A stretch of DNA of 64,000 nt. It comes from an uncultured Erysipelotrichaceae bacterium (GTDB lineage: Bacteria > Bacillota_I > Bacilli_A > RFN20 > CAG-826). A program made the position numbers and the translations under genes. The DNA is taken from assembly GCA_902787955.1 (NCBI GenBank), contig CADAIJ010000006.1:8922-72921 (forward strand). The letters run 5' to 3'. The notes under the pieces are model-generated. The model was not told the DNA's origin. It did no database searches and was given only the letters and a program-made list of their open reading frames with translations. This document shows positions 1 through 64,000 of this stretch, in pieces (position 1 is the stretch's first letter; each line of letters starts with the position of its first letter).

Positions 1-694
1 GACTATAGATGATACTAATAGTTCAACTGAAGATTTAATGAAGCAAAAATATGTTGTTTTCAGTGATGAAAATGGCAATTATTTTGATTATCGTGAAATT
101 AAAGAAATCATCGATAATGGCGATGATACGTATGATGTTCATTTAAAGAATTCAGTAGAACTTCCAGAAGGCGATAGCTCTTGTATTTATATTGGTGAAT
201 TTTTGCCTACTGGAACAACAGATAATATGCGTGGTTCTTCTAAAGGAACCTCATTTAGCGGAGCAATGAACTATCGCGGTGTTGAAAACTGGTATGGTAA
301 CTATGATACCTGGTTAGATGGCATCGGTTTTAAAGATTTAGCTGGCGATAACGGTGGTTCACTTGTTTATTCATTTGATCCTAATCGTTATTCATCTTCA
401 GATTTTTCTTCTTATGAAGAAATTGAAAATGTAAATCTTAACGGTTTTGACGGCACTTATAATGTAGATGATTTTGGTTTGATTTATCCAACTAATAATG
501 GTGGAGAATCAATTGATAATACATATTGCAATATAAGTTCTTCGAATGAAACAGTCGCTTATCGTATTGGCTTTATGGGCGGCTCTTCGTACAATGGTTC
601 GGATGCTGGTGCCTTCTACTTGCACCTCTGGCTTGATGCTTCGCTTGCTGGCGCGTACTGCGGTTTCCGCCTTTCGCAATATCCTTCTAAATAG
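1..694 (+). CDS. DGR target protein with C-terminal CLec-like variable domain (probably 5'-truncated by the window edge)
   Basis: Frame is open from base 2 to the ATG at 38; motifs YRGVENWYGN and GGS.YNG..AG.F...GFRL; VR at the 3' end. Confidence 0.9.
   Translation, partial: TIDDTNSSTEDLMKQKYVVFSDENGNYFDYREIKEIIDNGDDTYDVHLKNSVELPEGDSSCIYIGEFLPTGTTDNMRGSSKGTSFSGAMNYRGVENWYGNYDTWLDGIGFKDLAGDNGGSLVYSFDPNRYSSSDFSSYEEIENVNLNGFDGTYNVDDFGLIYPTNNGGESIDNTYCNISSSNETVAYRIGFMGGSSYNGSDAGAFYLHLWLDASLAGAYCGFRLSQYPSK
578..673 (+). repeat. DGR variable repeat (VR)
   Basis: 96-bp ungapped match to 765-860 with 15 mismatches, all opposite TR adenines. Confidence 0.97.
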
Positions 695-697
695 GTT

Positions 698-725
698 CTA
701 GGGAAATGTTGTTCCCTAGCTTTTT
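698..725 (+). terminator. Hairpin downstream of VR (DGR homing stem-loop and/or intrinsic terminator)
   Basis: CTAGGGAA-atgttg-TTCCCTAG followed by C and TTTTT. Confidence 0.75.
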
Positions 726-764
726 GACGTAAAGAATTGAACAACAAGGGTAATTGACTCTGGA

Positions 765-860
765 AGCGGCAATTCGAACAATGGTTCGGATGCTGGTGCC
801 TTCTACTTGAACCTCAGGAATGATGCTTCGAATGCTAACACGAACTACGGTTTCCGCCTT
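765..860 (+). ncRNA. DGR template repeat (TR)
   Basis: Intergenic, AAC/AAT-rich copy of VR (23 adenines) directly upstream of the RT gene. Confidence 0.95.
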
Positions 861-975
861 AGATTTACCGATTGATTTTGAACCTTATTGGTTGAGTCAA
901 TTATCCTGGGGTTCCCGAAATTAAAATGAAGGGTTTCTTTAGTAAATTATTGAAAGAGAAATATAGGTAAATGAA

Positions 976-2007
976 ATGAAAAGACTTGGTTATTTATTTG
1001 AAAAAGTTATCGATGAAGATAATCTTCGCTTGGCTTTTATAAATGCTGCTAAGGGTTCTTCTAAAAGGAAAAAAGCAAAGTTTTATTTAGATAATATTGA
1101 TGCTTTTATTCCTTTATTGAAGTCATTATTTGTTAATGATTCATTTCAACCTTTAGTTAGAAACAGATTTATTATCCAGGAGAAGTTATCAAACAAGGTT
1201 AGAAAGATCTCTTCTTGTAGATTCTTCCCTGATTTAGTTGTTCAACATGCTTTATTTCAAGTTTTAGAAAAGGATGTCATTTTGAAAGGATCTTATCCAT
1301 ATTCTGTGGCATCGATTAAAGGTCGTGGTATCAGATGTGGAAAAGAATATCTTGAAAAAGTTTTAAAGAAAAATCGAGCTCGTTATTGTTTAAAGCTCGA
1401 TATATCTAAATATTATGATTCGATTAATCCTTCTATTTTATATGGATTTATCGAGAAGAAGATAAAAGACGTTAAGGTTCTTTCTATTCTTAAAAAGATA
1501 ATCTTTGTTCAAGAAAAAGGAATTCCTATCGGATTTTATTCTTCTCAAAAGTTTTCTGAATTATATTTACAGTCTTTTGATCATTTTGTAAAAGAAGAAC
1601 TAGATATCAAATATTATGTTCGCTATTGCGATGATTTAGTTCTTATCGATTCTAATCGAAGAAAGCTCTTAAAATCTTTAGATCGAATTATTGAATTTTT
1701 AAATAATTTAGGTTTGAAGATTAAAGACAATTGGCTCTTATTTAGAATCGATGACGAAAATGGTGTAGATTTTCTTGGTTTTAAGTTTTTTAAATCTAAG
1801 ACATCAATTAGAAAACGTATTTGGAAGAACATTAGAAGATGCTTATTAGATCTTAAGGTTCGCTTTTGGTCTTTAAAGCTTCTTCAAAGGTTTTTCTCTT
1901 ATTGGGGATATATTAAGAATTCGAATTGTTTCTATATAAAGAATTTTTATCTTAAGAATATTCGTTTTGAAATTCTTAAAGAAAGGATTGCTTCTTATGG
2001 CGCGTAG
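976..2007 (+). CDS. DGR-type reverse transcriptase
   Basis: KLDISKYYDSI, GIPIGFYSSQ (DGR-type SQ motif), YVRYCDD, DFLGF; 343 aa with no maturase or endonuclease domain. Confidence 0.95.
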   Translation: MKRLGYLFEKVIDEDNLRLAFINAAKGSSKRKKAKFYLDNIDAFIPLLKSLFVNDSFQPLVRNRFIIQEKLSNKVRKISSCRFFPDLVVQHALFQVLEKDVILKGSYPYSVASIKGRGIRCGKEYLEKVLKKNRARYCLKLDISKYYDSINPSILYGFIEKKIKDVKVLSILKKIIFVQEKGIPIGFYSSQKFSELYLQSFDHFVKEELDIKYYVRYCDDLVLIDSNRRKLLKSLDRIIEFLNNLGLKIKDNWLLFRIDDENGVDFLGFKFFKSKTSIRKRIWKNIRRCLLDLKVRFWSLKLLQRFFSYWGYIKNSNCFYIKNFYLKNIRFEILKERIASYGA

Positions 2008-2182
2008 TAAAAGAAAAAGAGTATTTAAACGTTATGTTGTTTTAGCGATTTTTTCTGTTGTTATTTTGTTAGTAGCGGCCTTTCTTTTTTGGTATATCCC
2101 TCAACTTCAAGTTCAAGCTTCTGGTGGAGGCAATTATTTAAATCCATTTATTATTCCAGAAGTTGAACATATTTATTTTTAG
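1997..2182 (+). CDS. Small single-TM protein (61 aa), candidate virion or exported peptide
   Basis: GAAAGGA RBS at 1981, ATG 1997 overlaps the RT end; basic N-terminus and one hydrophobic helix. Confidence 0.6.
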   Translation: MARSKRKRVFKRYVVLAIFSVVILLVAAFLFWYIPQLQVQASGGGNYLNPFIIPEVEHIYF

Positions 2183-2194
2183 GAGGTAGATTCT

Positions 2195-3772
2195 ATGAAT
2201 AAGAAATTGATGATATTATCGTTAATTCCATTAATTCCATCTTTGATTGGATGCTCAAATCCTTTAATGGTGGAAGCTTCTGGATCTAAATCAATTTATG
2301 AATCGACTGTTCTTGATGATTTAACTTCTGATGAGTCTTTCCATGAAGATATTTATACAGTAGATGATTTTGCTGTTATAAAGTTCATGGAATTTGGCTA
2401 TGCCAAGAACAGCGATACATTGTTTGATTTATTTTTCTATTTTTATCTAACTCCTGATAAATCTTATAATGTTTCAAAATTTAGCCAAATAGTCGCGGCA
2501 AACTCTAATAATGATTATGAGTCTTATGATTTAAGAGTCATTGATTCAAACAATGGGTTTTATAAGACTCAAGTAATAAATTCTAAATCATTATATTTAG
2601 ATAATCTTAATACGCGTGTGTATAACATCTCCAAATATACCGTCTATTCTCGACCTTTAGATGATGAATCAGAAGATAAGATCTCTTTCGATGTTTCTTC
2701 TTCATTTACATTTAGTGGTTTTGCTGAATCCATGAATGGGAATGATTCATCCTCTTTAGAGTGTGCTGAGAATACGTTAGAAACCATCAATCTTGATGTC
2801 AGTGTTGGTAATTGGCTTTCAAAATCTTCTGGAGGCTATCGAAAGAACATTTTCTATGCCTGGTTTAATATCCCTAATCATTTATTAGATTATTATGGTT
2901 ATTTAGATAAAGTTGAGTATCAATATAGTTCTGTTGTATTACCTAATTATTTAGCTTTAACTGAGGATCAAACAATCGCTGTTTTTAATAATGGTGCCAG
3001 AACCAGCAGTAATTCTTCTGTTTCCTGGGCTCCATATACATCTGATTTAAATAATCTTAATAATGATTTTTTTAGATTTTGGATTCCTACTTGGGATTCA
3101 CCTGTTTCTCGTAAAGAAGTTGAACTTAGATCCAAACAGTTTTTAACACCTGCTTTAGATTGGACTTATCACCATATTGAAACGGAGAATATGGAAGAAT
3201 CATATTCGATTACTGAAAACCATCTCAATGGTTTTGAAAGATGGTGGGAAGAAACCTTTCACGGTATTGCTTATAGTGAATTTGATCTTGGGGATTTAAA
3301 TGTTTGGGATATTTTAAGCACAAGTGATTTGGGCTTAAGCAAATCATCGTTTGGATCCAAATATTTTGTTGATGAAGAAGATGTTGATTCTATTAAATCC
3401 TATTTATCCAGATCATCTCAAACGACTTATTTACTAAGATATCATGATGATGATTATTATTCAGAAAATGTTCGCCATGAAGCTTTAGGCGAATACCTTG
3501 GTTATTACTTTAGTTCTCATGCGTGTCTTGATTTTGAAATCATCACTTTCACTTTTAGGAAAGATGGGGTTTCAAAAATTATTCCTGTGATTCATTCTCC
3601 TTTAAATAATTTTCCAAAAGGACTAGCCGCGGATGTTTCAGATCCATGGGGCTGGCTTAAAACAATGTTGATGGCCATTATTCCTTTTGTTCTTGCTATT
3701 TTTGGAGGTGTTCTAGCGTTTTCTCTTATTAAAGCTAGGATATCGCGTCCAAAAGTAAAAATTAAAAAGTAG
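2195..3772 (+). CDS. Exported protein with C-terminal membrane anchor (pIII/adhesin-like topology)
   Basis: AGGAGGT RBS; signal peptide with LIGC lipobox-like motif; C-terminal TM followed by a basic tail. Confidence 0.6.
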   Translation: MNKKLMILSLIPLIPSLIGCSNPLMVEASGSKSIYESTVLDDLTSDESFHEDIYTVDDFAVIKFMEFGYAKNSDTLFDLFFYFYLTPDKSYNVSKFSQIVAANSNNDYESYDLRVIDSNNGFYKTQVINSKSLYLDNLNTRVYNISKYTVYSRPLDDESEDKISFDVSSSFTFSGFAESMNGNDSSSLECAENTLETINLDVSVGNWLSKSSGGYRKNIFYAWFNIPNHLLDYYGYLDKVEYQYSSVVLPNYLALTEDQTIAVFNNGARTSSNSSVSWAPYTSDLNNLNNDFFRFWIPTWDSPVSRKEVELRSKQFLTPALDWTYHHIETENMEESYSITENHLNGFERWWEETFHGIAYSEFDLGDLNVWDILSTSDLGLSKSSFGSKYFVDEEDVDSIKSYLSRSSQTTYLLRYHDDDYYSENVRHEALGEYLGYYFSSHACLDFEIITFTFRKDGVSKIIPVIHSPLNNFPKGLAADVSDPWGWLKTMLMAIIPFVLAIFGGVLAFSLIKARISRPKVKIKK

Positions 3773-3791
3773 GAAAAATAGGAGGTTGGCC

Positions 3792-4172
3792 ATGAATAAC
3801 GAAATTTTTAGAAAACATCGAAGTAGCAAGAATGTACTTCTTCTTGTTATCGTTCTTGTTTTATCTATTTTTACTACATCAATTTCTTTAGTCATTTCTC
3901 ATAAAGAGATTCCTTCTGATATTAATGAAACATTTTTTGTGAATTATAGATTGGTTAAAGGTTATCTCTTTTACGAAAAATCTTTATTTGTTCTTGAGGG
4001 AAAGAAGGAAGATGATAAGTCATATTCCTGGCAAATCGCCACCTTCTTTCCATACACGATTTATAAAGATTATGTTGAATTAAAAAATTCAAATATGGTT
4101 TTAAAGTTCTATAGCAAATATTTATTTGATGGAACTAATTTATTCACTTATGGAGGTGAAATGTCGTTATGA
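3792..4172 (+). CDS. Hypothetical single-TM protein
   Basis: AGGAGG RBS before ATG 3792; N-terminal hydrophobic helix; ATGA overlap with the next gene. Confidence 0.65.
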   Translation: MNNEIFRKHRSSKNVLLLVIVLVLSIFTTSISLVISHKEIPSDINETFFVNYRLVKGYLFYEKSLFVLEGKKEDDKSYSWQIATFFPYTIYKDYVELKNSNMVLKFYSKYLFDGTNLFTYGGEMSL

Positions 4173-6403
4173 AGAATTTTAATTATCGATATATCATTTC
4201 AATAAGTGTTATAACGTTGATGCTTCTTCTCTGTATCTTTGTTTATGGAAATAATGTGATTCGCATCTGGTATTCTTTCCAAGTTTTCGGCGAGGAGATT
4301 TCTTATTATTTCCTTTCAATGTTTAACGAAGATGTTGAAACACCAACATTATATTTTCAGCTTCTGGTTGATGAAGAATTTTTAAGAAGCTATTTTCTTC
4401 CAGAGAATTTCGATGAACTTCTTTTAAATCTTGGAATGCTTTTCCGTTTCTTTGCAGTAAGCGATTTTTGGTTTATCTGGTTAGAATTTTTAGCGAAATT
4501 TTTCTCAATTGGTTTGTTGGTTGTTATGTTTGGATTTATCTTTTTCGTCATTATGAAGATTTCTTATTCATTTATGTTTAAAGAAAACGAAAATGGATTA
4601 GAGCAATCTAAAGGAGTTATTTCCTATAAGAAATTCGAAGATAAAGTTCTTTCGAAAGTTATTGCCTGGATTAAAGAAGAAGTGGATTTTATTTTGCATG
4701 CTCCACTTTCAAAGATGTTTAGGATCATCTTTTATCTTGAATTAGCTTTTATGCTTAATTTGTATCCTTTGGTTATTGTTTTTATCGGTGGAATTTTCTA
4801 TCTTTCTTGCTCTGGAAATCTCCTTTTATTGCTTGAATTAGTATTTAACATAATTGTTTTATTTATCGACATGGTAAGAGTTTTCTCTTTGCCAGGTTTA
4901 ATTCTTCTTTGTTTAATTCTTTTTATTGTTTTACGTGTCAAGGCAGCTTATCGTCATTTGGAATTCTTAGAATCAATTGATAAGAATTTTGTGGATAAGC
5001 TAGGAGTGGTTACTTCCATCTCTGGTGTTGTTGGATCTGGAAAGACCTGGCTTGGCACAGATTTTTATTTGACCGCGATCGATGTTTTTCGCGATAAGGC
5101 GCTTAACATTCTCAATACAATTCAACTTAGATGGCCAACCTACAATTTTTTCTATGTTGAAAACTTTGTGAAGTTAGGCGCTTTTTCGAATCATTATTCA
5201 GTTAAAGACGAGCTTCATAAGCTCTTTAGGACTTATATTAATGAAAAAGGTGAATTAATCTTCGATATCGAAGATAAGCTTCATCTTTTTGATGTTGAAT
5301 GTTGGGCATATTTTGATGGTTTGAGGTATCAAAGCTTATTAGATAACATTATTGAGTATGCCCAGGTTTATTACATTTATAAATCGGAGCTTGGCTCTGC
5401 TAATTATTCCATCAGAACATCTGATTATAAGAAAGATTTAGATCATTTCCCTTTATATGTGGAGAATTATTTTAAAGAGAAATGTCCTGATAATGATTAT
5501 TATTCGAAGATTGTTGATTTCGATTCTTTTAGACTTAAAAAACAAATTGATGAAAATGATAAATTTAAGGATATTGTATGTTTTGGTGTTTTCTCTTTTA
5601 CCGAGCTTGATAAAGAAAGAGGCAATGCTTTCGAAAATCGTGGAATTAAAAAGACTGCGAATGAAGCTAATCAGATGAATGATGGCTTCAATCAATTTTT
5701 GAAGCTTATTCGCCACAAATGTACGATTGGCCATACTTGTTTCTTTAAGATGTTTTATGATGGTCAAAGAAAGAACAGTATCAATGGTGATCTTAATTCC
5801 ATCGCCGAGAATCTTATTTATTTAAGAAGTGCTTCTGGGGAGGATAAATCAACGTTGACATTTGTTTCGTTTTTCCTTCAATTTCCAGATTTCATCGTTT
5901 CTTTTTATAAGAGATTTATTAATCATTTTAGATTCTATAGAGAAGATACTAATTTATTTAGTTATCTTTTCTCGAAGCTTGCTTCGAAATGTTTTAAGCT
6001 TTTGGAATTTATTTCCAAAACATTTTCTTATCGTGTCTTAGAACTTGATGTGAACCATGGGGATATTGATGGCAATACCGTTAAGGATGAGCCAGCTTCT
6101 TATTATCGCCTTTATAAGAAAGTTGGCTATCGCTATAGCACGGATTGCTATCAGTTCTTATTTGAGGATGCTGCGATCTCCTCCGAATTTGGATTAAATG
6201 ACATGCCAAATTATCAGGATATTGTTGCAAGCCGCGAAGAGCTTCTACGCCAAAATTCTTATTTCTTTAACGAGCTCTTTAAGAAGCGTGGTGAGGAACC
6301 TTTATCTCAAGAAGATGAATCTGGTTTAAAGGATGAAGTTTCATCCGATCCAGATTCATCTATAAGATTTGATTCCGATTTCTTCGGAGGGAATTTAAAG
6401 TGA
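4169..6403 (+). CDS. Membrane P-loop ATPase, pI/Zot-like morphogenesis protein
   Basis: Multi-TM N-terminus; Walker A GVVGSGKT; Walker-B-like VFSFTE; Zot-like LIRH...GQ...I..DL..IAE.LI segment. Confidence 0.65.
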   Translation: MKNFNYRYIISISVITLMLLLCIFVYGNNVIRIWYSFQVFGEEISYYFLSMFNEDVETPTLYFQLLVDEEFLRSYFLPENFDELLLNLGMLFRFFAVSDFWFIWLEFLAKFFSIGLLVVMFGFIFFVIMKISYSFMFKENENGLEQSKGVISYKKFEDKVLSKVIAWIKEEVDFILHAPLSKMFRIIFYLELAFMLNLYPLVIVFIGGIFYLSCSGNLLLLLELVFNIIVLFIDMVRVFSLPGLILLCLILFIVLRVKAAYRHLEFLESIDKNFVDKLGVVTSISGVVGSGKTWLGTDFYLTAIDVFRDKALNILNTIQLRWPTYNFFYVENFVKLGAFSNHYSVKDELHKLFRTYINEKGELIFDIEDKLHLFDVECWAYFDGLRYQSLLDNIIEYAQVYYIYKSELGSANYSIRTSDYKKDLDHFPLYVENYFKEKCPDNDYYSKIVDFDSFRLKKQIDENDKFKDIVCFGVFSFTELDKERGNAFENRGIKKTANEANQMNDGFNQFLKLIRHKCTIGHTCFFKMFYDGQRKNSINGDLNSIAENLIYLRSASGEDKSTLTFVSFFLQFPDFIVSFYKRFINHFRFYREDTNLFSYLFSKLASKCFKLLEFISKTFSYRVLELDVNHGDIDGNTVKDEPASYYRLYKKVGYRYSTDCYQFLFEDAAISSEFGLNDMPNYQDIVASREELLRQNSYFFNELFKKRGEEPLSQEDESGLKDEVSSDPDSSIRFDSDFFGGNLK

Positions 6404-6461
6404 AGATCTTCACTTGGTCAAACACCCGGGTAATTAAGGCGGTCAATTTTTCAAATTGTGG

Positions 6462-6477
6462 GGGTGGAGTAACACCC
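6462..6477 (+). other. Candidate rolling-circle nick site (dso/oriT) hairpin
   Basis: GGGTG-gagtaa-CACCC just upstream of the Rep_trans gene. Confidence 0.45.
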
Positions 6478-6511
6478 ATAGTTATACCAACAATCTATAT
6501 GGAGGCAGATT

Positions 6512-7714
6512 ATGAAAGCAAAAGATAACGTAAACATTCTTATTGACTATTTTAAAGTTGGTTTTGATTTCACTGTTTCTTTTAAGGAAGGCTTTTATGT
6601 TGAATTTTTAAAACTCATCTCTAAAGACGTAAAAGATGCTGAAAGAATTCCTTATGCCGCGTTTGGTTATAACGAAGGATACAACGTTGGTGAAAACATT
6701 TTCTTTTTCTCTGGTGGCGATTTTACTCGCAATAAAGCAGGTGAAGAAACAAGTCTTTTCGAACTTAAGGGTTCAGCTTGTCGAGAATTCGAAGCATATG
6801 GTGGTTCCTGGCTTAGTTTATTTGAACTTGTATTTCAATATGGCGGTCATTGCACCAGAATTGATATCGCTATTGATGATCAATCGGGATTGATTACAAT
6901 CGACGAACTTAAAGATAAAGTGTTGAAGCATGAATACACCACTAAGACCAGGAATATGATTTTAGATGAAAATCTTCCAGAAGAAGTTATGAACCAAGAG
7001 TTCGATGAACCTCAAATTAGAACTTCAAATAATAAGGGCTTTACTGCAACTTTTGGGGGAAGATCTAATTCGCAACTTTGTATTTATAATAAAAAAGCGG
7101 AAAGAGAAGCTCACGGTTATATCGTAACTTACTCTTCTTGGATAAGGTTTGAATGTCGTTATTATCATTCAACCGCTCAAAGTGCTTTTTTGAAACTCTT
7201 TAAAGTTTTAAAAGAGGATTTTATCAATGGTGCGATTGATCTTTATCCGAAAGCTTGTTTATCATTCTTAGCTCATCTAATTGAATTTAAGGAATCGATT
7301 AAAAATTATGGTAGCTCTAATCGCTATTTAGAAACGAATTGGTCTAAATGGGATTTATTCTGCAAGAAGATTGAGAAATGTGTTCCTCATTGTTCTCCTA
7401 AATTAGAACAAACTCTTTTTGACAATTATTCGTGGTTTTATAGAACAAATAAGAGAATTTTAAATCGTTTGTTTGGATCTGATCCATCTAGATTCAAATC
7501 TTTTATTTCTTACTGCATGAAAGAAGGCTTTCGTGAAGGAAAAGTTACTTTAAATGATATTCAAGTCATTAATAACTTTAGAAAAAAAGAAGGATTTGAG
7601 CCAATATCTCTCAATCAATTAGAAAATTATTTAGCTTCTGAAACAGTTCTAGAAGAAGATTCATCTTACTTTGAACGTTTTAAAGATAAATACACATATA
7701 AGGAGGAATATTAA
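6512..7714 (+). CDS. Rep_trans-family rolling-circle replication initiator
   Basis: Motifs FELKGSACR, TRIDIAIDD, FGGRS..LCIYNKKAE (catalytic Tyr), WIRFECR. Confidence 0.88.
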   Translation: MKAKDNVNILIDYFKVGFDFTVSFKEGFYVEFLKLISKDVKDAERIPYAAFGYNEGYNVGENIFFFSGGDFTRNKAGEETSLFELKGSACREFEAYGGSWLSLFELVFQYGGHCTRIDIAIDDQSGLITIDELKDKVLKHEYTTKTRNMILDENLPEEVMNQEFDEPQIRTSNNKGFTATFGGRSNSQLCIYNKKAEREAHGYIVTYSSWIRFECRYYHSTAQSAFLKLFKVLKEDFINGAIDLYPKACLSFLAHLIEFKESIKNYGSSNRYLETNWSKWDLFCKKIEKCVPHCSPKLEQTLFDNYSWFYRTNKRILNRLFGSDPSRFKSFISYCMKEGFREGKVTLNDIQVINNFRKKEGFEPISLNQLENYLASETVLEEDSSYFERFKDKYTYKEEY

Positions 7715-7811
7715 TGTTTTTGTTAGCTGTTATTACGAATCGATGTGAAAAATGATAAATTCGGTGGTCTATTTGTAAATTTTATTTAAGAAAGGTAGGT
7801 ATTTATTAAAA

Positions 7812-8948
7812 ATGGCAAAAGAAAATATTAGTCAGGCGACTGACCAACAAGAATTATTAGTTCTTGAAAATAATTACAAAGTTAGTTCAGTTATTAATTA
7901 TCATATTGATCATATTGTTGAAGAATTAAAAGATTTAACAAATCATTTTTTCAATCTTGGTTATCATTTATTTAAATTAAAAGAATCCTGGGATGAAAAT
8001 TTAACAAAAAGTGAATTTTATAACTATTGTGAAGAAAAGTTTTTTCTTAAATCTACATCTATTAAAAATTTTATTAATGTTTATAAATCATTTAGATCCA
8101 TTGATGATGAAGATGAGTTAGATGAAAGATTTGAAGGCTTTTCTTTTACTGCATTGGTTGAGCTTCTTCCTATTTCTGATGATAAAGTGTTTGCTAAAGA
8201 GTTTAAGCAATTATCCACTAGAGAAATAAAAGAAGTTGTAGCTATTGGTAAAGAAGATTTTTCTGATGATAGTTTTTTAAAGCAAGTTTTTGGCTTAATG
8301 AAAATTCTTTTAGAAAAGAAGAAGGTGAACTGTGAATTTTTATCTATCGATGTTGAATCATCTCTTCCTGTTATTTATTTGGTTGTTTCATATGGAAACG
8401 CTAAAGTTAAAATGGAACTTTCATTAAAAGTAGGAACTACTTATTATGGCAATCAAGAAGATGAAATATTTTATTTAAGATCTCATGATTACATTGCGGC
8501 TTTTGAATTTTGGTCACAAGCTTTCGGAATCAACGATTTATCTGAGGTTGTTAATAAAATTGCTAAAGCAATTATTAAATATTCTGATCTTCGTCAAGAT
8601 GAACCTGAGGAAACTAAAAAAGTAATGTTTGTTCCAACAGGTGCTGCAAAGCGTTTAAGTCTTAAGAAAAAACAGTTAGTAAGTTATGTAGATAATCCTG
8701 AAAATTACATGGAAGATATAGAAATTCATGTTTTTAACAACGATTCTTTTTTTCCTGAATTTCAAATTCGTTGCTTAAGATGTTGTGATTATATTTGGGG
8801 TATCTTTAGAAAACCATCGCCTGAAGATTATGGTTATAATGATTTATCTGAAGAAGAAAAGAATACATTTAAGCTTAGAAAAATTATTAATAATCGTTTT
8901 GTTGAAATTAATAATTGGGAAAAAGAAGAATTGATGCTTAAGGAATAA
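7812..8948 (+). CDS. Hypothetical protein with DUF3102-like N-terminus
   Basis: LGYHLFKLK...F.NYCEEKF......NFINVY pattern; AAAGGT RBS. Confidence 0.5.
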   Translation: MAKENISQATDQQELLVLENNYKVSSVINYHIDHIVEELKDLTNHFFNLGYHLFKLKESWDENLTKSEFYNYCEEKFFLKSTSIKNFINVYKSFRSIDDEDELDERFEGFSFTALVELLPISDDKVFAKEFKQLSTREIKEVVAIGKEDFSDDSFLKQVFGLMKILLEKKKVNCEFLSIDVESSLPVIYLVVSYGNAKVKMELSLKVGTTYYGNQEDEIFYLRSHDYIAAFEFWSQAFGINDLSEVVNKIAKAIIKYSDLRQDEPEETKKVMFVPTGAAKRLSLKKKQLVSYVDNPENYMEDIEIHVFNNDSFFPEFQIRCLRCCDYIWGIFRKPSPEDYGYNDLSEEEKNTFKLRKIINNRFVEINNWEKEELMLKE

Positions 8949-8966
8949 GGCTGAAAGGAGAAAACA

Positions 8967-18156: not shown

Positions 18157-18981
18157 TTAATAATTTGTAATTATGACTTCTTCAACTTTGCCTCTTCCAT
18201 CACCCTTGGAGTTGATGTTTCTCCTTGCTGTGACAACGTGAATATTGAAGTCCTTGTATAATTCATTAATGAATTCCGTATTGGCGTTGCTTGCCATAAC
18301 ATAAACGCCTTTATCAGATAATTCTTTGAACACATCTCTTAATCGAGTTTGTTCATCTTTACCAAATCCACCTTTGGTGTAGTCTGTAAAGGATTGTTTT
18401 CCGACAACGTCGTAAGGAGGATCAAAATAAACGAAATCTCCTGCTTTTGCTGTTTTTACAGCCTCAGCAAAATCTTTACTATTGATAATTGGTTTTCTTT
18501 TCAAGAAATACTTATGCACTTCTTGAATATTATCCTCATCAAAACAGTTTATCTTATCCTTTCCGTTAAAAGGGACGTTGAATTGTCCAGAACCATTGAC
18601 TCTATATAATCCGTTAAAGCAAGCTTTATTTAAATATATACATCTAGCTGCTTTTACATAACTCGGCTCGGAAGAATATGATTTCTTTTTATCCATATCC
18701 CTAACCTTGTAATAGTATTCTTCAGAATGGTTCACTTCGTGTTCTTTACAGAGGCCATACATCTTTTTAAATAGTCTTTTACTACGTAAACATCTATAAA
18801 TACAAATAAGTTCTTTGTTAGAATCGTTGATGGAAGCATGTATAGGTTCTAATTCTAATAGTAGTGCACCTCCACCGACAAACGGTTCGAAATATGTTTT
18901 AAATTTCTTTGGCTTGTGTTCTAAAAGCTTGTCCATAATTTGACGCTTGCCACCAGCCCATTTGACTAAAGGATTTGACAT
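18157..18981 (-). CDS. Dam/DpnM-family adenine methyltransferase
   Basis: KWAGGK, EPFVGGG, FNGLYRVN, DPPY. Confidence 0.93.
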   Translation of the reverse strand: MSNPLVKWAGGKRQIMDKLLEHKPKKFKTYFEPFVGGGALLLELEPIHASINDSNKELICIYRCLRSKRLFKKMYGLCKEHEVNHSEEYYYKVRDMDKKKSYSSEPSYVKAARCIYLNKACFNGLYRVNGSGQFNVPFNGKDKINCFDEDNIQEVHKYFLKRKPIINSKDFAEAVKTAKAGDFVYFDPPYDVVGKQSFTDYTKGGFGKDEQTRLRDVFKELSDKGVYVMASNANTEFINELYKDFNIHVVTARRNINSKGDGRGKVEEVIITNY

Positions 18982-19072
18982 AATTACCTCCGTTTATCGA
19001 TAAATGATCGTCTTAAATATTCTATCAAATATCGTTGCCTATTGATATTGTTTTATAAAAATAAAAAAAGAA

Positions 19073-19759
19073 TCATAGTGGTCTATGACCTTCTAATAAT
19101 TCTTTCTTATACTTGTAATAGGTTTTCCTGCTACATTTACATAATTTGATTACATCAACATCAGATAATGAGCCACCAAAAGTGCGTGAATAACGCAAAA
19201 TGGTTTCTTTATCTATAATTGATTGTTTGTGAACAAGCGGTGTGTTTTTTCTATGCCCCAGTGTACGATTGTTGAGTCTCGCAGTTATCAAGCCTTCCTT
19301 TGTTCGCTGATGGAGGTCATCGACCTCTTTTTGGGCGACCTCAAAGGCTAATGATATCTGTTCTCTCGCTAATTCCATAAGGTATTTATTTATACCCTCT
19401 AAAATATAATCAACACTGGTATTAGTTAATGGAATAGCTCTGTCTTTTGCGGTTTTGTAAGTAGTGGTATTTATCTGTGGCTCTTTCAAAAATATGAGGT
19501 CTATATTCTTTGAATATAATTCTTCATATAATTTAAAGCCATCATCAGCATTACGAGACATACGAGAAACACTATCGAAAACGACAGTGTCTCCCGACGT
19601 TAACCTACACAATAATTTATTAAAATTAGGTCTATCTAACTTAGTTCCTGTATAGGCTTCTTGAATTATATATGCCTCTGGATATGCTGATTTTATATTT
19701 CTTATCTGTCTTTCTATGCTCTGATGTTTAGTAGATATTCTCGCATATCCGTATATCAT
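19073..19759 (-). CDS. Serine recombinase (resolvase family)
   Basis: YGYARIST..Q, SVSRMSRN, C-terminal HTH-like SRKTYYKY. Confidence 0.9.
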   Translation of the reverse strand: MIYGYARISTKHQSIERQIRNIKSAYPEAYIIQEAYTGTKLDRPNFNKLLCRLTSGDTVVFDSVSRMSRNADDGFKLYEELYSKNIDLIFLKEPQINTTTYKTAKDRAIPLTNTSVDYILEGINKYLMELAREQISLAFEVAQKEVDDLHQRTKEGLITARLNNRTLGHRKNTPLVHKQSIIDKETILRYSRTFGGSLSDVDVIKLCKCSRKTYYKYKKELLEGHRPL

Positions 19760-19881
19760 TTTTCGTTATCTCCACCGAGGTCAAATAGTGGAAAAATAGA
19801 CCATCGTCTGATTTACCATCGTATTTGCCAGTAAAAATATATCAAAAATGTAGTATAATAAACGATACGTTAATTTTACTA

Positions 19882-20157
19882 TTAGGAAATACTAAATTTC
19901 TTACTTGGGATTTGCTTTAAAAACATAGCATAGAGTTCTTCATACTTGGCTTTGAACTTGGATTTATCAAAGACGGAGGTCAATACGTCTTTATATCTCA
20001 CAATATGTTCACCAACTGCTAATTCTTCTACATTTCTCGCTTCCATTTCCTCTTTTATTCTATTTTTGAGGTTTTCAGCGACTAATTGTTGTTGTTTGAT
20101 TTCTGCGTCCAATTCTAAAAAATCATGGACAAGGATATTTAATTCTGGAATGCTCAT
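19882..20157 (-). CDS. Small coiled-coil hypothetical protein
   Basis: 91 aa, GGAGG RBS; resembles the C-terminal part of YqaJ-type phage proteins (FDKSKFK..Y.ELY..F). Confidence 0.6.
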   Translation of the reverse strand: MSIPELNILVHDFLELDAEIKQQQLVAENLKNRIKEEMEARNVEELAVGEHIVRYKDVLTSVFDKSKFKAKYEELYAMFLKQIPSKKFSIS

Positions 20158-20441
20158 CGATTTCTTCCTCCTTTATGATTTCGATTATTTCCGTGAGTGA
20201 TTTCAAAACAACCTTTATGGTTATTTAATAGGTTAAGTAATTGCTGGTTTTGTACGATAGTCATCTTTTCGCCTCTTGCGTTTTCTAGATGAATCTTCGT
20301 AGTGACCTGTGCCGCTACGTTCCTACCACGAGTGAATTTTGGAACGATTGAAGCTGGCACGCTTATATTGGGCTGTCTATATGATTGAACAGGATACCCT
20401 CGCCCATTAGGTCTCCTTGTTATTGGATAATTCTTTTTCAT
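20154..20441 (-). CDS. Hypothetical basic protein
   Basis: 95-aa ORF with ATGA overlap to the next gene. Confidence 0.5.
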   Translation of the reverse strand: MKKNYPITRRPNGRGYPVQSYRQPNISVPASIVPKFTRGRNVAAQVTTKIHLENARGEKMTIVQNQQLLNLLNNHKGCFEITHGNNRNHKGGRNR

Positions 20442-20477
20442 AGTAGTGGTGCTTACTAAATAGTAAAAAAGGACAAG

Positions 20478-20900
20478 CTATGCTTGTCTTCTTTTCAATT
20501 GTCTTGGTTGCTTATATGGATCTAAAAGTCTGTAAGCTTTGAGCCTTGTGTCCATTGGGACAAAAACCGTATCATCGTCGCTTGCTGCTGCTTCAACGAT
20601 TTTCATCAAGGTATCTCGCTCGCTTCCTTCCATCATAAAAACTATTTCATAGTTCTTTGCTATAACTTCTTTGAATGCTTCATAAGTGCTTGTCTTTTCT
20701 ATAAAGACATCTCGCTCATCGTAATCAAATTTATAGCCGTTTCTAGAGATGTAACTCTCATCTTCTAGGAATTGCCTTATGTAGTGTCCTAAACTGTCTA
20801 ATTCAGCCGTTTTAGACACGTACACAGCGGTTTTTACCTTACGATTAGGTCTATCCTTTAGAAACATCAATAATCTATCAACGCATGGACTAGTAAGCAT
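20478..20900 (-). CDS. Hypothetical protein, possibly a degenerate resolvase-like domain
   Basis: GGAGG RBS; KTAVYVSKT...VFIE pattern. Confidence 0.55.
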   Translation of the reverse strand: MLTSPCVDRLLMFLKDRPNRKVKTAVYVSKTAELDSLGHYIRQFLEDESYISRNGYKFDYDERDVFIEKTSTYEAFKEVIAKNYEIVFMMEGSERDTLMKIVEAAASDDDTVFVPMDTRLKAYRLLDPYKQPRQLKRRQA

Positions 20901-20911
20901 ATTTCTTCCTC

Positions 20912-21643
20912 CTAGAATATATCTTCCTTCTTGTTTACAAGAATGGCACCGTCTCTTATTAGCTCATTATTTAGCGAGCCACAGAGACCTTTTTCTGGCA
21001 TGACGAATAATTCCTTACCAGCACCTAATAAATGGTCTATAAGTAGGCATAAACGTGTATTATTCTTCTTTGAAGAAGTAATCAATGCCTTATCGCTTAA
21101 GAACGCTATAATTCTGGTCTTGGCAAGCTGAGTTTCGTCTATTTCACCGCTTGTAAATCCGTATTCGGAAATTACACAGCCGTGATTGACAGCATATAAA
21201 AAGACCTCATCATCGAGGTCAGATTCATCAATAGCTTCATTCAGGACAAGAATGAGCGGTTGATTGTTCTTCATTACTATTTGTAATGCTTCTCGTTCAA
21301 TGGCACTGTCGTCTCCATTGATTATGATGTGGCTATCACTAAGTTCGTTGATTAGCTTTGCTAATTCGCTATTCCCTTTATCTGAGCCACAAATAACCAT
21401 TATGTTATCCTTATTTAATAAGGATAGGTCTCCTTCCCAGAATAAGCAAAATGGTGGTTTAAAGCTTTGCTTTAATTTTGTTGGATAATCTGGATCAACT
21501 AATGTAGTAACGTGATGATATTGATTAATATCAACATCTTCTTCAGGATAATTTGCTCTATTCTGAATATCGTGATACATTTTGTCCCAGTTACCATTAT
21601 TTTTCTTATTTAGAAAAATTAGAATGTTTCGTGCTGATAACAT
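20912..21643 (-). CDS. DprA/Smf-like protein (divergent)
   Basis: DPDYP.KLKQ..KPPFCLFWEGDLSLL, VISEY, RIIAFLS, NELIRDGA. Confidence 0.8.
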   Translation of the reverse strand: MLSARNILIFLNKKNNGNWDKMYHDIQNRANYPEEDVDINQYHHVTTLVDPDYPTKLKQSFKPPFCLFWEGDLSLLNKDNIMVICGSDKGNSELAKLINELSDSHIIINGDDSAIEREALQIVMKNNQPLILVLNEAIDESDLDDEVFLYAVNHGCVISEYGFTSGEIDETQLAKTRIIAFLSDKALITSSKKNNTRLCLLIDHLLGAGKELFVMPEKGLCGSLNNELIRDGAILVNKKEDIF

Positions 21644-21717
21644 ATACTATCTCCTTTATTACTAAAGTAATAATATACATTTTCACTTTTGTGTTTGGCA
21701 AATGATATAATTGTGGT

Positions 21718-22302
21718 ATGGATTTTAGTGAATTTGATACCCCAATTCCAAATAGCCAACTTATTAAGTGGATACGCTTACCTCGTTTTGAAGCTGAATT
21801 AAAAGAACTAGGAGTAAGCTTTGCTTATGCTGACGATACAATGCTTGAAGCAGGTCTAGTAGTTGGTGGTGAAAAGGGAGTCTATGAACAATACGCTCTA
21901 GAGGTTTATAACCTTTGTAAAAGCGATTTAGCTTTAGCTAATCACGATTTATATGAAAGATTTCTAAAATTAGTTCCATACATTAATGATCCAAGAAAAT
22001 TTAATGGTGAATACCATTATAAGGGTGAAGGCACTTATGATGATTTTCAAAATTCTCCTAAGAAAAAACAAATGCTAACTGAATTAGGAGATTTTGCATA
22101 TCATTTCGGTACTTATGTTTTTGATGCATTTGGTATTCCTTATGGATTTATTTCATACGTGTGGAATAAAGATTTTTACAGATTAAGACTTAGTTATACT
22201 GATTTCAATACAGAGAAGAATTGTTTAAGTGAAGAAATTATATTTTACTTATTAGTAAAAACTGATGAAATAATGAGTTCATATGGTTTTTATCTGAAAT
22301 AA
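21718..22302 (+). CDS. Hypothetical protein
   Basis: 194-aa ORF with TGnTATAAT 6 nt upstream of the ATG. Confidence 0.65.
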   Translation: MDFSEFDTPIPNSQLIKWIRLPRFEAELKELGVSFAYADDTMLEAGLVVGGEKGVYEQYALEVYNLCKSDLALANHDLYERFLKLVPYINDPRKFNGEYHYKGEGTYDDFQNSPKKKQMLTELGDFAYHFGTYVFDAFGIPYGFISYVWNKDFYRLRLSYTDFNTEKNCLSEEIIFYLLVKTDEIMSSYGFYLK

Positions 22303-22744
22303 TCTCGCGTGTGCGTATGTACACGCGATTTTATATTTGTTTTAAAATTTGTAATATTTGTTTAATTATTTTTAAATAATTATGATATTTGTTTTTATTA
22401 TTTCTATTATTATCTTAATTATTATTAATAATTAGTTATAATTATCAAAAATAGAGGAAGATAACAAAGAAAAAGAGACGGAAATAGAAAGAACCAGGTA
22501 AGAAAGAAAATTAGACACGGCGTCCCGTTTCCTTCTTTGGAAACTAAAGGAAGAAAAGCGGAGAACGTCGGATATCAATATTCATCGTCATATAATTTGT
22601 TGTTACTAGTGTTAATGTCAATTTTTTATTAAAAATAAAATATCTATAATTAAGTATAAAAAAGTATAAAAAAAGTTTTGGTTGAGATTTACCCCTCTAT
22701 ATTTTTTATATAGAATATAACTCGGATTGTTAATCCAGAGACAT

Positions 22745-22778
22745 AAAAAAACACCCCAATGGATCAGATTGGAGTGTT
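22745..22778 (-). terminator. Terminator downstream of the island-borne tRNA-Gly
   Basis: AACACTCCAAT-7nt-ATTGGGGTGTT plus T run on the - strand. Confidence 0.7.
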
Positions 22779-22818
22779 ATTACAGTTGCAACGAATAGGG
22801 TTACAACTTTCTCACAAA

Positions 22819-22892
22819 TGGAGCAGGCGACGAGAATCGAACTCGCGTAGTCTGCTTGGAAGGCAGATGTACTACCATTGTACTACGCCTGC
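22819..22892 (-). tRNA. tRNA-Gly(TCC), intact, inside the island
   Basis: GCAGGCG...TCTGC-CTTCCAA-GCAGA...GTTCGATT...CGCCTGC-TCCA, 74 nt. Confidence 0.95.
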
Positions 22893-22947
22893 ATATAAGG
22901 ATAAACCTTATATACCTTATGGTTTGTGCTTAGCAGTTTAGTTTTCT

Positions 22948-23021
22948 TTAGCGGTTGACCGGGAATCGGACCCGTATAATTAGCTTGGAAGGCTAATGTT
23001 CTACCACTGAACTACATCTGC
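22948..23021 (-). pseudogene. Disrupted host tRNA-Gly(TCC): intact 5' part fused to a degenerate 3' end (att site)
   Basis: D and anticodon arms are perfect; T-loop reads TCCGATT, acceptor stem mismatched, no CCA. Confidence 0.85.
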
Positions 23022-23024
23022 AAG

Positions 23025-23101
23025 TGGCGGACCGTAGGGGATTCGAACCCCTGATCTCCTCCGTGACAGGGAGGCATGCAAGGCCACTACACCAACGGTC
23101 C
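23025..23101 (-). tRNA. tRNA-Asp(GTC)
   Basis: GGACCGT...CCTCC-CTGTCAC-GGAGG...GTTCGAATC...ACGGTCC-GCCA. Confidence 0.96.
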
Positions 23102-23114
23102 GCGAACGAATAAA

Positions 23115-23142
23115 ATAATATCATAACTTTGTTAGGTTGCAA
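23115..23142 (-). promoter_or_regulatory. SigA-type promoter of the tRNA-Asp/Gly operon
   Basis: TTGCAA-16nt-TATTAT with extended TG. Confidence 0.6.
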
Positions 23143-23185
23143 ACAAAAATTAAATAGTATTATTATTCGGGAGTTTTAAGATTAA

Positions 23186-23485
23186 TTAAGCAATGAATTG
23201 TTTTAGTGCTTCAAGTGGCATATAAGTAGATTCTCTTTTAACTAATTCGCCACCTTTAAATAACATTAATGTTGGGATGGTCATAATTCTAAATTTACGA
23301 GCGATATCTCCTAATTCATCAACGTTAATCTTAATGATTTTAAGACCTGTTTCTTTTTCTAAAGCTTCAAGTTCTGGGGCAAGCATTTTGCATGGACCAC
23401 ACCAATCAGCATAGAAATCGACTAAAACTAAATCTCCTTGTATTTCTTTTTCAAAATCTTGACTGTTTTCTAAATGTAAAATCAT
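23186..23485 (-). CDS. trxA: Thioredoxin
   Basis: DFYADWCGPCK. Confidence 0.95.
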   Translation of the reverse strand: MILHLENSQDFEKEIQGDLVLVDFYADWCGPCKMLAPELEALEKETGLKIIKINVDELGDIARKFRIMTIPTLMLFKGGELVKRESTYMPLEALKQFIA

Positions 23486-23497
23486 ATTTGTTTCCTC

Positions 23498-24391
23498 CTA
23501 CAACCCAAATATTAAATAAAAAATTCCAAAAAGTATAATGATATGCACCGGAAAGTATAAATAACTTCCGTATTGAAACCATTTTGCGTTATATCCTCTT
23601 TTACCGTTATAAAATAAAATTGGTAAAAAAGCTGTTATCATCCAGGTCTGAATACTTGATTGATAGATATCTAGTGGGGCAATATTCCCGTTTTTAATTA
23701 TTCCTGAGAAAAACACTAATAAGGTGACAATAACAATAACACCAATCGATAACATGTTTGATATTGTTTGTTGATACATCTTTGAATCGTTATTATCTTC
23801 TGAATTATTATCGACATAGATATATTTTTCACTGAGCTTTTTAGCAAAATAGAATCCCACTCCAAGAAGAAGTCCAATAAGTGAATAATCACATCTTAGA
23901 TAGAATGGTAACCAATGAATTGTAACATTGAGGTTATTTCTACTATAAACATCGACTACAAAACATAAAATAATATAGGCGGCAGGTAAGATAGCTAACC
24001 AACTTAGTTTATCTTTTCGGTTTATAAAATAAATAGTTAACGCTATAAAGACTAAATCAATAAACGGAGAGCTAAAACTACTTATTGATGAATCGTATAA
24101 ATAGAATGCTAAAATTTGGAAAATCATTATCACTAAAGCAATGATTCCAATACGCAAAAGATATTTCCAAAAGTTCTTCGTATGAATAACACCTTCCACA
24201 ATTAAAAAGACAATAAGTGGGAAAGTTATTCGACCTATTTTAGAGAAGATATCACCTAATTGAAAAGCGAGGTCAGGATCAGGCATTTTTCCTGCAAAAA
24301 CATATAGGATCTTGCCTAAATGATCAATTGTCATGAAAAAATAGGCAATGATTTTAAGCCAGAATCCATTAAGTTTTAAAAGTCTATTCAT
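23498..24391 (-). CDS. TraX-family membrane protein
   Basis: LKIIA...MTIDH, IGRITFP, EG..HTKN, YNGKRG, YLYFPVH. Confidence 0.85.
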   Translation of the reverse strand: MNRLLKLNGFWLKIIAYFFMTIDHLGKILYVFAGKMPDPDLAFQLGDIFSKIGRITFPLIVFLIVEGVIHTKNFWKYLLRIGIIALVIMIFQILAFYLYDSSISSFSSPFIDLVFIALTIYFINRKDKLSWLAILPAAYIILCFVVDVYSRNNLNVTIHWLPFYLRCDYSLIGLLLGVGFYFAKKLSEKYIYVDNNSEDNNDSKMYQQTISNMLSIGVIVIVTLLVFFSGIIKNGNIAPLDIYQSSIQTWMITAFLPILFYNGKRGYNAKWFQYGSYLYFPVHIIILFGIFYLIFGL

Positions 24392-25238
24392 GAGGTATAA
24401 ATGTTAAGCTTATAGAAAGTAAATTATTTAAAGTATGCGCAGTAATTGATGAAGCAAGACCGAACTTATCGTATAAGAACGAGAAGGTAAATCCAGCGAA
24501 CGCATATAATGGTAGATTAAGTAATTCATTAATCACTTTAGCAAAATAGTCTGGATCACTAAAATTAAATAAAGCGCTAAAATCAAAATGAATTAAAGCA
24601 AAAACTAAAATAACTAATAAATAAGGTAGCCATTTATTAATTCTTCTTAAGATACTAAATAAGCCAACACGATATGTTAATTCTTCACAAATTGGGCCAA
24701 CTAAACCAAAGATTAATATAGAAAGAACTGGATACATTCCAATAATCGTATTGATGCTACTTTCATTGGTGTTGTCTACAATCTTAATCTTTAAAATAGT
24801 TAGAGTTAAATTATAGATAAAGTTAAAGCCAAAGATAGCGATTAAACCAATTAAACCTGCAACATATGGAACCCATTTTGCAAATGATTTAAATAGTTTA
24901 GGAATATCAACATTAATCGTTCCTAATAAAGCACAAATCAAAACACCATAAGAAACAAAATTAATTATAGCGGTAAAACGAAGCATCTCCTCTGCTGGAG
25001 TGTCTTTATTAATTCCTAATGCCAGAATTAAAATAACTTGAATAACAAAACTAACAAGTTGAAAACCAATAGATCCACCGATAGTTAAAAATAATTGTTT
25101 AAGCCAATGAAGTGGAACAATGTTTTTATATTCCTTTAAATCATCGTCTTTATTTACTTCTCCACACTTTGGACAAGTTTCTAATAAAGGGTCATATTTA
25201 CCCTTGCAGTATTCGCATGTTTTTATAAATTTTGCCAT
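24384..25238 (-). CDS. CPBP/CAAX-family intramembrane metalloprotease with Zn ribbon
   Basis: PICEELTYR, FALIH, AHTLNN; start moved to MAKFIKTC. Confidence 0.85.
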   Translation of the reverse strand: MAKFIKTCEYCKGKYDPLLETCPKCGEVNKDDDLKEYKNIVPLHWLKQLFLTIGGSIGFQLVSFVIQVILILALGINKDTPAEEMLRFTAIINFVSYGVLICALLGTINVDIPKLFKSFAKWVPYVAGLIGLIAIFGFNFIYNLTLTILKIKIVDNTNESSINTIIGMYPVLSILIFGLVGPICEELTYRVGLFSILRRINKWLPYLLVILVFALIHFDFSALFNFSDPDYFAKVINELLNLPLYAFAGFTFSFLYDKFGLASSITAHTLNNLLSISLTFIPHE

Positions 25239-25284
25239 GAAGTAATTATACAAGTAATCAAAAAATATGTATAATAATTTCGCT

Positions 25285-25887
25285 ATGCGAACAATTTTAG
25301 AAAGAAATGAAACAACCCTCATTCGTGACCGTTCATCTTTTATCGGTATTTTAATCCACGTTACGAATAAGGATTTTGTAAAAGATCTTCTAAATGAAAT
25401 TCGTAAAGAATACCCAAAAGCTAAACACTATTGCTATGCCTATATTATCGGCCAAGATAAGAAGTGCTCTGATGATGGAGAACCTGCTAAAACCGCGGGT
25501 AGACCATTACTTGAACTTCTTGAAAAGAAAGAAATGGATGAATGCCTTCTTGTCGTAGTTAGATATTTTGGTGGAGTCCTTTTAGGAGCGTCTCGCCTCA
25601 TGTCTACTTATCTAGAAAGTGGGGTACAAACTCTCGATTCCGCGGACATTGTTTCAATAAAACAAAAGTATGTCTATCATATGGAATTATCTTACCGAGA
25701 TTTTGAAGCCTTAAAAAGAATTGCAAATCACTTATCATATGGCTTGGAAAATATAAATTATGGGACTAAAATTAGTGTCGATGTTTTGTTAGATAGTTCT
25801 GATACTGAAGAACTTGTTAACAAATTCCCTAATGCTTCAATTGAAGTTTATGGACAAAAGAAAGTGTATAAGAGGGATTATCAATGA
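25285..25887 (+). CDS. YigZ/IMPACT family protein
   Basis: HYCYAY, SDDGEP..TAGRP, VVRYFGG.LLG. Confidence 0.9.
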   Translation: MRTILERNETTLIRDRSSFIGILIHVTNKDFVKDLLNEIRKEYPKAKHYCYAYIIGQDKKCSDDGEPAKTAGRPLLELLEKKEMDECLLVVVRYFGGVLLGASRLMSTYLESGVQTLDSADIVSIKQKYVYHMELSYRDFEALKRIANHLSYGLENINYGTKISVDVLLDSSDTEELVNKFPNASIEVYGQKKVYKRDYQ

Positions 25888-27149
25888 TTAGTGCAAATGA
25901 ATATAAAGAACGTAGAGAAAGACTACTAGACAAACTTGATGAAGGTACTTTAGTCATTCTTTTCGCTGGAGCCGCACGTAAATCAAGCGCGGACGCAACT
26001 TATGATTTTGAAGTTAACCGTAACTTCTATTATTTAACCGGTATCGATCAAGAAAACTCCATATTAATGCTCGTTCGTGGTTTCTCAGAAAACCATGTCA
26101 TCTTATTTATTGATGAAAAAGACGAAAGAAAAGAAAAATGGACTGGTTTAAAACTTCCAATTGACGAAGCAGTCAATATCTCCGGTATTGAAGATGTTTT
26201 ATTAACTTCTTCATATGAAGGAAAACTTGAAGTTATCTTAAATAAAGAAAATGGTATTTACGGCTTAATTAAAACAGTCTGCTTAGATTTAGAAAAAGAA
26301 CTTAAGATAGCGGAATGTAAATCCACAAACGAATATGCCACTGAATTAGGTTTAAGATTCCCACATATTAAAGTTTTTGATATCTACCGTGATATCGCTA
26401 ACTTAAGAATGGTTAAATCTCCTGAAGAAATTGAATTAATTAAAGATGCGATTAGAACAACTGAAGTTGGTTTAAATAATGTCTTAAAAACCATGGAAGT
26501 TGGTAAATATGAATACAATCTTCGTAACATGTTTGAATTTACTGTCGCCGAAGATATGCAAGCTAAATTAGCTTTCCCAACAATCGTGGCATCTGGTAAA
26601 AACGGTATTATTCTCCATTATCCAAACGCTCATAGTTTACTCAATAATCACGAATTAGTTTTAATGGATTGTGGGGCTCGTAAATCTTATTACTGTGCCG
26701 ATATTTCCCGCACATACCCAATCAATGGGACTTTTAGTGAGAAACAAAAAGAGATTTATGAAATCGTTTTAGCCTGTAATAAGTTAACCGCTAACTTCAT
26801 TAGACCAGGGGTTACAATTCAAGAAGTTAAAGACTTTGCTAAAAACTTCCTCGCGGATGAATGTCTCGCTCATGGTTTAATCGAAAAGAAGGAAAATATT
26901 ATTAAAGTTTATTATCATGGTTGCTCTCACCATTTAGGTTTAGACACCCATGATGTTTCTGATACTTTAGCTAAACCACTTGAACCAGGAAATATTATTA
27001 CTGATGAACCAGGTTTATACTTTAAAGAATTTGGTATTGGTATTCGTATCGAAGATGATATCTTAGTTACTGAAACTGGATCTGAATGTTTATCTAAAGA
27101 TATCATTAAAGAAGTTGAAGATATCGAAAGAATCCTTCAATCTAGATAA
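25884..27149 (+). CDS. pepP: Xaa-Pro aminopeptidase
   Basis: NFYYLTG, LHY, DISRT, HHLGLDTHD, EPGLY, GIRIEDD. Confidence 0.92.
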   Translation: MISANEYKERRERLLDKLDEGTLVILFAGAARKSSADATYDFEVNRNFYYLTGIDQENSILMLVRGFSENHVILFIDEKDERKEKWTGLKLPIDEAVNISGIEDVLLTSSYEGKLEVILNKENGIYGLIKTVCLDLEKELKIAECKSTNEYATELGLRFPHIKVFDIYRDIANLRMVKSPEEIELIKDAIRTTEVGLNNVLKTMEVGKYEYNLRNMFEFTVAEDMQAKLAFPTIVASGKNGIILHYPNAHSLLNNHELVLMDCGARKSYYCADISRTYPINGTFSEKQKEIYEIVLACNKLTANFIRPGVTIQEVKDFAKNFLADECLAHGLIEKKENIIKVYYHGCSHHLGLDTHDVSDTLAKPLEPGNIITDEPGLYFKEFGIGIRIEDDILVTETGSECLSKDIIKEVEDIERILQSR

Positions 27150-27163
27150 TCAAATTTATAAAG

Positions 27164-27188
27164 AAAAGACTGGCACGCCAGTCTTTTT
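27164..27188. terminator. Bidirectional terminator
   Basis: AAAAGACTGG-cacg-CCAGTCTTTTT. Confidence 0.85.
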
Positions 27189-27202
27189 AATTACTGAAGT
27201 AA

Positions 27203-30200
27203 TTATTCTTCTTTTCTTCTTCTAATAATATAGAAGGAAGCAACACTAATTATAGCAATCGAACCCACGACAAGAATGATAATTAGTTGATTAGCAGAAT
27301 TACTGTTTAATCTTGGGTTTGTAACGGAATTAGAAATTACTCTATCAATAAAGTTAGTAAATGTTGATGTTCCGTATTTTCGAATGATTTGATCATAACG
27401 AGCCATTGCTTGAGCGCGCCATGACGCTTCTAAATCATTATTAGCAGTTGTTTCTTTAAGAATAGTTTTCGCTCTTTGAGTTAAAGCAGTATATGCAGTG
27501 TTTGCGGTGCTCCACTTCATTCCAGATTGATTATAACCGTCATTCATACATCCTGAAGTGTAATCAGTTAAGAATGCTTCACCAAATTGATCAGCTTCAT
27601 ATTCGTATGATTTAAAAATCATAACGTTACGTAATAAACTGCCACTATCATGGTTTTCACAACTGAATCTAGGAGTGGTATTTCCGCCATAATACATATT
27701 AATTTGGTCATTACTATATGTACCGTTACAGATAATATTTGCAAAGCCATTATTAATTGTTATTGTCCATTTAGAATTATCATCAAGTGTTTCTGTTGTT
27801 TGCAAATTATGATGTGAATCAGACGCTGGGTATAAATAACCTCCAGTCACATTTAAAACCCATTCATTAGAAGAACCGGTTAATGTGATGACTTCATAGT
27901 TGTTGTGTTCACTAATATTTGCAACAGTATTATTGTTTGTTAATGAAATTGAATTAGCGGTGCGAACATAAGGATCTTGTGAACCCATTACTAAATAATC
28001 ATTTTCACCTTTCATACCAATAAGAAGAATTTTATCGTTTTCTCTTAAGTCTGAAATGTCATTTACTTTTTCAAAAATTTCATAATCTGTAGTTGGGTTA
28101 AAGGCTGGTGTATCATCATTTAGTTCAATTAAAACGCCATTGATATAAATGCTGTTTGCTGTACATGTCACAGTAATAGTAATTTTCCCATCGAGGGGAC
28201 TTGTTGCGGTATATTCGATGGTTCTAAGGGTTGTTCCACCTGTAGTAGTGATTTCACTTACAGGTGTTAAAGAGGTGCTGCCAACTTTGATATCAACACT
28301 ACCTGCGCCCTTAGTTGCATTAGTACAATATGATAAAGTAATCTTACTTACTTTTTTATATGAAATAGGTGATATTGCACCTGCTCCAGAAAGTGAGCTT
28401 GTAATTTGGACCCCTTGATTAGATTGTAGCGAATTACCATCCTTAATGGATTCCCAGTTATTAGTTTCTGACGCACCTTCAATTGTTGTTCCGCTAACAG
28501 CGCCCCAACTTTTTGAATTAAAGCGGAAAGCAATTGTAGTGATTTCAGCAACCTCAACTTCACAACTATCGCTTAATCCATTAGAGGCATAAGCAGTAAT
28601 TGTTACAGTTCCTTTTGAAAGTCCTGTTACTAAACCTTCATCAGATACTGAAGCAATTTCTTCATCACTTGTAGTCCATGAAATTGATTTATCATCAGCA
28701 TCATCCGGAAGGACACTAGCGGATAATTGCAGTTCTTCATCAATTAAAATTGATGCGGAATGCTTATCTAATGTAATGCTTGTAACTTGAATTGGGATTG
28801 CTTCGTAAGAAACTTCAATTGATAAGATTTGAACATTAGCAGTCGATGTTGAAATATTCCAGTATAGTTTACTTACATCACTGTTATCGGAAGAAAATGT
28901 TCCACTTTTAGTGACTGCGCCTGTGACTGTTGAATCTCTTTCATCTAGCACTTCGTCAGAGTAAGATATGCCAATTTTTCCACTTACACCTGTTGAACTA
29001 CTAAATGTTACATTAATGTTTGTTGGATAATAGCCTGTTGGACAATTTGATGAATAAATATACCCATAATTTGAATAATACATGGCGTAGTTATATTTGG
29101 TGCCACCCTTTGATTGAGTATTAACACCTGAATAATTAATTGTTAAATCATTAGTATTAACGATAGATTTTTTGATTGTTCCGCTTGTGCCTTGATCGCC
29201 ATAACCCTCTGTGTAATCGCTTAAAGAAATAGTTGTATCTAAACCAGTAGTTCCTGAATCAGAAATAACTTTCACATTACATGTTTTGGTATAAACTTTT
29301 TCGTTAATAGTAGCTGTTACTGTAATAGTAGCGTTACCAGCACTAATGCCTGTAACAGTAATAGTGCTTCCACTCGTGGAAGAAATAGAAGCAACTTCGC
29401 TATTTGAAGTCTCCCAAGTTAAAGGTACATTACTTGATGGAGTCGCGGTTAAATTAACGGTTTCATCAACCATTAAAGATTCGCTTGTGCTACTGATTCC
29501 TAATGAATCACCAGAAGCATTTTTATATCCATTAATTACATCACTATTTAAATCTACATAACCAGAAGGAGTGCTATCGTAAGAGACATAAGTGCTTCCG
29601 TTATAGTTTACTGTTCCCCAAATATAATCAGCCCATTCAGGATAATCAATAAATGGATTTCTATTTTTGGTGTAGTTTCTAAATAATAAATTATTCCTAT
29701 GGATTTCAAATTCATCAACTGGGTCAGCATGATGCCACGCTAATAAATCGGTAAGGACACCCATTTTTCCTGTTAAAGTTGTGGATGAAGCATATCCTTT
29801 TTCTTTGAAATCACTATTTTGGACTAATTCAAGATTAGGATTGTTGGAATCAATCCCATCAGAATCGCTGCCAGATAAATAGTTGTATCTTGCAACCATG
29901 TAGAAAATGGCTCTAGCAATATCACCTTTATCCGAATCTTGTGGTTCAAAAACATAATTAGTGTCACCATTTCCTAAAGTTTTAGAATAACCATAAAGGT
30001 TACCTTCAAGGTTATAGTATTCGGTACCGGCATCGGAGTAAGTTCTATTCTTATCAACATAAGCAAAATAATAATTGCTATGGTAAGATCCGTTAACTTT
30101 ACCATTTCCTGCCCAAAGATGCATCGGGTCGCCTCTAGCTCCTGCTCCACCTTTGGTTTCAAAGCCATTTGATTTTGCCCAAATATGTTCTTGATTTATA

Positions 30201-30721
30201 CCCCATTGAGATTGATCATGATCTCCCCATGCGGTAGTAAGATTCTCATCATCACGATTAATGTATAAAGCATGGACATATGGTCCAGGATTTTGAGCGC
30301 TAACTGTTTCTAAATATGAATAGCCAGTAATCTTATTTGTGTTGGCATTATAACCAGCAATTTCAGATGCAGGTGATTTGACCCAGTCTCTATCAATAAT
30401 TTCATACAGCTTCCAAATACTTGTCTTAGCAGAGTCGTATGAAAAATATTTTTGGTCAAGTTTTAATCTAGTCTTTAAATTTTTTAGTAAATTAGTTCCT
30501 TTAAGTTCATTTTCGCCGAGTGAACCAAGAGTAGTGGAGTAATAATTTTTAATTTCATCTTCGCTACAATCATTTAAATCAATATTTTTAGTTGGCGAAG
30601 CTGTGTCATATTGACTAGCGCCATTTGCTTCAGAAGCGTTAGCAACTGTTAAAGCGCTAAAGGCACCTAAACCTAAAGCAATAGATGATAAAATAAGTGA
30701 TAATTTTGTTTTTGTCTTCAT
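27203..30721 (-). CDS. Membrane-anchored extracellular endonuclease (endonuclease I family) with Ig-like domains
   Basis: Signal peptide; NQEHIWAKS, KGDIARAIFYM..RY, NRNPFID; two Big_2-like repeats; C-terminal TM with RRRK. Confidence 0.88.
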   Translation of the reverse strand: MKTKTKLSLILSSIALGLGAFSALTVANASEANGASQYDTASPTKNIDLNDCSEDEIKNYYSTTLGSLGENELKGTNLLKNLKTRLKLDQKYFSYDSAKTSIWKLYEIIDRDWVKSPASEIAGYNANTNKITGYSYLETVSAQNPGPYVHALYINRDDENLTTAWGDHDQSQWGINQEHIWAKSNGFETKGGAGARGDPMHLWAGNGKVNGSYHSNYYFAYVDKNRTYSDAGTEYYNLEGNLYGYSKTLGNGDTNYVFEPQDSDKGDIARAIFYMVARYNYLSGSDSDGIDSNNPNLELVQNSDFKEKGYASSTTLTGKMGVLTDLLAWHHADPVDEFEIHRNNLLFRNYTKNRNPFIDYPEWADYIWGTVNYNGSTYVSYDSTPSGYVDLNSDVINGYKNASGDSLGISSTSESLMVDETVNLTATPSSNVPLTWETSNSEVASISSTSGSTITVTGISAGNATITVTATINEKVYTKTCNVKVISDSGTTGLDTTISLSDYTEGYGDQGTSGTIKKSIVNTNDLTINYSGVNTQSKGGTKYNYAMYYSNYGYIYSSNCPTGYYPTNINVTFSSSTGVSGKIGISYSDEVLDERDSTVTGAVTKSGTFSSDNSDVSKLYWNISTSTANVQILSIEVSYEAIPIQVTSITLDKHSASILIDEELQLSASVLPDDADDKSISWTTSDEEIASVSDEGLVTGLSKGTVTITAYASNGLSDSCEVEVAEITTIAFRFNSKSWGAVSGTTIEGASETNNWESIKDGNSLQSNQGVQITSSLSGAGAISPISYKKVSKITLSYCTNATKGAGSVDIKVGSTSLTPVSEITTTGGTTLRTIEYTATSPLDGKITITVTCTANSIYINGVLIELNDDTPAFNPTTDYEIFEKVNDISDLRENDKILLIGMKGENDYLVMGSQDPYVRTANSISLTNNNTVANISEHNNYEVITLTGSSNEWVLNVTGGYLYPASDSHHNLQTTETLDDNSKWTITINNGFANIICNGTYSNDQINMYYGGNTTPRFSCENHDSGSLLRNVMIFKSYEYEADQFGEAFLTDYTSGCMNDGYNQSGMKWSTANTAYTALTQRAKTILKETTANNDLEASWRAQAMARYDQIIRKYGTSTFTNFIDRVISNSVTNPRLNSNSANQLIIILVVGSIAIISVASFYIIRRRKEE

Positions 30722-30860
30722 AAGGGGTCTTTATTAATAAAGCATTTATAAAATAAAAACTCAACCACTAATTTGTAAATAATTATAAAAGTAAGTTTGT
30801 CCTATTTTTACAAAGTAAAATAATGTTATAATCTAATTTAGAATTAAGGATGGACCTATT

Positions 30861-32351
30861 ATGACTAAATTTGTAATGGCAATTGACCAAGGAACTACTT
30901 CGACACGCGCGATTCTTTTTGATTATGAAGGAAACGCGATTAGTACTGCTCAAAGAGAAGTTCCAAACATTTTTCCAAATGAAGGTTGGGTAGAAATATC
31001 TCCACTTAAAGTTTGGATATCAGTTGTTGATGTTATAAATGAAGTTTTAATTAACGCTAATACAGATATGGCTCACATTGACTCTATTGGTATTACTAAC
31101 CAAAGAGAGACTGCAATTATCTGGGAAAAAGAAACTGGATTACCTGTTTACAACGGTGTTGTTTGGCAGTCTAGACAATCAGTCGATATTTGTGAATCTT
31201 TAGAAGAATATCGTGAAATAATCCATCAGAAGTCCGGTCTTTTGATAAATCCATACTTCTCCGCTAGTAAGATTAGATGGATTCTTGATCATATCCCAAA
31301 CGGTCAAGAAAGAGCGGAAGCTGGCGAACTTATGTTTGGTACAGTTGATACTTGGATTATCTATAAATTAACTCAAGGAAGAACATTCGCTACTGATGTT
31401 ACTAATGCTTCACGCACCATGTTGTTCAATATTTTCGAACTTAAATGGGATGATGAATTACTTAGAATCTTTAACGTTCCAAAGTGCATGCTTCCAGAAG
31501 TTAAAGCTAGTAGTGATGATTATGGTGAAGCTTCATATTTCCCAGGTAATGTCCATATCTTTGCAGACGCTGGTGACCAACACGCATCCTTATTTGGTCA
31601 TAACTGTTTTAACGCTGGTGATTCTAAAAATACTTATGGTACTGGTTGCTTTATGCTTATGAATACTGGTACAAAACCAATTCTTTCTAAAAACGGCTTA
31701 TTAACCACTATTGCGTGGAAGATTAAAGATCAAGTCGTGTACGCTTTAGAAGGTTCAGTCTTTGTTGGTGGCGCTTCTATTCAATGGCTAAGAGATGGCT
31801 TACAAGTTATTGAAAAAGCTAGTGAATCAGAAAAATACGCTACAAAAGTTGAAGATTCTGAAGGCGTCTATTTTGTTCCAGCCTTTGTTGGACTTGGCAC
31901 ACCATATTGGGATGATGATGTAAGAGGCTCTATGTTTGGAATTACTAGAGCTACAACTAAAAACCACATTATTAGAGCAACACTTGAAGCTATTGCCTAT
32001 CAAACTAGAGATGTCTTCGAAGTTATGAAGAAAGAAGCTGGCATTGAAATTAACTCTTTAAGAGTTGACGGTGGTGCAACCCAGAATAACTTCCTAATGC
32101 AATTCCAATCCGACATCCTTCAATTAGAAGTTAAGAAACCTAAATGTTTAGAAACAACTGCATTAGGTGCAGCTTATCTTGCGGGATTATATTCAGGATA
32201 CTGGAAAGATACTTGGGATATTAGAAGTAAACATCAATACCAAGCTAAATTTAATCCAAAGATGGATAAAGAAGTTGCCGCTAAAAAGTTAAAAGGTTGG
32301 GATTTAGCGGTCAAATGTGCTATTAATTTTAAACCAAGAAGAGAAAAATAA
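30861..32351 (+). CDS. glpK: Glycerol kinase
   Basis: IDQGTTSTR, GITNQRET, KNTYGTG, VDGG. Confidence 0.96.
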   Translation: MTKFVMAIDQGTTSTRAILFDYEGNAISTAQREVPNIFPNEGWVEISPLKVWISVVDVINEVLINANTDMAHIDSIGITNQRETAIIWEKETGLPVYNGVVWQSRQSVDICESLEEYREIIHQKSGLLINPYFSASKIRWILDHIPNGQERAEAGELMFGTVDTWIIYKLTQGRTFATDVTNASRTMLFNIFELKWDDELLRIFNVPKCMLPEVKASSDDYGEASYFPGNVHIFADAGDQHASLFGHNCFNAGDSKNTYGTGCFMLMNTGTKPILSKNGLLTTIAWKIKDQVVYALEGSVFVGGASIQWLRDGLQVIEKASESEKYATKVEDSEGVYFVPAFVGLGTPYWDDDVRGSMFGITRATTKNHIIRATLEAIAYQTRDVFEVMKKEAGIEINSLRVDGGATQNNFLMQFQSDILQLEVKKPKCLETTALGAAYLAGLYSGYWKDTWDIRSKHQYQAKFNPKMDKEVAAKKLKGWDLAVKCAINFKPRREK

Positions 32352-33476
32352 ATGAAGAACATACCAATTAGTCGTGAGCATTTCGAAATCGTTTATCAAA
32401 ACCTCAATGTTTCAAGTAGGATTGATAAGGATTTTATTTACGATGCCTATTGTATCGCGATTGATGGCGCAAATGATCTCGCGGAATCTAATGTTCTTGG
32501 AAGAGAAATTCCAATTAACCCTGTTTCTTTAATTCTTTATTTAATTAATGAATATGGCTTTTATTTAGATACAACTAAAAGCACAAACGAACAAATTAAA
32601 GAAGATGAAAAGGCAGCTAGAATTATTATTTCTACCTCCCTTGATAAATACTTTACTAACGAACATTTAGATTTCAAAAATGAAACCCATATTTCTAAAT
32701 TTTCCCCGCAGATCTCCACTCTTTCACTATATATCAACTTTATTTTGGGGGTCTTGAATCGTTATCGTAAAAGAGAACCTAAGACTACTTTAATTACTGA
32801 TATTCTCCAAAAAGGTTTTTCAATGGCAAAAGCTATTCTTGAACTTATGGTGTCTGGTTTTGAAACCGAAGCATTTTCTACTTGGAGAACAATTCACGAA
32901 ACTGAATGTATCTTATTATTACTTGTCAGTAATGGAGATAAAGCTATCAAATCATATTTAAGACATATGGAATATGCGATGGCATATCGTGGAATCATTC
33001 CTTCTAAAGAAGAAACTGACGCAATCTTTGTAGAAATTAAAGAACACATGAAAGAACACGATCTTAAATCCAAAGATATGAAAAAATTCATTGAATATGG
33101 TTGGCTTTATTCAATTGATAGCGCAATTGAAACTGAAGGATTTAAACTTAATTTCCGCGATGGTGTGGAACGTTTAGCAAATCTTTCCCAATATTCCTCT
33201 AACTATGAAATGGCATCTGAGATTGCTCATAGTTCACCATTAATGATTTATTCTAAATCTGATTATTATTTGCATCTTGTCTTATTAAATCTATTTGAAT
33301 CTTTCTTTAGACTTGAAAAAGTATTTACTCAAATCTATTTAAATAATATTTCTAAAGAAGAAGCAGATAGATACTTAATGATGAGAAATTTATATTATTC
33401 TCAGCTTGAAGTTTTATATCATTCAGAAAGACAAATATTCGCTCATAAATTTAAAACCGTAAATAGGTTAAATTGA
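32352..33476 (+). CDS. Hypothetical protein, DUF5677-like
   Basis: WRTIHE, EYGW, Y..ASEIAHS pattern. Confidence 0.6.
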   Translation: MKNIPISREHFEIVYQNLNVSSRIDKDFIYDAYCIAIDGANDLAESNVLGREIPINPVSLILYLINEYGFYLDTTKSTNEQIKEDEKAARIIISTSLDKYFTNEHLDFKNETHISKFSPQISTLSLYINFILGVLNRYRKREPKTTLITDILQKGFSMAKAILELMVSGFETEAFSTWRTIHETECILLLLVSNGDKAIKSYLRHMEYAMAYRGIIPSKEETDAIFVEIKEHMKEHDLKSKDMKKFIEYGWLYSIDSAIETEGFKLNFRDGVERLANLSQYSSNYEMASEIAHSSPLMIYSKSDYYLHLVLLNLFESFFRLEKVFTQIYLNNISKEEADRYLMMRNLYYSQLEVLYHSERQIFAHKFKTVNRLN

Positions 33477-33479
33477 GTA

Positions 33480-33507
33480 CAAAAAAAGGACACTTTGTGT
33501 CCTTTTT
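33480..33507. terminator. Bidirectional terminator
   Basis: AAAAAAGGACAC-ttt-GTGTCCTTTTT. Confidence 0.85.
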
Positions 33508-33524
33508 AATTGCGTCATTATTTA

Positions 33525-35171
33525 TCAAACATCAGCGTAGCAGCTTCCGCCGATAAATTCTCTCATAAGTGAGTTACATGGAACCCATTCATCAGGCATA
33601 TCGACGAAGTACTTAAGCATTCTGATTAATCTTTCCGCAGTTGGATAGAATTCATTATCGATATCGATTGCTTCAAGAAGTGGCATCGCGTATTTCTTCA
33701 TAACTGGAAGCTCGTAAGAAAGCATGGAGTTATAAACATAGTTTGCACCTTCTTGAGTATCGTAAATCCAAGTAAATTCACCTCTTCTTACGCTAGCCCA
33801 CATACCGAGAGTTTCATCTGCCGCAGCATTTCTGAATTTGTAGTCACGAACGATACGACGGATAAGTCTTAAGTCGGTTAAGGAAAGTGGTGTACCGTTA
33901 TCAAGGTTAATTTGAACTTGAGGAGCGATAAAGATTTTGAATTTTTGATGCTTTGGAATTAAGTTGGTAAGTCTTTCATTTAAGGCGTGGATACCTTCAA
34001 TAATAATTGGTTCATCATCACCAACTTTTAAGACTCTACCAGGAACGCGTTTTCCGGATTTAAAATCAAATTTAGGAAGTTGAACTTCTTCACCATTGAT
34101 TAAATCAAGCATATTCTTATTGAATAATTCAATATCTAAAGCTTCGATTGATTCAAGATCTGGTTTACCATCAGCATCAAGTGGTACTTCATTCTTTGGT
34201 AAATAGTAGTCATCGATAGAAATTCTAATTGGCTTAATACCGCGAGATAATAATTCAATTCTTAATCTATTCGCAAATGTGGTCTTACCAGAAGAGGATG
34301 GTCCAGCAATACAAATAAGACGAATATCAGTGATATCTCTTTCAATTAAATCACCAAGTTCAGTAAGCATTCTATTATGTCTTGCTTCACAGAGTTGAAT
34401 GAAGTCAATAATACCATCACGTTTGATGTGAGCGTTAATACCTGCAACGGTATCAGCACCAGCAATTTTTGACCATTCATGGGACTCCTTGAGGGTTTTT
34501 CCATATGTTGGAGCGTCTTCGAATGGAGGAATCTTACCACCAAATTCAGCTCTTGGATATTGAAGAATAATGCCAGGTGGATATAATCTCATGGCAAAAT
34601 CTTTGAGATAACCAGTTGATGGAACCATACGATAATACATATAGTTTTTATAACCATCACAGTCATATAAATGGACAGTCTTTTCTGGACGATAATCAAG
34701 GATTTCAAGTTTGTCATCATAATTATTATCGATATAGAACTGTCTAGCTTCTTCTTTAGAGACGGTATATCTTGTCATCGCTAAATCAGCAGCAATGATC
34801 TTCTTCATTTCTTCTTGAATAGCTCTAACCATATGTAAGTCAGCTTTTTTACCATCAAGAAGTTGGATGAAGATAGAACGGGAAATGTTATAGCAGAATC
34901 TAACTTTTAAATCTGGATATAAGCGGTGGAAAGCCATAGAGGCAACAAAACGTAATGAAGCTTCATAGATTTTAACTGCTTCGGTGTCAGAGCAAGTTAA
35001 GAATTCGATTTTAGCATCATAATAAACTTCGTAAGTTAATTCTCTGGAGCGATTATTAACTCTAGCACATACAAATTCTTTATCGTTTGCCTTTTCTCCA
35101 AGTAGGTCGAGAAGACGAACTTTTTTATCGAATGTCTCTGTCTTTCCTAAGTATTGTAATGTAAATGACAT
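33525..35171 (-). CDS. Nucleoside (uridine) kinase with ThrRS-like N-terminus
   Basis: AGPSSSGKTT, IDDYY, EGIHALN, RRIVRD. Confidence 0.88.
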   Translation of the reverse strand: MSFTLQYLGKTETFDKKVRLLDLLGEKANDKEFVCARVNNRSRELTYEVYYDAKIEFLTCSDTEAVKIYEASLRFVASMAFHRLYPDLKVRFCYNISRSIFIQLLDGKKADLHMVRAIQEEMKKIIAADLAMTRYTVSKEEARQFYIDNNYDDKLEILDYRPEKTVHLYDCDGYKNYMYYRMVPSTGYLKDFAMRLYPPGIILQYPRAEFGGKIPPFEDAPTYGKTLKESHEWSKIAGADTVAGINAHIKRDGIIDFIQLCEARHNRMLTELGDLIERDITDIRLICIAGPSSSGKTTFANRLRIELLSRGIKPIRISIDDYYLPKNEVPLDADGKPDLESIEALDIELFNKNMLDLINGEEVQLPKFDFKSGKRVPGRVLKVGDDEPIIIEGIHALNERLTNLIPKHQKFKIFIAPQVQINLDNGTPLSLTDLRLIRRIVRDYKFRNAAADETLGMWASVRRGEFTWIYDTQEGANYVYNSMLSYELPVMKKYAMPLLEAIDIDNEFYPTAERLIRMLKYFVDMPDEWVPCNSLMREFIGGSCYADV

Positions 35172-35342
35172 ATATAACCTCCTTTCAGGTTAACATTTCA
35201 TTATATAAAAAAATATTTGGTTTATGCAACCGCTTACAAAACTTTTAATATTTCTTTACATTCTTATTTATTTTAAATAGAATAAACACGCTAATTTTAT
35301 TAAAGTACAAACATTTGTATTTTGAGAATAGGAGAAATTATT

Positions 35343-36551
35343 ATGTCCAAAAAAGCTATGGTCTACATTCAAAGTGGTGGTCCAACTTCCGTAATCAATA
35401 CTTCTTTATATGGTGCGATTAGAGAAGCCCAAAAGCATAATGACAAGATTAGTCATATCTATGGTTCTCTTCATGGTATTGAAGGTTTAGTTGACGACAA
35501 CTTAATCGATTTAGATCAAGAAGATTTCGAAGAAATTGAATTATTAAAACAAACTCCAGGAGCGGCTTTAGGTTCCACTCGTTATAAACTTCCAAAAGAC
35601 TATCATAACCCTGTTTATAACAAGATTATTGCTAATATTCGTAAACACGATATCGGTTATGTCTTTGTTAACGGTGGTAATGATTCAATGGATACTTGCT
35701 ATAAATTATCCGTTTTATGCCAAAGAATGGGTCTTGATGTTAAAGTCATTGGTATTCCAAAAACCGTTGATAACGACTTAGCTGAAACCGACCACTCTTT
35801 AGGTTTCCCATCTGCTGCTAAATATGTTGCTAATACAGTTAAAGAAATCTGTATTGATGCTCGTGTTTATCGTAAAGGTAAAGTCTTCATTATTGAAGTT
35901 ATGGGTCGTAACGCTGGTTGGTTAACTGCTGCTGTCGACTTAATCGATGGTCCAAACCGTCCAGACTTCATCTATTTACCAGAACATACCTTTGATGTTG
36001 AAAAGTTCTTAGACGAAGTAAGTGTTAAATTCCATGAAAAAGGTAACGCTATTGCAGTTATCTCTGAAGGTATCATCTTCGAAAGAGATATTTCTACTGC
36101 TCGTGTTGACTCCTTCGGTCACATCCAACTCGGTGGTGCTGCTTTAGACTTAGCTCGTATGATTGAAGCTAGATTCGATCTTCCAACTAGAGCTATTGAA
36201 TTATCCTTACCACAAAGAGCTTATGGTGCTTTAGTTTCTAAAGTTGACCAAGACGAAGCAATCGCTGTTGGTAAAATGGCAGTTGAACTCGCTATGGAAG
36301 GAAAGACCGCTTTAATGGTCGCTATCAAGCGTGTTAGTGATGATCCATATAAATCTGAACTCGTTCCAGTTGATATTTCAAAAATCGCTAACGTTGAAAG
36401 AATTGTTCCAGAGTCAATGATTAAAGATAATACTCAAATGGATGATTCTTTCCGCAAATATTGCTTACCTTTAATTCAAGGTGAGATTAACGTTATCTAC
36501 GAAAACGGCATTATTAAATCTGCTAACTTAAAGAAAATTAAAGTTCAATAA
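35343..36551 (+). CDS. Phosphofructokinase, probably PPi-dependent
   Basis: QSGGPT.VIN, GGNDS, PKTVDND, EVMGR; start at ATG 35343 after AGGAG. Confidence 0.88.
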   Translation: MSKKAMVYIQSGGPTSVINTSLYGAIREAQKHNDKISHIYGSLHGIEGLVDDNLIDLDQEDFEEIELLKQTPGAALGSTRYKLPKDYHNPVYNKIIANIRKHDIGYVFVNGGNDSMDTCYKLSVLCQRMGLDVKVIGIPKTVDNDLAETDHSLGFPSAAKYVANTVKEICIDARVYRKGKVFIIEVMGRNAGWLTAAVDLIDGPNRPDFIYLPEHTFDVEKFLDEVSVKFHEKGNAIAVISEGIIFERDISTARVDSFGHIQLGGAALDLARMIEARFDLPTRAIELSLPQRAYGALVSKVDQDEAIAVGKMAVELAMEGKTALMVAIKRVSDDPYKSELVPVDISKIANVERIVPESMIKDNTQMDDSFRKYCLPLIQGEINVIYENGIIKSANLKKIKVQ

Positions 36552-36615
36552 TTTTCCCAAATAGGCGAGTTCCTATATGAAATTCGCATCTATTAATGGA
36601 TTAGTTATGATCTTA

Positions 36616-36645
36616 AGAGGTTGAAAAAATCAGCCTCTTTTCTTT
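36616..36645 (+). terminator. Intrinsic terminator
   Basis: AAGAGGTTGA-aaaaa-TCAGCCTCTT followed by a T-rich run. Confidence 0.7.
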
Positions 36646-36719
36646 TAAAAAATCGCTAATTCGATTAAAAAACCTAATTTTATTTAAAAATAAAAAATAC
36701 TAGTTTATAATATTGACCT

Positions 36720-37187
36720 ATGAAGAAGTTTTTAACACGTTTTACCGAACTTCAAGGCATGATGATTCTTGGTGCTATCATAAACACTATTATTTGCTTA
36801 GCGTTTTTAGTAGTAGGAATTTTAACTGGTTATTATGGCTGGCTTTACGGTGCTTTAATTGGAACTTTCGTTGAATTAGTTAGTATCTTCCTTCTTTTCA
36901 AAGGATCAGAAGTTATTACCAAAACTTTTAAATCATCATTATTTTTAATTTTCTATTTTGGCCGCATGGTTTTATTCCTTGCCGCTTTTGTTATATGTGC
37001 TTGGCTTCAATTTGGAATTGGCCCATTTGCGAAAGTCGAAGCATTTGATTATTCCATTTGGGGTTGCTTAATTGCTATATCTCCTCTTCAACTTATCGTA
37101 ATCATTATTATGGGTGTTACTCATAAAAACCCAATGAATTTAGTGGAAAAAGCGGAAGAAGCTTCAGCAAGTGAGGAAAACAAATGA
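36720..37187 (+). CDS. atpI: ATP synthase protein I-like
   Basis: Hydrophobic 4-TM protein, first in the atp operon. Confidence 0.65.
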   Translation: MKKFLTRFTELQGMMILGAIINTIICLAFLVVGILTGYYGWLYGALIGTFVELVSIFLLFKGSEVITKTFKSSLFLIFYFGRMVLFLAAFVICAWLQFGIGPFAKVEAFDYSIWGCLIAISPLQLIVIIIMGVTHKNPMNLVEKAEEASASEENK

Positions 37188-37966
37188 CATTTGGTCCAGA
37201 AAATTTTAAAATCGCTCCAAATTTAGAGACAATCATCGCGGTTGCCATTTGTTTAATTGTTGCTATTTTTGCTATTATCGTTGGTATTTTAGCTAAAAAA
37301 TCTGATCCTAAGAAAGCTCCTAAAGGAGTTGTTCTATTAGGGGAATGGGCTGTTGAAAAAATTGATAACTTCACTAAAGAAAATATGGGTGAAGGTTTTG
37401 AAAATTTCGGTGGTATCTTACTTGGTATTATCGCTTTCTTATCACTTAATTTCTTAGTGGGTATTACTGGACTTCCTACTCCAATGGCCTATCTTCCTGT
37501 TCCACTTTCTTTAGGCTTAGTTACATTTATTTTAATTCACTATACTTCGATTCGTTTTACTCACTGGAAATACTTCAAACGTTATGTTGATCCTTTCCCA
37601 TTTTTCCTTCCAATTAACTTAATTTCGATGTGGGCTCCACTTCTTTCATTATCACTACGTTTATTTGGTAATGCTTTAGTGGGTTTTGTCTTATTAACTT
37701 TAGTTAACTTTGGTTTAGAATTTGCAGGCGCCGCTATATTTAGTATCCCACTTTATTATGGTGCAAACGGAATTGAACTAGCTTCAAACCTCACTTTAAT
37801 TCCATTTGTAACCCCAGTTTTACACGCCTATTTTGACGTGTTCTCAACGTTTATTCAAACACTCGTGTTTGTATATTTAACAACATTATTTGTTGCTCAA
37901 GAAAAACCAGAATCTGACGTAAAAGAAGAACTTGAAGTCGGTTCTAGAAAGGAGATTACACAATGA
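37184..37966 (+). CDS. atpB: ATP synthase subunit a
   Basis: SLSLRLFGN, IQ..VF..LT. Confidence 0.95.
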   Translation: MTFGPENFKIAPNLETIIAVAICLIVAIFAIIVGILAKKSDPKKAPKGVVLLGEWAVEKIDNFTKENMGEGFENFGGILLGIIAFLSLNFLVGITGLPTPMAYLPVPLSLGLVTFILIHYTSIRFTHWKYFKRYVDPFPFFLPINLISMWAPLLSLSLRLFGNALVGFVLLTLVNFGLEFAGAAIFSIPLYYGANGIELASNLTLIPFVTPVLHAYFDVFSTFIQTLVFVYLTTLFVAQEKPESDVKEELEVGSRKEITQ

Positions 37967-38205
37967 CAGATATTGCTGCTATCGCCTTTGGTGCTGCTAT
38001 TGCTATCTTTTCATCTGGATGTTCATCTATTGGTGAAGCTATGGTAATCACTAAAGCAATTGACGGTATGGCAAGAAATCCTGAAGCAAGTGGAAAGCTT
38101 CGTTCATCCATGATTATTGGTGCGGCCTTAGTTGAAACTTGTGGTATTTATGCCTTACTTGTCGCTATTCTTTTGATCTTTGTTCTTCCTGGATCAATTC
38201 ATTAA
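37963..38205 (+). CDS. atpE: ATP synthase subunit c
   Basis: ARNPEA loop, ALVETCGIY. Confidence 0.96.
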   Translation: MTDIAAIAFGAAIAIFSSGCSSIGEAMVITKAIDGMARNPEASGKLRSSMIIGAALVETCGIYALLVAILLIFVLPGSIH

Positions 38206-38245
38206 TTTTCTTTTTCAAAACTTATTTCGTAAAGGAGGTTAGAAG

Positions 38246-38854
38246 ATGAAACGTAAACATTTACTTCTCATTGGTATGACTTTAACGTCACTTCTTTTAA
38301 GTGGCTGTAAAGATGCTGATGGTAATCCTATCTCTCCATTTAAGACTGAAGACTTTACTGGTCGTATTTCTTTTAATGTCTGGGATTTTTTAGCAGTCTT
38401 CCTCGCGTTTATCGTTCTTCTACTAGTAGTGTTCTATTTTGGCTATAAGCCAATTAAGAAAGCAATTCAAGCCCGTAAGGACTATGTTGAAGGTAATATT
38501 AAAACTGCGGAAGAAAGAGAAGAAAAATCTCGTGGACTTGTTGAAGAAGCTAATCAAAAATTAGCAAAGTCTAAAAAAGAAGCTTTTGAAATTGTTGAAA
38601 AAGCTAAAGTCGATGCGAATAAGGAAAAAGAACAAATTATTGAAGAAGCCAAATTAGAGGCTAAAGAAGAAAAACAAAAAGCTCGTGAAGAGATTGCTCA
38701 AGAAATTGAAGCAAATAAAGAACAAATCCGTAAAGAAATCGTTGATGTTGCTTTAACTGCCTCAAGTGAATTACTTGGTCGTGAAGTTAATGACAAAGAT
38801 AACAAACGTTTACTTGATGATTTTGTTAATGACTTAGAAAAAGGAGATAAATAG
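38246..38854 (+). CDS. atpF: ATP synthase subunit b with lipoprotein-type N-extension
   Basis: LLLSGC lipobox, TM, YKPI....AR, coiled coil. Confidence 0.93.
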   Translation: MKRKHLLLIGMTLTSLLLSGCKDADGNPISPFKTEDFTGRISFNVWDFLAVFLAFIVLLLVVFYFGYKPIKKAIQARKDYVEGNIKTAEEREEKSRGLVEEANQKLAKSKKEAFEIVEKAKVDANKEKEQIIEEAKLEAKEEKQKAREEIAQEIEANKEQIRKEIVDVALTASSELLGREVNDKDNKRLLDDFVNDLEKGDK

Positions 38855-38858
38855 TTAA

Positions 38859-39401
38859 GTGGATTCACTTTATTCTAGATATGCTTCTGCCTTACTAAGC
38901 ATCGCTAAAGATGAAGGTAGAATTAAAGAATATAAAGACGCTTTACTTGAGGTCTTATCGTTTTTTAACGCTAATCTAGAAACAAAGAAATATTTAGAAT
39001 CTTACTTAATTCCAAATGATGCGAAATACGAAATTGCGGATAAGATTAGCGAACCATTTAAGCTTGCATATCTCGCCTCTTTTCTAAAAGTCTTAATCAA
39101 AAAGCATCGCTTCCATTCCTTTAAAGAAATCGTCTATGAATATATTAAAATCGCTAACGAAGAACTTGGAATTCTCGAAGGCTTTGTTTATAGCACGATT
39201 ACATTAACTAACGAAGAAGTGAAACGCATATCTAAATCGATTTCTAAAAATATTGGTCAACAAGTTGAACTTAAACCTCTTATTGATACTCGCCTTATCG
39301 GAGGAATTAAAGTTGTGGTTCGTGACCGTGTATTTGATGGATCTATTCTTGGAAAACTTAATTCCTTAAAAACAAATTTAACTGAAAGGAGCAAAGAATA
39401 A
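38859..39401 (+). CDS. atpH: ATP synthase subunit delta
   Basis: RYASAL, LIGGI...DGS. Confidence 0.93.
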
Positions 39402-40912
39402 TGAAGATTAATTCCTCGGAAATTTCTGCGCTTATTAAAAAGCAAATTGAAGGGTTTGAACATAAAGTCGAATCTGATGATGTCGGTACAGTTGTAACCA
39501 TCGGTGATGGTGTTGCCTTAGTTTATGGTCTTGATAAAGCAATGCTAGGTGAACTAGTCTTATTTCCTAATGACATCTATGGCATGGTCATGAATCTTGA
39601 AGAAGAAAATGTTGGCTGTGTCCTTTTAGGAAATGATACCGAAATTAAAGAAGGCGATATGGTTAAAAGAACCCACCAAGTCGTTGAAGTACCTGTTGGA
39701 GACGAAATGCTTGGTAGAGTAGTTAATGCTTTAGGACAACCTTTAGATGGCTTAGGCGATATTAAAACAACTAAACGTCGTCCTGTAGAAAGAATTGCTC
39801 CTGGAGTCATGTATCGTAAATCGGTTGATACTCCACTTCAAACCGGAATTAAAGCAATTGATGCGATGATTCCAATTGGTAGAGGTCAAAGAGAATTAAT
39901 TATTGGTGACCGTCAAACTGGTAAAACTGCGATCGCAATTGACACTATCATTAACCAAAAAGGCAAAAATGTTATTTGTGTTTATGTTGCGATTGGTCAA
40001 AAGAATTCAACAGTTGCATCAATTGTTGATAAATTAAAAAAATCTGGTGCAATGGATTATTCTGTTGTCGTTAGCGCAACCGCTAGTGAACTTGCTCCAC
40101 TTCTTTATATCGCTCCATATTCAGGTATGGCAATTGCGGAAGAATGGTTAGAGCAAGGAAAAGATGTCCTTATCATCTTTGATGATTTATCTAAACATGC
40201 TGTTGCATATCGTACTTTATCACTATTACTTAAAAGACCAAGTGGACGTGAAGCTTACCCAGGTGATGTCTTCTATCTCCATTCCCGTTTACTTGAAAGA
40301 GCTTGTAAGTTAGATCCTAAATATGGTGGTGGTTCAATTACCGCATTACCAATTATTGAAACCCAAGCTGGTGATATTAGTGCCTATATTCCAACCAATG
40401 TTATTTCTATTACAGATGGACAAATCTTCTTAATCACAGATTTATTCAATGCAGGTCAAAGACCTGCGGTTGATTCAGGTTTATCTGTAAGTCGTGTTGG
40501 TGGTGCCGCTCAAACTAAGGCGATGAAACAAGTTGCTTCTTCATTAAAGATTGAACTTGCCAGTTATCGTGAACTTTTAGCGTTCTCTCAATTCGGTAGT
40601 GATCTTGATGATGATACTAAACGTGTCTTAGCTCATGGTGCAGTATTAATGGAAGTCTTAAAACAAGATCAATACGATACTTATTCTCTTGATAGAGAAA
40701 TTATTGAACTCTATACTGCTAAAAACCGCTACTTAGAAAATATTGCTATTAAGGATATTAAACCTAACCTCAATCGTTTATACGAAAATATTAAATCATC
40801 TCACCCAGAATTAATTGAAACAATTCTTCTTGAAAAGAAACTTTCTGAAGAAACTGAAAAACAATTATCTTCCTATATTGAAGATTACTTTAAAGTCATT
40901 AAGGAGTTCTAA
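39401..40912 (+). CDS. atpA: ATP synthase subunit alpha
   Basis: [27 protein letters not shown]. Confidence 0.98.
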
Positions 40913-40918
40913 TAATTA

Positions 40919-41776
40919 ATGTCTGCTAATTTAACAAAGACAAAGCGTAGAATTTCATCGATCAATAGCACGAAGAAAATTACAAACGCGATGGAACTAG
41001 TCGCCACTGTAAAACTAAAACGCTACAAAGATACGATGTTTGAAAATTCTAATTATGTTAATGAAATAGTTAATCTAATTCATAAGCTTTCGTATTACAA
41101 ATCTAGCGACAAATTATCTTCATTTGAACTTCCAAATAACGCGACTAAAGACCTATATATTGTCATTAATTCCAATCTTGGATTATGTGCTTCATACAAT
41201 AACGATATTTATAAATTCGTTGAGAAAAATATTGATAAAAACACTGCAGAAGTCCTTCCGATTGGGTTAAAAGGCGATCAATATTATAAAAAACAAGGGT
41301 ATGTAATTGATGAATCATTTTACGATTTAAATGAGAAAATTGATTACCTTAAAGTAATTAAGTTATCCCGCTACATTGAATCATTATTCTTAAGCGCTAA
41401 ATATCGTAACATCTATTTAATTTATACCCGTTATATTAACTCCATTAAATTCGTTCCAGATATGATTAAAATCTATCCACTCGAATCCGATAATGAAGTT
41501 AAGCGTGAAGATAGATTAGAATATCCACCAATCTTTGATCCTGATGTTGATACATTATTTGATGAATTAATTCCAATCTACACTTCTTCACTTTTATATC
41601 AAAAAATCGTTGAGTCTCAAGTTAGTGAACAAGCTAGTCGTAGAACCGCGATGGAAAATGCGACTGATAACGCTGATGAGCTCATTGAAAAACTTACTCT
41701 TGAATACAATAAAGCTAGACAAGCAGCCATCACTCAAGAAATTACCGAGGTTGTTTCTTCTAGCTTAGATAAATAG
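40919..41776 (+). CDS. atpG: ATP synthase subunit gamma
   Basis: KITNAMELVA, YNKARQAAITQEITE. Confidence 0.97.
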   Translation: MSANLTKTKRRISSINSTKKITNAMELVATVKLKRYKDTMFENSNYVNEIVNLIHKLSYYKSSDKLSSFELPNNATKDLYIVINSNLGLCASYNNDIYKFVEKNIDKNTAEVLPIGLKGDQYYKKQGYVIDESFYDLNEKIDYLKVIKLSRYIESLFLSAKYRNIYLIYTRYINSIKFVPDMIKIYPLESDNEVKREDRLEYPPIFDPDVDTLFDELIPIYTSSLLYQKIVESQVSEQASRRTAMENATDNADELIEKLTLEYNKARQAAITQEITEVVSSSLDK

Positions 41777-43188
<1,412 letters not shown>

Positions 43189-43189
<1 letters not shown>

Positions 43190-43584
43190 TGTTTAAGTTA
43201 AAGATTATTACTCCGAAAGGTGTCTATCTTGATAAAGAGATAGAATCTTTAACTATAAAGTTAACTACTGGATACCGCACTATTTTAAGTGGCCACGCTC
43301 CATTAATTGGTTCAGTTGATTATGGCCCAATGCATTTAATAATTAACGGCGAAACAAAATATTATGCCGTTATGGGTGGCGCACTTAGTATTGATGAAAG
43401 TGGTTCAGTTTCTTTAATCATTAATGGGATAAACACTAAAGAAGAAATCGATTTAGAAAGAGCTCTTCAATCTAAAGAAAGAGCAGAACATCGTCTTAAA
43501 GAAAAAGATGATAACATCGATCTTAGAAGAGCAGAATTATCACTTAAAAGAGCTATCTCTAGAATTGATACTTATAATTCCTAA
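43189..43584 (+). CDS. atpC: ATP synthase subunit epsilon
   Basis: IITP.G, ILSGHAP, EIDLERA. Confidence 0.94.
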
Positions 43585-43598
43585 AATTATCAAATTTC

Positions 43599-44423
43599 CT
43601 ATAACAAGTCGGCTAAAAACGCATGTATATCGCCGGCTTGTTTTTCATGTGCCATCACATTTACTAACTCTTGATTCTTATAATGGCCAGCCATAAAAGA
43701 AATAGGAGGAAAATCGCCAAATCCAAACTTATCATAAAATGCTTTTGCATCAGCTTCACTAAATCTATCAATATCTACTAATGCAAATACTTTATTTGTG
43801 CGATTAATTAAATTTCTTACTTCGTTTTTAAAAACTGAAACACTAAAAGAGTTTGTGCGTTTGTGAGCGTAAAACACTAGTTCGTCATTTTTTTCGATGA
43901 ATTTATTAAACGTGTCCAAAGTGGAAATGTTATAAACATTTGTTTCATAAACATATTCTTTCATCGCGTTTGTAAACATTGCGGTGGTTTCGTATCTAGT
44001 GTTCTTGACAAATTGACATGCTTTTTTTGCGCTGAAAACATAAACTTGAGGAGTAACAATAGATCCTCCAGGGAAAAAGAAATCACTATATGCTTTTCCA
44101 AGTTTTTGTAAATCTTCAGGGCTTGTTGATATGTCAAATCGATAAATAAGTTGTTTTGTATCTTTAATGTAACTTGTAATTTTGTCTTTAAAGTCAGTGC
44201 AAGAAGCACAATTCTTATTTGTAATATAAAAAGTAAATGTTTCTTCCGCTTTTATTAAACTATCAATTAAATAAAAGTTTGCATCAACAAAAGCAGTTTC
44301 GTAAGTTAAATTATCCTCATACATGATTTCACCATTTCGGTATGATTCAGTATCTCCTTTAAATGAACAAGAACTAAGGAGTAGAGGGATTATAGATAAT
44401 AAAGTAAAAACCTTTGTTTTCAT
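43599..44423 (-). CDS. Lipoprotein with thioredoxin-like CxxC
   Basis: LLSSC lipobox, CASC, TPQV. Confidence 0.7.
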   Translation of the reverse strand: MKTKVFTLLSIIPLLLSSCSFKGDTESYRNGEIMYEDNLTYETAFVDANFYLIDSLIKAEETFTFYITNKNCASCTDFKDKITSYIKDTKQLIYRFDISTSPEDLQKLGKAYSDFFFPGGSIVTPQVYVFSAKKACQFVKNTRYETTAMFTNAMKEYVYETNVYNISTLDTFNKFIEKNDELVFYAHKRTNSFSVSVFKNEVRNLINRTNKVFALVDIDRFSEADAKAFYDKFGFGDFPPISFMAGHYKNQELVNVMAHEKQAGDIHAFLADLL

Positions 44424-44506
44424 AATTCTTTAATATAATAACAAATATTTATCATTATTAAATAAATAAGTATTCTTGTATAATAAACTAGTTAGGAGAA
44501 AAACAT

Positions 44507-45040
44507 ATGAACATTTGGCATAGAGCAGATCCAAGAAGAATTACCCCTGAGAGCTTTTTAGCATGTATTGAAATCTCTAAAGGCAGTAAAAACAAATACG
44601 AATTAGAAAAATATTCCGGTGGTCTTATTTTAGACCGTATTTTATATACCGCGACCCATTATCCACAAAACTACGGATTTATTCCTAGAACATACGCTGG
44701 CGATGGAGACCCACTTGATGTCTTAGTCATCTGTTCTGAACCAATCGTTCCACTCGCATTAGTGGATTGTTATCCAATTGGTATGCTTGAAATGACTGAC
44801 CAAGGTCAAGTTGATACCAAAATCATTGCAATCGCTAAAAACGATCCTGTTTTCAATTCCTTTGTCGATATTAAACAAGTACCAGACCATATTCTTCAAG
44901 AAATTAGACACTTCTTTATTGTATATAAAGAACTTGAAGGAAAACAAACATACGTTGAAAAATTCCATGGTAAGGAAATGGCCATTAAAGTTATCGCCGC
45001 ATGCATTAAGAAATATGGCGAAGTATTTCCAGATAAATAA
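44507..45040 (+). CDS. ppa: Inorganic pyrophosphatase, family I
   Basis: YPQNYGFIP, DGDPLD. Confidence 0.95.
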   Translation: MNIWHRADPRRITPESFLACIEISKGSKNKYELEKYSGGLILDRILYTATHYPQNYGFIPRTYAGDGDPLDVLVICSEPIVPLALVDCYPIGMLEMTDQGQVDTKIIAIAKNDPVFNSFVDIKQVPDHILQEIRHFFIVYKELEGKQTYVEKFHGKEMAIKVIAACIKKYGEVFPDK

Positions 45041-45669
45041 TGGAAAGATATAAATTATATTTATTTGATTTTGATGGAACTTTAGCTGATTCTTTTGAAG
45101 CTTTAGCTATGGTTTTTAGACGCTCATTTGAAGCAGTAGGAATCAAAATTAAAGATGAAGATGTTAGTTGGTTATCTCGTGTTCCTTTAGATGAAAGTTA
45201 CGCTAAACTTGGCGCTCCAGAAGATAAAGCCGACTTATTTATTGAAAAGATTAAGTATTATCTTCACTCCGAAGAATCGGTTAAATTAACTAAATTCTTT
45301 CCAGACGCTTTAGACTTTTTTGAAAGAGCTACAAAAGAAGGGATTAAGATGGGCGTTGTCACTTCAAATGAAAAGCGTCATGTATATGATGTTTTAGAAA
45401 ACGCTGGACTTCCTATAGATATTTTCGATGTTATAGTAGGTTCAGATGAGTGTTTAGAATTTAAACCAAAACCAGATTCAGTCCTTATGGCGTTAGATAA
45501 ACTAGACTATAAAGGATCACTTGATGATGTAGTCTACGTTGGGGATAGTCATAATGATTATCAATGCGCGATTAACGCTAAAGTAAACCCAATTCTTATT
45601 GTTAGAGATGGACGAGACACAACCGGATTTAATACTATTTATAAATTAACTGAATTATTAGATTTTTAA
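45040..45669 (+). CDS. HAD-family phosphatase
   Basis: FDFDGTL, KPKP, VGDS..D. Confidence 0.9.
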   Translation: MERYKLYLFDFDGTLADSFEALAMVFRRSFEAVGIKIKDEDVSWLSRVPLDESYAKLGAPEDKADLFIEKIKYYLHSEESVKLTKFFPDALDFFERATKEGIKMGVVTSNEKRHVYDVLENAGLPIDIFDVIVGSDECLEFKPKPDSVLMALDKLDYKGSLDDVVYVGDSHNDYQCAINAKVNPILIVRDGRDTTGFNTIYKLTELLDF

Positions 45670-45671
45670 TT

Positions 45672-46172
45672 ATGTTACACATTATTCTTTATCAACCTGA
45701 AATTCCACAAAATACCGGTAATATTTTAAGAACCGCGATGGCAACAAATTCTATGGTTCATATTATTGGACCATTAACTTTTTCTTTAGATGATAAATCT
45801 TTAAAAAGAGCAGGAATGGATTATATTAAAGATGCTAATTTTGTAATTTATAAAGATTATGAAGAATTTCATAAGAAATTCAAAGATACAAAAATCTACT
45901 ATATTACAAAATATGGTTCACATGTTTATTCCACGATTGATTTCTCTGATCCTATCGAAGACGTTTATGTAATGTTTGGAAGAGAATCGACTGGAATTGA
46001 TAAAAAGATTCTAAGTGAACATAAAGACTATACACTTCGTATTCCAATGTTATCTACTGCCCGTAGTTTAAATTTATCTAACTCAGTTGCAATAGTGGCC
46101 TACGAAATATTAAGGCAAAAGAAATTTGTGGGTTTAGCCACTCACGATATGATTAAAAAATATGAAATCTAG
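45672..46172 (+). CDS. trmL: tRNA (C/U34) 2'-O-methyltransferase
   Basis: PEIPQNTGNI, RAGMDY, FGRES.G, RSLNLSNS. Confidence 0.93.
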   Translation: MLHIILYQPEIPQNTGNILRTAMATNSMVHIIGPLTFSLDDKSLKRAGMDYIKDANFVIYKDYEEFHKKFKDTKIYYITKYGSHVYSTIDFSDPIEDVYVMFGRESTGIDKKILSEHKDYTLRIPMLSTARSLNLSNSVAIVAYEILRQKKFVGLATHDMIKKYEI

Positions 46173-47530
46173 TCGTCACATCTGACGGCTTTTTCATATA
46201 GTTCGTAACTTCTATCTTCAATATTATTAATTTTGATAACAGTGTAATTCTTTAAAATTGCCTCGCCAGTTGTGCGACCTTTTCTAACATTCTTTTTAAT
46301 AGCAACAGTTACATTTCCAACTTGGCTTTTCGAAGCAATTAAGGCGATTTGTGCAGCGAAATCTATCTCTTTTGAGCTAGGTTTTCTTTTAGCGATTATG
46401 ACGTGACCACCTGGTTTATCTTTAACATGAAGCCATACATATTCTCTATCGAATTTCTTATTAAATGAAAGGTAATCATTTTGTTGAGCGTTCTTTCCGA
46501 AATAATAAAAGACACCATCTTTATTAATTTTATAAGGCATATTAAATGCGCTAACTTGTGTTGGGTGAGATGATTTCATAAGACCACTTTCGAAAACGAT
46601 TTTATCTTTTTCTTTTTCACTACTAGCATTTTCAAAATTCTCTAAAAGAGATTTGTAGTAATTTAATTCAATTTGGTAACGTTCTTCGTTCTCTTTTGCA
46701 ATTTCAACAGTTCGTTTCCCCTTTTTATAAAGATTAATGAATGAATCGATATTTTCTTTGATTGTTAAGGACTTATCTAAAACAATAGTTTGTCCTTCAT
46801 ATTCGACATAGTCTTTATGACTTTTAAGATCTAAATTTAGGGAATATAGAATATTAACTGTGTCCATTAATTGAAGATTAGCTTTCCCTTTTTCTAAATC
46901 AGCATCAATTAATTTCTTTTTTCTTAAGATTCTTTCATATCGGCGATTAGCTAAAGTATAGAAGTAAGAATATTTTTGTTTAATCCTTCTATCTTTTTCA
47001 TCTTTATATAGTTTTTCTAATGTTTCTTCACTATATATTTCACCTTTAGTTTGGAATTCTTTAGAAGTAACGAAATTATTCAAAAAACATATAGGAAGTC
47101 CATTATCTTTAGTTAAATTAAACGCAGTTACAACGTTATCTTTCTCATCTAAAACATAAAGATTTGGTCTTAAAGGGAATATCTCGATATATATCTTTTT
47201 CGAGTTATTGTTATCCAAATCAAATGATTCGATTAATAAAGTAAAATCATTATTGAGATTTTCGATTTTCTTTATTTCATTTTTGCCTAAATACTTTCTT
47301 AATCTTTTAAGCGAATCATTATCGAATGAATCTAGTTTTGGAAGGTTTGGAAGCAATCCTACGAAAGGATTTTGATGATTTAAAGAAACGATTAAAGAAC
47401 TATGTGTATCTCTAATTGGGAATACAATAGTTTCATTATTTAAAAGAAATGGCACTAAAAGAACCTTACCAACCAGTTCGTTTTTAAGGTCTTTTATATA
47501 TTGTTCATAGCTCTTAAATTCGAATCGCAT
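46169..47530 (-). CDS. NFACT/Rqc2 (FbpA-like) family protein
   Basis: GKNAQQNDYL, WLHVKD.PG.HV; start moved to MRFEF. Confidence 0.8.
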   Translation of the reverse strand: MRFEFKSYEQYIKDLKNELVGKVLLVPFLLNNETIVFPIRDTHSSLIVSLNHQNPFVGLLPNLPKLDSFDNDSLKRLRKYLGKNEIKKIENLNNDFTLLIESFDLDNNNSKKIYIEIFPLRPNLYVLDEKDNVVTAFNLTKDNGLPICFLNNFVTSKEFQTKGEIYSEETLEKLYKDEKDRRIKQKYSYFYTLANRRYERILRKKKLIDADLEKGKANLQLMDTVNILYSLNLDLKSHKDYVEYEGQTIVLDKSLTIKENIDSFINLYKKGKRTVEIAKENEERYQIELNYYKSLLENFENASSEKEKDKIVFESGLMKSSHPTQVSAFNMPYKINKDGVFYYFGKNAQQNDYLSFNKKFDREYVWLHVKDKPGGHVIIAKRKPSSKEIDFAAQIALIASKSQVGNVTVAIKKNVRKGRTTGEAILKNYTVIKINNIEDRSYELYEKAVRCDD

Positions 47531-47593
47531 ATTTAAATTATAAAAGTTGTTATTCAAATTGATAATTAAAATGTCTTTTATTATAATAAACGC

Positions 47594-48187
47594 ATGGAAA
47601 ATAAAAAACGCGGTCTACTCATCATAATGTCTGGCCCAAGTGGTGTTGGAAAAGGCACTGTTACTAAAGAAGTGATGAAAGATAAGTCACTCAATCTTTT
47701 TTATAGTGTTTCCATGACAACTCGTCCACAAAGACCTGGCGAAGAAAACGGTCGCGAATATTATTTTGTAAGTAAAGAAGAGTTCCAAAGAAATATCGAT
47801 AATAACAACCTTCTAGAATGGGCTGAATTTGTCGGCAATAGATATGGTACTCCTAAAGATAAAGTTGAAGAGATGAGAGATAAAGGCTTTAACGTCTATC
47901 TTGAAATCGAAGTCAATGGCACAACCCAAGTCTTAAAACAATATAGTGGAAATGATATTGTTTCCATCTTCTTAATTCCACCTTCTTTAGAAGAACTCGA
48001 GAAGAGAATCCGTGGAAGATCTACTGAAAGTGAAGAAGTTATTAAGGAAAGACTTGAAAAAGCTAGAAGAGAATTAGGATTAAAATTTAACTACGAATAC
48101 ATTGTTTTAAATGACGAAATTGAACGTGCTGCTGAAGAAATTAAAAGCATCATCCGTTCTAAAATGAATTCAACAATAACCAAATAG
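47594..48187 (+). CDS. gmk: Guanylate kinase
   Basis: GPSGVGKGT, SMTTR..RPGE, YGTP. Confidence 0.96.
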   Translation: MENKKRGLLIIMSGPSGVGKGTVTKEVMKDKSLNLFYSVSMTTRPQRPGEENGREYYFVSKEEFQRNIDNNNLLEWAEFVGNRYGTPKDKVEEMRDKGFNVYLEIEVNGTTQVLKQYSGNDIVSIFLIPPSLEELEKRIRGRSTESEEVIKERLEKARRELGLKFNYEYIVLNDEIERAAEEIKSIIRSKMNSTITK

Positions 48188-48206
48188 TTTTAAGGTGGTT
48201 TATTGA

Positions 48207-50402
48207 ATGAGACTACTTCAAGTCTTGATTGAAAGAAAGGCCCAGTCTCTCAATAGACTTTTTTCTTATTATTACGAAGGAAATAAACCAGTTGATAAAG
48301 GATTTCGTGTACTAGTTTCTTTTGCTCATAAAGAAGTAGTGGCCTATGTCAAAAACGTTGAAACAATTAATAAAACTATTGATGAAATAGAAAAAGAATC
48401 AGGCTTTAAAATATCCTCAATTATTGATGTTATTGATGAAAAACCTTTATTAAATGAAGAATTAATGGAACTCGCTACAAAGGTATCAGATTACTATCTT
48501 GCACCTGAAATTAGTGTGCTTCAAGCAATGCTTCCAACTTCACTTAAACCCGCAAGAAGTGCCCTCAATGGTCCTAAAATTGCATATGATAAATATGTTC
48601 ATGTTATTGATGATAATGAAGATGGCTTAACTCCGAAACAAGTTGAATTATTACGATTAATCAAAGAAAACATCAAAGTTCTTAAAACTGAAATTAAATC
48701 TCAATCAGTCCTCGATAAATTAATTAAAGCTGGAAAAGTAAATATCGTTTTAGTGGAAAAACAGAGACTTAATCTTTCGCCTCTTTTTAAAGATGAGAAG
48801 AAAGTTTTAACTGAAGAACAAATTAACGCAATTGAATCAGTTAAAAATACAGATAGAACCGTTACTTTAATCGAAGGAGTTACTGGTTCAGGTAAGACTG
48901 AAGTATATCTTTCTTTAGCGGATTATTATCTAAAACAAAATAAGAACGTTTTAATTTTAGTTCCTGAAATTGCTTTAACACCTGTCATGATGTCTTATTT
49001 CATTTCTAAATTTAAAGATAAGATCGCTATTTTGCATAGTGAACTTACAAATGCCGAAAAATATGATGAATATCGTCGTATTGCTAATTGCAAGTGCAAT
49101 ATTGTTGTCGGAACTAGAAGTGCTATATTTGCACCTCTAACTAATATTGGTTTAATCGTTTTAGACGAGGAGCATGTTGAATCATATAAGCAAGATTCTC
49201 TTCCATATTATCACGCTAAAGATGTGGCAATTATGAGAGCGGAATATTATGGTGCTAAAGTTGTTTTAGGAAGTGCCACTCCTTCTTTAGAAAGTAGAGC
49301 AAGAGCGATGAAGGGAAATTATAATTTTGTTCTTATGAATAAACGAATAAACCAGCAAGAACTCCCTCAAACTAGAATAATTGACCTTTCTAAACCATAT
49401 AATTTAACTCGTGAATCTTTCATTTTTTCAAAGCAACTTATTGAAGAGCTTAAGAATGTTTTAATACGCAAAGAACAAGCTATTTTGCTTATTAATAGAC
49501 GAGGCTTTTCCGGAAATATAACCTGCCGTAACTGTGGACATTATTTTGTATGTCCTGATTGTAATATTCCTCTTACTTATCATAAAAAAGACAATATGCT
49601 TAAGTGCCATCACTGTGGTCATGTTGAGTTCTTTGAAGAGTTTTGTCCAGAATGCGGATCTCATTATTTTTCTAAAAGTGGATTTGGAACAGAAAGAATT
49701 TGTGAAGAAGTAACTAAACTTTTTCCAAATGCTAGAGTGTGTCGACTTGATTCTGATGTTGGTGAAGTTAGAAATAATATCGCTAAAACAATCAAAGCGT
49801 TTTTAAACCAAGAATATGATGTTTTAGTCGGAACTCAGATGATCGCTAAAGGCCATGATTTCCCAAATGTTACATTAGTTGGAGCAGTTTTAGCAGATAT
49901 TGGTCTATCAATGCCAACTTATCGTGCTAGTGAAATTACATTTGAATTAATTACTCAGGCTGTTGGAAGAAGTGGCCGTTCAAATAAAGTGGGGCAAGCA
50001 ATTATTCAAACATTTAATCCAATGCACTATGCTGTCATCTTAGCATCCCATCAAGATTATGAAGGTTTCTTTAAAAAAGAAATGGGTATTAGAAAAGTCC
50101 AACAATATCCACCTTTTACATATTTAGCAACTCTCGAATTAAACGGAAAAGATGAAGAATATGTCACCCAAACAATTACAAAAATTAAGGATGATATGAA
50201 TGATAAACTAGCCCCAGATGTTCAAGTTTTAGGGCCTGTTAAACCATACATTGAAAAAGAAAATGACAATTTTAGAAGAGTTATATTAGTAAAATATAAA
50301 AATAGTGATAAAATAAAGCCATATTTATCCGAGATTTTAGATTCTTTGAAACTAAATTCTCGTTTGAATATAAAAATCAATATTAACCCATACAACTTCT
50401 AG
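48207..50402 (+). CDS. priA: Primosomal protein N'
   Basis: GVTGSGKTEVY, DEEH, Cys-rich region, GTQMIAKGHDF. Confidence 0.96.
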   Translation: MRLLQVLIERKAQSLNRLFSYYYEGNKPVDKGFRVLVSFAHKEVVAYVKNVETINKTIDEIEKESGFKISSIIDVIDEKPLLNEELMELATKVSDYYLAPEISVLQAMLPTSLKPARSALNGPKIAYDKYVHVIDDNEDGLTPKQVELLRLIKENIKVLKTEIKSQSVLDKLIKAGKVNIVLVEKQRLNLSPLFKDEKKVLTEEQINAIESVKNTDRTVTLIEGVTGSGKTEVYLSLADYYLKQNKNVLILVPEIALTPVMMSYFISKFKDKIAILHSELTNAEKYDEYRRIANCKCNIVVGTRSAIFAPLTNIGLIVLDEEHVESYKQDSLPYYHAKDVAIMRAEYYGAKVVLGSATPSLESRARAMKGNYNFVLMNKRINQQELPQTRIIDLSKPYNLTRESFIFSKQLIEELKNVLIRKEQAILLINRRGFSGNITCRNCGHYFVCPDCNIPLTYHKKDNMLKCHHCGHVEFFEEFCPECGSHYFSKSGFGTERICEEVTKLFPNARVCRLDSDVGEVRNNIAKTIKAFLNQEYDVLVGTQMIAKGHDFPNVTLVGAVLADIGLSMPTYRASEITFELITQAVGRSGRSNKVGQAIIQTFNPMHYAVILASHQDYEGFFKKEMGIRKVQQYPPFTYLATLELNGKDEEYVTQTITKIKDDMNDKLAPDVQVLGPVKPYIEKENDNFRRVILVKYKNSDKIKPYLSEILDSLKLNSRLNIKININPYNF

Positions 50403-50416
50403 GAGGATTTAATCAA

Positions 50417-50914
50417 ATGATTATTATTTCCATCAGCGGTCTTGATCCATATGTTACCGCTCATTATTCAAGGGATCACACAGCTAACTTAGCTAATCTA
50501 TTCGAAGTCGAAGAAACTGAAATAGCCTTCGAGGCAACATCAAATGTGATGGTTTATAAAGGTGTTGAACAACTTTCTTGGAACGCATTAGTTAGAGTGT
50601 ACGCTCCTCATAAATATGAAGTCCTAGAGAAAATGGTCGCTCAATACTTATCTCAAACTTTAAAAGATTTTTCAATTCATGTTATCGTGGAATTCCATTA
50701 TATTCATGATCATTCTCAACATTTATCATTTAATGATAGCTATCCTCGTTACATTGACGAAAAACATATCGACTTTACTCAAGAAGAGTTTGAAGAAGAC
50801 GAAGATGAAGATGCAGGATATAACGAAAATATTTACGATGGTAACATTTTTGAAGGTTTTGAAGAAAAACTTGATGAAGTCTATGATCGCTTAGAAAAGG
50901 AAGCAAAGAAATAA
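50417..50914 (+). CDS. Hypothetical protein with acidic C-terminal tail
   Basis: AGGAGG RBS, 165 aa, within the operon. Confidence 0.7.
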   Translation: MIIISISGLDPYVTAHYSRDHTANLANLFEVEETEIAFEATSNVMVYKGVEQLSWNALVRVYAPHKYEVLEKMVAQYLSQTLKDFSIHVIVEFHYIHDHSQHLSFNDSYPRYIDEKHIDFTQEEFEEDEDEDAGYNENIYDGNIFEGFEEKLDEVYDRLEKEAKK

Positions 50915-50915
50915 T

Positions 50916-52172
50916 ATGATTGAACTCGAACTTTCTCAAAAACTTTTACTTAAAATAATCTACGAAGACAAAGAATTCAAAAAAGTAATTAAAGAAGAAT
51001 TCTTAAAAGAAGATAACGCTAATTTGTCTCATCAAGTCACATCCTTAATTGGCTGTGTTCTTCGTCATTATACCTTCTTAACTTATCTTCTTAAACCATA
51101 CGAATTATCTAACGAAGATACCTGCTATTTACTCGCCGCTTTAGCGAATAATTTATTCGTAAAATCTTTAGATGTTAATAAGGTAAATGAATTCATAAAA
51201 ACAATATTAAACGATAGATACTCCAGCGAATTGGAAAAAATTCTCACTTATGAAGGTAGTGTTAAAGACTTACATGAATCTAATTCTCCTAAAGATGATG
51301 AGAAATTTATCGCTATGCGTTTTAATGTTCCAAATTATCTTTATAAGATGTGGAAGAAGCACTTTGGAACAGGTATCACTTTCAAAGTTTTAAAACGCAA
51401 TATCAAAGTTGCTTCCCAATATCTCCGTGTTAACACAATGAAGACAATGGAAGATACTTTACTTGCTGAAAATAAAGATTTCGCTAAAACAGAATTTGAT
51501 GACATTGTCGTTTATAACGGTAAAGGCAATATTCGTAAAACCGAAGCTTATAAGAAATATTTAGTTTTCAATGAAAAGATTGCTATGAAACAAGCTGTGG
51601 ATAAAGTTTTCACTCCTGATTTAGAATATGTAACTTTATTCTCAGGCGCCGATAACGCTGCTTTTAGAGAACTATATTTAAGAGCTAATAAGAAAGTTGG
51701 TCTTTCTGTTGCAGTTCCTTCTATCGATGAAAGAGCAGATATTCTCCGCCACATTCGTTTGGAAAAATGCACTAATGTTAATTTATTTGAAGCAACAGAT
51801 TTCACCATGATGAAAGCAGCGATTACTTCTCCTCAAGATTTAATCGTTTTAATGCCAAAATCATCATCCTTTGATCTCATTAGATTATACCCAGATTACT
51901 TACTACATTTTAAACAATCTAATTTAGATGAACTTATTAGAGTTCAAAAAGAATCATTACAAGAGTTCTCTAAATTCTTAGTAACTGATGGCCTCCTCCT
52001 TTATATGGTGGACACAATGAACAAGAAAGAAAGTGTTGATGTCATTCAAGATTTCTTAAGTAAGAATAAAGACTTTGAACTTGTTGAACATCGTCAATAT
52101 TATCCATTCGAAAAAGAAGACTCCACTTTCTATTACGCTATCTTAAAGAAAGTCGATCATAATAATGATTAA
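50916..52172 (+). CDS. RsmB/Sun-like protein lacking the catalytic cysteines
   Basis: Position before rlmN; LRVNTMK; LMPKSS and YMVDT where DAPCS and YSTCT are expected. Confidence 0.75.
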   Translation: MIELELSQKLLLKIIYEDKEFKKVIKEEFLKEDNANLSHQVTSLIGCVLRHYTFLTYLLKPYELSNEDTCYLLAALANNLFVKSLDVNKVNEFIKTILNDRYSSELEKILTYEGSVKDLHESNSPKDDEKFIAMRFNVPNYLYKMWKKHFGTGITFKVLKRNIKVASQYLRVNTMKTMEDTLLAENKDFAKTEFDDIVVYNGKGNIRKTEAYKKYLVFNEKIAMKQAVDKVFTPDLEYVTLFSGADNAAFRELYLRANKKVGLSVAVPSIDERADILRHIRLEKCTNVNLFEATDFTMMKAAITSPQDLIVLMPKSSSFDLIRLYPDYLLHFKQSNLDELIRVQKESLQEFSKFLVTDGLLLYMVDTMNKKESVDVIQDFLSKNKDFELVEHRQYYPFEKEDSTFYYAILKKVDHNND

Positions 52173-53217
52173 TCTTTACGGACAAGAAATAAAAAAACTT
52201 GAGGAACTTTTGATTAGCCGCGGTCAAAAGAAGTTTCGTGCTACTCAATTATTCTCTTGGATTTACGAAAAGAAAGTCACTGATTTTGATGAGATGAGTG
52301 ATGTTTCCAAAACTTTCCGTGAAGAACTTAAACGTGATTTTTGTTTAGTTCAACCTAAAATCTTTAAAAAACAAGTTAGTAATGATGGGACAATTAAACT
52401 CCTTCTTGAACTTGAAGATGGTTCTAAAGTTGAAACAGCCTTAATGCCTTATAACTATGGGAACGCAATATGTGTTTCATCTCAAGTAGGCTGCAATATG
52501 GCTTGTGCGTTTTGTGCCTCTGGTCTTCTTAAAAAGAAGAGAAACCTCGAAGTCCATGAAATGGTCGGTCAAATCCTTGTTATGAATAAGTTACTTGAAG
52601 AAAGAAATGAACGAGTAACTCATATAGTTGTTATGGGAACTGGTGAACCATTTGATAATTATGATAATGTTTTAGATTTTGTTCGAATCGCAAATCACCC
52701 AAAAGGCTTTGCGATTGGAGCAAGACACATAACTATCTCAACTTGTGGTATCGTTCCAGGAATCTTAAGATACGCTAAAGAAGGTCTTCAAACTAACTTA
52801 GCTATCTCCTTACATGCCCCTAACGATGAAATTAGAAATAAAATTATGCCTATTTCAAAAGGCTATCCACTTGATAAATTAATGGAAGCAGTACGCTTTT
52901 ATGAGCGTGAAGCGGGTCGAAGAGTGACATTTGAGTACATTATGTTAAAAAATGTTAATGATTCGATTGAACACGCGAAAGAATTAGTTAAACTAATTAA
53001 AGGAACTTTGGCGTACGTTAACCTAATTCCTTATAACCCAGTGGATGAAAATTCATTTGAAAGAAGTCCAGATAAAGCTGTTCATGATTTCATGTCTTAT
53101 TTAATGAAACACGGAGTTAACACGACAGTTAGAAAAGAATTTGGTAACGATATTGATGCTGCCTGTGGACAATTAAGAGCAAAAGAACATTATGAAGAAG
53201 AAAGACGAAAAAATTAG
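52165..53217 (+). CDS. rlmN: Dual-specificity RNA methyltransferase RlmN
   Basis: SSQVGCNMACAFCASG, MGTGEP, AACGQL. Confidence 0.96.
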   Translation: MINLYGQEIKKLEELLISRGQKKFRATQLFSWIYEKKVTDFDEMSDVSKTFREELKRDFCLVQPKIFKKQVSNDGTIKLLLELEDGSKVETALMPYNYGNAICVSSQVGCNMACAFCASGLLKKKRNLEVHEMVGQILVMNKLLEERNERVTHIVVMGTGEPFDNYDNVLDFVRIANHPKGFAIGARHITISTCGIVPGILRYAKEGLQTNLAISLHAPNDEIRNKIMPISKGYPLDKLMEAVRFYEREAGRRVTFEYIMLKNVNDSIEHAKELVKLIKGTLAYVNLIPYNPVDENSFERSPDKAVHDFMSYLMKHGVNTTVRKEFGNDIDAACGQLRAKEHYEEERRKN

Positions 53218-53950
53218 AGGCGTATTCGCTTATAAGACTGACCCAGGTCGAGTTAGGGTAACTAACGAAGATCATGCAGCAGTTTTAACATGCTCTGCTG
53301 GCTATGTCTTAATGGTCGTTTGCGATGGTATGGGTGGACATAATAAAGGTGATTATGCATCTAAACTTGCCATTGATACCGTTTGTGAAGAATTTAGAAA
53401 AGTTACTAAATTTTTAACACCACTTTCTGTTCGTAATTGGATCACTCGTACTGTCCGTAAAGCTAATAGCATTATTTATAATGAAGCTCAAACCGGCGAA
53501 GAATATAAAGATATGGGTACAACCTTAGTTATGGCCCTTTTATATAAAGATAGTATTTTCATCGCCAATGTTGGTGATAGTAGAGCATACGCTGTTCGTT
53601 ACGCTGGTTTAAAACAACTTACCCAAGATCAAACTTATGTTGAATATCTTTATAGAACAGGAAAGATGACTAAAGAAGAAACTGAAGTATCTGAAAAACG
53701 TCATATTTTAATGAATGCTTTAGGTAGCTTCCCATCTGTTTCCTGTGATATATCAGTAGTTACTAATATTAAAAGTCCAATTTTACTTTGTAGTGATGGA
53801 CTTTATAACAATGCTTCTGAAGCAGAAATTCATCGTGCATTACGTAGTAATGATTCAGTAGAACAAAAGATTGATACTTTAATTGGAATTGCTAACGCAA
53901 ATGGTGGCTCTGATAACATTGGTATTGCATATTGGGAGGCGATTGAATAA
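53192..53950 (+). CDS. PP2C-type Ser/Thr phosphatase (Stp1/PrpC)
   Basis: NED, CDGMGGH, NVGDSRAY, CSDGL, GGSDN. Confidence 0.93.
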   Translation: MKKKDEKIRGVFAYKTDPGRVRVTNEDHAAVLTCSAGYVLMVVCDGMGGHNKGDYASKLAIDTVCEEFRKVTKFLTPLSVRNWITRTVRKANSIIYNEAQTGEEYKDMGTTLVMALLYKDSIFIANVGDSRAYAVRYAGLKQLTQDQTYVEYLYRTGKMTKEETEVSEKRHILMNALGSFPSVSCDISVVTNIKSPILLCSDGLYNNASEAEIHRALRSNDSVEQKIDTLIGIANANGGSDNIGIAYWEAIE

Positions 53951-54828
53951 TGGTTAAAATCGGTGATCGTATTGATAATCGTTATCGTATTACCGCCCGA
54001 CTTGGTACTGGTGGTATGGCGGAAGTTTTCGAAGCGAATGATTTTGTTAGTAAACGTGTAGTTGCTATTAAAATCATGAGAGAAGAACTTCTTGATAATC
54101 ATGAAAATGTGGAACGTTTTGAACACGAAGCTACAGCCTGCGCTCAAATGAACCATCCTAATATCATTAAAGTTTATAATCATGGTTATTATGATGATCG
54201 TCCATACATGGCTTACGAATATATTAAAGGCCAAACTTTAGCAGAAAAACTTGCCTTTTTAACTCAGTTAACTGTTTTTGAATCTTGTCAAATTATGGTT
54301 CAATTACTCGACGCTGTTTCTTATATTCACGCTCACAATATTATTCACCGCGATATTAAACCACAAAATATCTTCTATCTAGCAGATGGTACAGTAAAGA
54401 TTGCTGACTTTGGTATCGCTGTGGATGCAAATATTGATGAAACTAAAACGGAAAAAGGAATTATGGGTAGTGTTTTCTATCTTGCTCCGGAAATTTGTGA
54501 AGGAAAACAATGCTCTATTCAAACAGATATTTATTCGATTGGTGTTACATTCTTTGAATTAATTACCGGTCGCTTACCATTTGAAGAAGGTCGAGCAGTG
54601 GATATTGCTATTGCGCACGTTAAAAAACCTTTCCCAAGTGCCACTAAATATTCACCAACCGTTCCAAAAGAAATCGATAAAATTATTTTAAAAGCTTGTA
54701 AACGTAATCCAAAGGAAAGATACGCATCTTGTGAAGAAATGAAAAACGCTATTGTTTCAGCGATGAATAATCATAATAATTTCGTGGAAAAGAAAGGCTT
54801 ACTTAGAAGGATTTTTGGTTTTAAATAA
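53950..54828 (+). CDS. Ser/Thr protein kinase (PknB/PrkC-like, kinase domain only)
   Basis: LGTGGMAEV, VAIK, HRDIKPQN, DFG, APE; no TM helix. Confidence 0.92.
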   Translation: MVKIGDRIDNRYRITARLGTGGMAEVFEANDFVSKRVVAIKIMREELLDNHENVERFEHEATACAQMNHPNIIKVYNHGYYDDRPYMAYEYIKGQTLAEKLAFLTQLTVFESCQIMVQLLDAVSYIHAHNIIHRDIKPQNIFYLADGTVKIADFGIAVDANIDETKTEKGIMGSVFYLAPEICEGKQCSIQTDIYSIGVTFFELITGRLPFEEGRAVDIAIAHVKKPFPSATKYSPTVPKEIDKIILKACKRNPKERYASCEEMKNAIVSAMNNHNNFVEKKGLLRRIFGFK

Positions 54829-55691
54829 TGAGAGGCAAAATCTTATCTACAGTTGGAGGAGTTTACACTATCTATTCTGATGGTGTTACCTATAATGTTT
54901 TTCCAAAAGGAAATCTTAGATTTAAAAATAAACATCTTACTATCGGCGATGATGTTGAAATTGATGATCGACTAGTTATCGTTGATGTTTATGAAAGAAA
55001 GAACGAATTAATTAGACCTAAGTCATCTAATATTGATCAATTATTAATTGTAATGTCGGTTGTAGAACCAGAACTTTCACTTGAGTTAATCTATAAATTT
55101 TTAACTTACGCGAACATGAATAAAATCCCTTCATTAGTCGCACTAACTAAGGTTGATAAAGTAAAAGATTTCACTAAGATAAATATTCTTAAAGAAGACC
55201 TAAAAAAGATAGGAACTGACCTCTTTTTACTTTCTTATGATGAAAATAGTGAGATTGCTAGACTAAAAAATACCCTCGATAATAAGACTACAATTATTAT
55301 GGGACAAACCGGTGTTGGTAAGTCTTCTTTAATTAATGAAATTGATCCTGCTTTTAACCGTAAAGTTGGGGAATACTCAATGGCGCTTGGAAGAGGAAAA
55401 CATAAAACCAAAGAAGTTATTCTTCTCCCATATAATAATGGCTTTATTGGAGACACTCCCGGGTTTTCTTCTTTAGAGCTTGATATCTTCAAAGAAGATT
55501 TAGCCCATTATTTCCCTGGATATGAAGAATTATATTTAGATTGTTATTTCAGCGATTGCTTACATCAAAATGAGAAAGAATGTGCGGTAAAAAAGAACAT
55601 TGAAAACGGACATCTTTCTAAAGAAGCATATGAAACATATCTTAAATTATTGTCTGAATTGCCTTATCATAAAGAGAGGTTTAAAAAATAA
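54828..55691 (+). CDS. rsgA: Ribosome small subunit-dependent GTPase A
   Basis: TKVD, GQTGVGKSS, DTPGF, C.F.DC.H..E..C. Confidence 0.94.
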   Translation: MRGKILSTVGGVYTIYSDGVTYNVFPKGNLRFKNKHLTIGDDVEIDDRLVIVDVYERKNELIRPKSSNIDQLLIVMSVVEPELSLELIYKFLTYANMNKIPSLVALTKVDKVKDFTKINILKEDLKKIGTDLFLLSYDENSEIARLKNTLDNKTTIIMGQTGVGKSSLINEIDPAFNRKVGEYSMALGRGKHKTKEVILLPYNNGFIGDTPGFSSLELDIFKEDLAHYFPGYEELYLDCYFSDCLHQNEKECAVKKNIENGHLSKEAYETYLKLLSELPYHKERFKK

Positions 55692-56350
55692 TGAATCGTA
55701 AAGTATATGTTGCTCCAAGCTTATTAGCCGCTAATAAAGATCATCTTAATGATGAGATCAAGTTAGTGGAATCTTTAGGCAGTGAATATATTCATTGGGA
55801 TATTATGGATAATATTTTTGTTCCAAATATTGCCTTAAATAGTAAACAATTACACGCTAATTATAATATCCATAAAATGGTTAACGATGTTCATATTATG
55901 GTTATTAATCCTATGGATTATGCTAAAGAATTTATCGAAAATGGCGCAGATCTTGTTACTTTCCATATTGAAGCCACTAAAGATGAAGAAGAAGTTCTTT
56001 CTTTAATAGATTTTATTCATTCTAAAGGTGTTAAAGTTGGTATTTCAATTAAGCCTAAAACCTCTCCTGAAGCTGTTATTAAATATCTAGATAAAATTGA
56101 ATTAGTTCTTGTAATGTCTGTTGAACCTGGTTTTGGTGGACAAAAATTCATGCCTAATGCATTAGAAAAAATTTCTTTCTTAAGAAAGTACATCGATGAA
56201 AATCATTTAAACTGTTTAATTGAAGTTGATGGTGGAATTAATGATGTCACTGGACAAGAATGCATTAAAGCAGGTGTTGATATTTTGGTGGCAGGTTCAT
56301 ATTTATTTGGACACGAAGACATCAAAGAAAGAATCGCTAAGTTAAGATGA
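55691..56350 (+). CDS. rpe: Ribulose-phosphate 3-epimerase
   Basis: APSLL, HWDIMD..FVPN, MSVEPGFGGQ, VDGGIN. Confidence 0.95.
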   Translation: MNRKVYVAPSLLAANKDHLNDEIKLVESLGSEYIHWDIMDNIFVPNIALNSKQLHANYNIHKMVNDVHIMVINPMDYAKEFIENGADLVTFHIEATKDEEEVLSLIDFIHSKGVKVGISIKPKTSPEAVIKYLDKIELVLVMSVEPGFGGQKFMPNALEKISFLRKYIDENHLNCLIEVDGGINDVTGQECIKAGVDILVAGSYLFGHEDIKERIAKLR

Positions 56351-57036
56351 TTGATTTAATTGTTATTTTATTACTTGTATTTACAGTCTTACTTTTTGTG
56401 GCAAGATTCTTTCTTACTCGTTTTGTTGCCAAGGCTAATAATTTAGATAATGTTTTTACTAATAAATTTCCATCTGAAATATTTAAAGCAAAAGAAGGAC
56501 CTATATATTTTAATAAGGTAATTAATTATATATACGCGGGTATAAGCTTCGGTGGAATCTTTATTATCTTACCAAATATTAAATCATTTGGTGGGGTCGA
56601 AGTTTTTTCTATAATTGTCTCATCCGTGGCAGGTCTTGTGGGTTTATTGGGAATTATTAACGCTGAAATATCCGTCTATTATGTCAAACAACATATCTTA
56701 ATTTCCACTATATTTATGGCAGGTAATTTCCTCTTATCTGCTTTAGTAGGAGTTAACTCTTATCTTTATTATCAAATGGGACAAACAACCAAAGCGAGTG
56801 GTGGATCAATTATGTCAATTGTCTTTGCGGTGCTTGCCGCTTTAGTGGCTGTTACTTCTTTAATAATAATGTTTAATCCTAAACTTAAAGATTGGGCAAA
56901 ACTTGTTCGTATTAGTGAAAATGATAATTCATTTGTTCGCCCTAAATATTTCCCACTAGCTTTCTCGGAATGGTTATTTAACTTAATTCACTTCTTATCA
57001 TTATTAATATTTATCTTATCGATAATGACGATGTAA
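56347..57036 (+). CDS. Hypothetical multi-pass membrane protein
   Basis: About 6 hydrophobic helices; ATGA overlap with rpe. Confidence 0.7.
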   Translation: MIDLIVILLLVFTVLLFVARFFLTRFVAKANNLDNVFTNKFPSEIFKAKEGPIYFNKVINYIYAGISFGGIFIILPNIKSFGGVEVFSIIVSSVAGLVGLLGIINAEISVYYVKQHILISTIFMAGNFLLSALVGVNSYLYYQMGQTTKASGGSIMSIVFAVLAALVAVTSLIIMFNPKLKDWAKLVRISENDNSFVRPKYFPLAFSEWLFNLIHFLSLLIFILSIMTM

Positions 57037-57070
57037 AAAAGGTACCGTGATTTCTTCGGTACCTTATTTA
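57035..57070. terminator. Bidirectional terminator
   Basis: AAAAAAGGTACCG-loop-CGGTACCTT followed by ATTTT. Confidence 0.75.
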
Positions 57071-57091
57071 TTCTAAATAAAATTACAAAAA

Positions 57092-57280
57092 CTATTTAGC
57101 GTTTTTAAGTAATGCTCTATGGGCACGGGCAGTCATTCTAACTGTGACTTCCTTACCATCGATTGTTACTTTATATTTTTGTAAATTAGCGTTCCAAACG
57201 CGACGTGTTGCTCTGAAGGAGTGGGAACGGTTATTACCACTTTTTGGACCAACACCACTAACTTGACATACTCTTGACAT
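57092..57280 (-). CDS. rpmB: 50S ribosomal protein L28
   Basis: MSRVCQVSG...GNNRSHS..ATRR.WNANLQ; GAGGT RBS. Confidence 0.95.
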   Translation of the reverse strand: MSRVCQVSGVGPKSGNNRSHSFRATRRVWNANLQKYKVTIDGKEVTVRMTARAHRALLKNAK

Positions 57281-57349
57281 AATTAACACCTCTTTCTTAA
57301 AAAGCGAATAACAATATATCACAACTCTATTTGTTTTGTAAACAAAGAA

Positions 57350-57817
57350 TTATTTCTTCGCATTTGGGAATCTTATTTTATATTCTTCCCAAGTCATTAA
57401 ATTAGCTTTTTCTAAAACTGTATTATAAATAATCTCATCTTTATCAAAAGCGAGATAATGATCTCTCCCATCATTTAAATACATTAATACCATTTTGTGT
57501 TTTTTAGACCATTCTTCATCAACATAAAGTATATCTTTGTATTTAATTTCAGTTACTTTCCCCATTTTATGATGAACGATTTTATCTTTTTCAATCTCAT
57601 AATATGTTTGGGTAATTGATAAAACGCAGAACACTACTGAAACAACTAAGATTGCAGGTGTGTAAATATAAAACGACATATCAAAAGGAAAGAAACCTTT
57701 ATTGAAATCTTGCATTGTGAAATAAAAGATTGCTTCAAATATTAAAAAAGCGATGATAAAAACAATAATTATACGAATCGGTCTTGGAGTTAAATGGTTT
57801 AGTTTTTTATTTGCCAT
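57350..57817 (-). CDS. Hypothetical membrane protein
   Basis: Two TM helices then a soluble domain. Confidence 0.7.
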   Translation of the reverse strand: MANKKLNHLTPRPIRIIIVFIIAFLIFEAIFYFTMQDFNKGFFPFDMSFYIYTPAILVVSVVFCVLSITQTYYEIEKDKIVHHKMGKVTEIKYKDILYVDEEWSKKHKMVLMYLNDGRDHYLAFDKDEIIYNTVLEKANLMTWEEYKIRFPNAKK

Positions 57818-57977
57818 AACGAAAAGATTATAACTTATTTTCTTTAAAAAGAACCAAATATATCGACTCTTTTAGTCTAGAATTACTTTCTTATATTTCT
57901 TGATTTGATTATAACATTTTTAAATGTTAAACTATAAAAGACGATAAAATGTATCAAATAAGAAAGCGAGGCTAATT

Positions 57978-59105
57978 ATGTCGAAAGAAATAGTTGCCAT
58001 GATTCTTGCTGGTGGTAAAGGCACACGCCTTGAAGCTTTAACCAAGAAAGTGGCGAAACCTGCAGTAAGTTTTGGGGGGAGATACCGCATTATTGACTTT
58101 CCATTATCTAATTGTGCAAATTCCGGAATTACAACCGTTGGTGTTTTAATGCAATATGAATCTATTGTGTTAGACCAATACATTGGTAGTGGTGAAAAAT
58201 GGGGCCTTAATGGTGTTCGTGCCTTAACCCAAACTCTTTCACCAAGACAAACCGAACAAGGTATGGCGTGGTATAAAGGTACTGCTGATGCTATTTATGA
58301 AAACTTAGATTTCTTAGATAGCCAAGATCCAGAGTATGTTTTAATCCTTTCTGGTGACCATATTTACGGTATGTCTTACCGCGATATGCTTAACAAACAC
58401 ATCGAGAAAAATGCTGATGTCACTATCTGCTCAATTGGTGTTCCACTTGAAGAAGCTTCTCGCTTTGGAATTATCATTAAAGATGACAACGATCGAATTG
58501 TTGAATTCCAAGAAAAACCCGCAAAACCTCGCTCCAATTTCGCTTCTATGGGTATTTATATCTTCACTTATAAAGTCCTTAGAAAGCTCTTAATTGATGA
58601 TGCTAAAAACGAAAAATCTTCTCACGATTTTGGTAAAGATATTCTTCCAAAGATGCTTGCCGATAAGAAGAGATTATTCTCCTATGAATATAAAGGCTAT
58701 TGGAAAGATGTTGGTACAATCGCATCCTTACATGAAGCCAATATGGATTTAATCGATTCCCCAGCGGGAAGTGACTTATCTAAAGTAATTAATAATAGTC
58801 TATATAGTGAAGACACTAACTCCGCTCCTCAATATATCGGTAGTAACGCTTCGATTAAAAATTCAATTGTTAACCAAGGTGCCGTTATTTTAGGTAGCGT
58901 TGAACATTCTATTATTTCGAATGAAGTATATATCGAAGAAGGCGCTACAGTAATTAATTCAGTACTTCTTCCAGGAGCCCATATTTCTACTGGTGCTCTG
59001 GTTAAAGACGCAATCGTTAATAATGATGCCTTTATTGGAGAGGGCGTAAAAGTTACACCAGAAAATGGCAAGATTGAACTTGTCAGTGGAAGGAGAATGG
59101 AATAA
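57978..59105 (+). CDS. glgC: Glucose-1-phosphate adenylyltransferase
   Basis: LAGGKGTRL, AKPAV.FGG.YRIIDF.LSN, SGDH, DFGKD. Confidence 0.95.
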   Translation: MSKEIVAMILAGGKGTRLEALTKKVAKPAVSFGGRYRIIDFPLSNCANSGITTVGVLMQYESIVLDQYIGSGEKWGLNGVRALTQTLSPRQTEQGMAWYKGTADAIYENLDFLDSQDPEYVLILSGDHIYGMSYRDMLNKHIEKNADVTICSIGVPLEEASRFGIIIKDDNDRIVEFQEKPAKPRSNFASMGIYIFTYKVLRKLLIDDAKNEKSSHDFGKDILPKMLADKKRLFSYEYKGYWKDVGTIASLHEANMDLIDSPAGSDLSKVINNSLYSEDTNSAPQYIGSNASIKNSIVNQGAVILGSVEHSIISNEVYIEEGATVINSVLLPGAHISTGALVKDAIVNNDAFIGEGVKVTPENGKIELVSGRRME

Positions 59106-60223
59106 TGAAAAATATTATTGGTTTATTAAATTTATACGATTCTCCAGAACTTGGACCATTAACTGAAAATCGTACCCTTGCTTCAACTTCATTTTTAGGT
59201 CGTTACGCGATCATGGATTTCGCTTTAAGTAATTTTACTAACTCCGGAATCGATGATTTCTCTATTTTAGTTAAAAATAATTTCCGTTCAGTTACTAAAC
59301 ACGTTCACACCATGAAAGCGTGGGTTTCTAACACTAAAATTGGTAAACAATATTTACTTATTAACGCTAACGGAATTAGAGATAAGAGTCTAAATAACGA
59401 TATCAATAATATTAAGACAAATGACTGGATTTTCTATGAAAGTGACGCTCAATATATTGTCGTTCAACCAGCTCATATTATCTCTCAAATTAATCTTCGC
59501 AAAGTCGTTAAATCTCATATCGCTTCAGGCGCAGATGTTACCTTAGTTTATACTAAAATCACTAACGGTAAATCAACTTTTAAAAAACACCTTATTCCTG
59601 AACTAGATGAAAAGGGTAAAGTCATCTCTTTAAGAAAGAATAACGGTGATGTTGCTCGTATCAATGTATCGTTAGATACATATGTAATCTCTAGAGAGGT
59701 TATGAAGAAGATTCTTAACGCTCGTGGTAATAACCGTGCTACATCATTAAGACAAGCTTTAATTAAAGGGGTGGAAGATTTCTCATTAAATGTTCAAAGT
59801 TATTATTATGAAGGTTATGTCCGCTGCTTTGATTCCTTTAAAGCGTTCTGCGATATTTCCTTTGAATTATTAAATTACGAAAATGCTAAACAACTATTTG
59901 ATACTGGTTGGACAGCATACACAAATACACATAATACCCCACCAGCCAAATATGGTGAAAATGCATGTGTCAAAAATACATATGTCGCTAATGGAGCAGT
60001 AATCGATGGTACTGTTGAAAATTCCATTGTTTCACGTAATGTAGTGATCGAAAAAGGAGCCGTTGTTAAAAATTCTATAATTTTAACAGGGACAAAAGTT
60101 TCTGAATGTGCTATTATTGAGAACGCTGTTATCGATAAGTGGGCATTTATCAGCACTGGAGCCACTATTAAAGCTCCAAAATCACGTCCTACATACGTTA
60201 GACAAGGAAAAATAGTTAAATGA
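59105..60223 (+). CDS. glgD: Glucose-1-phosphate adenylyltransferase subunit GlgD
   Basis: LTENR.LAS..FLGRY.I.DF.LSN; follows glgC; beta-helix C-terminus. Confidence 0.9.
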   Translation: MKNIIGLLNLYDSPELGPLTENRTLASTSFLGRYAIMDFALSNFTNSGIDDFSILVKNNFRSVTKHVHTMKAWVSNTKIGKQYLLINANGIRDKSLNNDINNIKTNDWIFYESDAQYIVVQPAHIISQINLRKVVKSHIASGADVTLVYTKITNGKSTFKKHLIPELDEKGKVISLRKNNGDVARINVSLDTYVISREVMKKILNARGNNRATSLRQALIKGVEDFSLNVQSYYYEGYVRCFDSFKAFCDISFELLNYENAKQLFDTGWTAYTNTHNTPPAKYGENACVKNTYVANGAVIDGTVENSIVSRNVVIEKGAVVKNSIILTGTKVSECAIIENAVIDKWAFISTGATIKAPKSRPTYVRQGKIVK

Positions 60224-61662
60224 AAATTGCAATGATCGCTAGCGAGGCCAATCCTCTCTATCATACGGGTGGGTTAGCAGAAGTAGTTTATTCTTTATCT
60301 CGCTCATTAAATTCTTTAGGGCACGAAACAATTGTTGTCGTTCCCTTCTACAAATATTTAAAAAATTATAAAGAAAGTATTAAACCTGAATTCGTTGGTT
60401 CTTTTAATGTCTTTATGTCATGGAGAAACCAATACACTGGCGTTTTTAAACTTGTTTATAATGGCATAACTTTCTATCTCATTGATAATGAACAATATTT
60501 TATGAGAGATGAAATCTATGGGTTTAATGATGATAATGAAAGATACGCTTTCTTCTCAATCGCTGCGTTAGAATCATTACGTTTAATCAATTTCCACGCG
60601 GACATTATCCATGTTCACGATTGGCAAACTTCTATTATTCCTTGCTTACTTAAAGAAAAATATAACCGTGATCCATTCTTTAAAGGTGTTAAGAGTGCTC
60701 TTACTATTCATAACCCAGCCTTTAAAGGCTTCATGGATAAGTATTTCCTAAATAACTATTTTGGATTATCTGATTCCTTATACGATATGGGCAAAGTCAG
60801 ATTCGACGGCCTTGTTTCCACTTTAAAAGCAGGTATCGTTTATTCTGATGTTATCTCTACAGTTAGTCCAAATCACCGTAACGAATTACTTGATCCTCTT
60901 TCTTCATTCAAATTCAATTATGTTCTTGAATTAAGAAGAGACGACTTTGTCGGTATCGTTAACGGTATTGATTATGATGAATATAATCCTGAAAAAGATG
61001 AAATCATCGCTAAAACATATTCTCATACCACCTTTGCTAAAGCAAAAGAAGCTTGTAAAGCTGACTTATTAAAATCATTCCCAATTAAAGAAACTAAAGG
61101 ACCAGTCTTTGGCTTAGTTACTAGATTAAGTGAACAAAAAGGTCTCGATTTATTACTCGCTAACATTCCATATCTTATGAATGAAGGAGCAAGTCTTGTT
61201 ATCGTTGGTAGTGGCGAAAAAGATATTCAAAACAAACTTCAAGCTCTTCGTGACCAATATCCAGATCGTATCGGTGTCTATTTTGGTTATAACACTAACC
61301 TTGCTCACAAGATTTTTGCAGGGTCTGATTTCTTCTTAATGCCATCTCAATTTGAACCATGTGGTATTGGTCAACTTATCTCCGAAAGATATGGTACTCT
61401 TCCAGTTGCTAGAGAAACAGGTGGTTTAAAAGATACAATCATTTCCTTTGATGGAAGTAACGCGAGTAGCGCAACTGGTTTCTTATTCACAAACTTTAAC
61501 GCTGATGAACTTCACGCTTCATTAGAAAAAGCACTTAGCTTATATCATGATAAAACCACAATGAACAAGCTTATTAAAAACGCTATGAACCGTGATTCTT
61601 CATGGGCTAAGAGTGCACAAGAATATATCAAATTATACGAGAAAGCTTTATTAAAATTATGA
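60220..61662 (+). CDS. glgA: Glycogen synthase
   Basis: [30 protein letters not shown]. Confidence 0.95.

Positions 61663-64000: not shown

Follow-up and report, generated by a model that had tools for sequence, protein, structure and literature searches.

The window, the 64,000-nucleotide stretch of DNA analysed here, opens with the 3' part of a gene for a protein of 468 residues, the end of which is repeated in a non-coding template region (TR) ahead of a gene for a reverse transcriptase (RT); a hairpin follows each of the two repeats, and a module of three conserved genes, a Rep_trans gene, an integrase gene and a tRNA gene lie further downstream (Table 1). The locus holds a true diversity-generating retroelement (DGR), with the simple order target-TR-RT and an ordinary mechanism; its carrier is unusual, a small 16.5-kb element inserted at a tRNA-Ser gene.

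Table 1. Features of the DGR and of the element that carries it, in positions of the window
Feature	Position	Strand	Basis or description
DGR target gene, 3' part	2..694	+	whole gene G000:C6:8209-9615, 468 aa
Variable region (VR)	578..673	+	repeat search, alignment with TR, codon analysis
Hairpin 3' of VR	698..719	+	24 nt downstream of VR; 8-bp stem, 6-nt loop, then CTTTTT
Template region (TR)	765..860	+	repeat search and alignment; weak homology from 753
TR-RT spacer hairpin	934..961	+	stem 934-939/956-961; loop 940-955 with invariant TAGTA
DGR reverse transcriptase, 343 aa	976..2007	+	RVT_1, phrog_1423, 8ub7
Conserved element module, three genes	2195..6403	+	synteny in relatives
525-aa lipoprotein, C-terminal anchor	2195-3772	+	module gene
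128-aa membrane protein	3786-4172	+	module gene
744-aa P-loop ATPase, Zot-like fold, ~7 hydrophobic N-terminal segments	4169-6403	+	module gene
Rep_trans, rolling-circle type replication initiator or relaxase	6512..7714	+	PF02486 E 1.8e-21; phrog_453
Tyrosine integrase of element	9554..10612	+	PF00589 E 2.7e-23; phrog_1 E 1e-44
tRNA-Ser(GCT)	10709..10799	-	3' 17 nt (10709-10725) = attR core

The repeat pair and the reverse transcriptase

VR and TR align without gaps over 96 nt, at an offset of 187, and differ at 15 positions (A>T six times, A>G five times and A>C four times), with a TR adenine under every mismatch. The TR contains 23 A, 26 T, 24 C and 23 G; 15 of the 23 adenines are changed in the VR, as against none of the 73 positions with another base, and the hypergeometric probability of all 15 mismatches falling on 23 adenines among 96 sites is 3.7e-12. 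Read in the frame of the target gene, the adenines occupy the first (11) or second (12) position of 15 codons, and an enumeration of every A-to-N change in the VR reached no stop codon. Our recomputation thus returned the figures of an earlier note on this DNA, which had described the adenine-restricted alignment, the placing of the adenines where no stop can arise, and a theoretical space of 4^23 nucleotide variants (7e13); the corresponding peptide space, worked out by hand from the residue sets of each codon, is about 3.1e13 (15^8 x 4^6 x 3).

An independent repeat search recovered the pair as 566-673 and 753-860. Position 578, at the edge of the VR, is itself a mismatch, and BLAST gives 95 nt (579-673); the 12 nt on the 5' side (566-577) are still TR-like, with five mismatches, three of them at non-A bases of the TR, and this mismatch-rich stretch marks the 5' edge of homing. 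The TR starts 59-70 nt past the stop codon of the target gene. Across the 1.5-Mb genome, the TR itself and the VR are the only sequences that match the TR at all its non-A positions; there are no remote VRs in the genome, and the target is a single one.

The RT, present in one copy in the genome, has an open and intact frame with its catalytic motifs, and matches RVT_1 (E 7.7e-15) and phrog_1423 (E 2.2e-78). Its best relative of solved structure is 8ub7 (E 2.1e-29), which we take to be the BPP-1 RT, alignable over residues 66-311 only; in this alignment IGFYSSQ falls on IGSLTSQ, YCDD on YMDD and an arginine on the position of R74, and the residues equivalent to both R74 and I181 are conserved. 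IGFYSSQ fits the DGR RT signature [I/V/L]GxxxSQ, which is set out together with the roles of R74 and I181 in promoting mutagenesis at adenines in an account of these enzymes (PMC7826257), and YCDD fits YxDD; the YCDD form is not unusual, occurring in 6 of the 53 distinct motifs of related RTs. At the DNA level the RT has no close relative, with no amino-acid identity above 47%; the best match in IMG/VR is 48% identical over part of the protein (residues 135-318) and 38% at near-full length, and the best among metagenome contigs is 42% identical. RT matches occur in 15 of the 401 genomes of the host family and in none of the 36 genomes of the same genus. Of the 18 related RT loci of the host family (L004-L021), 16 have an A-specific VR-TR pair beside the RT, L004 among them when taken on its whole circular contig, in addition to 15 others.

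The search for Avd (PF05635) gave no match at E <= 1 in the genome, which is 94% complete, and the small ORFs of the element have no match in Pfam. The best-studied DGR requires Avd. Its absence here is not disqualifying, because 75 of 372 curated DGRs (given as 29%) have no accessory gene; these form the "Architecture A" of Wu et al. 2018 (PMC5758913), and the core described in that text, a TR and an RT with an adjoining target and no accessory gene, is identical in layout to ours.

The target protein and the hairpins

The VR makes up codons 431-462 of the target, the last 32 codons ahead of a seven-codon tail. At the other end of the protein a hydrophobic segment spans residues 3-21, which would serve as an anchor or a signal; according to PMC8144416, anchoring of the target in the membrane is typical of cellular DGRs. 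The target has no Pfam match, and matches phrog_5302, a "tail protein", over residues 94-467 (E 5.8e-31). Its AF2 model is of moderate confidence (mean pLDDT 72.6, with blocks near the VR at 39-85), and the best match of the model in the PDB is 5vf4, which is TaqVP, a variable protein of a DGR (E 2.9e-7 and prob 1.00 in Foldseek; TM 0.38-0.47, identity 13-15%), with FGE and Mtd lower in the list of structural matches. The profile of the target family has 5vf4 as its sole PDB match (E 0.0019). The target differs from TaqVP in an extra beta-rich middle part and in the N-terminal anchor. As expected of a DGR, the VR closes its target ORF, the product of which is modelled, with moderate confidence, in the C-type-lectin-like fold of variable proteins. 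The earlier note's interpretation of the locus as a DGR is borne out by the adenine-specific pair, by the intact adjoining RT with its signature motif and by the C-terminal position of the VR in a TaqVP-like modelled protein.

The hairpin downstream of the VR is of a G-run/C-run type that was found after the VR in all eight relatives folded. By analogy with the hairpin of the BPP-1 element, as presented in PMC3240598 (in part), it is a candidate for the DGR target-recognition hairpin, for the terminator of the target gene, or for both. The hairpin in the spacer between TR and RT was analysed in an alignment of 17 loci, in which pairing holds in 87.1% of cells; shuffles give 62.2% (none of 500 reached the observed value), sliding the stem lowers the figure to 38-48%, and in 22 cells both sides are changed. 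This hairpin is covarying and common to a clade of relatives, and it is probably a part of the DGR RNA required by the RT, a function that we infer. Rfam returned no match over positions 500-1100. A pairing of the TAGTA loop with CTAC/ACTA at the 3' end of the TR was considered and rejected, as it occurs only at this locus and in one of six relatives; nor is a promoter-like site at 754-782 taken as evidence, such sites numbering 5 against 9.2 in shuffles.

The likeness to the BPP-1 DGR (mtd-avd-TR-brt) extends over the adenine-specific transfer from TR to VR, a receptor-binding protein whose C-terminal end holds the VR, the RT motif with its R74 and I181 equivalents, the hairpin after the VR, and structured RNA in the spacer that separates TR from RT (bioRxiv 10.1101/2023.10.23.563531, in part). 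The differences are that our locus has no Avd, that its carrier is not a tailed phage, and that its target has an N-terminal membrane anchor. On the BPP-1 analogy, the TR and the spacer would be transcribed, the RT would turn the TR RNA into cDNA with random bases opposite the template adenines, and the cDNA would replace the VR; up to 15 codons would be re-drawn in this way (about 3e13 peptides), never giving a stop, at the C-terminal ligand-binding face of what would be a membrane-anchored, C-type-lectin-like protein.

The carrier element and its host

The element ends at the tRNA-Ser gene on one side and, on the other, at an attL copy that lies upstream of the window (G000:C6:3096-3112), giving a length of 16,534 bp; the att repeat is exact over 17 nt, within a 57-nt match of 86%. 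A syntenic relative is a contig of 16,108 nt with a terminal overlap of 55 nt, its VR and TR lying across the contig ends, and assembles as a circle; siblings of the same genus are without the DGR. Besides the integrase and Rep_trans, the element encodes lipoproteins, and its membrane proteins include two of 248 and 368 residues. The three genes of the module match no Pfam, NCBIfam or PHROG family. There are no recognisable tailed-phage genes on the element, and no capsid, coat or other virion protein was recognised by Pfam, PHROG or NCBIfam. For the lipoprotein the Atlas held nothing usable, and hhalign to ORF1 of Acholeplasma phage L2 gave a prob of 3.9%.

The AF2 model of the 744-residue protein (pLDDT 90.1), whose ATPase domain is residues 265-660, has the N-terminal domain of Zot (2r2a) at the top of 48,161 chains (Z 11.9, 165 residues aligned, rmsd 3.4), and the next fold is at Z 9.8, that is, 2.1 Z units lower; the conjugation ATPases score Z 9.5-9.6 (TcpA), 9.2 (VirB4) and 8.8-8.9 (TrwB). 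In BFVD, a viral structure library, the model matches L2 ORF3 (E 4.9e-5, TM by target 0.45), and both L2 ORF3 and Zot proteins of Inoviridae are matched there at a prob of 0.99-1.00. At the level of sequence, hhalign of the ATPase with L2 ORF3 aligned the P-loop alone (prob 0.8%), the Pfam Zot model matched neither the ATPase nor any of 60 family members scanned, 4 of these 60 relatives gave sub-threshold P-loop traces, and a search of IMG/VR with the single protein found nothing. The leads from the Atlas are weak (Zot at 0.82; FtsK by structure, at TM < 0.45). The family comprises about 600 clusters of unannotated membrane ATPases.

The host appears, from its gene content, to be a gut bacterium without a cell wall: its genome has no match for the PBP transpeptidase, FtsW/RodA or MurG-N, and one weak match for a Mur ligase. 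The carrier is most likely a non-tailed, membrane-associated provirus, plasmavirus- or inovirus-like, of this wall-less host. L2, of the Plasmaviridae, shares with the element a small size, nearly all genes on one strand, a G+C content of about 32%, a tyrosine integrase, integration at a tRNA gene and a wall-less host (PMC12662186), and the order of a large membrane protein, a small membrane protein and a membrane ATPase resembles ORF1-ORF2-ORF3. Similarity to L2 proteins is seen by sequence in the integrase alone (E 1.5e-8) and by fold in the ATPase against ORF3 (TM 0.45). The element differs from L2 in its length (16.5 kb, against 12 kb), in having Rep_trans, where L2 uses two DnaA-box origins and the host replisome (PMC12662186), and in its DGR, none being annotated in L2. 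With the inoviruses, as portrayed in the main text of Roux et al. 2019 (PMC6813254), it has in common Zot as the closest fold, a rolling-circle replication initiation protein, a length of 5-20 kb, a tRNA att site and short membrane ORFs; the pI-like ATPase of inoviruses, with Pfam Zot as the closest model and 1-2 TMDs, has no such counterpart here, the 744-residue ATPase being unmatched by Pfam Zot and having about seven hydrophobic segments.

The carrier may instead be no virus but an integrative element of the mobilizable or conjugative kind, a reading that we consider unlikely, if by no means negligible. Rep_trans would then be a MobT-type relaxase, the ATPase a coupling or translocation protein, and the target an adhesin on the cell surface that serves mating contact or the colonisation of a host, in keeping with the membrane anchors of cellular DGR targets and with the want of a recognised virion protein. 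The Rep_trans protein does match the NCBIfam model of MobT (E 5.2e-15), but at 55.1 bits against a cut-off of 600, and the similarity of the ATPase to TcpA, VirB4 and TrwB is exceeded by that to Zot, which leads every other fold; the viral library adds the matches to L2 ORF3 and the Zot proteins of Inoviridae. Moreover, Pfam finds no family of the VirB4, VirB6 or hydrolase type, the relative assembles as a free 16-kb circle, and the element resembles small temperate phages in being compact and in having short genes on a single strand. An element of the MobT type has a relaxase above the cut-off and a coupling protein; here MobT scores below the cut-off and the TcpA-like fold similarity lies below that to Zot, which makes the claim weaker, though the element may still work in a similar mode.

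Returning to the provirus, the carrier could be a member of a family, so far undescribed, of membrane-associated viruses that have no tail and infect wall-less Bacillota, recognised by a membrane ATPase like Zot and L2 ORF3, a rolling-circle Rep and tRNA integration, of which a subset captured a DGR for its attachment protein; we put this forward tentatively, as something short of an even chance. If the provirus reading holds, the diversified protein would be the attachment protein, and this is the least secure part of our interpretation. The main texts that we searched, supplementary tables aside, report no DGR in a non-tailed virus of this kind, and the terms "diversity-generating", "retroelement" and "reverse transcriptase" are absent from the main text of Roux et al. 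2019 (PMC6813254). Taken as a whole, the best explanation, in which we have good confidence, is a minimal, accessory-free DGR on a 16.5-kb element integrated at tRNA-Ser, most likely a non-tailed provirus.

Probable activity in the lineage and significance

The target falls in a cluster of four members at 90% identity. Its nearest relative, P0001, from another assembly, is 92% identical, and differs at 9 of 32 VR codons and at 30 of 436 outside the VR; all nine VR differences are in the 15 adenine-bearing codons (p 1.8e-4), and all can be reached by A-to-N changes. The pattern points to activity in the lineage, as far as sequences can tell. In P0011, 5 of 32 VR residues are unreachable by A-to-N change from the TR of our element, which is a different reference from P0011's own TR, and P0010 has a frameshift inside the VR. 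The TRs of relatives differ from the present one at 771, 785 and 800.

Related strains were compared through Logan assembled contigs from four studies (X2, X4, X7 and X8), in which minor VR variants are not visible. Over the 2.1 kb compared, related strains are about 5% diverged from ours (105 other letters of 2100 in X8, 98 of 1896 in X7), and among the positions listed for the four contig sets none within the VR has another letter. In X2 no contig runs across approximately 492-741, and there are two alternative contigs on each side; a hypervariable VR or a mixture of strains could account for this, but the gap proves nothing and is given no weight here.

The earlier note had called the DGR recently active. 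This holds up, but only indirectly, through the 0 of 73 non-A differences between VR and TR, set against a strain divergence of about 5%, and through the sister VR that differs at adenine-bearing codons; that homing is still happening now we infer from the sequence, and the details of RNA priming likewise. The VR might also be a recent fossil, diversified in the past with no homing at present, for example where a partner such as Avd is missing, and we think this rather improbable. The genome does lack an Avd homologue, and an identical target protein is on record from three contigs, which are possibly one assembly filed repeatedly; against this, VR and TR show no drift at any non-A position, the RT keeps an open frame and its catalytic motifs, the hairpin in the spacer is undamaged, DGRs free of accessory genes are well represented in the curated set (the 29% given above), and the closest relative has a differently diversified VR. 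That the pair is an ordinary duplication or gene-conversion tract, with an adenine pattern due to chance, deserves practically no credence and is refuted, as the existence of a repeat is all that speaks for it, against mismatches confined to adenines (with the p of 3.7e-12), the lack of reachable stops, an adjoining RT of DGR type, and the recurrence of the arrangement in 16 of 18 related loci.

Catalogued DGRs number tens of thousands; the locus adds one more clean example to them, and the mechanism itself is not new. An Avd-free DGR with a short structured spacer is a handy system for the priming of cDNA without Avd, and an element of 16.5 kb whose ends are precise, which has a circular relative and whose siblings in the genus have no DGR, offers a natural comparison, with and without the DGR, of the benefit that a DGR brings. 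If the carrier is indeed plasmavirus- or inovirus-like, receptor switching by DGRs would reach beyond the tailed phages, the element would represent a DGR-driven switch of tropism in a tail-less virus, and it would give a first functional handle on the roughly 600 clusters of membrane ATPases to which its own belongs.

The repeat pair and its reverse transcriptase

The earlier note reported a 96-nt ungapped pair of repeats, the variable region (VR) and the template region (TR), and read it as a diversity-generating retroelement (DGR); we judge both the observation and its interpretation correct, and the mechanism is an ordinary one. The pair has 15 mismatches, all at adenines of the downstream copy (A>T 6, A>G 5, A>C 4), and VR and TR agree at 73 of 73 non-A positions, as that note had said of the absence of drift; the probability that chance would place 15 of 15 differences on 23 of 96 sites is 3.7e-12. 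Its codon argument was also borne out: the 23 TR adenines occupy codon position 1 (11) or 2 (12) of 15 codons, in the frame of the ORF ending at 694, and enumeration of all A-to-N changes gave no stop codon reachable from TR. The same repeat pair was recovered independently by a repeat search. Its edge position, 578, is itself mismatched, and the BLAST alignment spans 95 nt; the 12 nt 5' of the pair keep a residual similarity, but since non-A mismatches are included there, the 5' limit of the transferred tract is placed at about 578. There are no further matches to TR at non-A positions elsewhere in the 1.5-Mb genome and the reverse transcriptase (RT) gene is present in a single copy, so that template and target number one each.

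The RT lies directly 3' of TR, across a 115-nt spacer. Its closest solved relative is 8ub7 (E 2.1e-29), which we take to be the RT of the Bordetella phage DGR; in the alignment IGFYSSQ stands opposite IGSLTSQ, an arginine opposite R74, and YCDD opposite YMDD, in keeping with the intact YCDD enzyme proposed earlier. YCDD is found in six of 53 distinct related RT motifs from the loci compared and is thus not odd. In the text available from PMC7826257, the DGR signature motif is given as [I/V/L]GxxxSQ, and R74 and I181 (the motif's first residue) are described as promoting adenine mutagenesis. No Avd homologue (PF05635) was found in the genome and none of the element's small ORFs has a family match; this accessory-free layout is already known, the accessory gene being absent from 75 of 372 DGRs (29%) in the portion consulted of a curated survey (PMC5758913).

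The target gene is truncated by the window edge and complete in the genome, where VR forms codons 431-462. The protein has a hydrophobic segment at its N-terminus and no Pfam or NCBIfam family, and matches PHROG phrog_5302 (annotated “tail protein”) at 5.8e-31. An AlphaFold model built from 19 sequences (mean pLDDT 72.6) is closest in the PDB to the DGR variable protein of Thermus aquaticus, 5vf4, whose three chains head the matches (E 2.9e-7 to 1.1e-6, prob 1.00); formylglycine-generating enzyme and Mtd rank lower; 5vf4 is also reached by sequence with the target family profile (E 0.0019).

Two hairpins accompany the repeats. The first, downstream of VR, may be a target-side hairpin like the one known from the Bordetella phage element (PMC3240598, in the part consulted); it may equally be a terminator, alone or in addition to that role. 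A G-run/C-run hairpin was found at a similar place 3' of VR in all eight relatives folded. The second lies in the TR-RT spacer, and its TAGTA loop motif is invariant across an alignment of 17 loci. The six pairs of its stem covary: 87.1% of cells are paired, a level that none of 500 shuffles reached (62.2% in these), and 22 cells are changed on both sides; pairing drops to 38-48% when the partner is slid. This hairpin has no Rfam match and is common to a DGR clade, occurring in genomes, IMG/VR and metagenome contigs (RT identity 31-47% where given); among the 63 distinct RT loci examined, 15 have TAGTAG 31-56 nt 5' of the predicted RT start. A specific pairing of the hairpin with the 3' end of TR was proposed and failed. 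In the Bordetella element, RNA 3' of TR primes and positions cDNA synthesis with Avd (bioRxiv 10.1101/2023.10.23.563531, sections 6 and 10), and by analogy the spacer hairpin would have a similar part here.

Diversification among related strains

Related strains were compared in four sets of assembled contigs, in which minor variants are not visible. These strains are about 5% divergent over 2.1 kb (105 other letters in 2100 in one set, X8, and 98 in 1896 in another, X7), and it is against this divergence that the complete non-A agreement of VR with TR is to be set. The differences listed between their TR and ours include 771 (A>G), 785 (T>C) and 800 (C>A).

The target's 90%-identity protein cluster has four members. 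P0001 is 92% identical to the target. Outside VR the two proteins have 30 differences in 436 aligned residues, and within VR nine in 32; these nine all fall in the 15 adenine-bearing codons (p 1.8e-4) and are all reachable by A-to-N changes from TR. In P0011, 16 of the 32 VR residues differ, five of them not derivable from our TR, to which the comparison was confined. P0010 has a frameshift within VR and continues in the +1 frame, which is either a real homing indel or an artefact that arose when a population of mixed VRs was assembled. Sequence comparison thus gives good evidence that the target has been diversified by the element since these strains split, and says nothing of the present moment. 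Searches of genome, IMG/VR and metagenome contig collections gave no close DNA relatives; in the same bacterial family, 16 of 18 loci with more distant RTs (27-47% identity) have the VR-TR-RT order and mismatches specific to adenines.

The course of diversification given here is inferred from the Bordetella phage DGR; what is observed at this locus is its anatomy and the pattern seen on comparison with relatives. TR and the spacer would be transcribed, and the RT, aided by the spacer hairpin, would copy TR into cDNA, misincorporating opposite adenines; the cDNA would replace VR as far as about position 578, with the common 3' end (GGTTTCCGCCTT) and perhaps also the downstream hairpin as guides. 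Fifteen codons would be redrawn, eight of them AAY codons with 15 residues each, giving some 3e13 possible binding faces on a protein tethered to the membrane by its N-terminus.

The integrated element

The DGR is part of an integrated element of 16,534 bp, on which nothing similar to capsid, portal, terminase or tail genes was found. The left end carries the displaced tRNA end with its former downstream hairpin. Beyond the element the window resembles ordinary chromosome; three tRNA genes (Gly, Gly, Asp) are clustered at 22819-23101 on the minus strand.

Features of the DGR and gene order of its carrier (window positions, or positions on the whole contig where marked G000:C6)
Feature	Position	Remarks
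Target gene	G000:C6:8209-9615	468 aa
VR	578-673	
Hairpin, 8-bp	698-719	24 nt after VR, then T run
TR	765-860	
Spacer hairpin	stem 934-939 with 956-961	16-nt loop with TAGTA
RT, intact	976-2007	343 aa; RVT_1 match; PHROG phrog_1423 2.2e-78
Element boundaries	G000:C6:3096-3112 and 10709-10725	17-nt exact direct repeat inside 57-nt 86% match; latter copy at 3' end of tRNA-Ser(GCT)
Element, 1st		two HTH regulators, opposite strand
2nd		run of short ORFs, some membrane-anchored, some very basic
3rd		248-aa anchored protein and 368-aa lipoprotein
4th		DGR
5th		525-aa lipoprotein, C-terminal anchor
6th		128-aa membrane protein
7th (ATPase)	4169-6403	744 aa; about 7 hydrophobic N-terminal segments and P-loop domain
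8th		Rep_trans protein
9th		two unknown proteins
Last		tyrosine integrase

A syntenic locus with the same gene set is found in another genus, on a 16,108-nt contig (G230:C14) with a 55-nt terminal overlap; its VR and TR flank the contig ends, and it is therefore a circle. Target homologues also occur on other contigs of 10.9-16.3 kb, and at locus L107 (G012:C106) a 366-aa ORF, a second and shorter member of the target family, takes the place of our 368-aa lipoprotein. Three genomes of the same genus (loci L131, L132 and L133) have the same backbone, from HTH pair to integrase, without a DGR; in these the middle “membrane protein” module is exchanged as a block. Across the sampled family the ATPase is present in 49 of 401 genomes and the RT in 15, the two sharing a contig in four (G000, G012, G230 and G355). 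Given this distribution and the DGR-free siblings, the DGR is cargo, and most of these elements do not carry it. Conserved between elements with and without a DGR is also a protein of some 105 aa (MSRSEFR.NKKRKHY...; G000:C6:7450-7773 and L133:17252-17566) that is very basic and may condense DNA.

Affinities of the carrier

The ATPase is one of a large family, with 599 representative clusters at E <= 0.001 and a uniform length of about 700-760 aa, that no Pfam, NCBIfam or PHROG model covers. The AlphaFold structure of the ATPase is confident (pLDDT 90.1), and the best of 48,161 PDB representatives is the N-terminal domain of Neisseria Zot (Z 11.9, 165 of 191 residues, rmsd 3.4), followed by RecA/Rad51 (9.8), STIV2 B204 (9.5), TcpA (9.5) and VirB4 (9.2), an order repeated in a second search. 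In a library of viral structures, Acholeplasma phage L2 provides the first of the named matches with its ORF3 (E 4.9e-5, prob 1.00, TM by target 0.45), ahead of Inoviridae Zot proteins. Kinship with L2 ORF3 was unconfirmed at the sequence level by hhalign, which aligned the P-loop alone; the L2 integrase is similar to that of the element and no other L2 protein is, and the Pfam Zot model matches neither our ATPase nor any of 60 family members. The sole phage-collection record with an ATPase homologue (27.5% over 94%) is a 57-kb “Bacteriophage sp.” (MT835493.1). The record is without annotation; it encodes a 525-aa protein homologue and an integrase as well, and after these come large unannotated genes.

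We lean modestly towards a virus-like carrier. The element agrees in outline with the ICTV profile of the Plasmaviridae, 12-kb, one-strand, 32% G+C, tRNA-integrating, budding viruses of wall-less bacteria (PMC12662186), but has a rolling-circle initiator, which L2 lacks. The host genome (94% complete, 33% G+C) has no match to PBP transpeptidase, FtsW/RodA or the MurG N-domain and a single weak Mur-ligase match, so that the host probably lacks peptidoglycan, as do plasmavirus hosts. With inoviruses, judged by the published criteria as available from PMC6813254, the element shares size, Rep and tRNA attachment site, but not a Zot recognized by Pfam or the one or two transmembrane domains. A carrier of mobilizable or conjugative type, whose relaxase would be MobT-like and whose ATPase would act in coupling, is possible but clearly less probable: a MobT match exists, but far under the cut-off (55 against 600 bits), and the structural scores for this reading are lower.

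The DGR itself is a further case of a well-known kind; the carrier is unusual and understood in part only. The main texts of the literature searched, as far as these were available, did not describe a DGR for any non-tailed virus of such a kind; DGR or RT terms are absent from the main text of the inovirus survey (PMC6813254), inoviruses are named in PMC8144416 among the references and, in the methods, as a detection pipeline, but nowhere else, and none of the literature retrieved for Mollicutes-type names contains the DGR term. With an enveloped or extruded virus as carrier, the diversified protein would serve for attachment of the virus; with a mobilizable element, it would be a cell-surface adhesin.
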